This document shows positions 1 to 64,000 of a stretch of 64,000 nucleotides of DNA, piece after piece. Source of the DNA: an uncultured Gemmatimonadaceae bacterium. Lineage in GTDB: Bacteria; Gemmatimonadota; Gemmatimonadetes; Gemmatimonadales; Gemmatimonadaceae. The position numbers and the translations under genes are program-made. The notes under the pieces were generated by a model. It saw only the letters and a program-made list of their open reading frames with translations, had not been told where the DNA came from and did not search any database. Every line of letters begins with the position of its first letter. Position 1 is the first letter of the stretch. The DNA lies in the NCBI GenBank assembly GCA_963740355.1, contig CAVUDW010000003.1:1728001-1792000 (forward strand), written 5' to 3'.

Positions 1-1344
1 CAGGCCAGCCCCCACGTCTCCCCGGCCGGCGCCATCAATGGCACCTGGTGGGTCGGGGCGACGGGGTTCGACGCCATCGGCGGTGAACGACGCCTCGCCC
101 AGACACTGCTCACCATCGCCCAGCGCTGGCACCCACGGGCCCGGGTCGCGATCGCCGACTCCTGCGCCGCCGCCCGCGCCGCCACCTGGCAGCAGCCGCC
201 CGCCGGCCAGCCGCTGTCGTTCTGCATCCCCTCCGGCGGCGACGCAGCCTTCCTCGCCCCCCTCCCGCTGGGCTTCCTCCCGCTCGACGACGAGCTGGTG
301 GCCGCCCTCGAGGCGCTGGGCATCAAGACGGTGGGTGGCTTCGCAGCCCTGCCGGTGGCCGACATCGAACGGCGCTGGGGCGACTCGGGGCTGCGCGCCT
401 GGCGCCTCGCCCACGGCGAGGACTCCCGCCGCCCAGTCCTCGCCCGCCTCGAAGCACACCGATCAGTGACGGCGGAGTTGGGCGGATCCAGCGACACCAT
501 GGAGCCAGCACTCTTCCTCGTCCGGGCCGCCCTCGAGACGCTGGTGCGCGACCTGGTGCGTGATGGCCTCGCCGCCGCCGCCGTCGCGATCACCCTCCAT
601 CTCGATGGCGGCAAGCAGAAGCGCGACGACCTCACACCGGCCGAAACGATCACGCGCGAGGTGCGCCCCGCACATCCGCTGGCCCGCGTCGCACCACTCT
701 TCGAACGCTGTCGCGCACTGCTGTCCGATTGGGCGATCGTCGCGCCGATCTGCGGTGTCACGGTCACCCTCACCAACACCGTGCCAGCGACGGGTGAACA
801 GGGCGACCTGCTCGATGCGGGTTGGCGCGACCCAGGCGCGGCCCTCGCCGCACTCGAACGCCTGCGCAGCACACTCGGCCCCGATGCGGTGATGCGTCCG
901 GTGTTGCGCGACGATTTCCGCGCCGAGCAGGCCGGCGCGTGGGCCGAACTGGTGGATGGTGATGATGCCGCACTGGCCGCCGCCAACCGTGTGGAGCAGA
1001 ACGCCGTCGATGCACGCCACGACGACACGGCACCCACCACTTACACCGGCACCTGGCTCCCCCTCTTCACCACCGACCGCGCCGCCACGCCCGCTGCACT
1101 ACGCCTGCTCGAAACTCCACAGCCAGTGCGCATGACCTGCGACGCCGAGCACCGTCCAATCGCCGGTGTCTGGCAGTCACACACCTTCACCGTGCAGGAA
1201 TCCATCGGCCCCGAGCGCCTCACCGGCGCCTGGTGGCGCACCCCCTTCGCCCGCGACTACTGGTATCTCCGCACCCGCGAAGTCGGCACCCTCCTCCTCT
1301 ACCACCAGAGCGACGCCTGGGTGCTGCAGGGGTGGTATGACTGA
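1..1344 (+). CDS. imuB: ImuB, inactive Y-family DNA polymerase of the SOS mutagenesis cassette (5' truncated by window edge)
   Basis: Frame is open from base 1. Contains LGIKTVGGFAALP (HhH-like) and the ImuB-type C-terminus GPERLTGAWW..RDYW..WVLQGWYD. Lies upstream of dnaE2. Confidence 0.85.
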   Translation, partial: QASPHVSPAGAINGTWWVGATGFDAIGGERRLAQTLLTIAQRWHPRARVAIADSCAAARAATWQQPPAGQPLSFCIPSGGDAAFLAPLPLGFLPLDDELVAALEALGIKTVGGFAALPVADIERRWGDSGLRAWRLAHGEDSRRPVLARLEAHRSVTAELGGSSDTMEPALFLVRAALETLVRDLVRDGLAAAAVAITLHLDGGKQKRDDLTPAETITREVRPAHPLARVAPLFERCRALLSDWAIVAPICGVTVTLTNTVPATGEQGDLLDAGWRDPGAALAALERLRSTLGPDAVMRPVLRDDFRAEQAGAWAELVDGDDAALAAANRVEQNAVDARHDDTAPTTYTGTWLPLFTTDRAATPAALRLLETPQPVRMTCDAEHRPIAGVWQSHTFTVQESIGPERLTGAWWRTPFARDYWYLRTREVGTLLLYHQSDAWVLQGWYD

Positions 1345-1351
1345 TCCGATC

Positions 1352-2030
<679 letters not shown>

Positions 2031-2035
2031 CAACG

Positions 2036-2476
2036 TCAGAGCAGCGGGTTCCCTTCCCGGTCCGAGATCATCACCCACACACTCCGCGTCCGCTTGCTGT
2101 AGAACAGCCGGACCGTCACATCACGTGGGTTCTGCTTGAACGCAAAGTGGAACGAGAACGTCGTGTCCAGCGACTCCCGCAGCACCCCTTCCTTGAACTG
2201 CCCGTAGAACTGCTGGACCTTGGTGCAGGGCGCGATCTCGCTGAAGAACTTCTTCCCGATCGTCACCTCCTTCGGCAACTGCGCGAGGCGACTCTCGACC
2301 GCGTTGTACTTGAGGATGCGGCCCGTCGCATCGAGCTGGATCATGCCGTACGGCAACGTGTCCAGCTCCTCGCTCGACATGGTGTCGGCCGCCGACAGGA
2401 TTTCCGCCTTGTGCGCTTCATGCGATGCCGGCGTCAATCGCATCATGTCGCGACGCGGTGTCTCAGGGGTGTCCAT
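2036..2476 (-). CDS. pyp: Photoactive yellow protein (PYP) homologue, PAS fold
   Basis: LDTLPYGMIQLDATGRILKYNAVE...IGKKFFSEIAPCT...FYGQFKEG aligns by eye with H. halophila PYP ([24 protein letters not shown]...IGKNFFKDVAPCT...FYGKFKEG). Tyr42, Glu46 and Cys69 equivalents are present. Start chosen at ATG 2476, 7 nt after TATATT. Confidence 0.88.
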   Translation of the reverse strand: MDTPETPRRDMMRLTPASHEAHKAEILSAADTMSSEELDTLPYGMIQLDATGRILKYNAVESRLAQLPKEVTIGKKFFSEIAPCTKVQQFYGQFKEGVLRESLDTTFSFHFAFKQNPRDVTVRLFYSKRTRSVWVMISDREGNPLL

Positions 2477-2505
2477 GCGAGGCAATATAGCCGCGGAGGT
2501 GCGGC

Positions 2506-5500
2506 ATGACCGGCGACGATTACGTCGAGTTGCACGCGCACAGCGCCTTCTCGCTGCTCGATGGTGCCTCTGCACCAGAGGAGCTCATCGCACGTGCCGT
2601 CATCACCGGACAGTTGGCCATCGCACTCACCGATCACGATGAACTCGGCGGGGCCGTCCGGTTTGCACAGGCGGCCGATGCTGCGGGGATTGCCGGCATC
2701 ATCGGGGCCGAACTCACCGTGTCTGCCAACGGCGCCCTGCAGCACCTCACCCTGCTCGCGACATCACGACTCGGTTATGGCAACCTCAGCACACTGATCA
2801 CGCGTGCCCGAATGGACGTGCCGGAACGTGGCGCCCCTTCGGTGCCATTCGACCTGCTGGCCGCGCACACCGATGGGCTCTTCGCGCTCAGCGGCTGTCC
2901 GCGTGGCGCCGTGCCGCAGGCGCTCGCGGCCGGCAACGTCGCCGAGGCCAATCGCATCGCCGGGACGCTGCGCGACCTGTTCGAGGATGCGTTCGCGATC
3001 GAAGTCTGGGATCATCGCTTGCCCGAAGAACATGCGCTGGTGCGACAGCTCATTCCCATCGCGCGTCGCATCGGTGTGCCCTGGGTCGTGACCAACAACG
3101 CCCACTACGCCACCCGTCAGGGCCGCCCCGCGCACGACGCCCTCACCGCACTGCGCCATGGTCGCCCGTTGGACGCCATGGGTACACGGCTGCGACCCAA
3201 TGGCGAGTGGTACCTCAAGTCCACCGCGCTGCATTACAAGCGCTGGCTCGGGCATGAAGCCGGCCTGCGGGCCACACGGGTGATTGCGGAGCGATGCCAG
3301 TTCCGGATCAGTCAGCTCAAGCCATCGCTGCCGCGGTTTCCGTTGCCGCCCGGTGTCAGCGAGGACGACTATCTCGCACAACTCGTCGAGACCGGCGCCA
3401 CCGAACGTTGGGGTCACACGCGCACCCCCGCGCAGGCGAAGCAGCTCGCGCATGAACTGGAAGTCATCCGTCGACTCGACATGGCCGGCTATTTCCTGAT
3501 CGTGTGGGATATCGTCCGTTTCTCCCGCCGCGAAGGGATCCTCTGCCAGGGACGCGGTTCTGCCGCCAACTCCGCCGTCTGCTACTGCCTCGGCATCACC
3601 GCCGTCGATCCGATTCGCATGGAGCTGCTGTTCGAGCGGTTCCTCAGCGAGGATCGTCGCGAGCCGCCGGACATCGACATCGACTTTGCACACCGCGAAC
3701 GTGAGCGGGTGCTGCAATACGTGTACGAGCGCTACGGTCGCGAACATGCGGCGATGGTCTGCGAGCAGATCACCTATCGCGGGCGCAGCGCGGTGCGTGA
3801 TGCCGCGCGCATTCTCGGCTTCTCGCTCGAACAGGGCGATGCACTGGCCGCCGTCAGTGATCGCTTCAGCGCCCGCAGCACCGCCGCCGCCCTGCGCGCC
3901 GGACTCGGCACCGCCAGCGCCGAGGATCTCCGTCGTACCGCGTTCGTCGAGGCGACGCCGCGCAGCATCGGCGCCACTGGGCCAGTGCATCGTGCCGACA
4001 AGCCCGATGCCGAGCTGCCACACATCCAACGCGACCTCGGCAAGCGTGCGTTCGCCGTCGACCTGCCGGAAGCCGAACGCACGCCGACGATTCCCCTCAC
4101 CATGCGCCGCCCCGCCATCCGCACAGCATCGGCCGACATCGATGCCTACGATGGCGAAAACACCATCGACAAACCTGAGCTCCGCAAGCGCTACGAACGC
4201 GAAGAACGCCTCGCGGCCATTCCGTCGGCTCGCACCCGTCGCGTTACGGCCTCTGAACGGTCGCGCGTTGACCTGTCCACCGTGGCGCTCGTGACATCGC
4301 AAACTGCTGGTGAGGGGGAGGCCACGGAGCTCACGGAGTGCTCGACTGGACGGAGTGTCAACACCCGCAACGAACGTGATGGAGTGGTTGATGTGCCCTC
4401 ACCTTCGTCACCAACGTCGCCCTCCACCGACGCTCCGAGTGCCACGCACTCCGTGAGCTCCGTGGCCTCCGCTCCCAATGCAGTTGCAGTTGCAGTTCCG
4501 CCACCACGCACCGACATCCTCGAACGCGCCGGACTCGATCCCAAGGATCCGCGCGTCCGCGCATTGGCCGACATCGTGGACGGTCTGCATCAGCTCCCGC
4601 GTCATCGCTCGATTCACGTCGGTGGGTTCGTGCTCACACGCGAACCGCTGTCGACGGTGGTGCCGATCGAACCGGCATCGATGCCGGGACGCACGGTCAT
4701 CCAGTGGGAACGCGACGATCTCGATGCGGCTAGCCTGGTGAAGATCGACCTGCTCGGCCTTGGCATCCTCACCGTGCTGCAGGATTGCCTGGTGTATGTG
4801 CGACAGACTCGCGGTGTGACCATCGACCTCGCGCTGCTCGACACCAGCGACCAGGCGGTCTACGATGATCTCTGCGCGGCCGATACCATCGGCGTCTTTC
4901 AGGTCGAGAGTCGCGCACAGATGAACACCTTGCCGCGCCTCAAGCCACGCTGCTTCTACGACATCGTGGTCGAGGTGGCGCTGATCCGCCCCGGACCGAT
5001 TCAGGGCGCGATGGTGCATCCGTATCTGCGCCGTCGCGCGGGCGTAGAAGAGGTGGTGTATCCACATCCATCGCTCGAACCGATCCTCAAGCGCACGCTT
5101 GGTGTGCCACTGTTTCAGGAGCAGGGCATGCAGGTGGCCATTGCCTGCGCCGGGTTCACCGCCGGTGAGGCCGACACGCTGCGGCGCGCGATGGGTCACA
5201 AGCGCAGTCACGAAAAGATGGAGGCGCTGCGGCAGAAGATGCTGGCCGGCATGCGAGCCAATGGGATCGACGGCGATGTGGCGAACCGCATCTTCGCGCA
5301 GATCAACGCCTTTGCCGACTACGGCTTTCCCGAGAGTCACGCCGCCAGTTTTGCGTTGCTCGTGTACGCGTCGGCCTGGCTGCGGCACTACTACCATGCC
5401 GAGTTTCTGGCGGCGATGCTCAACGCGCAGCCGATGGGGTTTTATGCGCCCGGGACGTTGATCGAGGATGGGCGCAGGCATGGGGTGGAGGTCCGTGGTG

Positions 5501-6288
5501 TCGATCTGACCTGTTCGGCGTGGGATGCGACGCTCGAGTCGCGCGCACCCGAGTCGAAGGCGCCGGCGATCCGGCTTGGTGTGCGCAGTGTGCGCGGACT
5601 TGGGGCGGCCGCGCGTGGCAAGCTCGAAGCAGCGCTGACCGAAGGAGCATTCAGCGATGTGGGCGATGTCGTGCGGCGCACGCGCCTCGATCGACGTGCA
5701 CTGCGATTGCTGGCCGAGTCGGGGGCGTTTGATGGGATGTTCGCGAACGAGCCACTGGCCACGCGGCGACGGCGGGCGTTGTGGGAAGTGCTGGCGGCGG
5801 TGCGTGGTGATGCTGGCCCGCTGGCACCGTCGGTGTTGCTGCCCGATGCAGCCTTGCCGCGGATGTCGATGGCCGACCTCACCGAGGCCGATTATCGCGT
5901 GATGGGGGTGTCGCTGAACGGGCATCCGATGCGGCACCTGCGGCCGTTGCTGCAACCGAATGGCATCCGGAGCGCGCGCGACATTCAGGCCAACGGCCGT
6001 GATACCGAGCAGGTCGCGATCGCGGGCCTCGTCATCTGCCGCCAGCGCCCCAGCACGGCGAAGGGATTCGTGTTCCTGTCGCTGGAGGACGAGACCGGCA
6101 TCGTGAACGTCGTCGTCACCCCGCAGCGGTTCGAGCGTGATGCCCTCAAGATCAGCACCTCGCCCCTGCTGCTGGTGCGTGGCACGCTGCAGGTGGAGTC
6201 GAACGTGGTGACGCTGCGCGGCCGGCTCTTCGTGCCGCTCGATGCACAGCTCGGGGCCGAACATGCGCGCAGCCACGATTTCCGGTGA
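2506..6288 (+). CDS. dnaE2: Error-prone DNA polymerase DnaE2 (ImuC) with a ~200-aa internal insertion
   Basis: PHP motif ELHAHSAFSLLDG, GRGSAANS, PPDIDIDF, KIDLLGLG, YGFPESHA, OB fold RQRPSTAKG and C-terminal SHDFR. GGAGG RBS upstream. Confidence 0.95.
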   Translation: MTGDDYVELHAHSAFSLLDGASAPEELIARAVITGQLAIALTDHDELGGAVRFAQAADAAGIAGIIGAELTVSANGALQHLTLLATSRLGYGNLSTLITRARMDVPERGAPSVPFDLLAAHTDGLFALSGCPRGAVPQALAAGNVAEANRIAGTLRDLFEDAFAIEVWDHRLPEEHALVRQLIPIARRIGVPWVVTNNAHYATRQGRPAHDALTALRHGRPLDAMGTRLRPNGEWYLKSTALHYKRWLGHEAGLRATRVIAERCQFRISQLKPSLPRFPLPPGVSEDDYLAQLVETGATERWGHTRTPAQAKQLAHELEVIRRLDMAGYFLIVWDIVRFSRREGILCQGRGSAANSAVCYCLGITAVDPIRMELLFERFLSEDRREPPDIDIDFAHRERERVLQYVYERYGREHAAMVCEQITYRGRSAVRDAARILGFSLEQGDALAAVSDRFSARSTAAALRAGLGTASAEDLRRTAFVEATPRSIGATGPVHRADKPDAELPHIQRDLGKRAFAVDLPEAERTPTIPLTMRRPAIRTASADIDAYDGENTIDKPELRKRYEREERLAAIPSARTRRVTASERSRVDLSTVALVTSQTAGEGEATELTECSTGRSVNTRNERDGVVDVPSPSSPTSPSTDAPSATHSVSSVASAPNAVAVAVPPPRTDILERAGLDPKDPRVRALADIVDGLHQLPRHRSIHVGGFVLTREPLSTVVPIEPASMPGRTVIQWERDDLDAASLVKIDLLGLGILTVLQDCLVYVRQTRGVTIDLALLDTSDQAVYDDLCAADTIGVFQVESRAQMNTLPRLKPRCFYDIVVEVALIRPGPIQGAMVHPYLRRRAGVEEVVYPHPSLEPILKRTLGVPLFQEQGMQVAIACAGFTAGEADTLRRAMGHKRSHEKMEALRQKMLAGMRANGIDGDVANRIFAQINAFADYGFPESHAASFALLVYASAWLRHYYHAEFLAAMLNAQPMGFYAPGTLIEDGRRHGVEVRGVDLTCSAWDATLESRAPESKAPAIRLGVRSVRGLGAAARGKLEAALTEGAFSDVGDVVRRTRLDRRALRLLAESGAFDGMFANEPLATRRRRALWEVLAAVRGDAGPLAPSVLLPDAALPRMSMADLTEADYRVMGVSLNGHPMRHLRPLLQPNGIRSARDIQANGRDTEQVAIAGLVICRQRPSTAKGFVFLSLEDETGIVNVVVTPQRFERDALKISTSPLLLVRGTLQVESNVVTLRGRLFVPLDAQLGAEHARSHDFR
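4317..4497. repeat. Palindromic element embedded in-frame in dnaE2
   Basis: Perfect 25-bp IR GGAGGCCACGGAGCTCACGGAGTGC (4317-4341) / GCACTCCGTGAGCTCCGTGGCCTCC (4446-4470), followed by GCAGTT x3 as in the intergenic repeats. Confidence 0.85.
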
Positions 6289-6376
6289 CAGGGGTAGCAC
6301 ACACAGGGGTTCAGGCGCGCTCGACTGTCTGGTGTGTAGCGGCCTACCTTTCGATTCGCGCTCACCCGGACACTGC

Positions 6377-6871
6377 ATGCGCACTCCACTGCTCGTCACG
6401 CTCCTCTGCCTCACGACAGGCCTCACCGCCTGCATGCCGCCCAAGTCGCTGCCCCCAAAGCCGCGGCCAGACGATACCGACCTGCAGGATCAGCTCTTTG
6501 CCGCCGACCGCGCTTTCGCGCGGGCGGTGGCCGACAGTGGCGCACCGGCTTGGAATGCGCGGCTCGCAGACGACATCGCCAAACCCGGGAACGGAGGCCT
6601 CATCCTGCTCCGCGGCATCGTACCCGTGGCCGCCAACGACAAGTCGCTCTTCGCCGACGCCGCCCAGCTGCTCGTCTGGGAGCCAACCGACGCGGTCGCG
6701 TACACCGATCGTGTGACGGGGGTCACGGTAGGGCGGTATGCTATGGTTCGTCGCAGTGTCCGCACCGATACCCTCACCCGCGGCCGCTACCTCACGCTCT
6801 GGCGCAAGCAGTCCGATGGTCGCTGGAAGATCATGCTCGACACCGGCTGGCCCGACACGCCGAACAAGTAG
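6377..6871 (+). CDS. NTF2-like/DUF4440 family lipoprotein
   Basis: Lipobox LTAC. QLFAADRAFARA and GRYLTLWRKQSDGRWKIMLDTG are typical of DUF4440/YybH. Confidence 0.75.
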   Translation: MRTPLLVTLLCLTTGLTACMPPKSLPPKPRPDDTDLQDQLFAADRAFARAVADSGAPAWNARLADDIAKPGNGGLILLRGIVPVAANDKSLFADAAQLLVWEPTDAVAYTDRVTGVTVGRYAMVRRSVRTDTLTRGRYLTLWRKQSDGRWKIMLDTGWPDTPNK

Positions 6872-6903
6872 TCCAGGCAGAAACCGAGACCATCTTTCCG
6901 TCC

Positions 6904-7503
6904 ATGCTGCGCGACCTCCTGCCACCGGCCCTTCGCGATCGGTACGACGCGAATCGCTCCGACAAACGCGACATCGACGGGGTGCAGGCCTGGTTCCTCA
7001 ACGAGCGTGAGGACATCGACAACGCGCACCTGGTCTCGCGCTTCACCGAAGCGCTGACGCTGATCGGCAAGTACATGCCGCGCCACCTGCGCCGCCTGCG
7101 TCAGGACGTGCACTGCATCTGGGTCAAGCGCTGGCCCAACCGCGGGATCTTTTTCCACGACACCCGCATCATGGTGATCGACACCACCTTCGTCGTGAAT
7201 CCGACCTTCACGCTGGCGCAGGTGGCGGCCACGATCCTGCACGAAGGGGTGCATGCGCGCATCACGGCCATGCGAGTCAACCGTCGCTACACCAACATCG
7301 CTGACGAAGAGCGCATGTGTCGCCGTGCCGAGATCGCGTTCGGGCAACTGGCGCCAGGTGGCGCGCCGGTGGTGGCACGCGCGATGGAAATCCTTGGCCT
7401 CACCGACGACGAGGTGGCGCCAGGCATCGACCTCGCCGTGGCGGACGCCAAGCTCCGCGAGCTACGCAAGCGTGAAGGGGGTTCAGGGAGCGGCAACGTC
7501 TAG
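6904..7503 (+). CDS. Hypothetical protein with HEXXH zinc-metallopeptidase-like motif
   Basis: ATILHEGVH followed by a downstream EERMC. Good codon usage. Fills the gap between neighbouring genes. Confidence 0.6.
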   Translation: MLRDLLPPALRDRYDANRSDKRDIDGVQAWFLNEREDIDNAHLVSRFTEALTLIGKYMPRHLRRLRQDVHCIWVKRWPNRGIFFHDTRIMVIDTTFVVNPTFTLAQVAATILHEGVHARITAMRVNRRYTNIADEERMCRRAEIAFGQLAPGGAPVVARAMEILGLTDDEVAPGIDLAVADAKLRELRKREGGSGSGNV

Positions 7504-7517
7504 CTACGCTTGTGGCC

Positions 7518-8393
7518 ATGCCACGTGTCGCCTTCCTCACGCTCGAAAACATCGCCGACTTCGTGATCGACGATGCGCTGGCCATTGCCGAACTGACCCG
7601 CCGCGGGTGGGATGCCACCGAGGTGCCGTGGTCACGCGCTGACGTCGACTGGAGCAGCTACGACCTGGTGGTCATTCGCACCACCTGGGACTACCACGAT
7701 CGGCCGGTCGAGTTTCTCGCCACGCTGGCGGCCATCGAAGCCAGCGGCACACGGCTGGAGAACCCGCGCGACCTGGTGGTCTGGAACCTCGACAAGCAGT
7801 ACCTGCGCAGCCTCGAGGCGCGCGGCGTGCCGATCGTTCCCAGCGTCTGGGGACATGGTGGTGATGCGAAAGTTTTTGCCGCGCTCTTCACCACGCTGCA
7901 GGACACCGAGATCGTCATCAAGCCGACCATCAGCGGTGGCGCGAAGAACACCTTTCGCGTGCATGCGCCGATCGATGACGTGACGATGCAGCACCTGATC
8001 GACACCTTCGCCGAGCGGGACTGGTTTGCCCAGGCCTTCCTCCGCTCCGTCATCACCGAGGGTGAGTACTCGCTCTTCTATTTCGTTGGCAAGATCAGCC
8101 ATGCCGTGCAGAAGATTCCGAAGTCAGGCGATTTCCGGGTGCAGGAAGAGCATGGCGGCGACATCAAGGGCATGACGATCACGCCTGAACTTCGCCGCGC
8201 GGCTGACCACGTGCTGGCCGCAATCACACCAGCGCCACTGCAGGCGCGCATCGACCTCGTGCGACTCGCCGACGGAACCCTGGGCGTGATGGAAGTCGAG
8301 TTGATCGAGCCGTCGCTCTATCTGCGCATGCATCCAGACGCGCCGTCGAACTTTGCCGATGCGCTCGATGCGCGCGTTCAGCAGGTCGGCTGA
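7518..8393 (+). CDS. ATP-grasp (RimK/glutathione synthetase-like) protein
   Basis: VIRTTWDY, WNLDKQYL, VIKPTISGGA, DFRVQEEHGG, MEVELIEPSLY. Confidence 0.85.
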   Translation: MPRVAFLTLENIADFVIDDALAIAELTRRGWDATEVPWSRADVDWSSYDLVVIRTTWDYHDRPVEFLATLAAIEASGTRLENPRDLVVWNLDKQYLRSLEARGVPIVPSVWGHGGDAKVFAALFTTLQDTEIVIKPTISGGAKNTFRVHAPIDDVTMQHLIDTFAERDWFAQAFLRSVITEGEYSLFYFVGKISHAVQKIPKSGDFRVQEEHGGDIKGMTITPELRRAADHVLAAITPAPLQARIDLVRLADGTLGVMEVELIEPSLYLRMHPDAPSNFADALDARVQQVG

Positions 8394-8398
8394 GCGAC

Positions 8399-9394
8399 GT
8401 GTTGCGTAAGCGCGTGTTTTTGCTCGGCGCGACCGGTACCATCGGACGGGCGACGGCTCGTGCGCTGATCAGTCGCGGATTTGACGTGGTGTGCTTCATT
8501 CGACCAGAGAGCACGGGCCGCGGCGCCGCCAGCGCCGATGCGCGCGTCACCACACTGGCAGGTGCCACGATCCGATACGGCGATGTCGGCGATGCGTCCT
8601 CGCTCGCACGCGACGGATTTCACGGCGAACGATTCGACGCGCTGGTCTCGTGCCTCGCCTCGCGCACCGGCACACCGAAGGATGCGTGGGCGATCGACAA
8701 CCAGGCCCACGTACACGCACTCACCGCGGCCAAGGCGGCCGGCGTGACGCAGGTAGTGCTGCTCTCCGCCATCTGCGTGCAGAAGCCGCTGCTCGCATTC
8801 CAGCATGCAAAGCTCGGCTTCGAGAAGGTCCTGATGGAATCGGGGCTCACCTACTCGATCGTGCGCGCAACGGCCTTCTTCAAGTCGCTTGTCCGGACAG
8901 ATCGAGCGCGTGAAGAACGGCAAGCCATTCCTCGTCTTCGGCAACGGCACCCTCACCGCCTGCAAGCCGATCAGCGACGACGACCTCGGCGCCTACCTGG
9001 CCGACTGCCTCGACGACACCACGCGCCACAATCGTGTGCTGCCGATTGGCGGTCCCGGGCCTGCCATCACGCCGCGTGAACAGGGCGAACGCTTGTTCTC
9101 GCTGCTCGGCCAGTCACCGAAGTTCAAGCAGGTACCGGTGGCGTTGCTCGATGTGATCATCGCCGTGCTCGGCACCCTCGGCCATGTCGATTCCGGCGCT
9201 GGCCGAGAAGGCGGAGTTGGCGCGCATCGGCCGCTACTACGCCACCGAGTCGATGCTGGTGCTCGAACCCGGCGAGCGGACGATACGACGCGGATGCGAC
9301 ACCGGAGACGGGCACCGAGACACTGTTCGACTACTACGCGACGCTGATTCGCGGCGGAACCGGGCCGGAACGCGGCGATCACGCGGTGTTCTGA
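8399..9394 (+). pseudogene. bciA: 3,8-divinyl (proto)chlorophyllide a 8-vinyl reductase BciA/DVR-like; three +1 frameshifts (probably sequencing errors)
   Basis: Segments GATGTIG, VSCLASRTG, LLSAICVQKPLLAFQHAKL, AFFKSL|SGQ, ACKPISDDDL, LPIGGPG, ARIGRYYATESMLVL, GRYDADATP..ERGDHAVF* join across extra bases at ~8889, ~9189 and ~9269. Confidence 0.8.
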
Positions 9395-9453
9395 GCAGCG
9401 ATTCTCAGCAGCTACGCTCGCGTCATGCCACAAGGTCGCTGTAGGTTCTCGGT

Positions 9454-11187
9454 ATGACACATCGCATCGTCCGATCCGCGCTGCTCGCTGCAATCGCTGC
9501 AACCATTGGCTGTCGCCCGACCAACGGTGCGGCGCCGGAAACAACGCAGGCCATCCCTGCGATCGATCAAGCGCTGATCGACGTCACGGTGCCAAAGCTG
9601 CATCGATTGTACGCCGACAAGCGCTACACCGTGACGCAGGTGATCCAGTGGCATCTGGCCCGTATCGATCGCTACAACGCGGTCTACGGTGCGATCGAAA
9701 CGGTTTTGCGCGATCAGGCACTGGCCGAAGCGGCCAGGCTGGATGCGGCGGGCGGTGAAACGCACGGCCCACTCTGGGGCGTGCCGATCGTGATCAAGGC
9801 CAACACCAGCGTGAAAGGTCAGGTGACGACCGCAGGATGGGACGGCTTCACGCGACCAGGACACGAACTTGTTGCACCTGACGATGCCACGGTTGTGGCT
9901 CGGCTCAAGGCGGCCGGCGCCATCATCGTCGGCATCGCCAACATGCCCGACCTCGCCAACAGCGACACGAACCGCAGCACGTCCTTCGGACGCACCGGCA
10001 ATGCCTACGACGTGCGCTTCTCGCCCGGTGGATCATCCGGTGGCGTCGTCACCGCCATCGCCACCAACATGGCGGTACTTGGCAATGGCACGGACACGGG
10101 TAATTCGATCCGCATGCCAGCCGCCACCAGCGCCCTGGTGGGTGTGTATCCGACGCGCGGTCTGGTGTCGATTGCAGGTATCGCCCCCCTCGACTGGTTG
10201 CTCGACAACACCGGCCCGATCGCCCGTACCGCCGGCGACGCGGCAATCGCCCTCGCGGTGATGGCCGGTGCCGACTCGCTCGATGCAGTCACGCTGCAGG
10301 CGCCAAGCGCCGCACGAGTTGCGTCGTACGACTCGCTGCTCCCGCGCGGCACGCTGAAGGGCAAGCGATTCGGTGTTCCTGCGTTCGTACTGGCGGGTGA
10401 CGGCGTGCCGTTTCACGGCATCCCGTCCACGGCGGCTGCGGCTGCATCCGAAAAGGTGCGCACCGGTGCGAACCTGCCGTTGCGTCCTGAGACACGAGAG
10501 ATGTTCCTGAAGGCCGTTGCGGCGCTGCGTGCGGCAGGCGCAGAGGTGGTGATGACCGACGACATCCTGCCCCAGAGCTTCGCGCGTCTCGCCAGTCACG
10601 TGTCCACCTACGCGTACATGCGCGATGGCACCGACAAGTTCCTCGCGCGCTTTGGCCCCGCCGGCTATCACAGCGCAGCCGAGTACCAGAAGGCGGTTGG
10701 TGCACCGCTCTACACCTCGTCGATTGGCACGGAGGACGGCTTCACAAACATCGGTGGCGTGCACCTCGAGCAACGTGCGCTCGCGAGCGACCCCGAGGCC
10801 GAGCGGCTGTACCATGCCCCGCGCCGCGCCGTGCTGGCCGAGTATGTGGCGACACTCGAGCGGTTGAAGCTGGATGGCTTCGTCTATCCCGCGATCCAGA
10901 TGCCGCCCCCCGACGAAACGATGCCGCAGGATGGCGCGCTCAGTGGCGGACCGCACTCGAACACCAGTTGGGTGAACATGATCGGCGTTCCCGCGATCGT
11001 CGTGCCCGCAGGCTTCTATGCCAGCGGCTTGCCGTTTGGGCTGGAATTCGCAGCGCGCCCCTGGGCCGATGGTGAGTTGCTGGCGGTTGCCAACGCGTGG
11101 GAGCGTATTGGCAGCTGGCGCAAGCCGCCGGTGCTGGTGCCGACAGGATTGCTCACGGTCACACCGGCACGCGCGGCGCGTCACTAA
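9454..11187 (+). CDS. Amidase signature family protein, secreted or lipoprotein
   Basis: GVPIVIK, PGGSSGG, GTDTGNSIRMPA (Ser-cisSer-Lys type). N-terminal signal peptide ending TIGC. Confidence 0.9.
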   Translation: MTHRIVRSALLAAIAATIGCRPTNGAAPETTQAIPAIDQALIDVTVPKLHRLYADKRYTVTQVIQWHLARIDRYNAVYGAIETVLRDQALAEAARLDAAGGETHGPLWGVPIVIKANTSVKGQVTTAGWDGFTRPGHELVAPDDATVVARLKAAGAIIVGIANMPDLANSDTNRSTSFGRTGNAYDVRFSPGGSSGGVVTAIATNMAVLGNGTDTGNSIRMPAATSALVGVYPTRGLVSIAGIAPLDWLLDNTGPIARTAGDAAIALAVMAGADSLDAVTLQAPSAARVASYDSLLPRGTLKGKRFGVPAFVLAGDGVPFHGIPSTAAAAASEKVRTGANLPLRPETREMFLKAVAALRAAGAEVVMTDDILPQSFARLASHVSTYAYMRDGTDKFLARFGPAGYHSAAEYQKAVGAPLYTSSIGTEDGFTNIGGVHLEQRALASDPEAERLYHAPRRAVLAEYVATLERLKLDGFVYPAIQMPPPDETMPQDGALSGGPHSNTSWVNMIGVPAIVVPAGFYASGLPFGLEFAARPWADGELLAVANAWERIGSWRKPPVLVPTGLLTVTPARAARH

Positions 11188-11194
11188 CCGCGGC

Positions 11195-11764
11195 CTACAC
11201 CTCGCCCAGCGCCTCCACGAACAACGGGGTGAGTTCCAACACCAACGGTCTGCTCGCCCCGACCGGCATCCACGTGATCGCTTCCGTCAGAATCTCCGGT
11301 CGTTGCGACTCCGGCATCCATCGCTCAACTAGCCGCGCCTCGAGATCGACGATCCAGTACTCGACGCCGTACTGCTGATACCGCGTGCGCTTCACGCCCT
11401 TGTCGTTCCGTGCCGTGCTCGGTGAGAGGACCTCGACGAACAGCAGCGGGAAGCCGATCTCTGTATCTACGCGGGGCGGACGTCCATCAACGAGTGGCAG
11501 GACAAAGATGTCCGGCTGGACGAGCGTGAAGGCATCCAGCTCCAGGTCGCTCGGTGCCATGATCACAACGCCGACAGGTTCCACTCGAACGTACGCATCC
11601 AGCGCGCGCCAGAGCGCACCAATCATCAGCTGGTGCGGCAGTTTCGGACTCGGGCTCACCAGCAGCTCGCCGTCCACGCATTCGAAACGCTTCCCCCGCT
11701 CTTCTGGGAGCGCGCGCACTTCGTCCGCCGTCCAGCGGCGCTGGGAGACTGCAGGCATGGCCAT
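11195..11764 (-). CDS. Uma2 family (DUF820) PD-(D/E)XK endonuclease-like protein
   Basis: RFECVDGELLVSPSP..HQ, VQPDIFV, VEVLSPST..DKGVKR..Y, EYWIVD. Confidence 0.9.
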   Translation of the reverse strand: MAMPAVSQRRWTADEVRALPEERGKRFECVDGELLVSPSPKLPHQLMIGALWRALDAYVRVEPVGVVIMAPSDLELDAFTLVQPDIFVLPLVDGRPPRVDTEIGFPLLFVEVLSPSTARNDKGVKRTRYQQYGVEYWIVDLEARLVERWMPESQRPEILTEAITWMPVGASRPLVLELTPLFVEALGEV

Positions 11765-11893
11765 AGTGTGTTCTGGAGATGGTGACTCTGGCAAGGGCGC
11801 ATGCCGCATCATGCAGCCCAGGCTCCCCCAGACCGTCACCAAAATCACGCACCATGATCCCGCGAGCTCAGCCGATGCGATAAAATTCCCGCC

Positions 11894-13279
11894 ATGACCA
11901 GCACGAGCGACATCGTCATCTGCGGCGCCGGGATCGCCGGCATCGCCACCGCCCATGCGCTCGCAATGCGCGGCATCACCAACGTCACGCTGATCGATGA
12001 GCGCTCACCGCTCACGCTCACCAGCGACAAGTCCACTGAAGCCTACCGCAACTGGTGGCCGGGTCCTGACGACGCGATGGTGCGTTTCATGAACCGCAGC
12101 ATCGACCTGCTCGAGCAGTGGGCCGACGCCAGCAGTGATCGTTTCCTGCTCAATCGTCGCGGCTACGTCTACGCGACCGCCAATCCCGCCACCGTCGAGC
12201 GGTTCGTGGCCGAAGCGCGCATCGCCGAGCAACAGGGTGCGGGCGACGTGCGCATCTATCGCAACGCCGAGGAAGCACAGGCATACCAGCCAAGTGCGCA
12301 TGTCGGCTTTCGCGAACACCCCACGGGCGCCGACGTCTTCCTCGATGCGCAGGCGATTCGCACGCACTTCCCGTGGCTCGCCGCAGACATCGTTGCCGTC
12401 GTGCATGCGCGTCGGTGCGGCTGGATGAGCGGCCAGCAGTTGGGCATGTACCTGTTCGATGAAGCGCGGGCGGCCGGTGTCACCTTCCTGTCGGGCCGCG
12501 TCGCAGGCGTGGAGACCGCGGGAGGTCGCATCCGCAGTGTTTCCGTCGCATGTAGTGATGGCACTCAGCAGCAGATCTCGACGCCAGTCTTCATCAACTG
12601 CGCCGGCCCATTCGCGAAGGAAGTGTCGCGACTCATTGATATCGAGTTGCCACTTTTTTCGGAGATGCACCTCAAGGTCGCGTTCGAGGACACGTTGGGC
12701 GTCGTCGACCGCAATACTGGCCTCGTGATCCTTGACGATGCGCAGACGCTCGCCTGGTCCGATGACGAACGCGCTGAACTGGCCTCGAGCGATGAAACAC
12801 GCTGGCTCACCGAGCCCATGCCCGCCGGGATCCACCTTCGCCCCGAAGGGTATCGGCAGAATCAGACGGTGCTGATGCTCTGGGACTATCACAGCACGCA
12901 CCGCTACGATGCCGCCGAACTGCCACTGCCGGACGATCCGTTCTATCCCGAGGTCGTGATGCGCGGCATGGTGCGCCTCGCACCGGCGCTCGAGCAATAT
13001 CTGGATCGACTGCCGCCGGTGTACGTCGATGGCGGCTATTACACGAAGACGGCGGAGAACCGGCCGCTGATCGGGCCACTGGCCGTCGAAGGCGCGTATA
13101 TCAACGCCGCCCTATCCGGATACGGCCTGATGGCTGCCCCGTCCGCCGGTGAACTGATCGCGGCCCACATCACAGGCGGCACGCTGCCCTCGTATGCTGC
13201 GTCGTTCCGCCTCGACCGCTACGAGGATCCAGGCTATCAGGCCCTCCTCGCCAACTGGGGCTCGACAGGGCAGTTGTAG
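11894..13279 (+). CDS. FAD-dependent oxidoreductase (DadA/sarcosine oxidase-like)
   Basis: ICGAGIAG dinucleotide fold, INCAGP, GYYTKTAENRPLIGP, SGYGLMAAP. Confidence 0.85.
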   Translation: MTSTSDIVICGAGIAGIATAHALAMRGITNVTLIDERSPLTLTSDKSTEAYRNWWPGPDDAMVRFMNRSIDLLEQWADASSDRFLLNRRGYVYATANPATVERFVAEARIAEQQGAGDVRIYRNAEEAQAYQPSAHVGFREHPTGADVFLDAQAIRTHFPWLAADIVAVVHARRCGWMSGQQLGMYLFDEARAAGVTFLSGRVAGVETAGGRIRSVSVACSDGTQQQISTPVFINCAGPFAKEVSRLIDIELPLFSEMHLKVAFEDTLGVVDRNTGLVILDDAQTLAWSDDERAELASSDETRWLTEPMPAGIHLRPEGYRQNQTVLMLWDYHSTHRYDAAELPLPDDPFYPEVVMRGMVRLAPALEQYLDRLPPVYVDGGYYTKTAENRPLIGPLAVEGAYINAALSGYGLMAAPSAGELIAAHITGGTLPSYAASFRLDRYEDPGYQALLANWGSTGQL

Positions 13280-13345
13280 GACGAGCAAAGCCGCGCCCTG
13301 GCGCGTAAACTGAGGAATACCTGCATTCCTTCAGCGCTGACTGCC

Positions 13346-16300
13346 ATGTCCCTGTTCCGCCTTCTTGCTCGCGCCGCCGTTCTCGGCGCCACGCTGGCCT
13401 CATCACTCGCGGTGCCAGTCGCGGCGCAGAACGCCGGAGGCATCGACCCTCGTGCCGCGCAGAGCCTGCGATTCCGCAACATCGGTCCCTTCCGCGGCGG
13501 TCGCGTCACGACGGTGACCGGCGTGCCACAACGGAAGCGCGAGTTCTGGATGGGCGCGACCGGTGGCGGTGTCTGGAAAACCACCGACGCGGGCAGTAGC
13601 TGGATCAACATGTCGGATGGTTTCTTCTCCACCGGCTCGATCGGTGCCATTCGTGTCGCGCCGTCCAATCCGGACGTCGTTTGGGTCGGCACCGGTTCCG
13701 ATGGTATCCGCTCGAATGTGATCGTCGGACGCGGCGTCTATCGCTCCGATGATGCCGGCAAGAACTGGAAATTCCTCGGCCTTCGCGACGTCGGACAGAT
13801 CGGCGCCATCGTCGTCAATCCGACCAATCCCGACATCGCGTTCGTCGCGGCGCAGGGGTTGCCCTTCAGCAATTCGAAGGAGCGTGGGGTCTACCGCACG
13901 ACGAATGGCGGCCAGTCGTGGGAGAAGGTGTTGTTCGTCAACGACTCCACCGGCATCACCGACCTCAGTGCGAAGCCGGACGATCCGAACACGCTCTATG
14001 CCGCGGCCTGGCGTGGAGTGCGTCGTCCGTGGGCCATCATCTCCGGCAGCAAGGATGACGGCGGCATCTATCGCTCCACCGATGGCGGCACCACCTGGAC
14101 CAAGCTCGGTGGCGGCCTGCCGACAGGAATCATCGGCAAGTCGAACATCGCCGTCTCGCCTGCGTCGCCCCGTCGAGTGTATGTGTTGATGGAAGCCGAG
14201 AAGCCGAAGGCCGGTGTGTACCGCTCGGACGATGCGGGTGACACATGGACGCAGGTGTCCACCATGAACGCGCTGCTGCTGCGCCCGTTCTACTACACCA
14301 ACATCGACGCCGACCCCACCAACGCCGACAACGTCTGGGTCCAGAACGAAACGATGTGGAAGAGCACCGATGGCGCGAAGACGTTCGCCGCCGTCGAGAC
14401 ACCGCACGGCGACAATCACGATATCTGGATCAACCCCACGGATCCCGACATCATGGTGCAGTCCAACGATGGCGGCGCCAACGTCTCCCTCGACGGCGGC
14501 AAGACCTGGAGCACGCAGTACAACCAGAGCACCTCGGAGATCTACCAGGTCTTCCTCGACAATCACTACCCGTACCGGGTGTACGGCGCACAGCAGGACA
14601 ACACCACCGTCATCGTGCCATCGTTGCCGCTCTTCAGCACGCGCCCCGATCAGCCGGCGCAGTACTGGATGACTGGCCCCGGCTGTGAGACGGGTCCGAT
14701 CGTGCCCAGCCCGTGGAACAAGGATGTCGTGTACGGCTCGTGTAAGGGGCAGTTCTCGCGACTGCACCTCGTCACGGGCCAGGAGCAGAACTCGTGGGTC
14801 GGCGCGCAGTCGCTCTACGGCAACGATCCGAAGGACCTGATCTATCGCTTCCAGCGCGTCTCGCCGATGGATGTGTCGCCCAACGTGCGCGGCACGGTCT
14901 ACTACGGTTCACAGTTCCTGCACCGGTCGCGTGATGACGGTGTCACGTGGGAGCGCATCTCCCCCGACCTCACCGCCAACACGCCAGAAACACAGGGCGT
15001 CAGCGGTGGCCCGATCACACGCGATGTCACCGGCGAGGAGTTCTACTCCACGCTCTACGCCATCAAGGAATCGCCGATCGAACCCGGCGTGATCTGGACT
15101 GGCTCCAACGACGGCCCGGTGTTCGTCACGCGCAACAACGGCACGTCGTGGACGAAGGTCACGCCGCCCGATCTCCCGCCCGGCGGCCGCGTGCAGAACA
15201 TCGATGTCTCGCGTCACCGCAAGGGCACCGCGTACATCGCCGTGCTACCGCTACCTGCTCGGCGATTTCAAGCCGTACGCCTATCGCACCACCGACTACG
15301 GCAAGACCTGGACGCGCCTCACGACCGGCACCAACGGCGTGCCCGACGACACGCCGACACGTGTCTTGCGCGAAGATCCCGACCGTCAGGGCCTGCTCTA
15401 CCTCGGCACCGAGTTCGGCTTCTACCTCAGCGCCAACGATGGCGCGTCGTGGATGCAGATGCAGCGCAACCTGCCCGTCGTCCCGATCACCGACATCCAG
15501 GTGCAGCGTCGCGACCTCGTGATGTCGACGATGGGTCGCGGCTTCTGGATTCTCGACGACCTGACACCACTGGTGCAGTATGCGGACGCCAATGCAGGCA
15601 AGCGCGCCGTGTTGCACGCACCGCGCCCGGCGATCCGCTGGCGTTACCAGGGTTCACCCGCGTCGCCGACGACACCTGAATACCCATCGGCAGGCGCGAC
15701 CATCGACTACTGGCTCGGCAGCAAGCCGAACGCCGCGCCAGTGCTGGAGATTCGCTCCGCGACCGGTGCCTTGGTGCGCACCTTCACCACGGCCGGCGCC
15801 GCACCGCGCACGACATCGGAACAGGGCATGCGCGCCCCACGTCGTGGGTCGACCGCTGGCACCGCGATTGGTGATGCCGTCGGCGAGAACCGCTTCACCT
15901 GGAACCTGATGCATGCCACGACGCCTGGCGGCCCCGGACCGATGGTCGCACCGGGCCGGTACACGGTGCGACTGATCGTGGACGGCGACACCGTCACGCA
16001 GCCGCTGGTGGTGCAGGCGGATCCACGAGTGCGTGTGGATGGCATCACGGATGAGGTGCTGGTGCTGCAGGAGCGCCACGAATTGGCGGTACGCGCGGCG
16101 ATCGAGGAAGCGCGCAAGGTGCTGGTTCGGGCGCGCGACGTTCGCACCCAGATGCAGTCGCGTGGCGCGCCGATGCTGCGCGAGTCGGAAGACATCGTTC
16201 GTGCGCTGGAAACCGCCGAAGGCCGTTACCAGCGTCCGATGCTCGTCGCGCAGCTCGAATATCTCTACAACATGACGCTGGGTGCGGATCAACGTGTGCC

Positions 16301-16403
16301 GCGTGACGCGTCCGCACGCCTGGTGACACTGAAGGCCGAACTGGCCGCCATCACACGCCGCCTCGAGGCCCTCAACCGCATGACGACAGCGCTCATTCCC
16401 TGA
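13346..16403 (+). pseudogene. Secreted BNR/Asp-box (VPS10/sortilin-like) glycosyl hydrolase; one +1 frameshift at ~15245 (probably an artefact)
   Basis: Signal peptide, FRNIGPFRGGRV and many S/T-x-D-x-G-x-T/S-W Asp boxes. ORFs 13346-15679 and 15204-16403 join at AYIAV|YRYLLGD. Confidence 0.85.
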
Positions 16404-16421
16404 TGACGTAGCCAACACGAG

Positions 16422-16468
16422 AAACGCCGGGGCTCACATGTTCAGTGTGAGCCCCGGCGTTTTCTTTT
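16422..16468. terminator. Intrinsic terminator between convergent genes
   Basis: 17-bp perfect stem AAACGCCGGGGCTCACA / TGTGAGCCCCGGCGTTT followed by a T-rich tail. Confidence 0.85.
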
Positions 16469-16478
16469 CCACCAATCG

Positions 16479-17528
16479 TTACTGATACTGGATATAGAGC
16501 GGCTTGGGCCAGAGACGCAACACTTCACCCGGCACCATCATCTTCGAGCGACCGCGCACATCGTTCTTGTAGAACAGCTTGAAGCCCGTGAACTGGACCG
16601 GCTCCGACTGGATGTACGAGCGGTAGCTGGAGATCTTCACCGGCGGAATGCCCCACCCGTCCATGTGCATCACCACCTGCACATTCGGGTCGAAGCGAAT
16701 GTTGCGGTAGTTGGTCACCATCGGCCGCGTGTAGCGATGCACGACGAGGATCTTTGGCGCCAGGTTCTTGCGCTTCACAAGGTCGGCCAGCTGATCCTGT
16801 ACCCAGTTGATGTCGCGCGCATCGTACGTCCCGACGCGACGGCCGGGGTTGGAGCCATCCTTCATCGAAAATTCGGGATCGATGCCGAGGTGGACGTTCG
16901 GGCGCTCCAGCCACTTCATGAGCGGCGGCAGTTCCTGCTGTATGGTGCTCTTCGCGACCTGGATGTCGAGGAAGACGATGGCGTTACGCGTGTCGGCCCA
17001 GCGGATGACCTTTGCGATCAGCGAGTCACCCATCCGCGCGCGCCACTTGTTGTCGGAGCCGGCGGATCCCTGCGCCACGGTCGCGATCAGGTGCAATGCT
17101 GGCAACACCGGCGTGGACGGATCGGCAGCGCGCCACGCTGCAACCTCGCGGTCGAGACGCTGCAGCATCTCTTCCGGCTGGTATTCGCCCAGCACACCCA
17201 TCCGGCGCGACAGCGGATTGCCATAGAACGCGATGATCCGATGCCCCGGCAGCAGTGCGCCCGCATTGTAGGCTGGCGTGCGCACCGGCCAGCGCGAGTC
17301 TCCGATCGAGTCGCGATCGAGCGATGCGATGGCCGCGCTGTCTGACGGGATGCGTCCGCGCATCACTGGCGGACGTGCCGGCTTGCGCTTCGGTGTCGTG
17401 TCCTGACTCGCCTGCGCCGACGGCGCCGACTGGGCCGCTGTGGTACGCTTCTTCGTCCGCGTCGGCTGCTGCGCGATGACGAGCGCTGGCGGGAGAAGGA
17501 GGCCAATCACCAACGCGCATCGGCGCAC
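16479..17528 (-). CDS. Conserved secreted hypothetical protein (possible glycoside-hydrolase-like barrel)
   Basis: Signal-like N-terminus. Conserved-looking blocks IAFYGNPLSRRMGVLGE, FLDIQV, HLGIDPEF, MDGWG, GFKLFYKND. Start uncertain. Confidence 0.7.
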   Translation of the reverse strand: MRRCALVIGLLLPPALVIAQQPTRTKKRTTAAQSAPSAQASQDTTPKRKPARPPVMRGRIPSDSAAIASLDRDSIGDSRWPVRTPAYNAGALLPGHRIIAFYGNPLSRRMGVLGEYQPEEMLQRLDREVAAWRAADPSTPVLPALHLIATVAQGSAGSDNKWRARMGDSLIAKVIRWADTRNAIVFLDIQVAKSTIQQELPPLMKWLERPNVHLGIDPEFSMKDGSNPGRRVGTYDARDINWVQDQLADLVKRKNLAPKILVVHRYTRPMVTNYRNIRFDPNVQVVMHMDGWGIPPVKISSYRSYIQSEPVQFTGFKLFYKNDVRGRSKMMVPGEVLRLWPKPLYIQYQ

Positions 17529-17657
17529 GTCGGCAGTCTTGATCGGGGGCAGGCGCAAGGTCACAGTCAGCGAAGGTGGGGTGGAATCACCCAGCAAGGG
17601 TAAACCCCTTCGCTCCCCCGCTCCAGCCATCATCACACCGGCTGGCGGAAACCGACG

Positions 17658-18059
17658 CTAGACCAGCCCCGCCGCCTCAGGTCCGCGCGCCGGCGGACCT
17701 GCCAACACCATCTCGATCGACTCTTCGTCGGTAAAGAGTCGAGAACGCGTGAGAAACCGCACTCCTTCCGGCGCCTCCAGCGAAAACCCTGCACCACGCC
17801 CCGGCACCACGTCGATGGTGAGCCGGGTGTGCTGCCAATACTCGAACTGCGCCGCACCGATGTACACCGGCGTGTCGCCATGAATGATCCCCAGCAACAC
17901 ATCGCGCGCGCCGATCTTGAACTCGCCCCGCTGATAACACATCGGCGCGCTCCCATCACAACACCCACCCGACTGGTGAAACAGCACCGGCCCGTGCTGC
18001 GCCACCAGCCTGTCGATCATCGCCGCCGCTTCCGGCGTGTTGTCCACTCGTTCCGCCAT
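17658..18059 (-). CDS. DUF779 family protein
   Basis: HGPVLFHQSGGCCDGSAPMCY and DVVPGRGAGFSLE. Usual position downstream of an aldehyde dehydrogenase. Confidence 0.9.
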   Translation of the reverse strand: MAERVDNTPEAAAMIDRLVAQHGPVLFHQSGGCCDGSAPMCYQRGEFKIGARDVLLGIIHGDTPVYIGAAQFEYWQHTRLTIDVVPGRGAGFSLEAPEGVRFLTRSRLFTDEESIEMVLAGPPARGPEAAGLV

Positions 18060-18112
18060 GTGTCGCTACCTGCTCAGGGTCTGCTTGCAAGGTTCAGATC
18101 ATCGGATAGCAA

Positions 18113-18247
18113 ACAGCGAATCGCAGAGACGCAGAGAACTGCAACAACTGAACTGCCTTGACGCAGAACTGAGAACTGCGATAAGGCAGTTGCAGTCGCC
18201 GTTGCAGTTTCTGTTCTCTGCGCCCCTGCGCCTCCGCGATCCGCTGT
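18113..18247. repeat. Palindromic element of the same family as 1352-2030
   Basis: Imperfect outer IR ACAGCGAATCGCAGAGACGCAGAGAAC / GTTCTCTGCGCCCCTGCGCCTCCGCGATCCGCTGT and inner IR AACTGCCTT / AAGGCAGTT. 18130-18189 closely resembles 1451-1509. Confidence 0.85.
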
Positions 18248-18260
18248 CACGCAATCGATC

Positions 18261-19814
18261 TCAGAAGAACCCGAGCGCGTTCGGGCTGTAGCTCACCAGC
18301 ATGTTCTTCGTCTGCTGGTAGTGATTCAGCATCTTGAGATGGTTTTCGCGACCGATGCCGCTCTGCTTGTAGCCGCCGAAGGCTGCGTGCGCCGGATAGG
18401 CGTGATAGCAGTTCGTCCAGACGCGACCGGCCTGGATGTGACGACCGAAGCGGTAGGCACGGTTGATGTCGCGCGTCCAGACACCAGCGCCCAGTCCGTA
18501 CAGCGTGTCGTTCGCGATGTGCAGCGCCTCGTCCTCGTTCTTGAACTTCGTCACCGACACCACCGGGCCGAAGATCTCTTCCTGGAAGACGCGCATGCTG
18601 TTGTTGCCTTCGAAGATCGTCGGCTTCACGTAATACCCCTGCGCCAGCTCGCCGTCCTGCATGAAGCGCTCACCGCCGATGCGGACCTTGGCGCCCTCGG
18701 CACGACCGATGTCGAAGTAGCTGAGGATCTTCTCCAACTGGTCGTTCGAAGCCTGCGCACCCACCTGCGTGCTCGGATCGAGCGGATGGCCCAGCTTGAA
18801 GGCAGCCACACGTGCCGTGGCCCGCTCCATGAACGCATCGTAGATCGACTCTTCGACCAGAGCGCGCGACGGGCAGGTGCAGACTTCGCCCTGGTTCAAC
18901 GCGAACATGCCGAACCCTTCCAGCGCCTTGTCGAAGAACGCATCGTCCTTGTCCATCACGTCGGCGAAGAAGATGTTCGGGCTCTTGCCTCCCAACTCCA
19001 GCGTCACCGGGATCAGGTTCTCCGACGCGTACTGCATGATCAGGCGGCCGGTGGTCGTCTCACCAGTAAAGGCGATCTTGGCGATGCGGTTGCTGCTCGC
19101 CAGTGGCTTGCCGGCCTCGATACCGAAGCCCTGCACGATGTTCACCACACCCGGCGGCAACAGGTCGGCCACCAGCTCCATGAACGCCATGATGCTCACC
19201 GGCGTCTGCTCGGCTGGCTTCATCACCACGCAGTTACCTGCGGCCAGCGCCGGCGCCAGCTTCCACGTCGCCATCAGCAGCGGGAAGTTCCACGGAATGA
19301 TCTGTCCAACGACGCCAAGTGGCTCGTTGAAGTGGTACGCCACCGTGTCGTTGTCGAGCTGCGACAGGCTGCCTTCCTGCGCACGAATGCACCCCGCGAA
19401 GTAGCGGAAGTGGTCGATCACCAGCGGCAGGTCGGCCGCCATCGTCTCGCGAATCGGCTTGCCGTTGTCGATCGTCTCGATCACGGCGATCGCCTCGAGA
19501 TTCGCTTCCACTCGATCCGCGATCTTGTTGAGGATGTTCGCCCGCTCGGCGGCCGATGTCTTTCCCCACGTCTTGAAGGCCGCATGCGCCGCGTCGAGTG
19601 CCTTCTCGACATCCTCCGCCGTACCACGTGCGACGTCACACAGGTGCTGCCCCGTGACCGGACTCGGATTCGAGAAATACTGCCCCTTCACCGGTGGCGA
19701 CATCGCGCCGTTGATCCAGTTCTCGTATCGCGACCGGATCGGAATCGTCATCCGCATCCGATTTGCTGCGCTGGGGACGGTGGCAATGCCGTCCTGCTCG
19801 AGCGTTGCTGACAT
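18261..19814 (-). CDS. aldB: NAD-dependent aldehyde dehydrogenase (AldB/ExaC/AcoD type)
   Basis: [65 protein letters not shown]. Confidence 0.93.
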
Positions 19815-20078
19815 GCTCTGCTCCTGCTGCGTGACTGTCGCACCGCCACGTCCGCGGTGCTGGATTCTGCTCACCGGTGAGCAGCCGTACGCCGGTTACG
19901 CTACACGCGGGACCAGCGCCCGCTAGGAAGCACCGGGGACAGACAAATGTTCCTGTCTCGTTGGCGACGGCGTTGACATGTCAGCGCATTCCGGCATACG
20001 GCGCGCAACACGATCACCTCCGAACAGTCTCAGCAAGCAGGAAATGGCAAGAACTTGCTATCTGTCGGCGGAATTCAG

Positions 20079-20837
20079 CTACGACTCGGCACGTAAAAGC
20101 TCCAACCATGTTGCGCGGAGACCAGACGCGCCGGCCGCGCTCGGCTCGTGCGGATTGCGGCGCCAGAACCAGCGGTCGACTTCCGGCGAGGTCAGTCCGT
20201 GCCCGAGAAATGCCGCATGCACCTCTGCCACCAACGTGCCCGGCATCGCTGTCGCGCGCTGCCGAAGCTGCGTGTTGAAGTGAAGAAGCGCTCCCGCTGG
20301 CACCGCTTCGCCATCACGTTCGTCCGGAAACACACCTAGCCCATCCGTGGGATCCGGCAGCGTGTTGAGCACCAGAGTCAGGTCGGAAAACTTGGTGTGC
20401 AACACTTCACCCAGCGCGATCACGCCGGTGACGGCGTCGCGCACGATGGTTTCCATCCGAGCCGGCGCCGGTCGCGTTGCAACCGCGCTCAACAAGTCGA
20501 TCGCGCCCGCAGTGAGCGTGATCAGGGTCGGCAGGTCACTCGGCTCGAGCGACATCAGCTGCTCGTCGAAAATGTCGCCGATGTTCGCGCCATCACTCGC
20601 CAGTCGCAGCACCTCCTCACAGCCCGTCAACGTCGCGAGATCATCGCCAATGAAGTCGGGCCATCGCTCGTCGTCGTTGCGGAACAGCAGCGAACCGGCG
20701 CCGACCGGCGGCACCTCGCCACTTCGCGCATCGCGCTCGAGCGCCACACTCACGTCCGTCACCTTCAGGTCGAGCGCCGGTGTCAGGTCCGCTGACAAGC
20801 CATCACCCATCGCGATATAGCGCGCAAAGGCCCGCAT
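20079..20837 (-). CDS. SGNH/GDSL hydrolase-like protein with degenerate catalytic motifs
   Basis: YIAMGDGLS (block I), LASDGA (block II), ITLTAGAIDLL (block III), HEPSAAG (block V). Confidence 0.65.
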   Translation of the reverse strand: MRAFARYIAMGDGLSADLTPALDLKVTDVSVALERDARSGEVPPVGAGSLLFRNDDERWPDFIGDDLATLTGCEEVLRLASDGANIGDIFDEQLMSLEPSDLPTLITLTAGAIDLLSAVATRPAPARMETIVRDAVTGVIALGEVLHTKFSDLTLVLNTLPDPTDGLGVFPDERDGEAVPAGALLHFNTQLRQRATAMPGTLVAEVHAAFLGHGLTSPEVDRWFWRRNPHEPSAAGASGLRATWLELLRAES

Positions 20838-20848
20838 CGTCCGCTCGC

Positions 20849-22069
20849 TCACCCGATCAGCGCGGGGTCGATGCCCCGGGTCTGGAAGATGCGCGCCACG
20901 GCCTCGCCGATCTTGTTGTTCGGCGTGCTGGCACCAGCCGTGATGCCGATGCGCACCTTGCCTGTGCCCGGCATCCACTGCGGCTGCGTCTTCTCTTCCA
21001 TGTGCAACCCGATCGGGCGGTAGCGCACCACCCCGGTCGCCGGATCGATGCCTTCCGCATCTTCCACATGATAGGTCGCGACCTTGTCAGCGCAGATGGC
21101 AGCCAACGACAACGTGTTGCTCGAATTGTAGCCGCCCACCACCAGCATCACGTCGAGTGGCTCCTGCAGCAATTCATCGACGGCATCCTGCCGATCCTGC
21201 GTCGCAGAACAGATCGTATCGAAGGTGCGGAAATGGGTCTCCCGATACTCCGCGCCATGGGCGCGGGCCATCGCCTGGCCAACTTCTTCGCCAATCGCCA
21301 GCGATTCACGCGCCAGCATGGTCGTCTGGTTCGCCACACCGATCCGCTGCAGGTGCAGGTCTGGATCAAAACCCGGCGAGGCTCGATCGGCAGCGAACTT
21401 CTCGAGGAATGCGTCGCGATTCCACTTCCCCTCGATGTAGTCGCACACCAGCCGCGCCTCGGCCATGTCACGCACCACCAGGTAGCGCCCCTCAGGGTAC
21501 TTCTGCACCTGGGACGCCGTCGCGCGCGTCTCCTCGTGATAGTGCTTGCCATGGATCAGCGACGTGAACCCATCGCGCGCGTATTTCTCCACGCGCTTCC
21601 AGACATTCAGCACCGAGCCACAGGTCGTATCCACCATGATGCAGCCCAACTCTCGCAGCGTCTCGAAATCCTGGATCGTGACACCGAACGCCGGCAGGAT
21701 CACCACGTCGTCAGGCTGCACGATGCCATAGTCGAAGCCGGTGCCCTTGGCCTGCAGGAAGGTGATGTCCATCTCCCGCAGCTTGTGGTTCACATGCGGA
21801 TTGTGGATGATCTCGCCCGCCAGGAACACCCGACGGTCAGGAAACTTCCGGCGGGTCTGATAGGCGTACTCCACCGCCCGCTCCACGCCGTAGCAGAAGC
21901 CAAACTCCTTGGCCAGGCGCACCGTGACGTCGCCAGAGGTCAGCGTGTAGTCGCTGGCCCGCAGCAGGTCCACCAGTCGGCCCGTGTAGTCGTCCGCCAG
22001 GGTGTCCTGTACGTCGGCCTTCAGGCCAAAGCCCTTTCGGTAATACGTCTCTTCGTCGGTCGATGACAT
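20849..22069 (-). CDS. ispH: 4-hydroxy-3-methylbut-2-enyl diphosphate reductase (long form)
   Basis: FGFCYGVERA, IIHNP, DTTCGSV, HEET, NQTTM, DTICSATQDRQ, GGYNSSNT, GITAGASTP. Confidence 0.95.
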   Translation of the reverse strand: MSSTDEETYYRKGFGLKADVQDTLADDYTGRLVDLLRASDYTLTSGDVTVRLAKEFGFCYGVERAVEYAYQTRRKFPDRRVFLAGEIIHNPHVNHKLREMDITFLQAKGTGFDYGIVQPDDVVILPAFGVTIQDFETLRELGCIMVDTTCGSVLNVWKRVEKYARDGFTSLIHGKHYHEETRATASQVQKYPEGRYLVVRDMAEARLVCDYIEGKWNRDAFLEKFAADRASPGFDPDLHLQRIGVANQTTMLARESLAIGEEVGQAMARAHGAEYRETHFRTFDTICSATQDRQDAVDELLQEPLDVMLVVGGYNSSNTLSLAAICADKVATYHVEDAEGIDPATGVVRYRPIGLHMEEKTQPQWMPGTGKVRIGITAGASTPNNKIGEAVARIFQTRGIDPALIG

Positions 22070-22256
22070 GCCCGGAATCTAGCGCAGCAGGGCGAGGTTG
22101 CCCCGTCCGGCCGGCGAGCGACGGACGGCGGCCCGAGCTGGCCAACGCCGGCTCCCGCTGGGTGACCGCCGGATGACCGCCGGGTGACGAGCCCGGCGCT
22201 GTGGCGGGGCTCCCCAGGGGCAGGTACGATTCCGCGCTCCTTCCACCGCGCCCGTC

Positions 22257-24974
22257 ATGCTCGCTCGTTGCCCGTCCTTGCGCCGCCGTGCCGCCCAGCG
22301 CGCGTGCTTCTGTGCTGCCGTCGTGCTGTCGCCGCACGCGGCGCAGGCCCAGGCCAGCCGCGACACCGTCGCGCGTCCGCCAGCCGACGCCCCGTACCGC
22401 GACGCCTCGCGCACCCCAGCCGACCGAGCGCAGGACCTGCTGCGTCGCATGACCGCCGAGGAGAAGTTCTGGCAGCTCTTCATGATTCCAGGCGACCGCG
22501 ACGACCCGGCACAGGACTACTCGCATGGCGCCTACGGCTTGCAGGTCAGCATGCCGGCTGGCCAGCGCGCCGAGTCAGCGCGAAGCGACACACTCGACCC
22601 CTCGGCCAGCGCACGCGCCCACAGTGAGCGCATCAACGCATTGCAGCGCTGGTTCGTGGGCAGCACGCGTCTCGGCATCCCGCTCATTCCATTCGAGGAG
22701 GCATTGCACGGGCTCGGCCGGGAAGGCAGCACGACCTTTCCACAGGCGATTGGCCTCGCCGCAACGTGGGACACGGCACTGGTGTCGCGCGTGGCAACGG
22801 CGATCGCTGCTGAAGCGCGGAGCCGCGGTATCCGCCACGCATTGTCACCCGTGATCAACATCGCGAACGATCCACGCTGGGGCCGCGTCGAGGAGACGTA
22901 CGGTGAAGATCCGTGGCTGACATCCGCGATGGCGCGCGCCTACATCCGCCCCTTCGAGTCGGCCGGTGTCGTCACGACGCCAAAACACTTCGTCGCCAAC
23001 GTCGGTGACGGTGGTCGCGACAGCTACCCCATCGAGTTCAGCCCACGCCAGCTCGCCGAGCGCTACTTCCCGCCATTCCTCTCCTCGATCCGTGATGCGG
23101 GCGCACGCTCGGTGATGAGTGCGTACAACTCGGTCGATGGTTCACCCGCCTCACAGAATCGCGCGCTGCTCACCGACGTACTGCGCCGCGACTGGGGCTT
23201 CACCGGTGTCGTGATCTCGGACGCATCGGCAGTCGGAGGATCGACCGTCCTGCACAACACCGACTCCACGACGGGCGTCGCGTTTCGGCGCGCGATCGAG
23301 GCGGGGCTCGATGTGGTCTTCGAGTCGTCCTATCGTCAGCATCGCTCCTATCTCAACGGTTTCCGCAACGCCGGCATCGAACCGGCGGCAATCGACAGCG
23401 CCGTTGCCCGTGTGCTGCGCCTGAAGTTTGCACTCGGCCTCTTTGAGAAGTGGGAGACGGATCCCTCGATTGCCGCACGTGAAGCCCGCTCCGCCACGCA
23501 CCGCGCCATCGCGCGTGAAGCCGCGGCCGCCTCGATCGTGCTGCTCCGCAACGAGCGCTCGCGGCTTCCGCTCAGCGCAACGGCACGACGTATCGCCCTC
23601 ATCGGCAGTGATGCGACGGAGGGCAGGCCCGGCGGTTATGCCCCTCCAGGCGCTCGCCTCGTCACCATCGCCGACGGCATTCGCGCCGGCGCACCACAGG
23701 GCAGCGTCATTCGCGTGGCCGCCGGCGTGCCGCGGCTCTGGTCCCCCTACAGCACCGTCCCAGCCTCTGCCTTCACCTCTGGCAGCGACAGCGGCCTTCG
23801 CGCCGACTACTGGAACAACAGCAGCCTCGAAGGGGCACCGACCGTTTCACGTATCGATCGGGAGCTCAACTTCGCGTGGACACTCTATGCCCCCGCGGCC
23901 AACCTCCCGTTCGACTGGTATTCGGCCCGCTGGGCCGCGACGCTGACCGCACCACCATCAGGTGTGCGCACGCTCGCTGTTGCGGGCAATGACGGCTATC
24001 GCTTGTACATCGACGGCCGATTGGTCGTGGACAACTGGCTCAAGGCGTCGTTTGGCACGCGCCCTGTGACCGTCAATTTCTTGCCGCGATCGCGACATGC
24101 GATTCGGCTCGAGTATCACGAAACCACCGGCTCGGCGCGCCTGCGATTGCTGTGGGACGCTGGCGTACACGATCCGAATCCGACGGCGATCGCCGAAGCC
24201 GTGCGCCTCGCGCGCAACAGCGATGTGGCGATCATCGCAGCCGGGATCGAAGAAGGTGAATTCCGCGATCGCGCAGAACTGGGATTGCCCGGTGAACAGG
24301 AAGCGCTGATCCGTGCCGTCGCCGCCACCGGCACGCCTGTCGTGGTCGTGCTGGTGGGAGGGAGCGCGATCACCATGCCATGGCTGTCGCAAGTCGACGC
24401 CGTCTTGAACGTCTGGTATCCAGGCTTGGAGGGAGGGCACGCGGTGAGCGATGCGCTGTTCGGGCGCGTGAATCCAGCCGGCCGCTTGCCGCTCACCTTT
24501 CCCCTGCACGAAGGCCAGGTGCCGCTGTACTACGCGCACAAGCCCACTGGTCGTGGTGATGACTACCTCGACCTCACTGGGCTCCCACTCTTTCCCTTTG
24601 GCTTCGGCCTCAGCTACACGCGCTTCGCGTACGACAGCCTGTCAGTCGAGGTGCACCCATCGTCAGACTCTGTGGCACTGCAGGTCTCGGCGGTCATTCG
24701 CAACACGGGCGGTCGATCGGGCGACGAGGTAGTGCAGTTGTATCTGCACGATGTGCTCGCAAGCGTCGTGCGCCCGGTGACGGAACTGGCCGGGTTTGCC
24801 AGAATTACCCTCGCCCCCGGAGAATCGCGTCGGGTCACGTTCGCAGTGACGCGCGCACAGTTGAGCTTTCTCGACGCCACGATGACACGTGTGGTCGAGC
24901 CGGGCCGGCTGCGCGTGACGATCGGCGCATCATCGGTGGACATCCGGCTGCGACAGGAAGTCGAAATTCGGTGA
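22257..24974 (+). CDS. GH3 beta-glucosidase/xylosidase with PA14 and Fn3 domains
   Basis: EEALHG, FPQAIGLAATWD, DPRWGRVEETYGEDP, KHF, VISD, PA14 insert, FPFGFGLSYT, GDEVVQLY. Confidence 0.93.
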   Translation: MLARCPSLRRRAAQRACFCAAVVLSPHAAQAQASRDTVARPPADAPYRDASRTPADRAQDLLRRMTAEEKFWQLFMIPGDRDDPAQDYSHGAYGLQVSMPAGQRAESARSDTLDPSASARAHSERINALQRWFVGSTRLGIPLIPFEEALHGLGREGSTTFPQAIGLAATWDTALVSRVATAIAAEARSRGIRHALSPVINIANDPRWGRVEETYGEDPWLTSAMARAYIRPFESAGVVTTPKHFVANVGDGGRDSYPIEFSPRQLAERYFPPFLSSIRDAGARSVMSAYNSVDGSPASQNRALLTDVLRRDWGFTGVVISDASAVGGSTVLHNTDSTTGVAFRRAIEAGLDVVFESSYRQHRSYLNGFRNAGIEPAAIDSAVARVLRLKFALGLFEKWETDPSIAAREARSATHRAIAREAAAASIVLLRNERSRLPLSATARRIALIGSDATEGRPGGYAPPGARLVTIADGIRAGAPQGSVIRVAAGVPRLWSPYSTVPASAFTSGSDSGLRADYWNNSSLEGAPTVSRIDRELNFAWTLYAPAANLPFDWYSARWAATLTAPPSGVRTLAVAGNDGYRLYIDGRLVVDNWLKASFGTRPVTVNFLPRSRHAIRLEYHETTGSARLRLLWDAGVHDPNPTAIAEAVRLARNSDVAIIAAGIEEGEFRDRAELGLPGEQEALIRAVAATGTPVVVVLVGGSAITMPWLSQVDAVLNVWYPGLEGGHAVSDALFGRVNPAGRLPLTFPLHEGQVPLYYAHKPTGRGDDYLDLTGLPLFPFGFGLSYTRFAYDSLSVEVHPSSDSVALQVSAVIRNTGGRSGDEVVQLYLHDVLASVVRPVTELAGFARITLAPGESRRVTFAVTRAQLSFLDATMTRVVEPGRLRVTIGASSVDIRLRQEVEIR

Positions 24975-25159
24975 CCGGGATCGTGAGCGTCCCCACCGAT
25001 GCCCAGCTCCGCGCCGGTGGCCGGCCGCCCTGATGTGCCACGGTGCAAGCGCCCGTGGCCCGCAGCGGCCTCCTCACGAGGGAGTGCCAGGCACGGCCAG
25101 TGACGGCTCCCTTTGCTTGCGCCAACGCATTCCGCGGGTAACGTCGAATTATCCCCTCC

Positions 25160-25846
25160 GTGAAGGTCCCTGTGTCCGCACTCGTCGTCGCCCCATCCGA
25201 TCGCCGAACGTTCATCTTCGTGGGTGATCGTCTCTGGCTCGATTTCGTCAACACCGACGACATCGAGCTCGGTGTGCGCCGTGACGCACTCCGGGACTTT
25301 GGTACCATGCTGGAGTGGCTGGCTGCCGTCGGCGTCATCGACCACGACCGACGCGTTGCGATCATGCGGCGCGCCGAGCAGCAGCCTGCCGGTGCCACTG
25401 CCGCACTCCTCGATGCACGACGCGTTCGCAGCGCACTTCGAGCGCTCGCTGAACATGGGGCGGTTTCCAACGACGCCCGCACCGAGGCCGTCGCCGAGAT
25501 CAATCGCGTCCTTGGACGCAGCGCTGGAACGCGTCGCCTCGAGATTTCGCCGGACGGTGTCTACACACGAAACTTCGTCGCCGGCGGTGATGCATTCGCC
25601 GCGCTGATGATGCCGATCGTCGATGACGGTGCCGACTCGCTGATCGCGGGCGAGCTGGGCCGCGTGCGGTGCTGCAGCGATCCACGGTGCCGCCGTGTCT
25701 TCCTCGACAGCACCAAGAACGGGCGCCGTCGCTGGTGCGACATGGCCACCTGTGGCAACCGGGCGAAGGCGGCACGGCATCGCGCACGCGAACCGCTGCG
25801 GGCTCCGCCAACTCAACAGACGTTCCGACCGATCACTGCGTCGTAG
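25160..25846 (+). CDS. ABATE/CGNR zinc-finger protein
   Basis: LWLDFVNT and C-terminal CSDPRCRRVFLDSTKNGRRRWCDMATCGNRAK. Confidence 0.92.
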   Translation: MKVPVSALVVAPSDRRTFIFVGDRLWLDFVNTDDIELGVRRDALRDFGTMLEWLAAVGVIDHDRRVAIMRRAEQQPAGATAALLDARRVRSALRALAEHGAVSNDARTEAVAEINRVLGRSAGTRRLEISPDGVYTRNFVAGGDAFAALMMPIVDDGADSLIAGELGRVRCCSDPRCRRVFLDSTKNGRRRWCDMATCGNRAKAARHRAREPLRAPPTQQTFRPITAS

Positions 25847-25872
25847 TCCTGCAGCTGGATCACGGAACGATC

Positions 25873-25918
25873 AGCGCCCGTCGACTCACCAACCTGAGTC
25901 CGACGGGCGCTTCACTTT
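25873..25918. terminator. Probable intrinsic terminator hairpin
   Basis: AGCGCCCGTCG-ACTCA / TGAGT-C-CGACGGGCGCT followed by TCACTTT, between convergent genes. Confidence 0.6.
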
Positions 25919-25948
25919 GTGCACTACGATCAGCCCACCGCGAGCAGG

Positions 25949-26653
25949 CTACGCGGCTTCCGGCACCGACTTGATGTAGCCCATGTCCATGGCATACCCA
26001 ACGAGCTTCTTCTGCAGGATGCGTCGGCCGCGGAAGAGGCGACTCTTCACCGTTCCCTCGGGCACGCCGAGGATGTGTGCGATCTCTGCATAGCGCAGCT
26101 CGTGGATGTCGCTCAACACCACCGCCGTGCGGTATTCGTCCGGGAGGTTGTCGATTGCCGAGGTGATCTCAGCATCGAGAAACGTCTCGTAGAAGCGCGC
26201 TTCCGGATTCAGCTCGCCCACCGGTTCGAAGGCGCCCCAGCCCTCGGTCTCGTCAGTCGCCTGGACTTCGCGCGCATCGATCCGACGCTTCCGGCTCACG
26301 AAGACGTGGTAGAGAATCGTGAACAGCCAAGCGCGAATGTTCGTCCCCAGGCGGTACTGCTCCCACCGCTCGAATGCCCGCAGGATGGTGTCAGACACCA
26401 GATCCTCGGCGTCATCCCGCGAGCGCGACAGTTTCAGTGCGAAGCTGTACATCGCATCCAGGTGCACCAGCGCCTCTTCCTCGAACCGGGCGCGTCCTTC
26501 GAGCGGCTGGCCCACGCGCGAGGCTGGTCCCGCTTCCGTTCCTGCCCGTTCCCGACGCTGCGTTGCAGCCATGTTGCGCTCCAGAGTGGATCCAGCCGAG
26601 TTGTCCGTCACTGCGCTCCGTCGCCCGGGGCGCTGGTCTTTGGCGTCATGCAT
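25949..26653 (-). CDS. ECF sigma-70 factor (SigR/SigH-like)
   Basis: DAEDLVSDT, GTNIRAWLFTIL (region 2) and YAEIAHILGVPEGTVKSRLFRGR (region 4). Start may instead be 26572. Confidence 0.92.
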   Translation of the reverse strand: MHDAKDQRPGRRSAVTDNSAGSTLERNMAATQRRERAGTEAGPASRVGQPLEGRARFEEEALVHLDAMYSFALKLSRSRDDAEDLVSDTILRAFERWEQYRLGTNIRAWLFTILYHVFVSRKRRIDAREVQATDETEGWGAFEPVGELNPEARFYETFLDAEITSAIDNLPDEYRTAVVLSDIHELRYAEIAHILGVPEGTVKSRLFRGRRILQKKLVGYAMDMGYIKSVPEAA

Positions 26654-26656
26654 TCG

Positions 26657-27274
26657 TCACACCCCGCCGTTCGGATGCACCGGTGATGCGGGCTCTCGCA
26701 CATACGTCGCGATGAAGCGCTTCAGATCGGTGGCAATCCCTTCCAGCAACGCGATGTCACGCTTGACGCGCGACATCATGAGGCCGCCCTCGAGCGTCGC
26801 GATGATGAATCGCGACAGACGCACCGCATCCACATCCTCGACCAACTGCGGACGCGCCTCCCACAACAGCGACTGGATCTGACTCGCCCAGCGGATGAAG
26901 ACATCCGCGATGCGGAGACGGAACCCTTCGTGCGCGTCCGCCATCTCGGCGGCGAGCGTGCCGAACGGCGAACCGCCATGACAACCGCGTGCAGCCTGAG
27001 CGGCGACCAGTGAATCGATGAACAGGTGCAACCGCTCCAGCGGGTCGATCATCGGCTCGCGCAGGATGGCGAGACCGCGTTCGGCGAACCGCTCGAACTG
27101 CCGATCGAGCACCTCGAATCCCAACTCTTCCTTGCTGCGGAAGTAGTGGTAGAAGTGGCTCTTGCCGCTGAGCCTCGACTCCTTGATCACATCGTCGATC
27201 GAAGTCGCGGAGTAGCCCTGCCGACCAATGAGGACGGCGGCTGCGTCGAGGATTTGAGAGCGGCGAGTGTTCAC
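26657..27274 (-). CDS. TetR/AcrR family regulator (NemR-like C-terminal domain)
   Basis: ILDAA..GYSATSIDDVI..KSHFYHYFRSKEEL. GTG start 7 nt after TACTTT. Confidence 0.9.
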   Translation of the reverse strand: MNTRRSQILDAAAVLIGRQGYSATSIDDVIKESRLSGKSHFYHYFRSKEELGFEVLDRQFERFAERGLAILREPMIDPLERLHLFIDSLVAAQAARGCHGGSPFGTLAAEMADAHEGFRLRIADVFIRWASQIQSLLWEARPQLVEDVDAVRLSRFIIATLEGGLMMSRVKRDIALLEGIATDLKRFIATYVREPASPVHPNGGV

Positions 27275-27285
27275 GGAAGTGAAAG

Positions 27286-27303
27286 TAGGACCGTTCGGTC
27301 CTA
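27286..27303. promoter_or_regulatory. Putative TetR autoregulatory operator overlapping the -10 element
   Basis: Perfect palindrome TAGGACCG-TT-CGGTCCTA 11 bp before the tetR start, resembling the NemR-type TAGACC-N4-GGTCTA site. Confidence 0.7.
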
Positions 27304-27418
27304 AACGCAAGTGCCATCGGTCGCAATTTCGCAAAACCTTGTCAATCAATGGCTTATACGACGATCGGCGTGCCGGATACCACCCGACACGCCGATTTCC
27401 GGACACCAGACCAGAACC

Positions 27419-30077
27419 TTATCGCCCTTTTCGTCCACGCTTCTTCGGCGGGATGACGGAGCGCCGCTCTTTCCCGCGCTGGTACTCCTCGCGCGACCGC
27501 TCCCTGCCGCTTTTGCGCTCACCATAGCTGTCGCTCAGCGTTGCCAGTTCGTCAGGCATCCACGGCGCGTCGAGGGCGTCTTGCAGCTCCTCGAGCGTTC
27601 GGCCACGAGCCGAGCCGCGCTGCCCGCGGACTACCACGAACCGATACGGCCGGTCGAAGGGCGGCAACTCTTCAGCCACCAGCGTCCGCGCCAGCTTCTC
27701 CGGGAGCCGCAACCGTGCCACGCCGAAAAAGCTGCCGTCGTCGCGCTCTTCCGCGTCGTACTCGATCGGCACCTGACGGTCACGCACCATCAACTGATGC
27801 GGCAGGTCGTCGTACTGTGCGCGCTGCTCCGGCGTGATCCAGTCATCCCACGACATCCGCAGCTGCAGGTGCTTCAGGTCGTGCACCGACTCCACCGCGG
27901 CCAGGCGCTCGCGGTACCACGCGGCGACTTCGGCCTGTGACGCGCGAGGCGTGACGCCGCCGCTGCGACGCCAGACTTCGCGTGCTTCGGCGATCATCGG
28001 ACGATTGCGCTCGACGGCCGGGTGACGTGCACGTTCGGTGGCGAATGCGTCCGCCAGCACGTCACGCGCCGCGTCGGCATTTTCCGGCGTGAAGTCGGTC
28101 AGGACTTCCGTTTCCCGCTCGAGCTCGAAACCGCCGTAGGTGACGCGCCGTGTACGAACCAGCTGGCCCTGCTTCTTGTGCGGATCGTACGCGATCGACG
28201 ATTCGCCGTAGTTCGCAAACCGACGAAGCAACGCCGGCGCGATCTGCGTGCCTTCGATCGACGCGCGCGGAATGCCCATGCGGTCGGCGAAGAAGCGCAG
28301 CGTACCAGCCACCGCGCCCCAGCTGCCACACACGCTGGTCTTGCCCACGCGAGCCGACTCGCCCCATGCAGTCTCCTCGTCGATCACGAGGTCGAACGGC
28401 ATCACCTGCGCCAGCAGTTCGGTGAATCGCGCGCGGGTCGCCTCGGTGGCCTTCGGCAGCACCTTGGGGAGCGGCGTATTGAGCGAGCGATAGACACTGG
28501 CCATCGCCAGCGCCGCATCCTCCAGCGACTTCACCAGCACCCCCTTCACCTCGGCCCACTCCGCGATCTCGTCGTGAAAGAGCTGTCGCGGCAGCCCGTA
28601 CACATCGCCGACATAGCCGTACTTCGTGAAGGCTTCGGCGTAGACGTTGTACGCGGTGAGGTGATCGCTGCCCGGAATCAGCATGCCATCCAGGTTGCGA
28701 TCTTCTCGCGTCATGCGATGCAGGCTTTCCACGCCGCTCATGACTGCCACGAACGGCACCAGGTCGTCATCGCTGTTCACCAGCAGCTCAGCCCACGGGC
28801 GTTCCACCGGCATCTTCTCGACGGCGCGACCGTAGTCGGTCAGAGCGGCCGTTGGCCACGATGTTGCGCGTTTCCAGCAGGGCGATTGCACGCCGGTACG
28901 CGATCTTGTCCAGCGGCACCGGAAGTTCGAGGTCGTCGGCACGCACACCGATGGCAGCGCAGGTGATCGCGACGCGTTCGCTGTCACCGGCAAGCTGGAA
29001 CTCCGGCAGCTCGGGCTTCAGCTGCTCGAACGGAATGCGACGATCGGAGAGGATGAACACCCGTCCGCCCGCCACACGACCGTGCACACGCCCTGCCATC
29101 TGCAGCAGCTCGTTGGCGCCGAGGTGCACACGCGTGAGCACGTTGCGCCCCTTGTCGACCATGTTCGTGAAACGGGTGTCGTCGATGATCACGGTGTCGA
29201 GCCCCTGCACCGTGATCGCGCTTTGCCCTGCGGCAGTCATCGAGAGAAAGAACGGCTTCTGCACGCCCCCTTCATCGAGATACTGTCGAATCACGCGAAT
29301 CGGCTCACCGCCGTGATAGTGCTGCGCATGAATCTTCGGGTAACTCTCCTGCACATGGCGCGCGGCATCCTCCGTACCCGCGCGCGTGGGCAGGAACATC
29401 GCCACGCCACGTCGTTCGGCGATCACCTTCTTGAGGAACTTGTCGTCCAGAAAGTCCGCCGGGCTGCGCGTCAGGACCTCCACCTTCGCCTTCTTCGCTT
29501 CGTCGAAGCTGTAGACCTCGAGCACATCTCCGCTGTCGAGATACTTCGAGTAGAACGACGGATCGACGGTTGCCGAAAGCCAGATGTAGCGGCAGCGCGC
29601 ACGCTTGCCGAGCGCCAGGCAAAGTTCGAGTTCGGCCGAAGTCTGGTGGATCTCGTCGACCACCACCGTGTCCTTCTCGTCGATGTCACCGTCCTGGAAC
29701 CAGCGGCGCGCGATGCCGGTGGTGACGATGATCACGTTCCATTGCGGCGTGTCTGGCGTCGCTTCCCGTTCGCGGTTGACGACGCCGACTTTCAGCTCCT
29801 CGCCGAGGATCGTCTCCGCGATTGGTCGCACGGCGAGCGTCTTGCCGGTGCCGGTGCCGGCGACGATGCCGAAGCCCTTCCCACTCGCCGCCAGCTCGCG
29901 GAGCTTGGCGCCGTGGTGCGTCTCGAGATAGGTCGGGATGTTGAGCGTGAACGCCAGCTCAATCGTTTCGCAGGCCGCGCGCGTCGGCGCGATGATGATG
30001 ATGCGGCCACGCGGCGGACGGGCCGCCTTGAATGCTTCGTGGTCGGGCGGCAGGTATCGGTCGCGGGTGTCACGCAT
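27419..30077 (-). pseudogene. SF2 DExH-box (HrpA/HrpB-like) helicase; one +1 frameshift at ~28844 (probably an artefact)
   Basis: GTGTGKT, VVDEIH, LSAT, FLPT, QMAGRVHGR. The two ORFs join at NGR|LTDYGR (HA2-like). Confidence 0.8.
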
Positions 30078-30137
30078 GCAACCAAGTTACGTTGCCGACG
30101 AGCGAGCCACAGGGCTGACACCTCCCCACTCCACGTC

Positions 30138-32091
30138 CTACCTCCGTCCCGCCCGCCGAATCGCCTGCGCTTCCGGACTCTTCGGCAACGAATCCCCCCA
30201 GAAGCCTTCACCGCTTCGACTCGGATCCGTATCGAGCAGCCCGCGGTAGGCACGATCAGCGTCGCGCACGGCGGCCCGCCGCTGTATGGCAGTCACGCCG
30301 GGTCGAGCGAAGTACGAGGCGTACGCCGTGAGTGCCATCAGGCGCTCCGAACCACCGCGCAGGTAGTCGTACATCCGCCGACGCTCTTCGCTGCGCGACC
30401 ACGGCAAGTCCCACGGTTCCGCCTCATGCTCCGGTGCCAGCGCATAGTCGCGGTACATCATGCCCCGGTAGAAGTAGCGCGTCGCCTCGTAAAACAGCTG
30501 GCCATTGTATGAGCCGAGCGCTTGCGCAAAGCGCTGAAGCCCGGCGTTCGACACCGTGTCACGCGATAGCGTGGAAATCCTGGTGTAGCGCGTGGCACGG
30601 GCCGCATCGATCGGACGCACGATGGCCGCTGCCTCATCCCACTTGCCCGATCGCGCCGCGCGATTCGCCAGTACCAGTCGAGCCTCGCGCACAACTGCCG
30701 CATCGCGCGATGACAGCAGCGTGCCCGCAACACTGTCAGGCGCCAGCACGCGCAACATGTAACGCTTCGTCCACGGATCGACGTTCGGCACCTGCAATGC
30801 CATTCCCCACTCGCCGCGCAGCATGTGGATCCGTGCCGCGAGCATCGCCGCGTCGACATACAGCAGCGAGTCACGCTGCTGGGTGATCGGCTTCGCGGTG
30901 AACTTCGCCGCGTCGTCCAGTCGATTGGCCCGCAGCATGTTCACGGCCCACATGTAACGCCAGAACGGTGGCGCCGATTCGCGCCAGGCGGGGAACCCTG
31001 GTGGCAGGGTGCGCGTGGCGACCGAATCGCTGGCGAGCGACGCCATCAGGCGCTCCTCGAGCGCCTCGGCCCAGGGCGCAGTCCGGTTCGCGGTCGCCAG
31101 CGCCATCAATGCCGGCCATGCGTCCGCCGATGGACGCAGGTTGCCGACCAGCGCGGCTCGAAGTTCGTTCGGCACAGTCGCGTCGGTCAGCATTCGCTCC
31201 GGCGCAGCAAAGCCCACCAGGAGCAGGTAGCGCATTTCCGCGCCTGCACGTGCCGGGAACTCCTTGTAGAGCGCGATCGCCGTGCTCCACGCACTGTCAC
31301 GTTGTGACGACAGGAAAAAGAGCCGCAGGCGCGCAAACTTCACCAGGCCGGCGTATGGATGCGCCGGATACTTCGCGAGCCAGGCGCGATGGGCCAGGTG
31401 CAGGCTGTCCCACAACGCCGCCGGTACCTGCTTGGTGATCTCTTCGCGTGTATCGTCCGGAATGCGGTTGCGAATGGCCAGGCGCAGCGCAGCGTACTCC
31501 AGCGACGCGCGGCGAAGCGAGTTCGGCTCGCGCGCCAGCACTGCCGGCATCGAATCCACCGGCACGGCGCGCAACGGCGCCGCCAATTTCGCAAAAGCCA
31601 CCTTGCGCGTCGCAACAGGTTCTGATGCAACCGCCGGCGCCAGTTCGATCGTCTCCACTGCAAGCCGCAACGCAGCGTCCCTCGCCGAGTCTTCCGCCGC
31701 GGGCAGCGCCATCACGCGATCGACGACCTGCTGCGCCGCTTTCGCCGCAGCGACTGCATCGCTCGCGCGCCCACGCTGCATCGATTGCGTCCGTGGTCGG
31801 CTCGGCAATGCGCGGTTTCGTCAGCGTATCCCACCAGAACGGCTGCAGCGGGGACCGACCGAGCAGTGGCGCAAAACGTACCGAGTCGGCGCGCAGCAGG
31901 CCGGGCAGGAAGCGCACCTCGGCGCGCGTGTACGATTCAAAATCGAGCACCGGGCTGATCGCACGTTCCGCGAAGGTCGCCGCACTGAACAGCGGTCCGT
32001 CAACGTTGTAGACCTCGGAACCGCCGCAGGGAAATGCGACCGTCGCCACACACATCAACATCACCGGCACCAGCGCCGTCCGTCGGATCAT
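30138..32091 (-). pseudogene. Large secreted alpha-helical hypothetical protein (DUF3142 partner); +1 frameshift at ~31763
   Basis: Signal peptide ending AFPCGG. ORFs 31297-32091 and 30138-31808 join at AAWAR|xDAVAAAK. Confidence 0.6.
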
Positions 32092-32101
32092 GCAGTCACA
32101 C

Positions 32102-32948
32102 TCACAACTCCGTCAAGAATGATGTCCAGCGGTGCCCCGCTGGGAATATCCAGAGACCGCGATAGCCCTCGATCGCGGCAAAATGCGGGACCGTCGCAAA
32201 CCATGCACGGTGTTCCGTCAGTCCACCACGTGTCTGCCGCTCGAACGCGCCAAGGCCTAGCCGAAACGGTATCCCCGCACGACCCGCAAGGCGCACGGCT
32301 TCGCTCACCTTTGCCGCCGTTGCCTCTTCACCCGTGTCGAACACCTGCAGTACGTGGCCACACACCACATCGCGAAACAGATCACCGTACGCCGGTTCAC
32401 GCAGGTGTGCGATGATCGATGTCACCCACACTGAGTCTCGCGACAGTGCATGACTCGTGAGGAATCGCACGCTCCCCGCCCACGCTGGCAGCGCCCGCTG
32501 CGGCGCATCGTAGTCGAGTTGTACTGTGTGCACCGCCGCACTTCCCCCGCGCGAGCGCAATACGTTGATAGCGCTGTCGAGCGCGCGATCGAAGGCCTGT
32601 GTCGAATCAGACACACGTGCGACAGCGATCCAGTCCATCCTCGAAGCGAATGACCGCCGTGACCGTAGTCGTCTGCGGAAGCGACGGCGAGAGTCCGGCG
32701 CGCGCCACCAACCTGCCGGAGCCTTGGTCGCAGTGGATCGCCCCGATGAAGACGCCGGCCTCGAGCCCCGGCCGTTGGGCCGCGCTCTCCGCGAAGAGCG
32801 CCAGATCGTCGCGCGTCCAGATCCACTGGCCGAGTGCGGGTAGAACCGGCGCCCGCAATGTGCGCAGCGAATCGCCGCACGCTGCAGTCACCGACACCAG
32901 TGCCGCGAATGCGAGTCGCTGTAGGGAGACGTGGAGAGGCATCGGCAC
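32102..32948 (-). pseudogene. DUF3142-like lipoprotein; +1 frameshift at ~32615
   Basis: Lipobox TAAC, VIRFE, VQLDYDAPQRAL, HVLQVF, PFRLGL. Two ORFs join. Confidence 0.6.
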
Positions 32949-33021
32949 GCTGCCGAATTTACCGAGGTGTGCCATCACAACGCGCCACCCGATCAGGTGA
33001 CGCAGAGGGCCGCTCGCCGAC

Positions 33022-34311
33022 TCAGTCCGCCATCGCCTCGCTGTGCCGCGTCTCCGGCATCACCACGTACACCACCAGCGACATCGCAATCAGGACGGTC
33101 ACGTACCAGTAGAACCAGCTCTCGTGCCCCATGTTCTTGAACCAGAGCGCCAAGTACTCCGCGGTGCCACCAAACACCGAGACCGCGATCGCGTACGGGA
33201 ACGCCACGCCCAGCGCCCGCACATTGGTCGGAAACAGCTCGGCCTTCACCACCGCGTTGATCGCTGTGTAGCCGCTGACCACCAGCAGCGCGAGCGTCAG
33301 CAACGACAGCGCCGCGGCAAAACTGCCGGCGGTCGCCAGGCGCGTCAGCAGCGGCAACGTGCCCAAAGTGCCCACCACACCGAACGCGATCAGCACCGGC
33401 CGACGGCCGATTCGGTCCGAGATGGCGCCCACGATCGGCTGAACACACATGAAGATCGCCAGCGAGGCAGCCGACACGAGCGTCGCGGCGGACTTGCTGA
33501 AGCCCGCTGTGTTGACCAGAAACTTCTGCGCGTAGGTGGTGAAGGTGTAGAACGCCACCGTCCCGCCGGCCGTCAGTCCGATCACAGTCGCAATCGCCCG
33601 CGGATGCGCCAGCAGGCTGGCCAGCGCCGACGCGCGCGTCTCATTCGGTGCCAGCGACCTGGTGAAGGCGCCGGTCTCGGCGATCCCTCGACGCACGGCC
33701 ACCGCCACCAGCGCACAGGCCGCGCCGATCAGGAACGGAATCCGCCAGCCCCACGCCTCCAGCGCCGCGGTGTCGAGAAAGCGCTGCAGCACCAACAACA
33801 CGCCGAGTGCGAGCAGCTGGCCCATGATCAGCGTCACGTACTGGAAGCTCGACCAGAAGCCGCGGTGCTGCTTGCCAGCCATCTCGCTCAGGTAGGTCGC
33901 GCTGGCGCCGTATTCACCACCCACGCTCACGCCCTGCATCATTCGCGCGAACACCAGGATCGCCGGCGCCGCCACGCCAATCGTGGCATACGACGGCGTG
34001 ATCGCGATCAGCAGCGAGCCGGCGCACATCAAGAGCACCGAGAATGTCAGCGCCGCGCGACGCCCGTGCCGGTCGGCGTAACGGCCCATCACCCAGCCAC
34101 CGATCGGGCGCATCAGGAATCCGACCGCGAAGACCGCCGCCGCATTCAGCAGCTGCACCGTCTGATCCGCTGGCGGAAAGAACGCCTTCGAGAAGTAGAG
34201 CGAGAACGCCGAGTAGACGTACCAGTCGTACCACTCGACGAGATTGCCGACGGAGCCGCCAATGATGGAGCGGAGTCGGTGCGAGGCTGTGGGCACAGCG
34301 GAGGATGCCAT
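33022..34311 (-). CDS. kgtP: MFS metabolite:H+ symporter, alpha-ketoglutarate permease-like
   Basis: GNLVEWYDWYVY, GFLMRPIGG, SVGGEYG, SSFQYVT, WGWRIPF, VVKAELFP. Confidence 0.85.
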   Translation of the reverse strand: MASSAVPTASHRLRSIIGGSVGNLVEWYDWYVYSAFSLYFSKAFFPPADQTVQLLNAAAVFAVGFLMRPIGGWVMGRYADRHGRRAALTFSVLLMCAGSLLIAITPSYATIGVAAPAILVFARMMQGVSVGGEYGASATYLSEMAGKQHRGFWSSFQYVTLIMGQLLALGVLLVLQRFLDTAALEAWGWRIPFLIGAACALVAVAVRRGIAETGAFTRSLAPNETRASALASLLAHPRAIATVIGLTAGGTVAFYTFTTYAQKFLVNTAGFSKSAATLVSAASLAIFMCVQPIVGAISDRIGRRPVLIAFGVVGTLGTLPLLTRLATAGSFAAALSLLTLALLVVSGYTAINAVVKAELFPTNVRALGVAFPYAIAVSVFGGTAEYLALWFKNMGHESWFYWYVTVLIAMSLVVYVVMPETRHSEAMAD

Positions 34312-34334
34312 GCCCCCAACCTATCAGCCGTGCA

Positions 34335-35408
34335 TCAGGCCGCCGAGGCAGTCGTCAGCAAGGGTGCCGATGTATGTCCAACCAGCGGCATCACCTGCTC
34401 GGCAAACCGCTCCATCTCCTCCAGCTGCGGGCTGCACTGCAGCAGCAGCAAGCCGACGCCGGCGGCTTCCAGCTCGCGAATCCGATCCGCGACCTGCTCC
34501 GGTGTGCCCACCAGACCCGCCCGCAGCCCGCGATTCGACACCGAGTAGTCGTGCAGTGACACCTGCTGCTCGAGCTGCGTGTTACCGATCCAGTCCTGAT
34601 AGTTGTGGTAGCCCGGTGACCCAGGCTGCACGTTCGTGATCCGCTCCAGCTCGCGCTGCGCCTCGGCCTCCGTGTTGCGCACGATCACATAGGCAGCCAT
34701 GCCGAACTGCATCGCACGACCGTCCACCTGCTCGCGACGTGCACGCATGTCCGCGATCTTCGGCGCCACGCGCGACGCGGGATCACCGTGCATCACGTAC
34801 GCATCACACTGCGATGCGATCAGCGACTTGCCGGCTTCCGATTCGCCGCCGGCGTACAACACCGGATGCGGTCGTGACCAGCTGGAGACGGGCTTCGGCT
34901 GCACGATCAGTTCATCCACCGAGTAGAACCTGCCCTTGTACGTCAATGACGGCTCCGTCCACGCGCCCTTCAGCACATCCAGCCACTCCGCCGTGCGTGC
35001 ATACCGATCGTCATGTTCATCGAAGGTGCTGCCATAGCGACGCGCCTCATCCTTCCACCAGCTCGAGACCACGTTCAACGACAAGCGACCATTGCTGATG
35101 TGATCGATGTTGGCGGCCTGCTTCGCCAGCGTGGCCGGATGATGGAACGTCGGCCGCACCGCCACCATCAGCTCGAGCCGCGTCGTCACGGCTGCCAGCG
35201 CCGCGGCAGTCGACCAGGCATCCAGCGCCGGCGCCTCGACCCCCTTGATGTCATTCAAGAACAACTCAGCGATCAGCGTGAGGTCGAATCCGATCTCCTC
35301 GCTGCGACGCGCCAGTCGCTGCACGTACGGCCAGGTCGCCGTCATCCCTTCGTCGGGCACGTTGCGCAGCCACCCGCCAAAGACAGGCAACCAATATCCG
35401 AATCGCAT
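34335..35408 (-). CDS. Luciferase-like (LLM) flavin-dependent monooxygenase, SfnG/SsuD-related
   Basis: FGYWLPVFGG, GFDLTLIAE, LMVAVRP, SNGRLSLNVVS, YAGGES, LVGTPEQVA. Confidence 0.88.
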   Translation of the reverse strand: MRFGYWLPVFGGWLRNVPDEGMTATWPYVQRLARRSEEIGFDLTLIAELFLNDIKGVEAPALDAWSTAAALAAVTTRLELMVAVRPTFHHPATLAKQAANIDHISNGRLSLNVVSSWWKDEARRYGSTFDEHDDRYARTAEWLDVLKGAWTEPSLTYKGRFYSVDELIVQPKPVSSWSRPHPVLYAGGESEAGKSLIASQCDAYVMHGDPASRVAPKIADMRARREQVDGRAMQFGMAAYVIVRNTEAEAQRELERITNVQPGSPGYHNYQDWIGNTQLEQQVSLHDYSVSNRGLRAGLVGTPEQVADRIRELEAAGVGLLLLQCSPQLEEMERFAEQVMPLVGHTSAPLLTTASAA

Positions 35409-36382
35409 CAGCCCACCAACGCCGGCGCGCCGGCGATTCGTGCCTCGAGGTAATCCACCAGGCGCACGAAGGGATCGAAGCCGATCACGTTCGGGGCGTC
35501 GGCCACGAAGTTCGACAATGCATTGATGTCGTAGAAATAGTGCTGCCCATCACGATCGTCGACGAGATATTCGATGCCACCGACATCGATGTTCGCTGCC
35601 CGTGAAATCCGCTCCACCTGGGCAATGATCTCAGCCGGTGGATGCGCAACTTCGACTCGCATACCCGTCTTCGGCGCATCCACTGCGCAGGCACCACGCA
35701 CCAACTCCACACCGTTGGTGGTCTGGCAGGCATCGGCCGGGCAGAGGTCGAAGGAATTCTGCGGCGGATAGACATTGATGGCGTACAGATAGTGCCCGCC
35801 CAGCGTCTCCACGCGCGTGATGCGGCCATCGCGCAGTGGTGCCGACTCCTGCACCAGCGCCGTGCTGTCCACGCCCAGGTCGACCGTGCCAGCGGCCACG
35901 GCCTCGGCGAGCGCGTCGGCTGTCTCGTAGCGGACGATCCCGGCCCCGCTGCCGCCGATGTTCGCCTTCACCAGCACTGGGAAACGGAACCCCTTCGCGG
36001 CATCGAGCGCTCGCGACGGATGATTGATCACACGCGCCTTCGGATACGGCAGGCCCAGTTCGCGAAGCAGGTCGAGCTGCGTGGCCTTCGACAATTCGTA
36101 GGCATACGCACCAGCGCCGTTCACGACCGGGACGCCGATGCTCTCGAGATGGCGCAGCCAGTGCAACGTGTGGAACGTGGCCTGAGCGTGCCCGCGCAAA
36201 TACGCCGACGGGCTGGCCCGATTGAACACCAGCGAATACGGCGATTCGCTTTCGGACGGATCGAAGACATGTGCGGCGGCGTCGAGACGTTCATACGCGA
36301 TGCCGCGACGCTCGAGCTCAGCAAACAGCGGGCGAAACCAGTCGGGATGTTCGTGGTAGATCGCAATCGGCAGGCGGGACAT
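35408..36382 (-). CDS. ATP-grasp (RimK-like) ligase
   Basis: VFNRASPSAYLRG, PVLVKANIGGSGAGI, VGGIEY, YDINALSNF. Stop codon overlaps the LLM start. Confidence 0.85.
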   Translation of the reverse strand: MSRLPIAIYHEHPDWFRPLFAELERRGIAYERLDAAAHVFDPSESESPYSLVFNRASPSAYLRGHAQATFHTLHWLRHLESIGVPVVNGAGAYAYELSKATQLDLLRELGLPYPKARVINHPSRALDAAKGFRFPVLVKANIGGSGAGIVRYETADALAEAVAAGTVDLGVDSTALVQESAPLRDGRITRVETLGGHYLYAINVYPPQNSFDLCPADACQTTNGVELVRGACAVDAPKTGMRVEVAHPPAEIIAQVERISRAANIDVGGIEYLVDDRDGQHYFYDINALSNFVADAPNVIGFDPFVRLVDYLEARIAGAPALVG

Positions 36383-36417
36383 GACGCAACCTCGGAAACG
36401 GTGGTGCCCCCACATAC

Positions 36418-36448
36418 GACAAAGCCCGGCGCAATGAAGCCGCCGGGC
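36418..36448 (-). terminator. Terminator-like hairpin in the riboswitch expression platform
   Basis: Minus strand GCCCGGCG-GCTTCATTG-CGCCGGGC followed by TTTGTCGT. Confidence 0.55.
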
Positions 36449-36454
36449 GTTCGC

Positions 36455-36504
36455 GTTTTAGCTCATTGTTTTGCGTGGCGGCAAGAGGCGGCAAATGACC
36501 ACGG
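36455..36504 (-). ncRNA. SAM-II (SAM_alpha-like) riboswitch
   Basis: Minus strand CCGUGGUCAUUUGCCGCCUCUUGCCGCCACGCAAAACAAUGAGCUAAAAC has P1 CGUGGU/GCCACG, AUUUG and UUGC in the loop and 3' GCUAAA, as in SAM-II aptamers. It lies upstream of sulfur-related genes. Confidence 0.75.
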
Positions 36505-36572
36505 CGAACGATTGTGATTGATACTTAGCGCAACTCGCGAGTCGCTGTCAATCCTTCAGCAGATCAGTATTT

Positions 36573-37232
36573 CTACTGACCGACCACGCGAATACGCGCA
36601 CCGTCACGGTTGAAGATCTCGATCCGATCGGCACGCGCGTCACCGTTGCGGTCGGTCCAGATCTGCACCAGGCGACCATCGATGTCGAACCACTGCACGC
36701 GGTCCGGCGCACCACCGCGCGGCGGCATCACGAAACGCGCCGCGACATTCTGGCCACCAAACCATCGCTGCAGTTCGGGGGAACGCTGACCTTCCGTCCA
36801 CAGCACCGCAGCTCGCATCGACGGCAGCGCCAGTGCCGTATCATCGCACCGCGAATCACGCCCACCGTCACTGCACGCCTCGTTGCCTGACGCGTCGTCC
36901 CCGCCGCTGCGGAAGGGCGTGCGGGAGCGGTCGTCATCGCGCATCGGACGCACCAAGGGGCGCGTCCAATCGTTCGGGCTGAAGCTGCTCCGCTTCGATT
37001 CCGCACCGTAGATGACCGTCGCGCCAAATGGCTTCGCCCGCAGCGCCGTCCGACAATCGGTTGGAGCCGGCTGCTGCATCGGCGGTACGTCGCGCAGCCA
37101 CACACGGCACATGCCAGCTGGCGGGATGTACGCGGCGGGAACCTCCGGCTGCGCCGAGGGCGACTGCGCCGCAGTGACTGCGGCACTGCCGACCACACAC
37201 GCCAGGAGGATCCCCGTACGCCACGCACCCAT
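36573..37232 (-). CDS. Secreted hypothetical protein (PPAGMCRVW motif)
   Basis: Signal peptide, YIPPAGMCRVWLRDVPPMQQPAPTDC and C-terminal WTDRNGDARAD. Confidence 0.65.
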   Translation of the reverse strand: MGAWRTGILLACVVGSAAVTAAQSPSAQPEVPAAYIPPAGMCRVWLRDVPPMQQPAPTDCRTALRAKPFGATVIYGAESKRSSFSPNDWTRPLVRPMRDDDRSRTPFRSGGDDASGNEACSDGGRDSRCDDTALALPSMRAAVLWTEGQRSPELQRWFGGQNVAARFVMPPRGGAPDRVQWFDIDGRLVQIWTDRNGDARADRIEIFNRDGARIRVVGQ

Positions 37233-37297
37233 CACCACACACGCTCCTTCTGTCGGTTCACGCCTCGCTCCCACAAGCGACGCTCATACCCCGATAG

Positions 37298-37360
37298 AGC
37301 AGGGCCGGTGCCACAGGCCTGAAAAACGGTAAGTGCCTGATTTACAGACACTTACCGTTT
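37298..37360 (-). promoter_or_regulatory. Putative sigma-54 promoter with adjacent palindrome / IHF-like site
   Basis: Minus strand TGGCACCGGCCCTGCT (GG-N10-GC) at 37298-37313. 12-bp IR AAACGGTAAGTG / CACTTACCGTTT at 37324-37360 contains AATCAGGCACTTA (WATCARN4TTR). Confidence 0.55.
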
Positions 37361-37463
37361 CCTGAATTCCATCGGGCCCCGCCCCTTCGTCCCCTGCAGT
37401 GGACAGCTGTCTCACTCCAGAAGTCACGCGGGCAAGGTTCCCGACGTGTTCCCTGCCGTCACA

Positions 37464-38543
37464 TCAATCGCCGAACGAGATCCCGGTCGCGCGGGCGGTC
37501 AGCACGATGTCGTGCTTGGGGTCGACGCGCTTCACCTCACGCAACGCCTCGACGATCGGAATCGTCACGATGTTGGGCGAATGCAGCGCCACCATGTGGC
37601 CCCACTTCCCTTCCGCCACCGCACGCACCGCTTCGCCACCGAAGCGCGTCGCCAACAAGCGGTCGTAGCCAGTCGGCTGGCCACCGCGCTGCAGATGCCC
37701 GAGCACCATCGAGCGCGCCTCCTTGCCGGTCTTCTCCTGGAGCATCCGCGCCAGCGGGCCGGCAATGCCGCCCATGCGCTTCGCCTGACCAGGCATCGAC
37801 GGGCCCATGATCGACTCTTCCCCGCCGATCGGCACCGCGCCTTCAGCCACCACCACGATCGAGAAGCGACGACCGGCCAGATCGCGTGAGCGAATCTTCT
37901 TCACCACCGTCTCGACGTCGAACGGAATCTCGGGGATCAGCACCACATCGGCGCTTGCGGCGACGCCAGAGTGAAGCGCGATGAAGCCAGCGTCGCGACC
38001 CATCACTTCCAGCACCATCACGCGATCATGACTCTCAGCCGTGGTGTGCAACTTGTCGATCGCCTCGATCGCCGTCGTGACGGCGGTGTCGAAGCCGAAG
38101 GTGGTGATCGTTCCACTGACGTCGTTGTCGATCGTCTTTGGAACCGCCACCATCTTCATCCCCTTCTCCACCAGGCGCTGTGCGATCGAGAGCGAGCCGT
38201 CACCACCGATGGTGATGATCGCGTCGATGCCGAGCGCCTTCGAGTTCGCCACGACTTCATCGGAACGATCGACTTCGCGATACGTGCCGTCGCCATTCGG
38301 GACGGGGTAGGCGAACGGATTGCCTCGATTGGTGGTACGGAGGATCGTGCCACCGAGATGGCCGATACCAGACACCATGTCGCGGGTCATCGGGACGACA
38401 TCGTCCTCGCCGAGGAGACCGTAGTAACCGCGCTTGATACCAAGCACTTCCCAGCCGCGATCGAGTGCGGAGAGGACGGCAGCGCGGATGACAGCGTTCA
38501 GGCCCGGGGCGTCACCGCCACCGGTGGAGAGGGCAATACGCAT
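37464..38543 (-). CDS. pfkA: 6-phosphofructokinase (PfkA family, group III-like)
   Basis: TGGGDAPGLNAVIR, GGTILRT, IGGDGS, PKTIDND, EVMGRDAG, LGHLQRGG. Confidence 0.93.
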   Translation of the reverse strand: MRIALSTGGGDAPGLNAVIRAAVLSALDRGWEVLGIKRGYYGLLGEDDVVPMTRDMVSGIGHLGGTILRTTNRGNPFAYPVPNGDGTYREVDRSDEVVANSKALGIDAIITIGGDGSLSIAQRLVEKGMKMVAVPKTIDNDVSGTITTFGFDTAVTTAIEAIDKLHTTAESHDRVMVLEVMGRDAGFIALHSGVAASADVVLIPEIPFDVETVVKKIRSRDLAGRRFSIVVVAEGAVPIGGEESIMGPSMPGQAKRMGGIAGPLARMLQEKTGKEARSMVLGHLQRGGQPTGYDRLLATRFGGEAVRAVAEGKWGHMVALHSPNIVTIPIVEALREVKRVDPKHDIVLTARATGISFGD

Positions 38544-38627
38544 GACGTAGGTGTTGGGGTGTGGAGTCAGCCAAGGAAAGTAACCGGCCCGGGCCATGTT
38601 CCCACGGGTCAGCATAGAATTCTTGTC

Positions 38628-39959
38628 ATGCGCCTTCTCTCCCTCGCCCTGCTCCCCCTCGCCGCCGGCCTCCTGTCCGCGCAGGCGCCCCTCACGGCAC
38701 CGCTTCCGGCGCCCCTGCTCCGGGACCTCGACACCCGTATCGCGAGCGTCACGCCCAAGGTGGTGGCCTGGCGGCGCGACCTGCATGAGCATCCCGAGCT
38801 CAGCAATACGGAGACGCGCACCGGCGCGGTCGTGGCGGCCCACCTCAAGGCCCTCGGCCTCGAGGTGCGAACCAACGTCGGTGGTTCGAACAGCGTCATC
38901 GGAATCCTGCGCGGCGGCAAGCCAGGCCCCAGCGTCGCACTCCGAGCCGACATGGACGCACTGCCCGTCACCGAGCAGACCGGCCTGCCGTTCGCCTCGA
39001 AGGTGACCACGCAGTACAACGGGCAGACGGTCGGCGTCATGCACGCCTGCGGGCACGATGCGCACACCGCGATCCTGATGGGCGTCGCCGAAGTGCTCAC
39101 CGGCATGAAGGCCACGCTGCCGGGCACGGTGACCTTCCTCTTCCAGGCGGCCGAAGAGTCGGCGCCGAACGGCGGCGCCAAGGCGATGATCGAAGCGGGC
39201 GCCCTCGACAATCCGAAGGTGGAGGCGGTCTACGGCCTGCACACCTGGCCTGGGCCCACCGGCACCGTCTCCACTCGCAGCGGCGGCATGATGGCCAGCG
39301 GCGACAACTGGCGCGTGGTCATCCACGGCAAGCAGGCGCATGGCGCGCAGCCGTGGCGCAGCGTCGATCCAATCGTGATCGGCGCACAGATCGTCACGGG
39401 CCTGCAGACGATCGTGAGCCGCAACATCGATCTCACAGCCGGACCGGCGGTGGTGACGGTCGGCGCCTTCATCGGTGGCGTGCGCGAAAACATCATCCCC
39501 GACAGCGCGGTGATGTTCGGCACCTTCCGCACATTCAATGAAAAGGCCCGACAGACCGCAGCGGACCAGATCCGGGCCATCGCCACGCAGTACGCCGTCG
39601 CGGGCGGTGCCACGGCCACCGTGACGATCAGCATGGGCTACCCGACGACATCGAACGATGCCCGCTGGTTCGGTCGTGCCACCGGTGTGCTTCGCAACAC
39701 GCTCGGCGAGGCCGACGTGCTGGAAAGTGCGCCGTCGATGCCGGCCGAGGATTTCTCGCTCTTCCTCAATCGTGTCCCGGGGCTGTTCTTCTTCCTTGGC
39801 GTCACGCCCAAGGGCAAGGATCCGCTCAGCATGCCTGCCAATCATTCGCCGATGTACGACGTCGATGAGGCGTCGTTTCCCACGGGGGTGAAGGCGCTCA
39901 GCGCGCTGGCGCTCGACGCACTGCTGCGCGGCGTTCCAGCCATGGGGCCCATGAAGTGA
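38628..39959 (+). CDS. Secreted M20D amidohydrolase
   Basis: HEHPELS, LRADMDALP, MHACGHDAH, FQAAEE, AEDFS, NHSP. Signal peptide. Confidence 0.92.
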   Translation: MRLLSLALLPLAAGLLSAQAPLTAPLPAPLLRDLDTRIASVTPKVVAWRRDLHEHPELSNTETRTGAVVAAHLKALGLEVRTNVGGSNSVIGILRGGKPGPSVALRADMDALPVTEQTGLPFASKVTTQYNGQTVGVMHACGHDAHTAILMGVAEVLTGMKATLPGTVTFLFQAAEESAPNGGAKAMIEAGALDNPKVEAVYGLHTWPGPTGTVSTRSGGMMASGDNWRVVIHGKQAHGAQPWRSVDPIVIGAQIVTGLQTIVSRNIDLTAGPAVVTVGAFIGGVRENIIPDSAVMFGTFRTFNEKARQTAADQIRAIATQYAVAGGATATVTISMGYPTTSNDARWFGRATGVLRNTLGEADVLESAPSMPAEDFSLFLNRVPGLFFFLGVTPKGKDPLSMPANHSPMYDVDEASFPTGVKALSALALDALLRGVPAMGPMK

Positions 39960-40615
39960 CGCTGCACCCCGGTGCGGTGATCTTCGATTGCGACGGCGTG
40001 CTGGTGGATAGCGAAGGGCTGATGAATCGCGAGTTCCGCACGATGCTGGGCGAAATCGGGCTGCGGTACACGGCTGAAGAAACGACGCGCACCTTCATGG
40101 GTCGCTCGATGAAGAGCTGCATGCAGATCGTCGAGGCGCAGTTGGGACGGCCCGCGCCAGACGATTTTCTGGCGGTGCTCGACCAGCGTGCGTATGCCGT
40201 GTTCGAGCGCGACTTGAAGGCGGTATCTGGTGTCGAAGCGGTGCTCGACGCCCTCGACCGAAACGCCATCCCCTACGCGGTGGCGAGCAGCGGGTCGCAC
40301 GACAAGATGCGCACGACGCTTGGCATCACAGGGCTGTTGCCGCGCTTGCAGGGCCGGATCACCAGCGCGACTGAAGTGGCGCATGGCAAGCCGGCGCCGG
40401 ATGTGTTCCTGCTGGCAGCCGAGCGATTACAGACGCCTGCGCATGCGTGCGTCGTGATCGAGGACTCATTGCTCGGCATCGAGGCAGCGCTGGCGGCGGA
40501 AATGCAGGTGATCGGCTACGCGGCGATGGTCAGCGCAGACGACATGCGCGCAGCGGGTGCGACGCATGTCGTCTCGACGATGGCGCAGGTGCAGGCGCTG
40601 GTGGCACCCGGCTGA
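39956..40615 (+). CDS. HAD-IA family hydrolase/phosphatase
   Basis: FDCDGVLVDSE, VASS, GKPAPDVF, IEDS. Confidence 0.92.
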   Translation: MTLHPGAVIFDCDGVLVDSEGLMNREFRTMLGEIGLRYTAEETTRTFMGRSMKSCMQIVEAQLGRPAPDDFLAVLDQRAYAVFERDLKAVSGVEAVLDALDRNAIPYAVASSGSHDKMRTTLGITGLLPRLQGRITSATEVAHGKPAPDVFLLAAERLQTPAHACVVIEDSLLGIEAALAAEMQVIGYAAMVSADDMRAAGATHVVSTMAQVQALVAPG

Positions 40616-40725
40616 GCATTCCGGAACGGAATCGCGCGCGAATTCAGTGACACGCGCACGATTCGGGTGTGCGTGGATCTCCGCGCGTCGACACCGTGGG
40701 CGCTGTCCCCCACAAGGAAGCGTCG

Positions 40726-41145
40726 ATGCGTGCTGGCTACACGATGATCGAAATGACGATCGTACTGGTGATCGTGGCCGTGATGGCCGCTGCGTCAATG
40801 ACCGCGTTGGTGGGATTGCGCGATCGCCTCACCGTGCGCTTCGCCGCCATCGAAGCGGCGCGAGCCCTGGCCGATGCGCGCGGCATAGCCCTGTCAGCGG
40901 CCCGTCGCACGGCCGTCCGCATCGACGCCAGTCGCAACACATTGACGGTGCTCTCCGGCGCCGACACCATGCGCACGCTGCGCCTCGACGACTACGGTGT
41001 CCAGGTGCGCACCACCCGCGACTCGATCGCCTGGGGCCCCACCGGCATCGGCTGGGGCGCCGCCACGGCCACCATCACGCTTTCGCGCGGCAGCGCGACG
41101 ACTGCGCTCGTGGTCTCGCGACTCGGCCGCGTTCGCCGCGGCTGA
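40726..41145 (+). CDS. Prepilin-type (FimT/GspH-like) minor pilin
   Basis: Class III signal RAG|YTMIEMTIVLVIV and C-terminal VSRLGRVR. Confidence 0.8.
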   Translation: MRAGYTMIEMTIVLVIVAVMAAASMTALVGLRDRLTVRFAAIEAARALADARGIALSAARRTAVRIDASRNTLTVLSGADTMRTLRLDDYGVQVRTTRDSIAWGPTGIGWGAATATITLSRGSATTALVVSRLGRVRRG

Positions 41146-41157
41146 CGACTGCCGGCT

Positions 41158-41499
41158 TGGCGCCGTACCGGCGCGTCTTGTCCACACTCCCTCACGCGGA
41201 GCCACACTGCGCGTGGCGCCGTGCCGGCGAGTCTTGTCCACACTCCCTCACGCGGAGCCGCGGGGGACGCGGAGCCGCGGGGGAACAGCAACAGCAAGGA
41301 ACAGCATGGAACAGCACAAAGTCACCGCGACAGACTCTGAACTGCGCTCCACAAAGACCAGTTGCAGTCACAAAACGAAATTCGAAGCGGTGTACCACAC
41401 CTCGTGCCGGCACGGCACCGGTGCGGTTCCCCGCGTCTCCGCGTCCCCCGCGGCTCCGCGTGTTTAACCGTGTGGACATTTGTCGCCGGCACGGCGCCA
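41158..41499. repeat. Palindromic element with a duplicated left end
   Basis: 46-bp direct repeat 41158-41203 / 41214-41259 (2 mismatches). Perfect 26-bp IR 41249-41274 / 41437-41462. Outer IR 41214-41243 / 41470-41499. Confidence 0.85.
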
Positions 41500-41515
41500 A
41501 CGCCCCAGAATTACG

Positions 41516-41556
41516 AAAAAGGCGGCCGCAGTGCTTTTGCTCCGCAGGCCGCCTTC
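41516..41556 (-). terminator. Probable terminator of the DEAD-box helicase gene
   Basis: AAGGCGGCC..GGCCGCCTT stem with a T-run on the minus strand. Confidence 0.55.
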
Positions 41557-41580
41557 ATCGTAGCTAGATCAAGATCGCGC

Positions 41581-42867
41581 TCAGCCTGTACCGAAGTCGT
41601 AGCCCGGTACGGAGACGCGCGGAATCTGCTGGCCGATCACACGTTCGATCGTGCGCACCATCGCGATTTCGTCCGGCGCCATGAACGTCACGGCGTCGCC
41701 AGACGCAGCGGCGCGGCCCGTGCGGCCGATGCGGTGCACGTAATCTTCGGCTTGCTGCGGCACGTCGTAGTTGATCACGTGCGAGATGCCGTTGATGTCG
41801 AGACCACGCTGTGCGATGTCGGTCGCGACGAGGACGCGGATGCTGCCGTCACGGAACCCTTCGAGCGCCTTGATACGCTGCGCCTGCGTCTTGTCGGCAT
41901 GCATCGCCGTGGCGGCGATGTTGTTCTTCTCGAGGTTGCGCACGACCTTGTCGGCACCATGCTTGGTGCGCGTGAAGACCAGCACCGAATCCATCTCTGG
42001 ACGACGCAGCAGGTGCACCAGCAGGTCCACCTTCTTCTCCGCAGGCACCGGGTACACCGCGTGCGCGACCGTGACTGCGGCACTCGAGCGACGGCCAACC
42101 TGCACCACGATCGGGCGACGCAAGTACTTGCGCGCCAGCGCCTCGACTTCAGGCGGCATCGTGGCACTGAACAACAACGTCTGGCGGTACTTCGGGATCT
42201 GCTCGACCACGCGATTGATCTGCGGCGCGAAACCCATGTCCAGCATGCGATCCGCTTCGTCGAGCACCAGGACTTCGAGATCATCCGGTACCATGTTCTG
42301 CTTCTCGAGATGATCGAGCAGGCGGCCCGGCGTGGCGACCACGATGTCGACGCCGCGACGCAGCGCTGTTTCCTGCGGCTCGTACGGCACACCGCCGAAG
42401 ATCGGGGCCACTTCGATCCCCGTGCCGCGCGCATACTTGCGCACACTTTCCTCGACCTGCAGCGCCAGTTCACGCGTCGGCGTGAGGACCAGGGCGCGGG
42501 TGCGCTTCGGTCCGTCGAGCAACCGGCTGATCAACGGCAGCGTGAACGCGGCCGTCTTGCCCGTGCCCGTCTGTGCGAGGCCGATGATGTCGGAACCACG
42601 GAGCGCCAGCGGGATCGCCTCGCGCTGGATCGGCGTCGGATACTCGTAGCCCGCGGCAATCACTGACGCCAGCAGGCGGGGATCGAGATTCAGCTGTGCG
42701 AACGTGACGCGCGCTTCGTCGGCGGCGATCTGTGCGGCGATCGATTCGGGCGTCGCTTCAACTGCTTCAGGCGCGGTGTTGTGTTCCGCTTCGCTGACCG
42801 TCGTCGGTCCCTCGCCAGCGGGGCGAGCGCGACCGCCACTGCGCGGGCGTCGTGTACGTGAATTCAC
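41581..42867 (-). CDS. DEAD-box RNA helicase (RhlE-like)
   Basis: Q motif PTPIQ, AQTGTGKT, PTRELA, TPGRLLD, DEAD, SAT, HRIGRTGR. Motif V reads AQRGLD. Confidence 0.95.
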   Translation of the reverse strand: MNSRTRRPRSGGRARPAGEGPTTVSEAEHNTAPEAVEATPESIAAQIAADEARVTFAQLNLDPRLLASVIAAGYEYPTPIQREAIPLALRGSDIIGLAQTGTGKTAAFTLPLISRLLDGPKRTRALVLTPTRELALQVEESVRKYARGTGIEVAPIFGGVPYEPQETALRRGVDIVVATPGRLLDHLEKQNMVPDDLEVLVLDEADRMLDMGFAPQINRVVEQIPKYRQTLLFSATMPPEVEALARKYLRRPIVVQVGRRSSAAVTVAHAVYPVPAEKKVDLLVHLLRRPEMDSVLVFTRTKHGADKVVRNLEKNNIAATAMHADKTQAQRIKALEGFRDGSIRVLVATDIAQRGLDINGISHVINYDVPQQAEDYVHRIGRTGRAAASGDAVTFMAPDEIAMVRTIERVIGQQIPRVSVPGYDFGTG

Positions 42868-43164
42868 AAGGAGTGGTGTGTTGCTCCCAGGTCGCCTGTT
42901 CGGCTTGCGCCGACCTGTGGAACTGTCTGCAGCGGTCCCGGGGTCCGGTGCCGTCGCGGGTACCGCCCTCGGCCGAAACGGGAAGCGTCGCGGACCGTCT
43001 GGGCGACCACCACGGGTGCACGGAGTGCTCGTCGCGTGGGACGCCGGCGAAGTGACGCGTCAGAGGGACGCGCGCAGCCGGTGAACATTCCGCTCAGGCG
43101 CGAGCGGCCGTTCGAGATGGAACGTACTCAGCCCGGGAGACGACGGATACCCGAGCTCCGAAAC

Positions 43165-44106
43165 TCAGCCGGCCGACGCGCCGACCCGGTCAGCTGTATG
43201 CTCCGGGTCGCCAAGAAACGGTACCAGCAGGTCGAGCGCCCACTGCGGACGCTCCTCGGGAACGACATGGCCCGCACCATGCGCGATGTGCAGCGACGCC
43301 GAATGCAGGCAGCGCGCAAGGGTCGGCACCACCTGCTGCGGCCGCACCACCGGATCGCGATCGCCGAACATCAGCAGCACCGGCTGCGTGACCGTCGCCA
43401 GTTCGGTCGGCGTCCACGGCGTCCAGGTGAAGCTGTGCAGCAACAGCCGCATGGCGTTGAGAAACTCCGGGAACTGCGTCGGCGCCCAGTACTCGTCGAC
43501 TTCCTGTTCGTCCGAAATCCCCGCCTCGCCGCGCGAATGACGCAGCGCAAACTTCACGGCCCACCGCGGAATACGACTCGGCAGCAATGCGCCCGTCAGC
43601 GATGGCGGCAGCAGCTGCGACCAGGATGCACGGTCCACGACACCGAATCCGACCGCGCCGAACAACGCCAGGCTCGTGACGCGCTCCGGGCTGCGGAGCG
43701 CGAGGCCCATCGCAACCGCGCCACCCATCGAGTGCGCCACGATTCGCGCCGACGAGACGCCGATCGCGTCCATCGTCTCTGCCAGATGCTCCACCATCGC
43801 CGCCCGCTCGTACTTCGTGGGATCGTCGGGGCGGTCCGACAGGCCGTGCCCACGCAAGTCGATGGCGATGGCACGCCACCCCGCGGCAGCCAGGGGCCCA
43901 GCGATGTAGCGCCAGGCAAAGGCTGAGCATCCCCAGCCGTGCAGTAGCAGCACCGGCGGGGCGGACGGATCGCCCGTTTCGACGACCCGCACTCGCTCAC
44001 CGCTCGACAGCGACACCCAGGACGCACGTGCGCTGGGATCATGCGCCGGATACATCGCCTCCGCTGCGAGTGGCACGGCACGCTTCGCCGATGGCACACG
44101 CAGCAT
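43165..44106 (-). CDS. Alpha/beta hydrolase
   Basis: LLHGWG, DLRGHGLS, AHSMGG, GDRDPVV, AGHVVPEE. Confidence 0.9.
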   Translation of the reverse strand: MLRVPSAKRAVPLAAEAMYPAHDPSARASWVSLSSGERVRVVETGDPSAPPVLLLHGWGCSAFAWRYIAGPLAAAGWRAIAIDLRGHGLSDRPDDPTKYERAAMVEHLAETMDAIGVSSARIVAHSMGGAVAMGLALRSPERVTSLALFGAVGFGVVDRASWSQLLPPSLTGALLPSRIPRWAVKFALRHSRGEAGISDEQEVDEYWAPTQFPEFLNAMRLLLHSFTWTPWTPTELATVTQPVLLMFGDRDPVVRPQQVVPTLARCLHSASLHIAHGAGHVVPEERPQWALDLLVPFLGDPEHTADRVGASAG

Positions 44107-44121
44107 CAGGCCCTTCCCCGA

Positions 44122-45306
44122 CTAAACGAGATTCAGGTCGCGTCCGATCAGCTTGGCGATCAACGACACGCGCAGCGTCACGTCGCTCCACCGGCGCTCC
44201 CCTTCGGTCGAGGCATCCTCGAGCGGGAACCACCCGATCAGATCCGCTGCCGTCGTCGCCGGCATCGCATCACCCTTCATCGGATGCCACACGCCGTACC
44301 GATCGGCGCTCTCGACGAACCGCTCGAACATCTTGATCCACGGCTCATGGCGACGGAAGACACCGAGGCGGACCATGATCTCCAGCCAATGCAGCGCCGC
44401 CGGCACATCTGCCTCGAGCGCGTTGCGATGCGGCAGACGATCACCGAGAATCGCATTGGGCACTGGCACCAACAACCCGTCGATCTGCTGCACCGGCTCC
44501 TGACGCGGCTCCGGCTGCATCAGGTGCTTGCCCAGCAACTCCATGCCCATGTGGTACTCCGTCCGGAGTTCCGGCATGAACGCCGCCATGCGCAGGAAAC
44601 TCATCGTCGGCGGTGCCGCCTCAGGTGCCAGCACCTGCTTGTTGCCGACGCGCATCCACGGCTTGGCGGCCAACGGCGAGCGGAGATAGTCCATCACCCG
44701 TTGCGTGGCACGAATCGCCGCACCGCGCACCCGCGGGTCGCGCTCGTACCCAGCCTGCGCCAGCAACGCAGCGGCTTCGACACGAATGTTCGCGCGCAGC
44801 CGCTTGGCCAGTTCCTTGTTGCCCTGCGCCGTCTCGGCCAGCTCGTAAAGCATGGTCGGATCTTCGTCCATCGCGAGCAGACGGAAGAGGAACCGGCGCG
44901 AGACCGCCAGCGGCGGCGACTCGCGATCCCACCCGCACTCGAGCAGATGACGGAACGCTGAGAAAGTGGCCGAATGCGGCGCGGCGCCAGGCAGCGGGAA
45001 CAGACGCCCGCCCCACGTGCCATCGAGGCCCATGGTCACGGCACAGCGCAGCGCTGACGCCTGCTGCCATGCCACCGGCTGCGCGTCGTGCGCAGGCTTG
45101 AGCTTGCCTAGCTCGACGATCGCACGGTACTGCACGGCACCAGTGCCTTCACGCATCAGCCAACGCACCGGCACTCGCACAGGCGAGTCCGGCATGTCAG
45201 GAAGGACCGGCTTCGGAGGCGGTAGCGGCGGCGCGACAGGCGCTTCAACCACAGGCGTCAGCGGCGCGGCCGGGAGGCCAGTTTCGAGATCTGGGAGATC
45301 AGTCAC
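44122..45306 (-). CDS. Conserved hypothetical protein (alpha-helical)
   Basis: 394-aa ORF with host-like codon usage, co-oriented with the downstream hydrolase. Confidence 0.7.
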   Translation of the reverse strand: MTDLPDLETGLPAAPLTPVVEAPVAPPLPPPKPVLPDMPDSPVRVPVRWLMREGTGAVQYRAIVELGKLKPAHDAQPVAWQQASALRCAVTMGLDGTWGGRLFPLPGAAPHSATFSAFRHLLECGWDRESPPLAVSRRFLFRLLAMDEDPTMLYELAETAQGNKELAKRLRANIRVEAAALLAQAGYERDPRVRGAAIRATQRVMDYLRSPLAAKPWMRVGNKQVLAPEAAPPTMSFLRMAAFMPELRTEYHMGMELLGKHLMQPEPRQEPVQQIDGLLVPVPNAILGDRLPHRNALEADVPAALHWLEIMVRLGVFRRHEPWIKMFERFVESADRYGVWHPMKGDAMPATTAADLIGWFPLEDASTEGERRWSDVTLRVSLIAKLIGRDLNLV

Positions 45307-45532
45307 AGGAGGGGTGCGGACGGAACACGTTGCGCCACAACAACCTCCAAGCTAGCACAGGGCGCCAATCGCGGCATGGGGGGCGACCGCTTTTTCAGCC
45401 GTTTTGTGCCCTTTCCTCCCCCAAACGGCCCCCAAATCACGGCAGACCAGATTCTTGCGCTTTTATAGCGCAGTTGGCGACGGCACGATCATGGCGTACC
45501 GTTGAACGAATGGAACCACGGTCGAAATCGTA

Positions 45533-46354
45533 GTGCGCGGAGAATTTCTCGACGTTGGCGGAGCACGACTCTACTACTACGCCGCTGGGACGCGCGGCGG
45601 TGGGGAACCGCTCGTGCTCATCCACGGCTTCCCCACCTCATCGCACCTCTGGCAGGAGCTCGTACCGCTCCTCCCAGACGGGCGACGCGTGGTCGTGCTC
45701 GACCTGCTCGGCTACGGCCGAAGTGACCCGCCTGGCGAGCTCACGCTCGACATAAAAGCGCACGCAGATCGCTTGCTCGTCCTGCTCGACCTGCTCGGCA
45801 TCAATCGCGCCTGCCTCATCGGGCACGACGTCGGCGGCGGCATCGCGCAGGCTGCTGCCGTCAAGGCGCCCCATCGCGTCTCACATCTCTGCCTGATCAG
45901 CAGCGTCGCCTTCGACGACTGGCCATCACGAGAGATGAAAATGGCGCGCGCTACACTGCCACTGACGCGCCATCTTCCTGCCACTTGGTTGCTCGGCGTC
46001 CTCAAGACGGAACTTGCGCGTGGCTACGTCGATCCCGACCTCGCCGCACGATCCGTGGAACGCTACGTGAAGAACTTCGCCACGCCGACCGGACGCGATC
46101 TGCTGGTGGCGCACCTCGAAGCACTCGAGAGCGCCGATACCGTCGAAATCGGTGCGCGACTCGGCTCCGTTCCGGCGCCAACCGCGATCATACACGGCGC
46201 CCACGATCCGTTTCTGCCGCTCGCTGCGGCGCGCCGACTCCATCAGGCGATCCGTGGATCAACCCTCGAAGTGATCGAGAACGGCCGTCACTTCCTGCCA
46301 GAGGAATCGCCCGAGCGCGTCGCCGAAATCATCGCGGCGCTGATCGAGAAATAG
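45533..46354 (+). CDS. Alpha/beta hydrolase with Asp nucleophile (epoxide hydrolase/haloalkane dehalogenase-like)
   Basis: HGFPTSS, DLLGYGRS, GHDVGG, GRHFLPEE. Confidence 0.88.
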   Translation: MRGEFLDVGGARLYYYAAGTRGGGEPLVLIHGFPTSSHLWQELVPLLPDGRRVVVLDLLGYGRSDPPGELTLDIKAHADRLLVLLDLLGINRACLIGHDVGGGIAQAAAVKAPHRVSHLCLISSVAFDDWPSREMKMARATLPLTRHLPATWLLGVLKTELARGYVDPDLAARSVERYVKNFATPTGRDLLVAHLEALESADTVEIGARLGSVPAPTAIIHGAHDPFLPLAAARRLHQAIRGSTLEVIENGRHFLPEESPERVAEIIAALIEK

Positions 46355-46360
46355 CCTCGA

Positions 46361-47113
46361 CTACGGGGCGACGTTGACCATCACCGTGGCCGCGATCCGT
46401 CGCGTCGACGGCAACCCCGATGGCAGCGTGCCGGCGAATCCGCGGACGACCAGCGTCTGCACACCACCCGCTGGCAGCGTGACCGACGAGGTCCCGAGAA
46501 CCGTCGTGCGTTCGGCGAGAGGCGTGATCGTGACCGTGTAGGCTCCCGGCGCGACTGTCTGATTGACCTGCGACTTGTAGTCCACACCCGAGAAGGCCGG
46601 CGTCGCCGGCAGCGCGCCTGCGGTCGGTGTCAGGTACACATCCACCGCGCCAGCGTCCGGCGAGGCGTTGATGACGCGCAACCGCGCTTGCCCTGACGCT
46701 GGAGCCGTCAGGTCATCGAGATAGGCAGTGATCCCCGCCGCGGTTGCCCCCACCGTGTCGCGCGCCTGCCCGCCAGCGACGAAGGTCACCGCGGCACCGC
46801 TCTGGACCGTGATGCCCCGGATACTCGCGATCGAGCGCGGTGCATCGGCGCTCGTGCTCGGCGCCGGCTGTGTGGTCACCGTGACGGAGGTACTCGCGAC
46901 GGTGTCGTAGTCCGTTGCAGCGCCGTAGACCACGCCCGTCAACTTCAGGGAGAGTCGAGTGTTCACGCGCACATCGAGCGCGCTCGTATCCGCCACCGCG
47001 TGAACGAAGCGCACCAGGACCCTGGCCTGATTGGGAGCGGCGCTGCCATCGCCCCCGCACGCAGAAAGCAGCGCAGCCGAGACGGCAAGAAACGTGTGGC
47101 GAATCGAATACAT
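46361..47113 (-). CDS. DUF4397 domain lipoprotein
   Basis: Lipobox LSAC and two repeats, VRFVHAVAD and LRVINASPDAGAVDVY. Confidence 0.82.
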   Translation of the reverse strand: MYSIRHTFLAVSAALLSACGGDGSAAPNQARVLVRFVHAVADTSALDVRVNTRLSLKLTGVVYGAATDYDTVASTSVTVTTQPAPSTSADAPRSIASIRGITVQSGAAVTFVAGGQARDTVGATAAGITAYLDDLTAPASGQARLRVINASPDAGAVDVYLTPTAGALPATPAFSGVDYKSQVNQTVAPGAYTVTITPLAERTTVLGTSSVTLPAGGVQTLVVRGFAGTLPSGLPSTRRIAATVMVNVAP

Positions 47114-47134
47114 GTTGTCAGTCAGGAAAACGGA

Positions 47135-49366
47135 TCAGGCGCGGTCTGCCTCTCGCGCGCCTTCCAGAAGGTAGGCCAGGTCTTTCGAGAGCGCACGCGC
47201 CTGCTCGGTGGCCTGCCCCACATCACGCACCGCTGGTGACTCGAGGCCGAGTGAACCGAGGCGCAGGACATCCAGGCGAAGGTTCTGCAGTGCCACCGAG
47301 GCACTCTCCAATTGCCCGCGCAGTGTGCCGCGACGCCCCTCGAGTTCGGACAGCGACTGCCGCTGGCGCAGCAACAGCGCGAGGGTCCGATCGCCATCGG
47401 ACACACCCTGTCGGCGCAGTTCGGCGATGCGTGCATCGAGCGACCCATCGCTGGCCGCACCCATGTCGCGATCCAGCTGGTGCAGTGCGGTGGCCAGTTC
47501 CGACACCCGCGTCACCAGCGCCTCGACCGTCGGGATCACATCCGGCAGAATCGACCGTTCGTCACCACCCAGTCGACCCATCTGCTGACGAATTGCGGTG
47601 CGATCATCCACCGCCAGCCGCAGTCGTTCGCCATGCACGCTCATCACGACGTCCGGCGGTGCCAGCTGCGAAACCTCTTCCTCGCGAAGGCGGAAGGCCG
47701 TGCCTGGGCTGCGCGACGCTTCGCTGTCTCGCCACGTGCCTTTCAACAGATCGCGTCGGCGAAAGCCGAGTCGAACCAGCGGGCGAGCGGCGCGCATACC
47801 GCCGATCAGCGACAGCACCGCGACCGCGCCACCAATGACCATCGGTGGAATCAAGGCCCGGACTTCAAAGGTCGAACCGATGAAGAGAGACACGGCCGAG
47901 ATACCACCTGACACCGCCGCCAACTTGATGCGACTGGCGAAGCGGCGTGCGCGACCCGCGAGGCTGTTGCTGAACAACGACGCCGGCACCGAGCCCTCCA
48001 CCCCTGCGTCACTCACAGCGCGCTTGCTGCGCACCACGTCGAGGAACGAGAGGCCCGCATCACCCAGCGGTCGCCACTTTGCGTTCAATCCCATCAGCAT
48101 GCCGAACGCCGGGAACATGACCCACGCAAAGTGCGGTGACGTCACAGCGTTGACGAAGCCAAGAAAGCCGAGCGTTCCGAAGGTGCTGAAGAATTGCCGA
48201 CGGAAGCTCACCGCTTGCAGCGCGATGCTCGGCGAGTTGGCATTCGCACCGTACACCCACGCCGGTACCGCATTCGCACCTGCCAGTGGGACCGGCGGCC
48301 GTGGCGGCACCGGGAGCGACGACCGCTGCGGCTCGTACGCGCGGGGCGGTTCGTAGGGTCGCGAATGCGGCAGCGGTGCGGGCGGCACCATCGGCGGTCG
48401 CGCCGGTGCGATGCGTGCCAGCTCGTGCGGCCCCGCATCACGCGCCAGGTCGCGAGCGCCGGACAACGACACCGCAGGCACCCCGATTGCCGGCGGGCTC
48501 ATTGGCACAGTGCCGCGCAACGCATCGCTGAATGCCTTGAGCGTTGGCCAGCGATCGACGGGCTTCTTCGACAACGCGCGCTCGATCGCAGTCACCAGCG
48601 GGCGGGGAGCCGTGGTCGCCTTGGCGGCCAGCGGCGGCAACGGTTCGCTCACCTGCTTCAGCATCAGCGCGGGCGTACTGTTGGCGCTGAATGGTGGTGC
48701 GCCGGAGAGCATCTGGTACCCGACCACCGCGAGCGAGTAGAGGTCGGATCGACCATCGACCTCCGACTCGCCCATCGCCTGCTCGGGGCTCATGTACGTC
48801 GGCGTGCCCACCGCCACACCCGTCAGCGTCAACCGACCGTCGCCTTCCGCCGCACGCGCAATCCCGAAGTCGGTCACCAGCACGCGCAGCGAATCCCGCT
48901 CGAGCAGGATGTTGTCAGGCTTGATGTCGCGATGAATGACACCGTGGGCGTGTGCATAGCCGAGTGCGTCCGAGACGTGCTCCAGAATGCGCTGCGTCTC
49001 CTGCGACGAGAGCTTGCCTTCGCGCGTCAGGCGCGTGCCCAGCGTTTCGCCTTCGATCAACGCCATCACGATCCAGACCAGCGTGTCCTTTTCCTCGACG
49101 CCGTAGATCGGGACGATGTTCGGATGCGCCAACTGCGCCGCAGTCTGCGCTTCACGCATGAAGCGCTCGCGCACGTTGGCCACGAAGGCCAGCTCCGGCG
49201 GCAGCACCTTGATCGCCACATCCCGACGGAGTCGTGTATCGCGTGCCCGGTACACGACACTCATGCCGCCGCGCCCGAGTTCACCTTCGACCGTGTACGA
49301 CGGCGCGATGGCCGCGGCGAGCCGGTCGCGCAGCGGATCGCCGCTGGTTGGCAGTGGAGCCGTCAT
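47135..49366 (-). CDS. Hanks-type Ser/Thr kinase with TM hairpins and a C-terminal helical domain
   Basis: LGRGGMSVVY, VAIK, HRDIKPDN, DFG, GTPTYMSPE and two hydrophobic hairpins. Confidence 0.92.
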   Translation of the reverse strand: MTAPLPTSGDPLRDRLAAAIAPSYTVEGELGRGGMSVVYRARDTRLRRDVAIKVLPPELAFVANVRERFMREAQTAAQLAHPNIVPIYGVEEKDTLVWIVMALIEGETLGTRLTREGKLSSQETQRILEHVSDALGYAHAHGVIHRDIKPDNILLERDSLRVLVTDFGIARAAEGDGRLTLTGVAVGTPTYMSPEQAMGESEVDGRSDLYSLAVVGYQMLSGAPPFSANSTPALMLKQVSEPLPPLAAKATTAPRPLVTAIERALSKKPVDRWPTLKAFSDALRGTVPMSPPAIGVPAVSLSGARDLARDAGPHELARIAPARPPMVPPAPLPHSRPYEPPRAYEPQRSSLPVPPRPPVPLAGANAVPAWVYGANANSPSIALQAVSFRRQFFSTFGTLGFLGFVNAVTSPHFAWVMFPAFGMLMGLNAKWRPLGDAGLSFLDVVRSKRAVSDAGVEGSVPASLFSNSLAGRARRFASRIKLAAVSGGISAVSLFIGSTFEVRALIPPMVIGGAVAVLSLIGGMRAARPLVRLGFRRRDLLKGTWRDSEASRSPGTAFRLREEEVSQLAPPDVVMSVHGERLRLAVDDRTAIRQQMGRLGGDERSILPDVIPTVEALVTRVSELATALHQLDRDMGAASDGSLDARIAELRRQGVSDGDRTLALLLRQRQSLSELEGRRGTLRGQLESASVALQNLRLDVLRLGSLGLESPAVRDVGQATEQARALSKDLAYLLEGAREADRA

Positions 49367-49385
49367 GGGGCGCCCCGCCCCGCGC

Positions 49386-51371
49386 TCAGCGCGTGCCTGA
49401 CGCGCGCGACTTCGTGCTGCCCACTGCGGCCAGCACGGCGTCCACGTCACGAGCCAGTTCCTGGGCGCGCTCGGCCAGTTGCGTCACATGCACCGTCGAG
49501 CCGGACGACGCACCGGTGCGCAACTTGACGAGGTCGAAGCGAATCGCGCGCAGCGCGGCACGTGCGCGTTCCAGGCGATCCGTCGAGCGCTTGCGACGCT
49601 GCGACTCCGCTTCCGCCTGGCGCCGTTCCCGACGCAGCTTTGCCAGCCGGCGCACGCGCTCCTCGCTCTTCGCTTCGAGCGGGTTGGCCTGCGACTCGAG
49701 CAGTGCGATCTCGGTGTCGAAGCGGGACAGATCCGGCAGCTGAACCGGGTTGCGATCGAGGTCGGCCAACTGCGCCGCCTCGGCACGCACGGCCTCCAGC
49801 AGTTCGTCCGCGTTGGCCACGATGCCGACGGCGATGTTCTTCTCGCTCTTCGGCAACGTATCGTACATGCGCTGGATCTCGGCGCGATCACTGATGCCAT
49901 CGCGCACGGCGTCGTACCACGTGCCGAAGCGCATCTGCTCCGCCGCCGGTGATCCTGCCTGCATGCCCGGCGGCAGCACGCCGCCGCCTTCCGACATCAT
50001 GCGGTCGGTCGCCGAGAAGAGCGAACCACCGCCACCAGACTGCCGGCGAAGGCGTGCCCGTTCACGCACGTTGTGACGCTTGTTCGGATCCCACAGCGCC
50101 GCGACGTCTTCGGCCTTCTCCGACATCACGTCGGCCAGCAGCACTTCGCGATTCTGCTTGAACACATCGCGCCAGTCGTATCCAGCCTGCCAGAGCTTCG
50201 CGTAGCCCATCGCGATACCGATCGACCAGAAAGCCGGCACCACCGTGAGGTCGACGACATTCACGACCTTCAGCACCAGTGCCACACCAGCGAAGGTCAG
50301 GAACGGTGCCAGACCCTTGCGGAACTTCACCACCTGCGGCGCATACCAGCGCGCGACTTCATCCGACGTCGCCGCGGCGTACGGCACCGGCGACGAGGAC
50401 GACTGGTTCGAGCCATTGGCGCCGTCATAGACCCAGGACGGCTGCTGCGCCTGCCCCATCAGCGGTGCTGGCTGACGCTGGGGCGGTTGATACCCTGATG
50501 AAATGCGACCATCGAGCGCAGCCGAGAGTTCGTCAGCCGTCGCGAAACGCGCCGAGGGCTCTTTCTCCAGCAGTCGCATGATGATGCCTGCCAGATCCGG
50601 CGGCGTATCGGGGCGACGCTCGACGATCGGGAGCGGCTTCTCCGACAACTGCTTCACGAGCAACGCTGGCGTGCTGTTCGCCTCGAACGGCAGGCGACCG
50701 GCGAGCATCTGATACCCAAGCGTGCCAAGCGCGTAGAGGTCGGCGCGGCCATCGATCTCGCGATCGCCGGCGCACTGCTCTGGACTCATGTACGCTGGCG
50801 TACCGATCGCGATACCCGTCGCGGTGAGACGCGTCTCGGCGCCATCCTGTACAGCCCGCGCGATACCGAAGTCGGTGACGATCGCACGACCGTCATCCTT
50901 GTCGATCAGGATGTTGTCGGGCTTGATGTCACGATGGATGAACTTGCGTGCGTGTGCGAAGGCGAGCGCGCCGGACACTTCGCGCATGATGCGACGCACC
51001 TCGGCCACTGGCAGCGGGCCGCGCGTCGCCATGCGCTTGCCGAGGTTGTCGCCATCGACGCACGCCATGATGAAGAACACCAGGCCATCCTTCTCATCAA
51101 CCGAGTAGATCGGCACGATGTTCGGATGCGACAGCTGCGCCGCCATCTCCGCTTCACGCAGGAAGCGCGACTTGATCTCGGTCCTGTACGCCAGCTCTGG
51201 CGGCAGGAGCTTCACCGCAACCGTGCGCTTGAGCCGTGTATCGCGAGCGCGATACACAATGCCCATGCCGCCGCGGCCGAGTTCTCCCTCTACCTCGTAT
51301 TGCGGGGCGAGAGCGCGCTCGACACGCGCCAACAGTTCAGTGTCGGCGGTGGCATCTACCGGATCAGGCAC
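49386..51371 (-). CDS. Hanks-type Ser/Thr kinase, paralogue of the downstream kinase
   Basis: LGRGGMGIVY, VAVK, HRDIKPDN, DFG, GTPAYMSPE and one TM hairpin. Start uncertain (51371 or 51419). Confidence 0.92.
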   Translation of the reverse strand: MPDPVDATADTELLARVERALAPQYEVEGELGRGGMGIVYRARDTRLKRTVAVKLLPPELAYRTEIKSRFLREAEMAAQLSHPNIVPIYSVDEKDGLVFFIMACVDGDNLGKRMATRGPLPVAEVRRIMREVSGALAFAHARKFIHRDIKPDNILIDKDDGRAIVTDFGIARAVQDGAETRLTATGIAIGTPAYMSPEQCAGDREIDGRADLYALGTLGYQMLAGRLPFEANSTPALLVKQLSEKPLPIVERRPDTPPDLAGIIMRLLEKEPSARFATADELSAALDGRISSGYQPPQRQPAPLMGQAQQPSWVYDGANGSNQSSSSPVPYAAATSDEVARWYAPQVVKFRKGLAPFLTFAGVALVLKVVNVVDLTVVPAFWSIGIAMGYAKLWQAGYDWRDVFKQNREVLLADVMSEKAEDVAALWDPNKRHNVRERARLRRQSGGGGSLFSATDRMMSEGGGVLPPGMQAGSPAAEQMRFGTWYDAVRDGISDRAEIQRMYDTLPKSEKNIAVGIVANADELLEAVRAEAAQLADLDRNPVQLPDLSRFDTEIALLESQANPLEAKSEERVRRLAKLRRERRQAEAESQRRKRSTDRLERARAALRAIRFDLVKLRTGASSGSTVHVTQLAERAQELARDVDAVLAAVGSTKSRASGTR

Positions 51372-51760
51372 GTGGGGCCGGCGAAAAGGGACAGAATTAC
51401 GATCAGCGTAGGATAGCATCCCGGGACCACCCGTAGGAGGCGTACTCGGGCTCGGCAGACAAACTCGTCCGCGGGCCCGACGGGATTTCTGACAGGACGA
51501 CTGGCCCGCCAACCCGTCGAGGCTGACCAGTTGGCATCCCTTACGCCAGTCAGGCTGGAAAAGTTTGGACCGGGGTGCCGACTTGGCACCCGCAGCTGTG
51601 CCCAGCCCTTGCGACAGTGCCTGGCAGGTGACGCGACCGGCTTCATCGTGGACCGAGACCCTGGCAAGGGTCCCCGGTCTGGCAGAATTCCGCAGGTCGC
51701 GTCCGTATCGTATCTGGGACGGCGTTGCCACGTTCTCCCTGCACCACCTGAGGCCATCCC

Positions 51761-54331
51761 ATGGCTGAACGTCAGACCCTCCCAGTCCTGCCCCTTCGCG
51801 GACAGGTCATCTTCCCCGGCCTCACCGCCCCCATCGCCGCCGGTCGTCCCGGCACGCTGCGGGCCATCGAGACCGCCCTGAAGGGCGATCGCCTCGTCTT
51901 CGCCGTCGCCCAGCGCGACAACTCCGACGAGCCGTCGGGCGACGTGCTGTACACCACCGGCGTGATTGCCCGCATCGGCCAGATCCAGCGCGGACTGGGC
52001 GGCGTGCAGCTGCTGCTGCAGGGTGAGTTGCGCGCCACCGCTCTGCAGTTCGTCAAGACGGAGGGGTTCCTCTCCGCCGTGGTCGTGCCGACGGCCGACA
52101 TGGAACCGATCGACCCCAAGGACCCCGCCTTCGAGGCACTGCATCGCGAAACCCGCGAGCGCGCCACGGAGCTGGGCGAAAAGCGCGGCCTGCCGGAAGA
52201 GGCAGTCCATCAGGTGCTCGATAGTGTGACCGAGCCAGGCCGATTTGCCGACCTCGTGGCCGGCTACCTGGATGTCGATGTCCCGCAGAAGCAGGCCCTT
52301 CTCGAGACGCTCAGCGTCGAGGAGCGCATCCGTCGCGTGCTGGTGCACGTCCAGCGTCAGATCGGCATGCTCTCGGCGCAGGAAGACATCAAGAACCAGG
52401 TCCAGGAAGAGCTGGGCGACCGGCAGCGCGAGATGTTCCTGCGCGAGCAGCTGAAGGCGATCCAGAAGGAGCTGGGCGACGACGACTCGAGCAAGGAAGT
52501 CGAAGCGCTGCGCGAGAAGCTGGCCAAGCTCGAGCTGCCGACGGATGCGCAGAAGGAAGTGAATCGGGAACTGGCGCGCCTCGAGCGTGCCGGTCGCGAG
52601 AGCATGGAGGCACAGGTCATTCGTACCTACCTCGAGTCGATCGCGGAGCTGCCGTGGAATACGCGCAGCGACGACCAACTTGACTTGAACCATGCCGTCA
52701 GCGTGCTCGAGGACGACCACTACGGCCTCAAGGACGTGAAGGATCGCGTGCTCGAGTTCCTCGCGGTGCGTCAGTTGCGGGCGAAGCAGATGGAAGCCGA
52801 ACTGCACGAGACGGGTGAATTGCCGGTCTCGAAGCTGGTTGGCGATGACGAGGCGATTCCGGCGACGGACAAGCCGATCACCGATGGCAAGGAAGCGAAG
52901 TCGCGTGCCATGGCGCGTGGCCCGATCCTGTTGTTCAACGGCCCTCCTGGCGTTGGCAAGACGTCGATCGCCAAGTCCATCGCTCGTGCCTTGGGACGTG
53001 AGTATGTGCGCATCGCCCTCGGCGGTGTGCGCGACGAAGCGGACATCCGCGGTCACCGCCGCACCTATGTCGGCGCCATGCCCGGCCGCATCATCAATGG
53101 CATGAAGGCCGCCGGGACCAAGAACCCGGTGTTCCTGCTGGACGAAGTGGACAAGCTGGGCACCGGCTTTCAGGGTGATCCGGCCAGTGCATTGCTCGAG
53201 GTGCTCGATCCGGCGCAGAACAACAGCTTCACCGATCACTACCTGGGAGTGCCGTTCGACCTCAGCGAGGTGTTGTTCATCGCCACGTCGAATTTCATCC
53301 AGAACATCCCCGGGCCACTGCTGGATCGCATGGAAGTCGTGGAATTCAGCGGCTACACGGAGAAGGAGAAGGCCGGGATCGCGACGCAGTATCTCGTGCC
53401 GCGCCAGTTCGACGAGTCGGGGTTGAAAAGCGCGGGCATCACGCTCACGCCGGATGCCGTGATGACGGTCGTGAGCCAGTACACACGCGAGGCCGGTGTG
53501 CGTCAGCTCGAGCGCCAGATCGGCGCCGTGGCGCGCAAGGTCGCACGCAAGCTGGCGGCCGGTGGCGAGGATGCCGCGAAGGTGCCGAAGGTGCTCGACA
53601 GCGGTGATGTGCGCGACCTGCTTGGCCGCCCACGTGTGCACCCGGAGAAGATCAGCGAAACCGACGCCGTCGGTATCGCCAATGGCATGTACTACACGCC
53701 GATGGGCGGCGACATCATGTTCGTCGAGGCGTCTGTGCGTCGTCCTGGTACGCGCTCGGTCGCGCGTCCCGGTGTGGCCGAAGCAGCGGTCGAGACGATC
53801 ACCGACGGTCTCGGGGTCAGCGGGCCGGTGTCGCTGATCCTCACCGGGCAGTTGGGTGATGTGATGAAGGAAAGTGCGCGGGCTGCATTTACCTACGCCA
53901 CCAACAACGCGGCATCGCTGGGCATTCCCGCCAGCCGCCTCGGCGCGGTGGAAGCACACATCCACGTGCCGGCGGGTGCAATTCCGAAGGATGGTCCGAG
54001 CGCGGGTATCGCGATCGCGACGGCGTTGGTGAGTGAGATGAGTGGTCGCCCCGTGCGCCGCGACGTGAGCATGACCGGTGAGATCACGCTGCGTGGCCGC
54101 GTGCTGCCGATCGGCGGCATCAAGGAGAAGGTGCTTGGCGCGCATCGCGCTGGCATCAAGCACGTGATCATCCCGAAGGCGAACGAGGCGGATCTCGAGG
54201 ATGTACCGGAAGAGGTGCGCCAGACGCTCACCTTCTACCCGGTGCAAACGCTGGAGGAGGTGTTGAAGGTGGCGCTGGTGCCACAGAGCGATGTCGAGCG
54301 TGTGATCGAACGCGAACTGGCCTCGCTCTGA
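51761..54331 (+). CDS. lon: ATP-dependent protease La
   Basis: [59 protein letters not shown]. Confidence 0.97.
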
Positions 54332-54499
54332 GGACCGGCTGATACGTCAGATGGCGTAGCCCAGTGACGCGTCAGTGACGTGATGGCACGAACGCCCTGT
54401 CGGAGAGATCCGGCAGGGCGTTCGTGGCGTTTACGGCGGTCGGGAACTGGTCTGCCGCTCGGCGGATACACCCCGCGTTCCTCCTGACCCGAGCCCGCC

Positions 54500-55060
54500 A
54501 TGCGCCGTCGAATCCTGTTCGTTGCTGCGGTTGCAGTCGTTCCACTCTCCCTCGCACTCGCGAATCGCCTCCGGCCGCTACCGGCCACGGGTTCGGCGAC
54601 GCACGTGACGGCGTCACTGCCCGACCACGGCGCAATGCCTGAGCTCACCGGTGGGACGCAATGGATCAACGGTCCGGCGATCACGCGCGCATCACTGCGC
54701 GGACGGGTCACGATGATCGAGATCTGGACGTACGGCTGTTACAACTGCCTCAACGCGCTGCCGCACATCAAGGAGACCGCGAGCCGTTACAAAGCTGCCG
54801 GACTCGTCACGATTGGTGTCCATACGCCCGAGTTCGACCGTGAGAAAGTGCCCGCCAACGTGGAACGCCGCGTGAAGGAACTCGGCGTCGAGTTCCCGGT
54901 GGTGATGGACAACGACTTTGCAATCTGGCGTGCCTTCAACAATCGCTTCTGGCCATCCGTCTACATTGTGGACAAGCAGGGGCGAATCCGCTTCCATCAC
55001 GATGGTGAGGGGCGGTATGACGACATCGATGCGGCAGTGCGCATGCTGCTGGCGGAGTGA
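54500..55060 (+). CDS. Exported redoxin (DipZ C-terminal/TlpA-like thioredoxin)
   Basis: Signal peptide, WTYGCYNC, IGVHTPEF, NRFWP, GEGRY. Confidence 0.88.
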   Translation: MRRRILFVAAVAVVPLSLALANRLRPLPATGSATHVTASLPDHGAMPELTGGTQWINGPAITRASLRGRVTMIEIWTYGCYNCLNALPHIKETASRYKAAGLVTIGVHTPEFDREKVPANVERRVKELGVEFPVVMDNDFAIWRAFNNRFWPSVYIVDKQGRIRFHHDGEGRYDDIDAAVRMLLAE

Positions 55061-55066
55061 CGAGTG

Positions 55067-55882
55067 ATGAGTGAAGGGCCCGTAGACCTGCCAGTGCCAG
55101 CGCGACCGCTCGCTCCCACGCCCCCGTATGGCTTGCCGGAGCAGTTCACCGCGCAGTCACGAAAGGCGCGTAGCACACGGCATCACCCCATCGTGCGCGT
55201 CACGCACTGGGTCAGCGCGCTGGCGTTGTTCGTGATGGCAGGCTCAGGGCTTCGCATCTTCAATGCCAGCCCGCGCTTCGCGCCGAAGGGGCAGACCTTT
55301 GCCTGGTGGCCGTGGGAAGGCAAGGCGGTACCGGACGTGCTCACCTTCGGCGGATGGCTGGGTGGTGCGCGCCATTGGCACTTCGCGATGATGTGGCTGC
55401 TGGTCGCGAACGGCGCTGTCTATCTCGGCTACCTCTGGTTCAAGGGCGAGTGGCGTGAACTCACGCCGTTGCGCGGCAGCGTGCATGATGCCGTGGCGAT
55501 GGCCAGGTTCTACCTCGGGCTGCAGAAGCGGCACCCGCATCAAGGCAAGCACAACGCGCTGCAGAAGTACGCCTACAGCAGCATGATCGTGCTTGGCATC
55601 GTGTCGGTCGTCTCCGGCGTCGCCATCTGGAAGCCGGTATCACTCGGGTGGCTGGCGGCGGCAATGGGTGGCTATCATCTCGCCCGTTGGTGGCACTTCA
55701 CGGCGATGCTGGCGTTGGGCGTGCTGGTGGTGGTCCACGTCGTGATGGTGTTTGCGGTGGATCCATACGCACTCCGCGCGATGACGACCGGCGGCTACGA
55801 CGACGAACGATTCTCGCCTGAGGCTCGCAACGCGAGACCTTTCATCAATCTCGCGCCAGCGAAACCGGAGGAGCCCGCGTGA
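55067..55882 (+). CDS. Di-heme cytochrome b (Ni/Fe-hydrogenase/thiosulfate reductase cyt b family)
   Basis: VRVTHW, SGLRIFNA, RHWHFAMMW, HNALQK, RWWHF, VHVVM. Confidence 0.85.
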   Translation: MSEGPVDLPVPARPLAPTPPYGLPEQFTAQSRKARSTRHHPIVRVTHWVSALALFVMAGSGLRIFNASPRFAPKGQTFAWWPWEGKAVPDVLTFGGWLGGARHWHFAMMWLLVANGAVYLGYLWFKGEWRELTPLRGSVHDAVAMARFYLGLQKRHPHQGKHNALQKYAYSSMIVLGIVSVVSGVAIWKPVSLGWLAAAMGGYHLARWWHFTAMLALGVLVVVHVVMVFAVDPYALRAMTTGGYDDERFSPEARNARPFINLAPAKPEEPA

Positions 55883-56652
55883 CGCCACATCGCGAGATCA
55901 TGCGCAGGGCAGACGAAGTGGTGGAGCGTGCCCGCGACGCCGGACGCCTCGATCGGCGCGCGTTCCTTCGTCTCTCCACGCTCGGCATTGGCGCAACCGT
56001 GTTGGCGGCGTGTAACAGCGCGGGCCCGAAGTCGGCCGACAAGCTGTTGTCGTTCGCCACACGGCAGAACGAAAAATTCGAACGCTGGATCCTCGGCGCC
56101 AACACATCGGCGCGCACGGGCAGCGTCGCGCCGGCAGGTGCACGGTTCCCGTCCTACTGGATCAGCGATACAGTGCCGATCTGGGACGAAGCCGCACGTG
56201 GTGCATGGAGCCTCGAGGTCACGGGCGCCGTCAAATCGCCACGCACGTTCTCGTACGACGACCTGCGCCGCATGAAGCTCGAGACGCAGCGCGTGCCGCA
56301 CTATTGCGTCGAGGGCTGGACGGCGACGGCGGACTTCACGGGTGTTCCGATGCGCGCGTTGCTCGCCACCGTGCAACCGACCGCAGACGCGAAATTCGTG
56401 GATTTCGCCAGCTTCGACGATGGCTACCACGAAAGCTGGGACATCGAGAGCGTGCTGCACCCGCAGACGATGGTGGTACTGGCCAAGGATGGCAAACGTC
56501 TCTCACCCGGCTACGGTGCGCCCGCCCGCGTGCACGGCCCGATCAAGCTGGGGTACAAGAACACCAAGTACCTGACGAAGATCGTCGTCATGCCCGGCGC
56601 CAACGGCGGCTACTGGAGCGATCGCGGCTACGAGTGGTACGGCGGGACGTGA
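55879..56652 (+). CDS. Tat-exported molybdopterin oxidoreductase (sulfite oxidase/MsrP family)
   Basis: DRRAFL twin-arginine signal with LAAC, HYCVEGW, GAPAR, KLGYKNTKY, GYWSDRGY. Confidence 0.88.
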   Translation: MTPHREIMRRADEVVERARDAGRLDRRAFLRLSTLGIGATVLAACNSAGPKSADKLLSFATRQNEKFERWILGANTSARTGSVAPAGARFPSYWISDTVPIWDEAARGAWSLEVTGAVKSPRTFSYDDLRRMKLETQRVPHYCVEGWTATADFTGVPMRALLATVQPTADAKFVDFASFDDGYHESWDIESVLHPQTMVVLAKDGKRLSPGYGAPARVHGPIKLGYKNTKYLTKIVVMPGANGGYWSDRGYEWYGGT

Positions 56653-56656
56653 TGGC

Positions 56657-57154
56657 CTATCTCGGCAACGCCTGGTTGTACGTCCAGATCGCGCGCGAGA
56701 AGTGCTGATCGGCCTTGGCCATCTGCGCGGCCGAGAACAGACCACCCACCACGCCGAGGCTGACGCCGCCATAGATCGACGCGAGGCGGGTGGCATCCTT
56801 GTCGCTTTGGGCGGCAATCATCATCCAGGCGAAGGCGGCGCCGGTCGCGACGAGACCGATCACGCGGCCGCGCATCATCCGCGAATGGCCCAACTCTGCC
56901 TCGTTCAACGCGCTCGGTACGAGGCGGACGGCGTCGACGATACCGCGACCGGTGAAGCCGACTTTCCGCGCCGCCCCGTCCAGTCCAGTGCGCACACGCA
57001 GGCCGGAAAACCCGCCGTTCTCCAGGCGCAGCGCGCAGGTCGTGTAGGTGCAGGCCGAGAGTGTGGTCTGTGCGGCTGCGACCGTGGGGGCCTGGGCGTG
57101 CAACGACGTTGCGAGCGCCAACAGGCACACGGGCATGGCGAGGATGGGACGCAT
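56657..57154 (-). CDS. Hypothetical membrane protein
   Basis: Signal peptide, two TM segments and C-terminal AIWTYN. Confidence 0.65.
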   Translation of the reverse strand: MRPILAMPVCLLALATSLHAQAPTVAAAQTTLSACTYTTCALRLENGGFSGLRVRTGLDGAARKVGFTGRGIVDAVRLVPSALNEAELGHSRMMRGRVIGLVATGAAFAWMMIAAQSDKDATRLASIYGGVSLGVVGGLFSAAQMAKADQHFSRAIWTYNQALPR

Positions 57155-57218
57155 GTGCGGAAGCGGTGAGGGAAAACGAAGGACCTGCTGTACCCAGACA
57201 CGGCAACGGGCCGAAGAC

Positions 57219-59231
57219 CTACCGCCCGATGCCGCCCAGCTCCATCAGCTTCCACACATCGAGCGGAATGGCTCCCGGCTCCGTGCCGGAGACGAACCAT
57301 TCGGTGTAGCGCTTCTCGGGGAGCGTGGTGGCCGTGGCGGGCAGGCCCGTGTCACGATCGAGGTCCACCGATAGCACGCCGGGCGGCGGGGTCCACGGCA
57401 TGGTCGCGCGATTGCCGGCGTAGTACGCGGCCACGGCGCGCCCGAAAATCGGCGCGGCGATGGTACCGCCGGCTGCCTGCCCACCGGAGATCGGCTTCGG
57501 TGTGTCGTACCCAACCCACACCGCGCCCACCAGCTCAGGGGTCATGCCGACGAACCAGACGTCAGTGCTGCCGTTGGTGGTGCCGGTCTTGCCTGCCACG
57601 GGAATCCGCGCTGGCACGTACTTCCGAACTGCGGTGGCCGTGCCTCGCTCGACCACATCGCGCATCATGTCGCGCAACACGAAAGCCGCGCGGTTGTCGA
57701 GCGCGTACTGCGGCGCTGGAATGCGTGGCGACCAGACCGTGCGACCGCCACGATCCTCGACCCGTTGCACGAAGCGCGGCTTCACCACCGCGCCACCGTT
57801 CGCAATCGCGCCATAGGCCGTCGCCATGTCGAGCGGCCGCACACTGGCGGTGCCGATCGCGCTCGACGGGTACGGTTGAATGGTGGCGTCGATCCCCATC
57901 CGGTGGGCCAGCGCGGCCACACTGTCGATGGTGACCTGCATGCCCAGCTGCACGGCCACTGGATTGCGCGACTGCACCAGTGCCTCGCGCATCGTCAGCG
58001 CGCCGAGGTACTTGCCGTCGGCATTGTCGGGCGAGTAGACCTGGCCATTCGGCTGCACGATGCGGAGCGCCGTGTCCTGCTCGATCGTGTTGGCGGGGAT
58101 TCCCTGGAGCAGCGCCGTGCCGTAGACGAAGGGCTTGAAGCTCGACCCGGGCTGACGTCGGCCATCGATCACACGATCGAACGATGAGGTGGCGAAATCC
58201 TTGCCACCGACCAATGCGAGCACTTCGCCGGTCAGCGGCGACAACATCACCATCGCGCCTTGCAGCGTACCGGTGGCGGGTCGTGGTGCCGGCGCGGCGC
58301 CTTTCTTTCGACGGCGGACGGGTGCGGCTTCGGTGCTGTTCACCATCTCGCGCAGTGCCCGGGCGCCGGCGCGCTGCAACACCGGATCGATGGTGGTGAA
58401 GACGCGGTAGCCGCCCTCGGAGACATTCACGCCACCCCGCTCCGCCTGTACACGGGCCACGTTCACCATGTAATTGAAGCTGGCGTCGATCGCGTCGTTG
58501 GTGACGACCAGCGGCGTCGCCTGCGCCGCCGTCTTCTGTGCCGCCGTGATGAAGTTCTGTTCCGCCATCAGCGACAGCACCAGGTCGCGGCGCTTCTTCA
58601 CGCGATCGGGGTGGCGGAGTGGATCGTAGACCGCCGGCCCATTCGGCACGCCGGCCAGTGCCGCGGCCTCGGCGAGCGTCAATCGTGCCGCTGGCTTGCC
58701 GAAGTAGTGTCGAGCGGCCGCGTCGATGCCGTACCAGCCATGGCCGAACGGCACCGTGTTCATGTAGGCCTCGAGGATCTGCGCCTTGTTGTAGCGGCGC
58801 TCCATTTCGCGGGCTGCGCTTTGCTCGCGCAGCTTGCGTCCGATCGAGGCGTCACGCCGATCGACGAGGTCGGGGTGCATGTTGCCGACCAACTGCTGCG
58901 TGATCGTGCTTGCGCCGCGGGCATGGCCCATCACGGCGTCCTTCACCGCGGCCGCGACGCCAACCAGGTCCACGCCATCGTGCTGGTAGAAGCGCTGGTC
59001 CTCGATCGCCACGAACGCCTGGCCGACGAACTTGGGCAGGGAGCTGATCGCGACGTTGGTCCGGACCTGCTTGCCGAACTCCCCGATCACCGAGCCATCC
59101 CGGGCCAGCACCACGGAGGACTGCGGCAGCAGGATGATGGAGGACGCGTCGTTGGCCTGGGCGCCGGCGGCACCCGATGCGGCGGCGCTGAAAATCAGGG
59201 CCAGCGCGAGGGTCGAGAGGGGACGATTCAC
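57219..59231 (-). CDS. Class A penicillin-binding protein (PBP1A family)
   Basis: EDQRFYQHDG, GASTITQQL, RKLRE, QPGSSFKP, SRN, GKTGT. Confidence 0.93.
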   Translation of the reverse strand: MNRPLSTLALALIFSAAASGAAGAQANDASSIILLPQSSVVLARDGSVIGEFGKQVRTNVAISSLPKFVGQAFVAIEDQRFYQHDGVDLVGVAAAVKDAVMGHARGASTITQQLVGNMHPDLVDRRDASIGRKLREQSAAREMERRYNKAQILEAYMNTVPFGHGWYGIDAAARHYFGKPAARLTLAEAAALAGVPNGPAVYDPLRHPDRVKKRRDLVLSLMAEQNFITAAQKTAAQATPLVVTNDAIDASFNYMVNVARVQAERGGVNVSEGGYRVFTTIDPVLQRAGARALREMVNSTEAAPVRRRKKGAAPAPRPATGTLQGAMVMLSPLTGEVLALVGGKDFATSSFDRVIDGRRQPGSSFKPFVYGTALLQGIPANTIEQDTALRIVQPNGQVYSPDNADGKYLGALTMREALVQSRNPVAVQLGMQVTIDSVAALAHRMGIDATIQPYPSSAIGTASVRPLDMATAYGAIANGGAVVKPRFVQRVEDRGGRTVWSPRIPAPQYALDNRAAFVLRDMMRDVVERGTATAVRKYVPARIPVAGKTGTTNGSTDVWFVGMTPELVGAVWVGYDTPKPISGGQAAGGTIAAPIFGRAVAAYYAGNRATMPWTPPPGVLSVDLDRDTGLPATATTLPEKRYTEWFVSGTEPGAIPLDVWKLMELGGIGR

Positions 59232-59297
59232 GGGGGCTAATCTATCGCTGACCAAGGGACCTCGTCGTTGACACGGAGAACTCCGTAGCTTTCCTGC

Positions 59298-61118
59298 ATG
59301 CCTCGACTGCTTCGCCTCGGCCTCGCGCAATTTCGGCCTGCCAAGGCCAACTACACCGCCAACCGTGCGCAGATCGCCGCCCTCATGGCGCAGGCGATTG
59401 CGCAGGACCCGCGCCCCGACGTCCTCCATTTCCCGGAAACCGCCCTCACCGGCTACTTCCTCGAAGGCGGTGTCAGGGACCTTGCCGTGACTGCCGGGAC
59501 GCTGGCCGCTCACCTCCAGCACGACTTCGCACAAAACGCGCCTGCGGGCGCCACGCTGGACGTGGTGATCGGGTTTTACGAGCGTTGGCGCAATACGCTG
59601 TACAACAGCCAGATGTACGTCAGCCTCGGTGGTGCAGCGCCCACGATCCGACATGTGCATCGCAAGAACTTCCTCCCCACCTACGGGTTGTTCGACGAAG
59701 CACGGTTCGTCGAGGCCGGCCGCGAGATTCGCGCCTTCGACACCCAGTGGGGTCGCGCCGCGATGCTCGTCTGTGAGGATGCGTGGCACTCGATTTCTGG
59801 CACAATCGCGGCATTGGACGGCGCAGAAGTTGTGTTCGTGTCATCCGCAGCGCCGGCCCGTGGGCCGTGGCCGCGTCGCGATGACAATGGCGGGCCGGCC
59901 AGCGTCTATCGCTGGGAGCGATTGATCCGCGACATCGCGGAAGAACATGGCATGTTCGTCTCGTTGAGTAACCTGGTGGGCAGCGAGGGGGGCAAGATGT
60001 TCCCGGGCGCGTCGATCATCGCCGGGCCGCATGGGGATGTCCGCCTCACGTTGCCGCTGTTCGAACCCGCCATCGCGACATTGACCTGCGACCTGCGGGA
60101 TCTGGTGCGCGCACGTGCCGATTCACCGCTGTTGAGCGATGTGGCGCATGCATGGCCGCATCTCGAACACAACATCGCTGCGGCCATGCAGCGGACGCCG
60201 CACTTGTTGTCGTACGACGCGGCGGATGATGACGCCGTCAAGGTTGCGGCGTCGGCCGCGCCTGGCGCCACCGTGGCTGCCACCGGCGGGGGCATTTCCG
60301 GTGGCCCGTCGCCGCTCGAGATCAACGCACCGCTGGTGGAGCAGTGGCTGGTGCAGTTCATTCGCGACGAGATGACGCGCCGTGGATTCACCAAGGCGGT
60401 GATTGGCCTGTCAGGCGGTGTCGACTCGGCGGTGACCACCTATCTCGCCGCGCGTGCGCTGGGCCCCGAGAACGTGCTGGCGATCCGCATGCCGTACAAG
60501 TCGTCATCGAGCGACAGCCTCGCGCATGCGCAACTGGTGATCGACGACCTGGGCATCGAGCACCGGACGATGGAAATCACGGCCGCCGTGGACGGCTACC
60601 TGCAACAGGAGCCGGACGCCGATCCTGCGCGCCGCGGCAACGTCATGGCGCGGACCCGCATGATCACGCTCTTCGACATGAGTGCGAAGCACCGCGGGGT
60701 GCCGCTGGGCACTGGCAACAAGACGGAACGGCTGTTTGGGTACTACACCTGGCACGCCGACGACTCGCCGCCGATCAACCCACTCGGAGATCTTTACAAG
60801 TCGCAGGTGTGGGCACTGGCGCGCCATCTCGGGGTACCAGCCGATATCATCGACAAGCCCGCCTCCGCCGACCTGATCCAGGGTCAGACCGACGAAGGCG
60901 ACTTCGGGATCAGTTATGCTCGCGCTGACGAACTGCTCAACTGGATGCTCAATGGCTGGACGCCCGCTGACCTCGTGGCGCGTGGCTTCGACGCACGCAA
61001 CATCGAGATCGTCCGTCGCCGCCTCGAGTCCACCCACTGGAAACGTCGCTTGCCAACCGTAGCCTTGATCGGCCCAACTGCCATCGGCGAGAGCTATTTG
61101 CGACCGGTGGACTATTGA
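59298..61118 (+). CDS. nadE: Glutamine-dependent NAD+ synthetase
   Basis: Nitrilase domain (FPE, RK, CEDAW) plus GLSGGVDS, GNVMARTRM, GTGNKTE, DLYKSQV, PASADL. Confidence 0.95.
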   Translation: MPRLLRLGLAQFRPAKANYTANRAQIAALMAQAIAQDPRPDVLHFPETALTGYFLEGGVRDLAVTAGTLAAHLQHDFAQNAPAGATLDVVIGFYERWRNTLYNSQMYVSLGGAAPTIRHVHRKNFLPTYGLFDEARFVEAGREIRAFDTQWGRAAMLVCEDAWHSISGTIAALDGAEVVFVSSAAPARGPWPRRDDNGGPASVYRWERLIRDIAEEHGMFVSLSNLVGSEGGKMFPGASIIAGPHGDVRLTLPLFEPAIATLTCDLRDLVRARADSPLLSDVAHAWPHLEHNIAAAMQRTPHLLSYDAADDDAVKVAASAAPGATVAATGGGISGGPSPLEINAPLVEQWLVQFIRDEMTRRGFTKAVIGLSGGVDSAVTTYLAARALGPENVLAIRMPYKSSSSDSLAHAQLVIDDLGIEHRTMEITAAVDGYLQQEPDADPARRGNVMARTRMITLFDMSAKHRGVPLGTGNKTERLFGYYTWHADDSPPINPLGDLYKSQVWALARHLGVPADIIDKPASADLIQGQTDEGDFGISYARADELLNWMLNGWTPADLVARGFDARNIEIVRRRLESTHWKRRLPTVALIGPTAIGESYLRPVDY

Positions 61119-61738
61119 ACGCATCCGATGTCAGTGATGCGCACCACGACGTACCGGCCACCATCCGGTTGTACTTTGTGCGGGATGGCAGCGGCGTCGG
61201 GATCGAGGATCACTGCATCGGCCAGACGGATGTGCGTCTCTCCGCGGCAGGACGGCGACAGTGTCGGCGGCTCGTCCGGCAGATGCCGAAGCTCACGACA
61301 CGCTTCATCAGCAGCGATCTCCAGCGCGCCTATGCCTCGGCCGAGATCCTGACGGCGTCGCCGATCCTCGCCGAACCCCGTCTGCGTGAGATGTACTTCG
61401 GCGATTGGGATGGGCGACGCTGGTCGGACATCGCGCTGCCGCCGTCGGCTGATTCGGAGGCCTGGTCGGAGGAATGGCCCAGCATTCGTGCCCCGGGCGG
61501 CGAGTCATTCGTCGATGTCGTCACACGGGTCGAAGCCTGGCTCGAGTCACTGCCGCGGGATGGCAGCGACTATCTCGTGGTCGCGCACGCGGGCAGTATC
61601 CGCGCCGCCGCCGTTTCACTCCTTGGCATATCGCCGTCGAGGGCGTTCGATCTCGTGCTGGACCATGCGTCCGTCAGCACGTTCGAACTGTCGCAGCGCG
61701 GCGCTTCACTCATCCGATGGAATTCCCCAGGTCTGTAG
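61115..61738 (+). CDS. Histidine phosphatase family (CobC-like) with RHG changed to RDG
   Basis: FVRDG, SSDLQRA, LREMYFGDWDG, PGGES, VAHAGSIR. Confidence 0.8.
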   Translation: MNASDVSDAHHDVPATIRLYFVRDGSGVGIEDHCIGQTDVRLSAAGRRQCRRLVRQMPKLTTRFISSDLQRAYASAEILTASPILAEPRLREMYFGDWDGRRWSDIALPPSADSEAWSEEWPSIRAPGGESFVDVVTRVEAWLESLPRDGSDYLVVAHAGSIRAAAVSLLGISPSRAFDLVLDHASVSTFELSQRGASLIRWNSPGL

Positions 61739-62619
61739 TCGCCGCTGCCTGCCTGCTGGTCGCGGCCGGATCACTCGCCGCACAACCGATCACCGTTCGT
61801 GATGGCGCCGGCCTGCCGGTCACCATGAATGCACCAGCGCGACGTGTGGCATCCACGATGTCATCCGCACTCGACATCATCGTCTCCCTTGGCGGCGCCG
61901 ATCGCGTCGCCGCACGCACGCGGTATGACACCGCTGCTGCGATCCGGCGCGCCGTGGATGTCGGCGGCGGGCTGGACCCGAGCCTTGAGATCCTGTTGTC
62001 GGCACGTCCGGATCTTTTCATCGCGTGGAAGGGGCAAGCCACATCAGCCGTCGTCAATCGGATGCGCGCCGTCGGCGTGCCTGTCTACCTCGTCGAGACA
62101 CGCGACACCACCGCACTGTACGCCACCGTGCGCGACCTGGGCGCGCTGCTCGGCCTCGCGCCGCGCGCTGCAGCGGCGGCGAACACGCTGCGCGCTGAAT
62201 TGCGTGCGATACAGGTCGCGAGCGCGAAGGGGCCGCGACTCTGGGGCGTGTATCTGGTGAGTCGATCGCCGCTGATCATCTCGGCCCAGCGGAGCTACAT
62301 GGCGGAGTTGATCGGTGTGGCGGGCGCGGACAATCCCTTCACCGATGTGAAGGGTGAATTCCCCACCCTCGCGCTCGAGTCGTTCATTGCGCGCGATCCC
62401 GATGTGATCATCGTCGGTCGGCGCGACGACCGAAGCAGCCAGTTGGCCGCGTTGCGCAGCGCGCCCGGCTGGCGCGACCTGCGTGCGGTGCGCGCCGGTG
62501 CGGTGATCGAGGTGGACGGCGAACAGTGGGGACGCCCCACGCTGCGCGTCGGCGCGCTGGCGCGCGACCTCGCGGCAGAGCTCCGACGCGTGGCGCCACT
62601 GGTCCGCCGCGGCAAGTAG
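61717..62619 (+). CDS. Periplasmic cobalamin/Fe-siderophore-binding protein (BtuF-like)
   Basis: Signal peptide, PARRVAS, PSLEILLSARPDL, ARDPDVII, LRAVRAG, RPTLR. Confidence 0.8.
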   Translation: MEFPRSVVAAACLLVAAGSLAAQPITVRDGAGLPVTMNAPARRVASTMSSALDIIVSLGGADRVAARTRYDTAAAIRRAVDVGGGLDPSLEILLSARPDLFIAWKGQATSAVVNRMRAVGVPVYLVETRDTTALYATVRDLGALLGLAPRAAAAANTLRAELRAIQVASAKGPRLWGVYLVSRSPLIISAQRSYMAELIGVAGADNPFTDVKGEFPTLALESFIARDPDVIIVGRRDDRSSQLAALRSAPGWRDLRAVRAGAVIEVDGEQWGRPTLRVGALARDLAAELRRVAPLVRRGK

Positions 62620-62648
62620 CCGCGGCGGAGTCAGTCAGGAGAAGTCAG

Positions 62649-63062
62649 TCAGGCAGCTTCAGCCCAGGCCAGGCTGACCGCGCGCCGCGCCGAGCGTTTC
62701 AGCGCACGATGCACGGTGCGCGCGTACCGCATGAAGTTCTCGCCCGCCGACGGCCAGCGGGCGAAGAAATCCTGCGGATGCTGATCCGCTTTCAGCCGGT
62801 TGCATGGCCCACACGCGACCACGACGTTGCCGGGTTGTGAGCGTCCGCCGCGTGAGATCGGCTGCACATGATCGAGCGTGGCGTCGGCAAACGGCATGAT
62901 CCAGCCGCAGTACACGCAGCGCTGGTCACAATCGCGGTAGGCCGCCGTCTTGAGCGCCCGCCGAACAGCGGGGGCCAGGGTGTCGCGACGCTCGAAGCGG
63001 TCGTTGCGTGGCTCGCGTCCCAGCGGACGCCGAAGGTTGTGGTGGTGCCAGAAAGCGGTCAT
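62649..63062 (-). CDS. HNH endonuclease (McrA-like, two CxxC)
   Basis: CVYCG, TLDHVQPISRGG, NVVVACGPCNRLK. Confidence 0.9.
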   Translation of the reverse strand: MTAFWHHHNLRRPLGREPRNDRFERRDTLAPAVRRALKTAAYRDCDQRCVYCGWIMPFADATLDHVQPISRGGRSQPGNVVVACGPCNRLKADQHPQDFFARWPSAGENFMRYARTVHRALKRSARRAVSLAWAEAA

Positions 63063-63238
63063 GCCGCTCCCGCCAGACAAACCTCGAAGCGCAGTCCTGA
63101 ACGAAACATCTACAGCCCTCGTTGGCCGATGACGTCCTTAGGTACGTGCACGTGCGTCTGAGCAACACATTCGAACAACCGCACGAATTCCGCAAGGGCC
63201 GTGCAGCGACGGTCACGTCACGGGGGCGCATCGGTTCT

Positions 63239-63396
63239 GATCAAGGGGTCAGAGATCTTGCTCGTCGGACGAGCAAGATCTCTGACCCCTTGATCGACCA
63301 AGATCTCTGACCCCTTGATCGACCAAGATCTCTGACCCCTTGATCGACCAAGATCTCTGACCCCTTGATCGGACAAGATCTCTGACCCCTTGATCG
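63239..63396. repeat. Perfect palindrome plus five tandem 25-bp units (CAAGATCTCTGACCCCTTGATCGAC)
   Basis: 28-bp arms 63239-63266 / 63268-63295 around a single G. Direct units start at 63274, 63299, 63324, 63349 and 63374. Confidence 0.95.
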
Positions 63397-63453
63397 GCTG
63401 CGTGCGCGGAAGCGCCGCTGGCCACCGTCCGTCAGTTGCGACAACGCCGGCGT

Positions 63454-63939
63454 TCAGACTTCGTCGGTGCTCCGTCGCGCATACCGCACGGCCGACTCGC
63501 GCACGCGCATCGGATCGTGCAGCGCCGTGAGGATCTGCACCGCCGTTGCATCGAGACGCTGGCGCGAAGAGGGCTCACCGCCCGTGAACGGGAGCGGCAC
63601 GTCCCATCCATCACCGTGCATGCGCGGGATCACGTGCACGTGATAGTGAAACACGTCCTGGCCGGCGGCACTGCCACTGCTCACGAGCAGGTTCATGCCG
63701 TCACACCGCGTCACATCGCGGATGACTTCGCCGAGGCGCCACGCGACATCGAAGAGGTGCTTGCCGAGTGGGCCTGGAATGTCCTCGAGCGACGCGTAGT
63801 GCTCGCGCGGCACGACCAGCGCATGCCCACGATTCACCGGCTGGATATCCATGAAGGCCACCGCATCGGCGTCTTCGTAGCAGATGGATACTTCGCCTGC
63901 ACCCTTGATCAGGTCACAGAACACACAGTGTGATGACAC
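63454..63939 (-). CDS. HIT family nucleotide hydrolase
   Basis: CVFC, FMDIQPVNRGHALVVP, GQDVFHYHVHVIPR. Confidence 0.93.
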   Translation of the reverse strand: MSSHCVFCDLIKGAGEVSICYEDADAVAFMDIQPVNRGHALVVPREHYASLEDIPGPLGKHLFDVAWRLGEVIRDVTRCDGMNLLVSSGSAAGQDVFHYHVHVIPRMHGDGWDVPLPFTGGEPSSRQRLDATAVQILTALHDPMRVRESAVRYARRSTDEV

Positions 63940-64000
63940 GAAACGAATACCGGATGAGGCGTAGGAAAACGAAAATGGCGCGGGACCCGTACCCTGAGAT

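Follow-up and report, generated by a model that had tools for sequence, protein, structure and literature searches.

Introduction

One of the described systems closest to the locus analyzed here is the damage-inducible imuA-imuB-dnaE2 mutagenesis cassette. Split versions of this cassette are known, and each piece is reported to carry a box (PMC3901139). The cassette of an uncultured Gemmatimonadaceae bacterium shares with that system its DnaE2 polymerase, an ImuB in which the motif I aspartates are missing, an ImuA, and a candidate SOS-type box for every separated piece. It differs in that an antisense pyp gene interrupts it, imuA is split off and the box reads TTCGG-N6-TTCGG. DnaE2 here also carries a hypervariable insert.

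A second precedent is the noncontiguous operon, or excludon, menE-menC-MW1733-ytkD-MW1731 of S. aureus, in which one gene on the opposite strand lies inside an operon. According to PMC7154746, control there is reciprocal and works by polymerase collision together with RNase III. The Gemmatimonadaceae locus has the same arrangement of one opposite-strand gene. Here, we infer co-transcription from operator placement, and the layout is conserved family-wide. The host operon is a mutagenesis cassette of the SOS type, and its antisense gene encodes a predicted photoreceptor.

The interrupting gene encodes a photoactive yellow protein (PYP). Clade A single-domain PYPs, such as that of Halorhodospira halophila, are covered by two recent family surveys, PMC9664959 and PMC12826048. 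Both name the signaling output of single-domain PYPs as an open gap. The cassette PYP has the same fold as the clade A proteins, the same Y42, E46 and C69, and the family-consensus residues at 47, 49, 50 and 52. Unlike them, it has no TAL, pCL, kinase, GGDEF or chemoreceptor neighbor, and it carries an M100Q change.

Results

A pyp gene separates imuB from dnaE2

The window is a 64,000-nt stretch of the phototrophic Gemmatimonadaceae genome called G000 (GCA_963740355.1, CAVUDW010000003.1:1728001-1792000), and the features at its start are given in Table 1. An earlier note, made from this DNA alone, had placed imuB and dnaE2 about 1.16 kb apart with an antisense pyp in between. The coordinates hold, with 1161 nt from the end of imuB to the start of dnaE2. 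The note also had pyp and dnaE2 starting head-to-head 29 bp apart, with a -10-like hexamer beside the dnaE2 ribosome-binding site, and the sequence agrees. A -35 region of this pyp promoter would overlap the first dnaE2 codons.

Table 1. Features of the interrupted cassette, in window coordinates
Feature	Position	Strand	Remarks
imuB, 3' part	1..1344	+	563 aa; begins 348 nt before the window; Pfam IMS_C, full ORF
Dispersed fold-back repeat cluster	1345..2035		inverted arms, e.g. 1351-1429 / 1687-1765
pyp	2036..2476 (start 2476)	-	single-domain photoactive yellow protein, 146 aa
pyp -10 element TATATT	2484..2489	-	AATATA on the + strand; 7 nt ahead of the pyp ATG
dnaE2 RBS GGAGG	2495..2499	+	6 nt ahead of the dnaE2 ATG; G-rich in most genus copies
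dnaE2 (imuC), error-prone polymerase	2506..6288	+	1260 aa; NF004225 above cut-off, Pfam domains

The gene identities stand as well. DnaE2 scores 1262 bits against NF004225 (cut-off 939) and contains an in-frame insert of variable length, here about 215 aa (approximately 3871-4515); dnaE1 is a separate gene on another contig (C2). ImuB is identified by its IMS_C domain. By inspection, its N-terminus lacks the motif I aspartates that DinB of the same genome has, and it is predicted to be of the catalytically dead Y-family type. The PYP assignment rests on a match to PYP in the PDB (E 1e-23) and on its fold (TM about 0.75).

Two parts of the earlier picture needed revision. The note described imuA-imuB-dnaE2 as usually contiguous; imuB and dnaE2 do flank pyp here, but imuA lies 45 kb away in G000 with its own box. 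Upstream of imuB, the translations show a toxin-antitoxin-like pair and an Rhs-like gene instead of imuA. The palindromic cluster in the gap is also present, and on the + strand RNA it is predicted to fold into a long hairpin (-350 kcal/mol). However, it is not part of the module. Matches to the cluster occur in 64 1.5-kb bins of the G000 genome, and the spacer that it occupies is only 2-20 nt in several relatives. As a sequence dispersed in the genome and dispensable in relatives, it was rejected as a regulatory element.

The cassette PYP is a predicted blue-light sensor

In the alignment to the PDB PYP, the residues Y42, E46 and C69 are intact. The fold model has a pLDDT of 70.9, and Foldseek ranks 1-29 are all PYPs. 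Against TIGR02373 the protein gives E 2e-30 and 105 bits, below the cut-off of 143. This score does not exclude PYP membership, because the model covers only about 20% of PYP homologs, as stated in PMC9664959.

Y42, E46 and C69 are invariant in 71/71 orthologs parsed, out of 80 from the best 80 of 454 related stretches. Across 15 genus copies, dN is 0.034 against a dS of 0.57, a level of purifying selection comparable to that on the DnaE2 catalytic region. The protein has S47, L49, A50 and L52, the family consensus given in section 5 of PMC12826048, and Q in place of M100. A50 and L52 were considered as signs of decay and rejected, since both are family consensus. We predict that this PYP functions in blue-light sensing and that it is retained mainly in phototrophs.

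Enzymes that would supply its chromophore are mostly not found. A pCL above the TIGR02372 family cut-off was found in 0/61 genomes, and the only aromatic lyase of G000 is hutH. A second, TAL-like lyase occurs in 4 of the 19 other genus genomes, while in a fifth (G008) this divergent lyase is the only one; in 4 of these 5 genomes the TAL-like gene adjoins a different PYP. Section 8 of PMC12826048 states that chromophore genes are often missing from pyp operons and that generic CoA ligases or uptake could serve. Chromophore supply by scavenged p-coumarate is possible.

The head-to-head pyp-dnaE2 pair is conserved across the family

The earlier note had proposed comparing synteny across relatives, and this comparison bears the arrangement out. 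Within a sample of 20 genus genomes, including G000, 18 have an orthologous pyp at 84-92% identity, and in 17 of these 18 it is head-to-head with dnaE2. imuB lies on the far side of pyp in 15 of the 18; two contigs end and one is rearranged. The two remaining genomes are G001, where pufM is present and pyp was lost, and G008 (81% complete), which has only a PYP paralog and no dnaE2 match.

A scan of GTDB genomes extended this beyond the genus. The best 80 of 454 related stretches were kept, and the closest homologous loci among them belong to Gemmatimonadaceae or Gemmatimonadota. Three end too near pyp, leaving 77 informative loci from these best 80. In 69 of the 77, pyp faces dnaE2; in 8 it does not. 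Because pyp faces dnaE2 in 17/18 genus genomes and 69/77 loci, the layout is beyond chance.

Genomes without pyp suggest how the arrangement arose. imuB abuts dnaE2 in 9/11 of their dnaE2 loci (one locus, L157, comes from the unpublished genome G026). The contiguous cassette is therefore probably ancestral, with pyp a later insertion. In a quick tree of DnaE2, at least five deep lineages show the imuB-pyp-dnaE2 layout, with pyp-less lineages scattered between them, which takes at least five changes. A single gain followed by losses is not distinguished from repeated transfer by this tree. The pyp-interrupted cassette is a real, old variant of imuAB-dnaE2, undescribed in a literature search outside which lay subscription papers and bioRxiv supplements.

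A candidate LexA box follows the position of imuB

In G000, the direct repeat TTCGG-N6-TTCGG stands upstream of lexA (twice), imuA, imuB and dinB. We trained a position weight matrix on imuA/imuB promoter sites only (45 of them); in this genome, 11 sites score above 14 bits. Six of these are upstream of imuB, imuA, ruvB, lexA, recA and a uvrC-like gene, with ruvB and the uvrC-like gene named from their translations. The top site (C3:1727562) is about 90 nt upstream of the imuB start, outside the window. The plain repeat occurs 17 times in G000, which does not exceed the counts for other spacings (12-47), so the support for the motif is its position at SOS genes and not its frequency.

We read TTCGG-N6-TTCGG as a candidate LexA box. 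It resembles the alphaproteobacterial GTTC-N7-GTTC box, as given in PMC8565304, in that both repeat their half-site directly every 11 bp and lie upstream of SOS genes. It differs in its TTCGG half-site and T-rich spacer, and remains a candidate site read from sequence. Judged by title and abstract, the literature found on the Gemmatimonad LexA/SOS response offers no description of a LexA box for Gemmatimonadota.

The position of the box tracks that of imuB. The 69 head-to-head loci (from the best 80 of 454 stretches) comprise 31 with imuB adjacent, 34 with imuB displaced and 4 too short to class. With imuB adjacent, 29/31 have no box between imuB and dnaE2. In the 24 of these loci with a readable promoter, a box is upstream of imuA or imuB in all 24, although these sites trained the matrix; imuA adjoins in 10 of the 24. 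With imuB displaced, a box is present in 34/34, 30 of them in the pyp-dnaE2 gap and 4 past the pyp 3' end. The latter boxes (L104, L106, L108 and L133) lie just beyond the pyp stop and point through pyp. Kinship inflates the split of 29/31 against 34/34, which makes the events look more numerous than they are. Of the independent pairs on the tree, just 3 are concordant, with 0 discordant and 2 uninformative (p 0.25).

Probable read-through across pyp into dnaE2

The earlier note had held that dnaE2 must be transcribed either from within pyp or by read-through antisense to it. Read-through is probable, given the placement of the boxes, and no conserved promoter within pyp points at dnaE2. The pyp -10 element is the only conserved TANNNT of the region, in 14/15 genus copies with varying N positions (TAGATT, TACATT and TATGTT). 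Toward dnaE2, no TANNNT is common to at least 40% of the 15 copies. The scans covered sigma-70-type -10 elements only, and found none conserved that could serve dnaE2 from within pyp or the gap; a promoter of this type was rejected there.

The two genes also appear to differ in their leaders. Since its -10 lies only 7 nt from the ATG, the pyp mRNA is likely leaderless. dnaE2 keeps a ribosome-binding site, and its mRNA would therefore be leadered and start farther upstream, inside or beyond pyp. Terminator-like matches do not exceed chance (4 against 3.3). Only 2-20 nt separate the stop codons of imuB and pyp in several lineages, too little for terminators. In this window, Rho could end transcription within the 1161 nt that are left untranslated, which would count against read-through.

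The lack of a conserved TANNNT toward dnaE2, and a LexA-like box whose presence follows imuB adjacency, make it probable that dnaE2 relies on transcripts reading through pyp in the antisense direction. We hold with moderate confidence that imuB-pyp-dnaE2 is a noncontiguous SOS operon with pyp antisense. As in the described case, pyp is interspersed among the cassette genes, lies on the opposite strand and has its own predicted promoter. Against an operon, pyp was lost in G001 and is apart from dnaE2 in 8/77 loci.

The proposed mechanism runs as follows. A LexA-repressed transcript from the imuB promoter would pass backwards through pyp and deliver dnaE2. The likely leaderless pyp transcript would start beside the dnaE2 ribosome-binding site and run the opposite way. 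By analogy with S. aureus, the two may interfere by polymerase collision or by decay of double-stranded RNA. Leaky expression of dnaE2 would then be held down by constant transcription of pyp, and SOS induction would overcome this and damp pyp. Coupling of pyp and dnaE2 at the level of transcription is likely, and mutual interference is its likely form. Where the box lies in the gap (30 loci), overlap of the transcripts is not required, yet pyp is still adjacent. Interference is therefore not what holds the two genes together in those loci.

Light control of dnaE2 is not supported

Phototrophy accompanies pyp. G000 encodes pufM and a photolyase. Among family genomes, pufM is found in 12/15 that bear the pyp ortholog against 2/81 others, and in one genus pyp is associated with 8/8 phototrophs against 2/8 others, kin not being independent in either comparison. 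Phototrophy as an absolute correlate of pyp was rejected, because only 5/10 further pyp-bearing metagenome-assembled genomes (MAGs, of unknown completeness) have pufM and G001 has pufM without pyp.

The earlier note had suggested a module linking light to error-prone repair, and one expression dataset speaks against transcriptional control of this kind. In the Gemmatimonas phototrophica RNA-seq data of PMC11406998 (Tables S1 and S3), pyp shows no significant change in 10/10 light-dark contrasts. The polymerase gene next to it, dnaE2, changes by at most 0.82 log2 (less than 2-fold) and significantly in 1/10 (+0.58). In the same tables, two photolyases rise about 1.6 log2 (about 3-fold) in high light. 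The pyp of G. phototrophica is flanked by a phosphodiesterase gene instead of imuB, and an MAG labeled as this species (L083) has its box in the pyp-dnaE2 gap. The dataset therefore bears on the layout in which dnaE2 has its own box, and not on that of the window. For that layout, light control of dnaE2 is not supported.

A CarH-type operator (tandem TnnACA 11-bp repeats) is at the pyp promoter in 0/28 class A, 0/4 class B and 3/30 class C loci, and the pyp promoter of the window has none. PpsR-type sites, for which the motif is TGT-N12-ACA, occur at the pyp promoter in only 4/28 class A loci, in scattered places, and are absent from positions 1-7000 of the window.

A related PYP clade is paired with uvdE

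Another family (f8) links a PYP to a different repair gene. Its best PYP shares a strand with uvdE and directly precedes it, by 27-391 bp, in 27/30 loci examined (one, L230, from the unpublished genome G439). Tandem TnnACA-type repeats are in the pyp-uvdE promoters of 17/30 loci, against 0.23 expected. These promoters are like those of CarH/LitR light regulons, with their 11-bp TnnACA repeats (PMC9304148), whereas the cassette pyp promoter has no such repeats. On a 28-row tree of Gemmatimonadota sequences, the uvdE-linked PYPs and those of the cassette form one group, separate from the remaining Gemmatimonadota paralogs, with modest support. uvdE was not found in the 20 genomes of the window's genus.

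In Data Set S3 of PMC9664959, one row names 'error-prone DNA polymerase' and one row 'UvsE' as a PYP neighbor, without comment there. The words 'DNA repair', 'polymerase' and 'SOS' are absent from the main text of PMC12826048. A search for literature pairing PYP with a UV damage endonuclease found none, subscription papers and bioRxiv supplements lying outside it. A role in DNA repair is likely for these orphan sensors, although the case for it in the cassette PYPs is circumstantial, resting on the related pyp-uvdE pairing and co-occurrence with pufM.

Discussion

Adjacency could persist for reasons other than regulation. A single pyp insertion may have been trapped since the 30-150 bp junction holds the start signals of both genes; read-through could then occur without regulatory consequence, and the PYP would serve phototrophy independently. 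We consider this possible, if rather doubtful. It would account for the persistence of pyp away from dnaE2 in 8/77 loci, for the many pyp-less genomes with dnaE2, for the coexistence of three regulatory layouts and for a pyp that tracks pufM instead of dnaE2 (12/15 against 2/81 family genomes). The missing light response of dnaE2 in G. phototrophica fits it too. However, the other junctions of the locus turn over much faster than this one. Among loci from the best 80 of 454 stretches, 47 downstream flanks of dnaE2 fall into 18 clusters and, where imuB is gone, 31 pyp 3' flanks fall into 9. Four loci put a new box beyond pyp and so retain the overlap, and related PYPs have a separate, independent link to another repair gene, uvdE, in 27/30 loci. 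That pairing, with its CarH-type repeats, also favors a direct role at the protein level, in which holo-PYP would bind DnaE2, ImuB or an SOS regulator and blue light would prime or block error-prone repair, for example to favor photoreactivation. Chromophore residues invariant in 71/71 aligned orthologs, purifying selection equal to that on the DnaE2 catalytic region, a photolyase and pufM in G000, and adjacency that outlasts transcriptional uncoupling in 30 loci all suit such binding. We nonetheless judge it unlikely: DnaE2 is kept where pyp was not found, including in one genome of the same genus, chromophore enzymes are mostly not found, and adjacency of genes is weak evidence for binding.

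Alternatively, dnaE2 might be transcribed independently of LexA, from a promoter of its own that lies in pyp or in the repeat cluster and is recognized by an alternative sigma factor. Transcripts from imuB could end within the long spacer, and the promoter scans took in only sigma-70-type -10 elements. Yet a LexA-like box is present for dnaE2 wherever imuB has left (34/34), which would be needless with an internal promoter, and the repeats are dispensable. We regard an internal promoter as very improbable. The noncontiguous SOS operon remains our preferred reading.

As such, the locus is a family-wide candidate for a noncontiguous operon controlling a mutagenic polymerase. Natural intermediates are present, with no box, a box beyond pyp, a box in the gap, or both. 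The candidate LexA operator, for a phylum in which we found none described, makes prediction of an SOS regulon possible. The two conserved repair-gene links of related Gemmatimonadota PYPs provide a specific, testable candidate for the output of these proteins. More tentatively, this PYP lineage might be a dedicated light input to DNA repair. In one family, a CarH-type operator would control its co-transcription with the UV endonuclease gene uvdE; in another, it would be wired into the mutasome cassette, and the level of error-prone repair would be set by light-activated PYP or by the antisense transcript of its gene. We think this speculative. If true, it would give single-domain PYPs a first DNA-repair output and would connect sunlight with mutation rate.

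A candidate operator for LexA in Gemmatimonadota

The candidate LexA operator of Gemmatimonadota is TTCGG-N6-TTCGG (consensus TTCGGTRTTTRTTCGGT). In the genome of the window, sites lie upstream of six genes, and LexA binding is predicted from this position at SOS genes. The same genome carries a second, divergent lexA-like gene of 218 aa. In many Gemmatimonas, the candidate operator overlaps a -10-like TATATT immediately 5' of dnaE2. One relative (G011) has pyp and dnaE2 separated by a xanthine-dehydrogenase-like cluster (L067:4919-7138 and L148); its dnaE2, parted from pyp, carries its own candidate operator there.

Two further loci are unusual. At L128, imuA-imuB is followed by two tandem pyp copies and then by a RecA-family gene where dnaE2 is expected. 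PYP and DnaE2 of L074 nest among Gemmatimonas despite the record title, Candidatus Kuenenia stuttgartiensis; this record is probably mislabelled or misbinned.

Features of the window and its genome (contigs C1 to C4)
Feature	Location	Remarks
Candidate LexA operator	C3:1727562	upstream of imuB
Candidate LexA operator	C3:1682245	upstream of imuA
Candidate LexA operator	C2:2522167	upstream of lexA
Candidate LexA operator	C1:90130	upstream of recA
Candidate LexA operator	C2:715078	upstream of ruvB
Candidate LexA operator	C4:70441	upstream of dinB
Second lexA-like gene	L054:1045-1698	
Fold-back repeats	window 1345-2035	between imuB and pyp
DnaE2 insert	window 3871-4515	in-frame
Inverted repeat arms	window 4302-4341 / 4446-4485	within insert
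ORF	window 6904-7503	precedes ATP-grasp gene
ATP-grasp gene	window 7512-8393	
Photosynthesis gene cluster	C2 about 1450000-1470000	pufM, pufL, bchF-like gene, ppaA-like B12-binding gene

Repeats and the DnaE2 insert

The fold-back repeats belong to a dispersed family with matches in 64 genome bins, and one copy also lies within the DnaE2 insert. This insert varies in length, spanning 155-361 aa from the QITYR to the HRSIH motif in relatives where both were parsed. The ORF downstream of dnaE2 had no match in a Pfam search; a weak HExxH-type match to TIGR04267 fell under the cut-off.

Light-related genes

In another family (f8), whose related PYP clade pairs with the UV endonuclease gene uvdE, this pairing occurs at 27 of 30 loci (L038:1501-2895, L213-L241). 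CarH-type TnnACA repeats cover the -35 in 17 of the 30, and position 42 is F in 28 of their 30 PYPs. The phototrophy marker pufM is present in 18 of the 19 other genomes of the genus.

Follow-up and report, generated by a model that had tools for sequence, protein, structure and literature searches.

Gene organization at the locus

The window (the whole 64-kb stretch of DNA that was analysed) carries on its minus strand a short regulatory element followed by genes for an ATP-grasp protein and a luciferase-like flavin monooxygenase (LLM). The features are as follows, the promoter-like pair being read from the sequence and the aptamer core from the Rfam SAM_alpha (RF00521) covariance model and 34 homologues:

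36551-36546 and 36527-36521, minus strand: promoter-like TTGACA, 18 nt, TAAGTAT
36452-36503, minus strand: SAM-II-type aptamer core
36503-36498 with 36479-36474, minus strand: aptamer P1
36495-36493 and 36484-36481, minus strand: aptamer L1 UUU, and UUGC
36490-36488 with 36454-36452, minus strand: aptamer P2a, CGC with GCG
36462-36460, minus strand: aptamer GCU, with the U44 equivalent at 36460
36448-36441 with 36431-36424, minus strand: terminator-like hairpin, with U-rich tail UUUGUCGU at 36423-36416
36439-36444, minus strand: candidate antiterminator GGCGGC in the hairpin 5' arm, pairing with GCCGCC in aptamer L1 (36492-36487)
36390-36393, minus strand: Shine-Dalgarno-like GAGG, outside the aptamer; the start codon ATG (36382) follows after 7 nt
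35408-36382, minus strand: ATP-grasp gene, 324 aa, ArgX/LysX/RimK fold
34335-35408, minus strand: LLM gene, 357 aa, 3RAO/8VW6 subfamily
33022-34311, minus strand: kgtP-like MFS gene, probably outside the module, with its own -10-like TGATAGGTT at 34327-34319

The two enzyme genes, described as coupled in an earlier note on this DNA, are joined by a TGATG overlap (35410-35406). That note had also suggested that the kgtP-like gene, with its own -10 hexamer, may be separate, and the wider comparison agrees: a TAGNNT hexamer lies a few bases 5' of the MFS start in the window and at the 11 other same-genus loci listed (L037 repeats L007 in this count), and the gene occurs at 1 of 80 loci (L037-L116). 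Judged from this context, the MFS gene probably forms a leaderless unit of its own.

A SAM-II-type aptamer precedes the gene pair

The full RF00521 SAM_alpha model aligns to 36441-36512 (minus strand) with 33.0 bits (E 7.8e-6), below the gathering cut-off of 36, and at gathering thresholds Rfam gives no match in the entire 64-kb window; because of this score the element is filed here as a SAM-II-type variant and not as a formal member of the family. In an alignment of 34 homologues, P1 is 100% paired with two pairs altered on both sides, and the P2 pseudoknot is 98.9% paired but invariant. The bases that form the SAM pocket of SAM-II are U10, U11, U12, U20, U21, G22, U44, A45 and A46 (PMC3303485); all nine are present in the window, and all are invariant across the 34 sequences except U44 (33/34). 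A strict SAM-II pattern search of the 5.4-Mb genome returns three sites, identical to the three of the covariance model, so the element is more than a chance likeness. The aptamer claimed in the earlier note is thus confirmed, but its limits (36455-36504) stopped short at the 3' end, where the core runs three bases further to include the P2a strand GCG.

The two other copies in the genome precede a metX-like gene (aptamer 62.1 bits; TIGR01392 138 bits, under the cut-off, in a partial frame) and a metY gene (aptamer 32.4 bits and near-identical to that of the window; TIGR01326 643 against a cut-off of 495). The placement upstream of methionine/SAM genes that marks RF00521 is therefore found for both paralogues, and on the same operon elsewhere SAM-I replaces the element. 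The closest known systems are RF00521 elements such as that of Sinorhizobium meliloti metZ with its predicted terminator, which are alike in P1 and pseudoknot, contact bases, close promoter, terminator and met regulon; the window element differs in its sub-threshold score, its short GCCGCC loop, its Gemmatimonadota host and the uncharacterised enzyme pair that it controls. The riboswitch class is ordinary and the phylum is new; a literature search joining SAM-II riboswitches and Gemmatimonads, with subscription journals mostly outside its coverage, found nothing.

Terminator hairpin and switching

P1 starts shortly after the promoter-like element, as is described for SAM-II in PMC1273637, and transcription probably starts near 36514. 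The promoter-like pair is kept in same-genus relatives with a spacer of 16 or 18 nt. Directly behind the aptamer, the GC hairpin with a short U-tract noted previously is clearly present: the fold of 36410-36460 reaches -24.4 kcal/mol (z -3.3; 1 of 200 shuffles equally good), and across the 34 homologues the hairpin is 86.4% paired, with three pairs changed on both sides. A scan for consensus promoters and terminators listed neither the promoter-like pair nor the hairpin (0 terminators). Because of this absence, and because its tail has U at only 5 of 8 positions, the hairpin is regarded as a weak-tailed terminator.

The 5' arm of this hairpin can pair instead with the aptamer. The antiterminator pairing is kept at 91.2% in the alignment with zero covariation, a second GCCGCC (36482-36477) is also complementary to the GGCGGC of the hairpin, and for 25 of the 34 related sequences the best duplex is stronger than when the downstream sequence is shuffled (p<0.05). 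In nascent RNA the antiterminator lies 0.7-1.4 kcal/mol off the minimum; in the full-length RNA it is 11-13 kcal/mol worse than the terminator and loses at equilibrium. At high SAM, the pseudoknot would fold and lock the GCCGCC strand, so that the hairpin forms and transcription halts; at low SAM, GCCGCC would capture the emerging hairpin 5' arm and both genes would be read, which would make this a kinetic switch. The element is very probably a SAM-sensing off-switch of the gene pair, one that probably works through this choice between terminator and antiterminator. Terminators are described as common in SAM-II, or as its commonest platform, in PMC1273637 and PMC2258182, so termination control is not unusual for the class. 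The SAM-repressed, possibly termination-controlled unit that had been suggested is supported. As a model of terminator/antiterminator switching in SAM-II, the element is short and explicit.

An unlikely alternative, which concerns regulation only and is compatible with every chemistry considered below, is that the hairpin attenuates transcription constitutively and that the aptamer acts on RNA stability or on distant translation. The S. meliloti metA element sets a precedent, since PMC9373788 describes the terminator behind it as not SAM-switched, and the equilibrium preference for the terminator points the same way. However, the aptamer of the window does not contain the Shine-Dalgarno sequence, and GGCGGC is kept although the hairpin 3' arm varies and, in the metX copy, the stem varies too. 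By eye, GCCGCG and CGCGGU have changed together in the second, paralogous element of locus L066, a case left uncounted since the alignment shifts there.

Conservation of the pair and of its control

The LLM is present in 31 of 151 Gemmatimonadota genomes, with the ATP-grasp gene adjacent in all 31, and the module is also found in Bacteroidota, Acidobacteriota, Planctomycetota, Bacillota and others. The LLM lies within 4.5 kb of the ATP-grasp gene at 73/80 genome loci, and of 80 metagenome loci retrieved with an LLM from Deinococcus as query, 69 hold the ATP-grasp family; at locus L159, 2.6 kb upstream of the LLM hold no ATP-grasp match. Of 10 genomes chosen for LLM absence at the locus, 9 carry the ATP-grasp gene and no LLM. 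At L262 such a gene still lies behind a Met/Cys leader, and on a Pediococcus plasmid another has genes for a dicarboxylate/amino-acid symporter and for a thioredoxin-fold protein as neighbours. This asymmetry fits the ATP-grasp enzyme as the finishing step.

SAM-I elements above the cut-off precede the pair at 3/8 loci (Bacillus, Pontibacter, Deinococcus) and in 5/9 Cytophagales regions; Rfam gives no riboswitch in the remaining five loci and four regions, none at 15 metagenome loci, and only two tRNAs in 12 Acidobacteriota/Bacteroidota regions. Met/Cys-rich leader ORFs occur at 16/80 genome loci and 11/69 metagenome loci, compared with 5/600 random windows. The pair is a clean case of one operon that swaps SAM-I, SAM-II and leader-peptide control.

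The earlier note had asked whether the pair neighbours met genes elsewhere. Its sporadic neighbours there belong to sulfur-amino-acid metabolism and transport: a MetQ/N/I-like transporter, a methionine aminotransferase, cysteine synthases, amino-acid permeases, a cysteate racemase and a sulfo-lyase, but clustering of 84 and of 80 loci reveals no third conserved gene. Hydrolases of a kind suited to an acylation route adjoin the pair at a few loci (creatininase-like at L162, L166 and L195; M14 peptidase at L221). The Deinococcus deserti operon includes cuyA and cuyB above their cut-offs; cuyA has no match in the genome of the window and none above the cut-off in five other carriers. An FMN reductase is missing at most loci, and an SsuE-like one lies upstream at L018, L019, L021, L112 and L113.

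Taken with the switches on the metX-like and metY paralogues, the fixed pairing and the SAM-I, SAM-II and Met/Cys leaders support a two-enzyme sulfur-scavenging unit, as had been proposed. We put the probability that, under shortage of sulfur amino acids, the pair serves to regain reduced sulfur for methionine and cysteine at roughly three in four.

The LLM monooxygenase and the fate of sulfur

The LLM matches PF00296 (216.6 bits against a cut-off of 27.9) and has a TIM-barrel fold (TM 0.83-0.88 to the top structural matches). In its FMN-phosphate motif H132, Y136 and S190 are invariant, with E189 at the S188 position. On sequence grounds it belongs to the uncharacterised 3RAO/8VW6 subfamily: it scores 441 bits to 3RAO, 394 to 8VW6 and 172 to SfnG, with identities in the fold comparison of 57-58%, 51% and 29-31%, respectively. 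A Bacillus orthologue (3RAO itself is from Bacillus cereus) has SAM-I before it and the same ATP-grasp family behind it. No function for 3RAO was found in the papers searched, which mention it as a search model and as a structural neighbour, and no paper was found for 8VW6, titled 'SsuD' by its depositors.

The earlier note had likened the enzyme to SfnG and SsuD. SfnG (TIGR04021; 8T0U/8T0W) shares the class C flavin monooxygenase fold and is the best-scoring characterised family, but the LLM falls under the cut-offs of both models (TIGR04021, 260.4 against 382.95; TIGR03565 for SsuD, 183.5 against 518.2). The DMSO2 contacts of SfnG are W11, Q53, R55, Y60, W121, F267, W285, Y296 and N297 (PMC11588060). 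Mapped by sequence alignment, three of these nine are identical in the LLM (W11, and the sulfone-oxygen ligands W121 and N297 as W117 and N292), one is similar (Y267) and five are lost (Q53, R55, Y60, W285 and Y296; A47, L49, K55, a gap and S291 in the LLM). SfnG H136, Y140 and S189 are also kept. The LLM opens the methyl cage of SfnG and gains invariant K55, D53, R15 and R293; since it has Leu at R55, itself a sulfone-oxygen ligand, even a sulfone is only a candidate substrate. Unlike SfnG loci, module loci do not encode the downstream MsuC/MsuD route. MsuD W195 and R225, each essential according to PMC8234197, are H207 and A238 in 55/55 LLM sequences, and R293 lies one column off the sulfonate-binding R296 of MsuD, without RGGA; of the three residues that MsuD uses for sulfonate, two are thus missing. 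With both cut-offs missed and key residues gone, identity with SfnG or SsuD is ruled out, and the proposed likeness of function finds no support.

Nor does the proposed release of inorganic sulfur. The genome (94.5% complete) has no sulfite-reductase or PAPS-reductase domain, and PF01077 was not found in 27/31 module genomes, two of them single-contig, so that sulfite, if released, could not be used there. Mutual exclusion of module and sulfite reductase was rejected, PF01077 being rare in carriers and non-carriers alike (4/31 and 27/120); it is present in 4/5 genomes with the ATP-grasp gene only. The same genome also keeps an SsuD-like LLM (312 against 518 bits, partial frame) while having no sulfite reductase, so the argument that sulfite would be a dead end loses weight.

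The ATP-grasp protein and its cysteine loop

The predicted model has the ATP-grasp fold over residues 1-322, with ArgX 3vpb as its closest match (Z 27.7); membership of the sulfiredoxin fold is thereby ruled out. ArgX, LysX and RimK share the fold (Z 25-28) and the ATP/Mg residues (K99, K139, E179, R190, E271, D285, N287), but at 16-20% identity and far under cut-offs (50.7 against 143.4 bits for the RimK family). Here a loop F-[ND]-L-C214-P-A-D-x-C219 takes the place of the R-x-N loop; it aligns with RimK FRSNLH, with RS missing and C for H. Among 285 homologues having a residue there, C214 is present in 273 and C219 in 269. A third Cys (C232) is often present, and at least three Cys occur in 200/270 homologues. 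The loop is modelled poorly (pLDDT 41-58, residues 211-240). Matches in the ESM Atlas are RimK-like clusters without names only, and no relative was found on viral contigs. The earlier note had overlooked this Cys motif, the source of the most interesting inference.

Proposed chemistry and alternatives

Sulfiredoxin acts through ATP-dependent phosphorylation of a sulfinate, attack by a Cys and resolution by thiols, as outlined in PMC12093155, and the near-invariant C214 and C219 would be compatible with such catalysis. We tentatively propose, as a reading somewhat short of even odds, that the LLM cuts a sulfone to a sulfinate and that the ATP-grasp enzyme reduces the sulfinate to a thiol in the manner of sulfiredoxin. 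The LLM, with FMNH2 and O2, would cleave the C-S bond as SfnG does; its substrate would probably be a charged amino-acid sulfone, methionine sulfone for example, giving homocysteine sulfinate and formaldehyde, or methanesulfinate and aspartate semialdehyde, with dimethylsulfone as the second candidate. The ATP-grasp enzyme would then phosphorylate the sulfinate as its relatives do a carboxylate, C214 would attack to form a thiosulfinate, and C219 and cell thiols would free the sulfenate or thiol (homocysteine, cysteine or methanethiol). The co-regulated MetX and MetY could turn this product into methionine. The likeness to sulfiredoxin would lie in chemistry alone, with an unrelated fold and a small molecule in place of protein cysteine sulfinates.

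The main rival, doubtful but worth weighing, is acylation, oxidation and deacylation, for which the S-alkylcysteine salvage of Bacillus subtilis snaA-cmoO-cmoI-cmoJ-sndA is the model. That pathway likewise recovers reduced sulfur with LLMs, but depends on acetylation by a GNAT enzyme, on two LLMs, and on a reductase and a deacetylase, where the module has two genes. In the module, the ATP-grasp enzyme would first N-acylate (e.g. glutamylate) an amino acid that bears an S-alkyl group or oxidised sulfur; C-S cleavage by the LLM would then leave a sulfenate, to be reduced by cell thiols or by the CxxxxC of the ATP-grasp enzyme, and a peptidase would free cysteine or homocysteine. The fold, nearest to the amino-protecting ligases ArgX and LysX, and the occasional neighbouring gene for an amidohydrolase, M14 peptidase or GNAT favour this route, which would also produce reduced sulfur and so suit carriers without sulfite reductase. 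However, most loci have no hydrolase, a lone ATP-grasp enzyme under a Met/Cys leader would yield a dead-end amide, and Cys replaces the RimK-type R-x-N loop.

Improbable, though in keeping with the RimK-like fold and the frequency of three or more Cys, is that the loop, whose Cys could by their number bind metal, is a Zn/Fe-S site or redox switch in a RimK-like peptide or protein glutamylase with a regulatory part in sulfur starvation, and that the LLM acts independently. Against this, the third Cys is dispensable, and LLM genes hardly ever occur apart from an ATP-grasp gene, be it one of a different family, a sign that the two enzymes' reactions are connected. Least probable is the SsuD-like desulfonation behind the earlier family analogy, in which the LLM would free sulfite from a sulfonate, cysteate for example, while the ATP-grasp enzyme would shield the amino-aldehyde product: the cuyA/cuyB genes of D. 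deserti, the title of 8VW6 and the position of R293 speak for it, but the essential MsuD residues are replaced, most carriers have no detectable PF01077, and cuyA is unmatched in this genome.

To our knowledge, ATP-dependent sulfinate repair is so far known only for proteins, and sulfinates and sulfones are usually held to be recoverable only via oxidation to sulfite and costly re-reduction. If true, the sulfone-to-thiol proposal would add a supply route for methionine and cysteine from oxidised organic sulfur, often in bacteria without sulfite reductase. It would also assign a function to 3RAO and 8VW6, at present orphan structures, and a new reaction to the ATP-grasp fold. Searches by title and the start of abstracts found no bacterial small-molecule sulfinate reductase, and title searches found nothing on an LLM/ATP-grasp pair; with subscription journals mostly outside coverage, these negatives do not prove novelty. 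It is conceivable, if still less likely than the two-step reaction itself, that the widespread ATP-grasp family as a whole is a small-molecule sulfinate reductase which, with the LLM, takes sulfones to thiols bypassing sulfite, and that a Deinococcus family with CxC has converged on this independently. In two Deinococcus a different ATP-grasp of 426 aa adjoins the LLM and carries C-A-C at its end (n=2).

A SAM-II-type switch and its genomic copies

Reading the minus strand upstream of 36382, a promoter-like TTGACA-N18-TAAGTAT is followed by an aptamer, a GC hairpin with the tail UUUGUCGU, GAGG and ATG. The features are as follows:

36452-36503 (minus strand), SAM-II-type aptamer
36416-36448 (minus strand), GC hairpin
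35408-36382 (minus strand), ATP-grasp gene, 324 aa
34335-35408 (minus strand), luciferase-like flavin monooxygenase (LLM) gene, 357 aa
36573-37232 (minus strand), 219-aa protein with a signal-peptide-like start and no Pfam/NCBIfam match, its upstream position conserved only within the genus
37290-37360, strong inverted repeat GAAACGGTAAGTG...CACTTACCGTTTTTC after a pfk gene, probably a bidirectional terminator

The earlier note expected a SAM-II covariance-model hit, and this holds in part: nothing in the whole window reaches an Rfam gathering threshold, but a search with E-values gives a full-length SAM_alpha match (33.0 bits, E 7.8e-6; cut-off 36). Every SAM-contacting base known from the crystal form is present (PMC3303485). 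Across 34 distinct copies, P1 is paired in 100% with two compensatory pairs, the pseudoknot in 98.9% and invariant, and the hairpin in 86.4% with three compensatory pairs; these are related sequences, and comparison with shuffles is therefore overstated. The RNA is a SAM-II-type variant scoring under the curators' threshold. It belongs to an already known kind; a single literature search gave no paper joining SAM-II and Gemmatimonads.

This genome, which the names of its close homologues place in Gemmatimonadaceae, has two further SAM_alpha matches (62.1 and 32.4 bits), before a metX-like frame and metY. The metY copy hardly differs from the window copy, hairpin included. The metX-like gene (locus L031:1620-2605), behind the strongest SAM-II, seems split between two frames, and its start comes after a hairpin with almost no U tail. 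At another locus two SAM-II elements stand back to back and diverge (L066:6056-6167, minus; 6812-6922, plus), the minus-strand one with matched changes between loop and hairpin arm.

Mode of control

Translational control by occlusion of the Shine–Dalgarno sequence is unlikely because that sequence lies ~60 nt past the aptamer. GGCGGC in the 5' arm of the hairpin is complementary to the GCCGCC of the P2a-forming loop (91.2% paired, without covariation). In folding calculations this pairing lies 0.7-1.4 kcal/mol from the minimum in nascent RNA, and at full length the terminator is favoured over it by 11-13 kcal/mol; thus the switch, if real, would be kinetic. Terminators are described as common after SAM-II (PMC1273637; PMC2258182). 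A terminator that does not respond to SAM remains a rival, with a precedent in Sinorhizobium meliloti metA, where the terminator after SAM-II shows no SAM switching (PMC9373788).

Linkage of the gene pair

The two genes overlap via TGATG. Among 151 Gemmatimonadota genomes, 31 hold the LLM and 33 the ATP-grasp, adjacent in 31/31. The two lie within 4.5 kb in 73 of 80 genome loci, the best 80 of >594 matches, and 69/80 metagenome loci retrieved with a Deinococcus LLM hold the window-type ATP-grasp family; in most of the others the sequence ends near the LLM (L159 is an exception). A Bacillus record has an orthologue of PDB 3RAO followed by the same ATP-grasp family. Neighbour clustering found no third conserved gene, and the literature searched yielded no characterisation of the pair. 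The downstream kgtP-like MFS gene carries a hexamer of its own and is restricted to the genus, which agrees with the suggestion that it is separate. Within the genus, locus L011 keeps switch, ATP-grasp and MFS gene with the LLM absent from the locus, and L013 has lost switch, ATP-grasp start and LLM.

Regulators differ between loci, yet agree. A SAM-II pattern occurs at 18/80 loci, Met/Cys-rich leader ORFs at 16/80 (vs 5/600 random windows) and SAM-I at 3/8 and 5/9 in two scanned sets; Rfam scans found none in 15 further loci, nor in 12 others. Leaders rich in Met plus Cys imply a product that would relieve shortage of either. Sulfur-amino-acid genes do adjoin the pair elsewhere, but only occasionally: MetQNI-like transporters, amino-acid permeases, methionine aminotransferase, cysteine synthases, an SsuE-like reductase and, in D. 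deserti, cuyA and cuyB, both over cut-offs.

Some loci carry tandem devices. SAM-II and a Met/Cys-rich leader, each with its own hairpin, precede the same operon at L014:1144-1500, which meets the leader threshold, and L100:6660-6900, recognised by eye only (VCMC). Three Cytophagales loci (L222, L225, L226) have SAM-I then a poly-Cys leader, and Pontibacter leaders (L095, L110) end in 6-7 Cys. Chitinophagaceae loci L108 and L115 have, ~100 and 50 nt ahead of the ATP-grasp, two copies of the inverted repeat AGTCTACTA-N-TTAGTAGA, which resembles an Rrf2/CymR-type site.

The two enzymes

The LLM scores best against SfnG, under the cut-off, and its closest structures are 3RAO and 8VW6, with no function found in the literature searched. 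By sequence alignment, the SfnG residues (PMC11588060) W11, W121 and N297 are kept and Q53, R55, Y60, W285 and Y296 lost; MsuD W195 and R225 (PMC8234197) become H207 and A238 in 55/55. These changes do not support the analogy with an SfnG/SsuD-type enzyme that releases inorganic sulfur. Invariant R15, D53, K55 and R293 suggest a charged substrate.

The ATP-grasp fold is nearest ArgX, RimK and LysX (16-20% identity), with ATP/Mg residues kept. Among homologues having a residue there, C214 occurs in 273/285 and C219 in 269/285 (Cys overall, 1.2%), from 327 sequences, many of them fragmentary or related to one another. The motif aligns with RimK FRSNLH, minus RS and with Cys replacing His; in RimK/LysX this loop grips the incoming amino acid. 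The loop is poorly modelled in the predicted structure. The ATP-grasp occurs without the LLM in 9/10 selected genomes, whose completeness is not shown, once behind a Met/Cys leader (L262). On Pediococcus plasmids its neighbours are a dicarboxylate/amino-acid symporter and a thioredoxin-fold protein, and a different ATP-grasp, with C-A-C at its end, stands in for it in two Deinococcus.

A possible route and its alternatives

The structure of the switch, the regulon, the gene linkage and the residue changes are shown, whereas the chemistry is inferred. The preferred reading (probability about 0.4) is that the LLM would cut a sulfone, SfnG-fashion, to a sulfinate, which the ATP-grasp would then reduce. 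Sulfiredoxin reduces protein sulfinates by phosphorylation from ATP, attack by a Cys and resolution with a thiol (PMC12093155). Sulfinates are carboxylate-like and open to phosphorylation, and the ATP-grasp would treat a small sulfinate likewise, with its own Cys as nucleophile. Such chemistry would explain why the LLM needs the ATP-grasp, why the latter can be of use on its own and why cells can do without sulfite reductase; as an assignment for the ATP-grasp itself, sulfinate reductase is tentative. Methionine sulfone is the first candidate substrate and DMSO2 the second; most loci lack a transporter. MetY uses methanethiol.

An acylate-oxidise-deacylate route is rather unlikely, and a metal or regulatory role for the Cys loop improbable. 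Sulfite release by the LLM is about as improbable; it would be a dead end without sulfite reductase, no domain of which was found in this genome or in 27/31 carriers. The domain is, however, rare in non-carriers too (27/120), and an SsuD-like gene is present elsewhere in this genome. At L124 (G000:C2:2041398-2045303), where no sulfite reductase domain was found in the genome, an amino-acid-permease-like ORF comes after an SsuD-like LLM.
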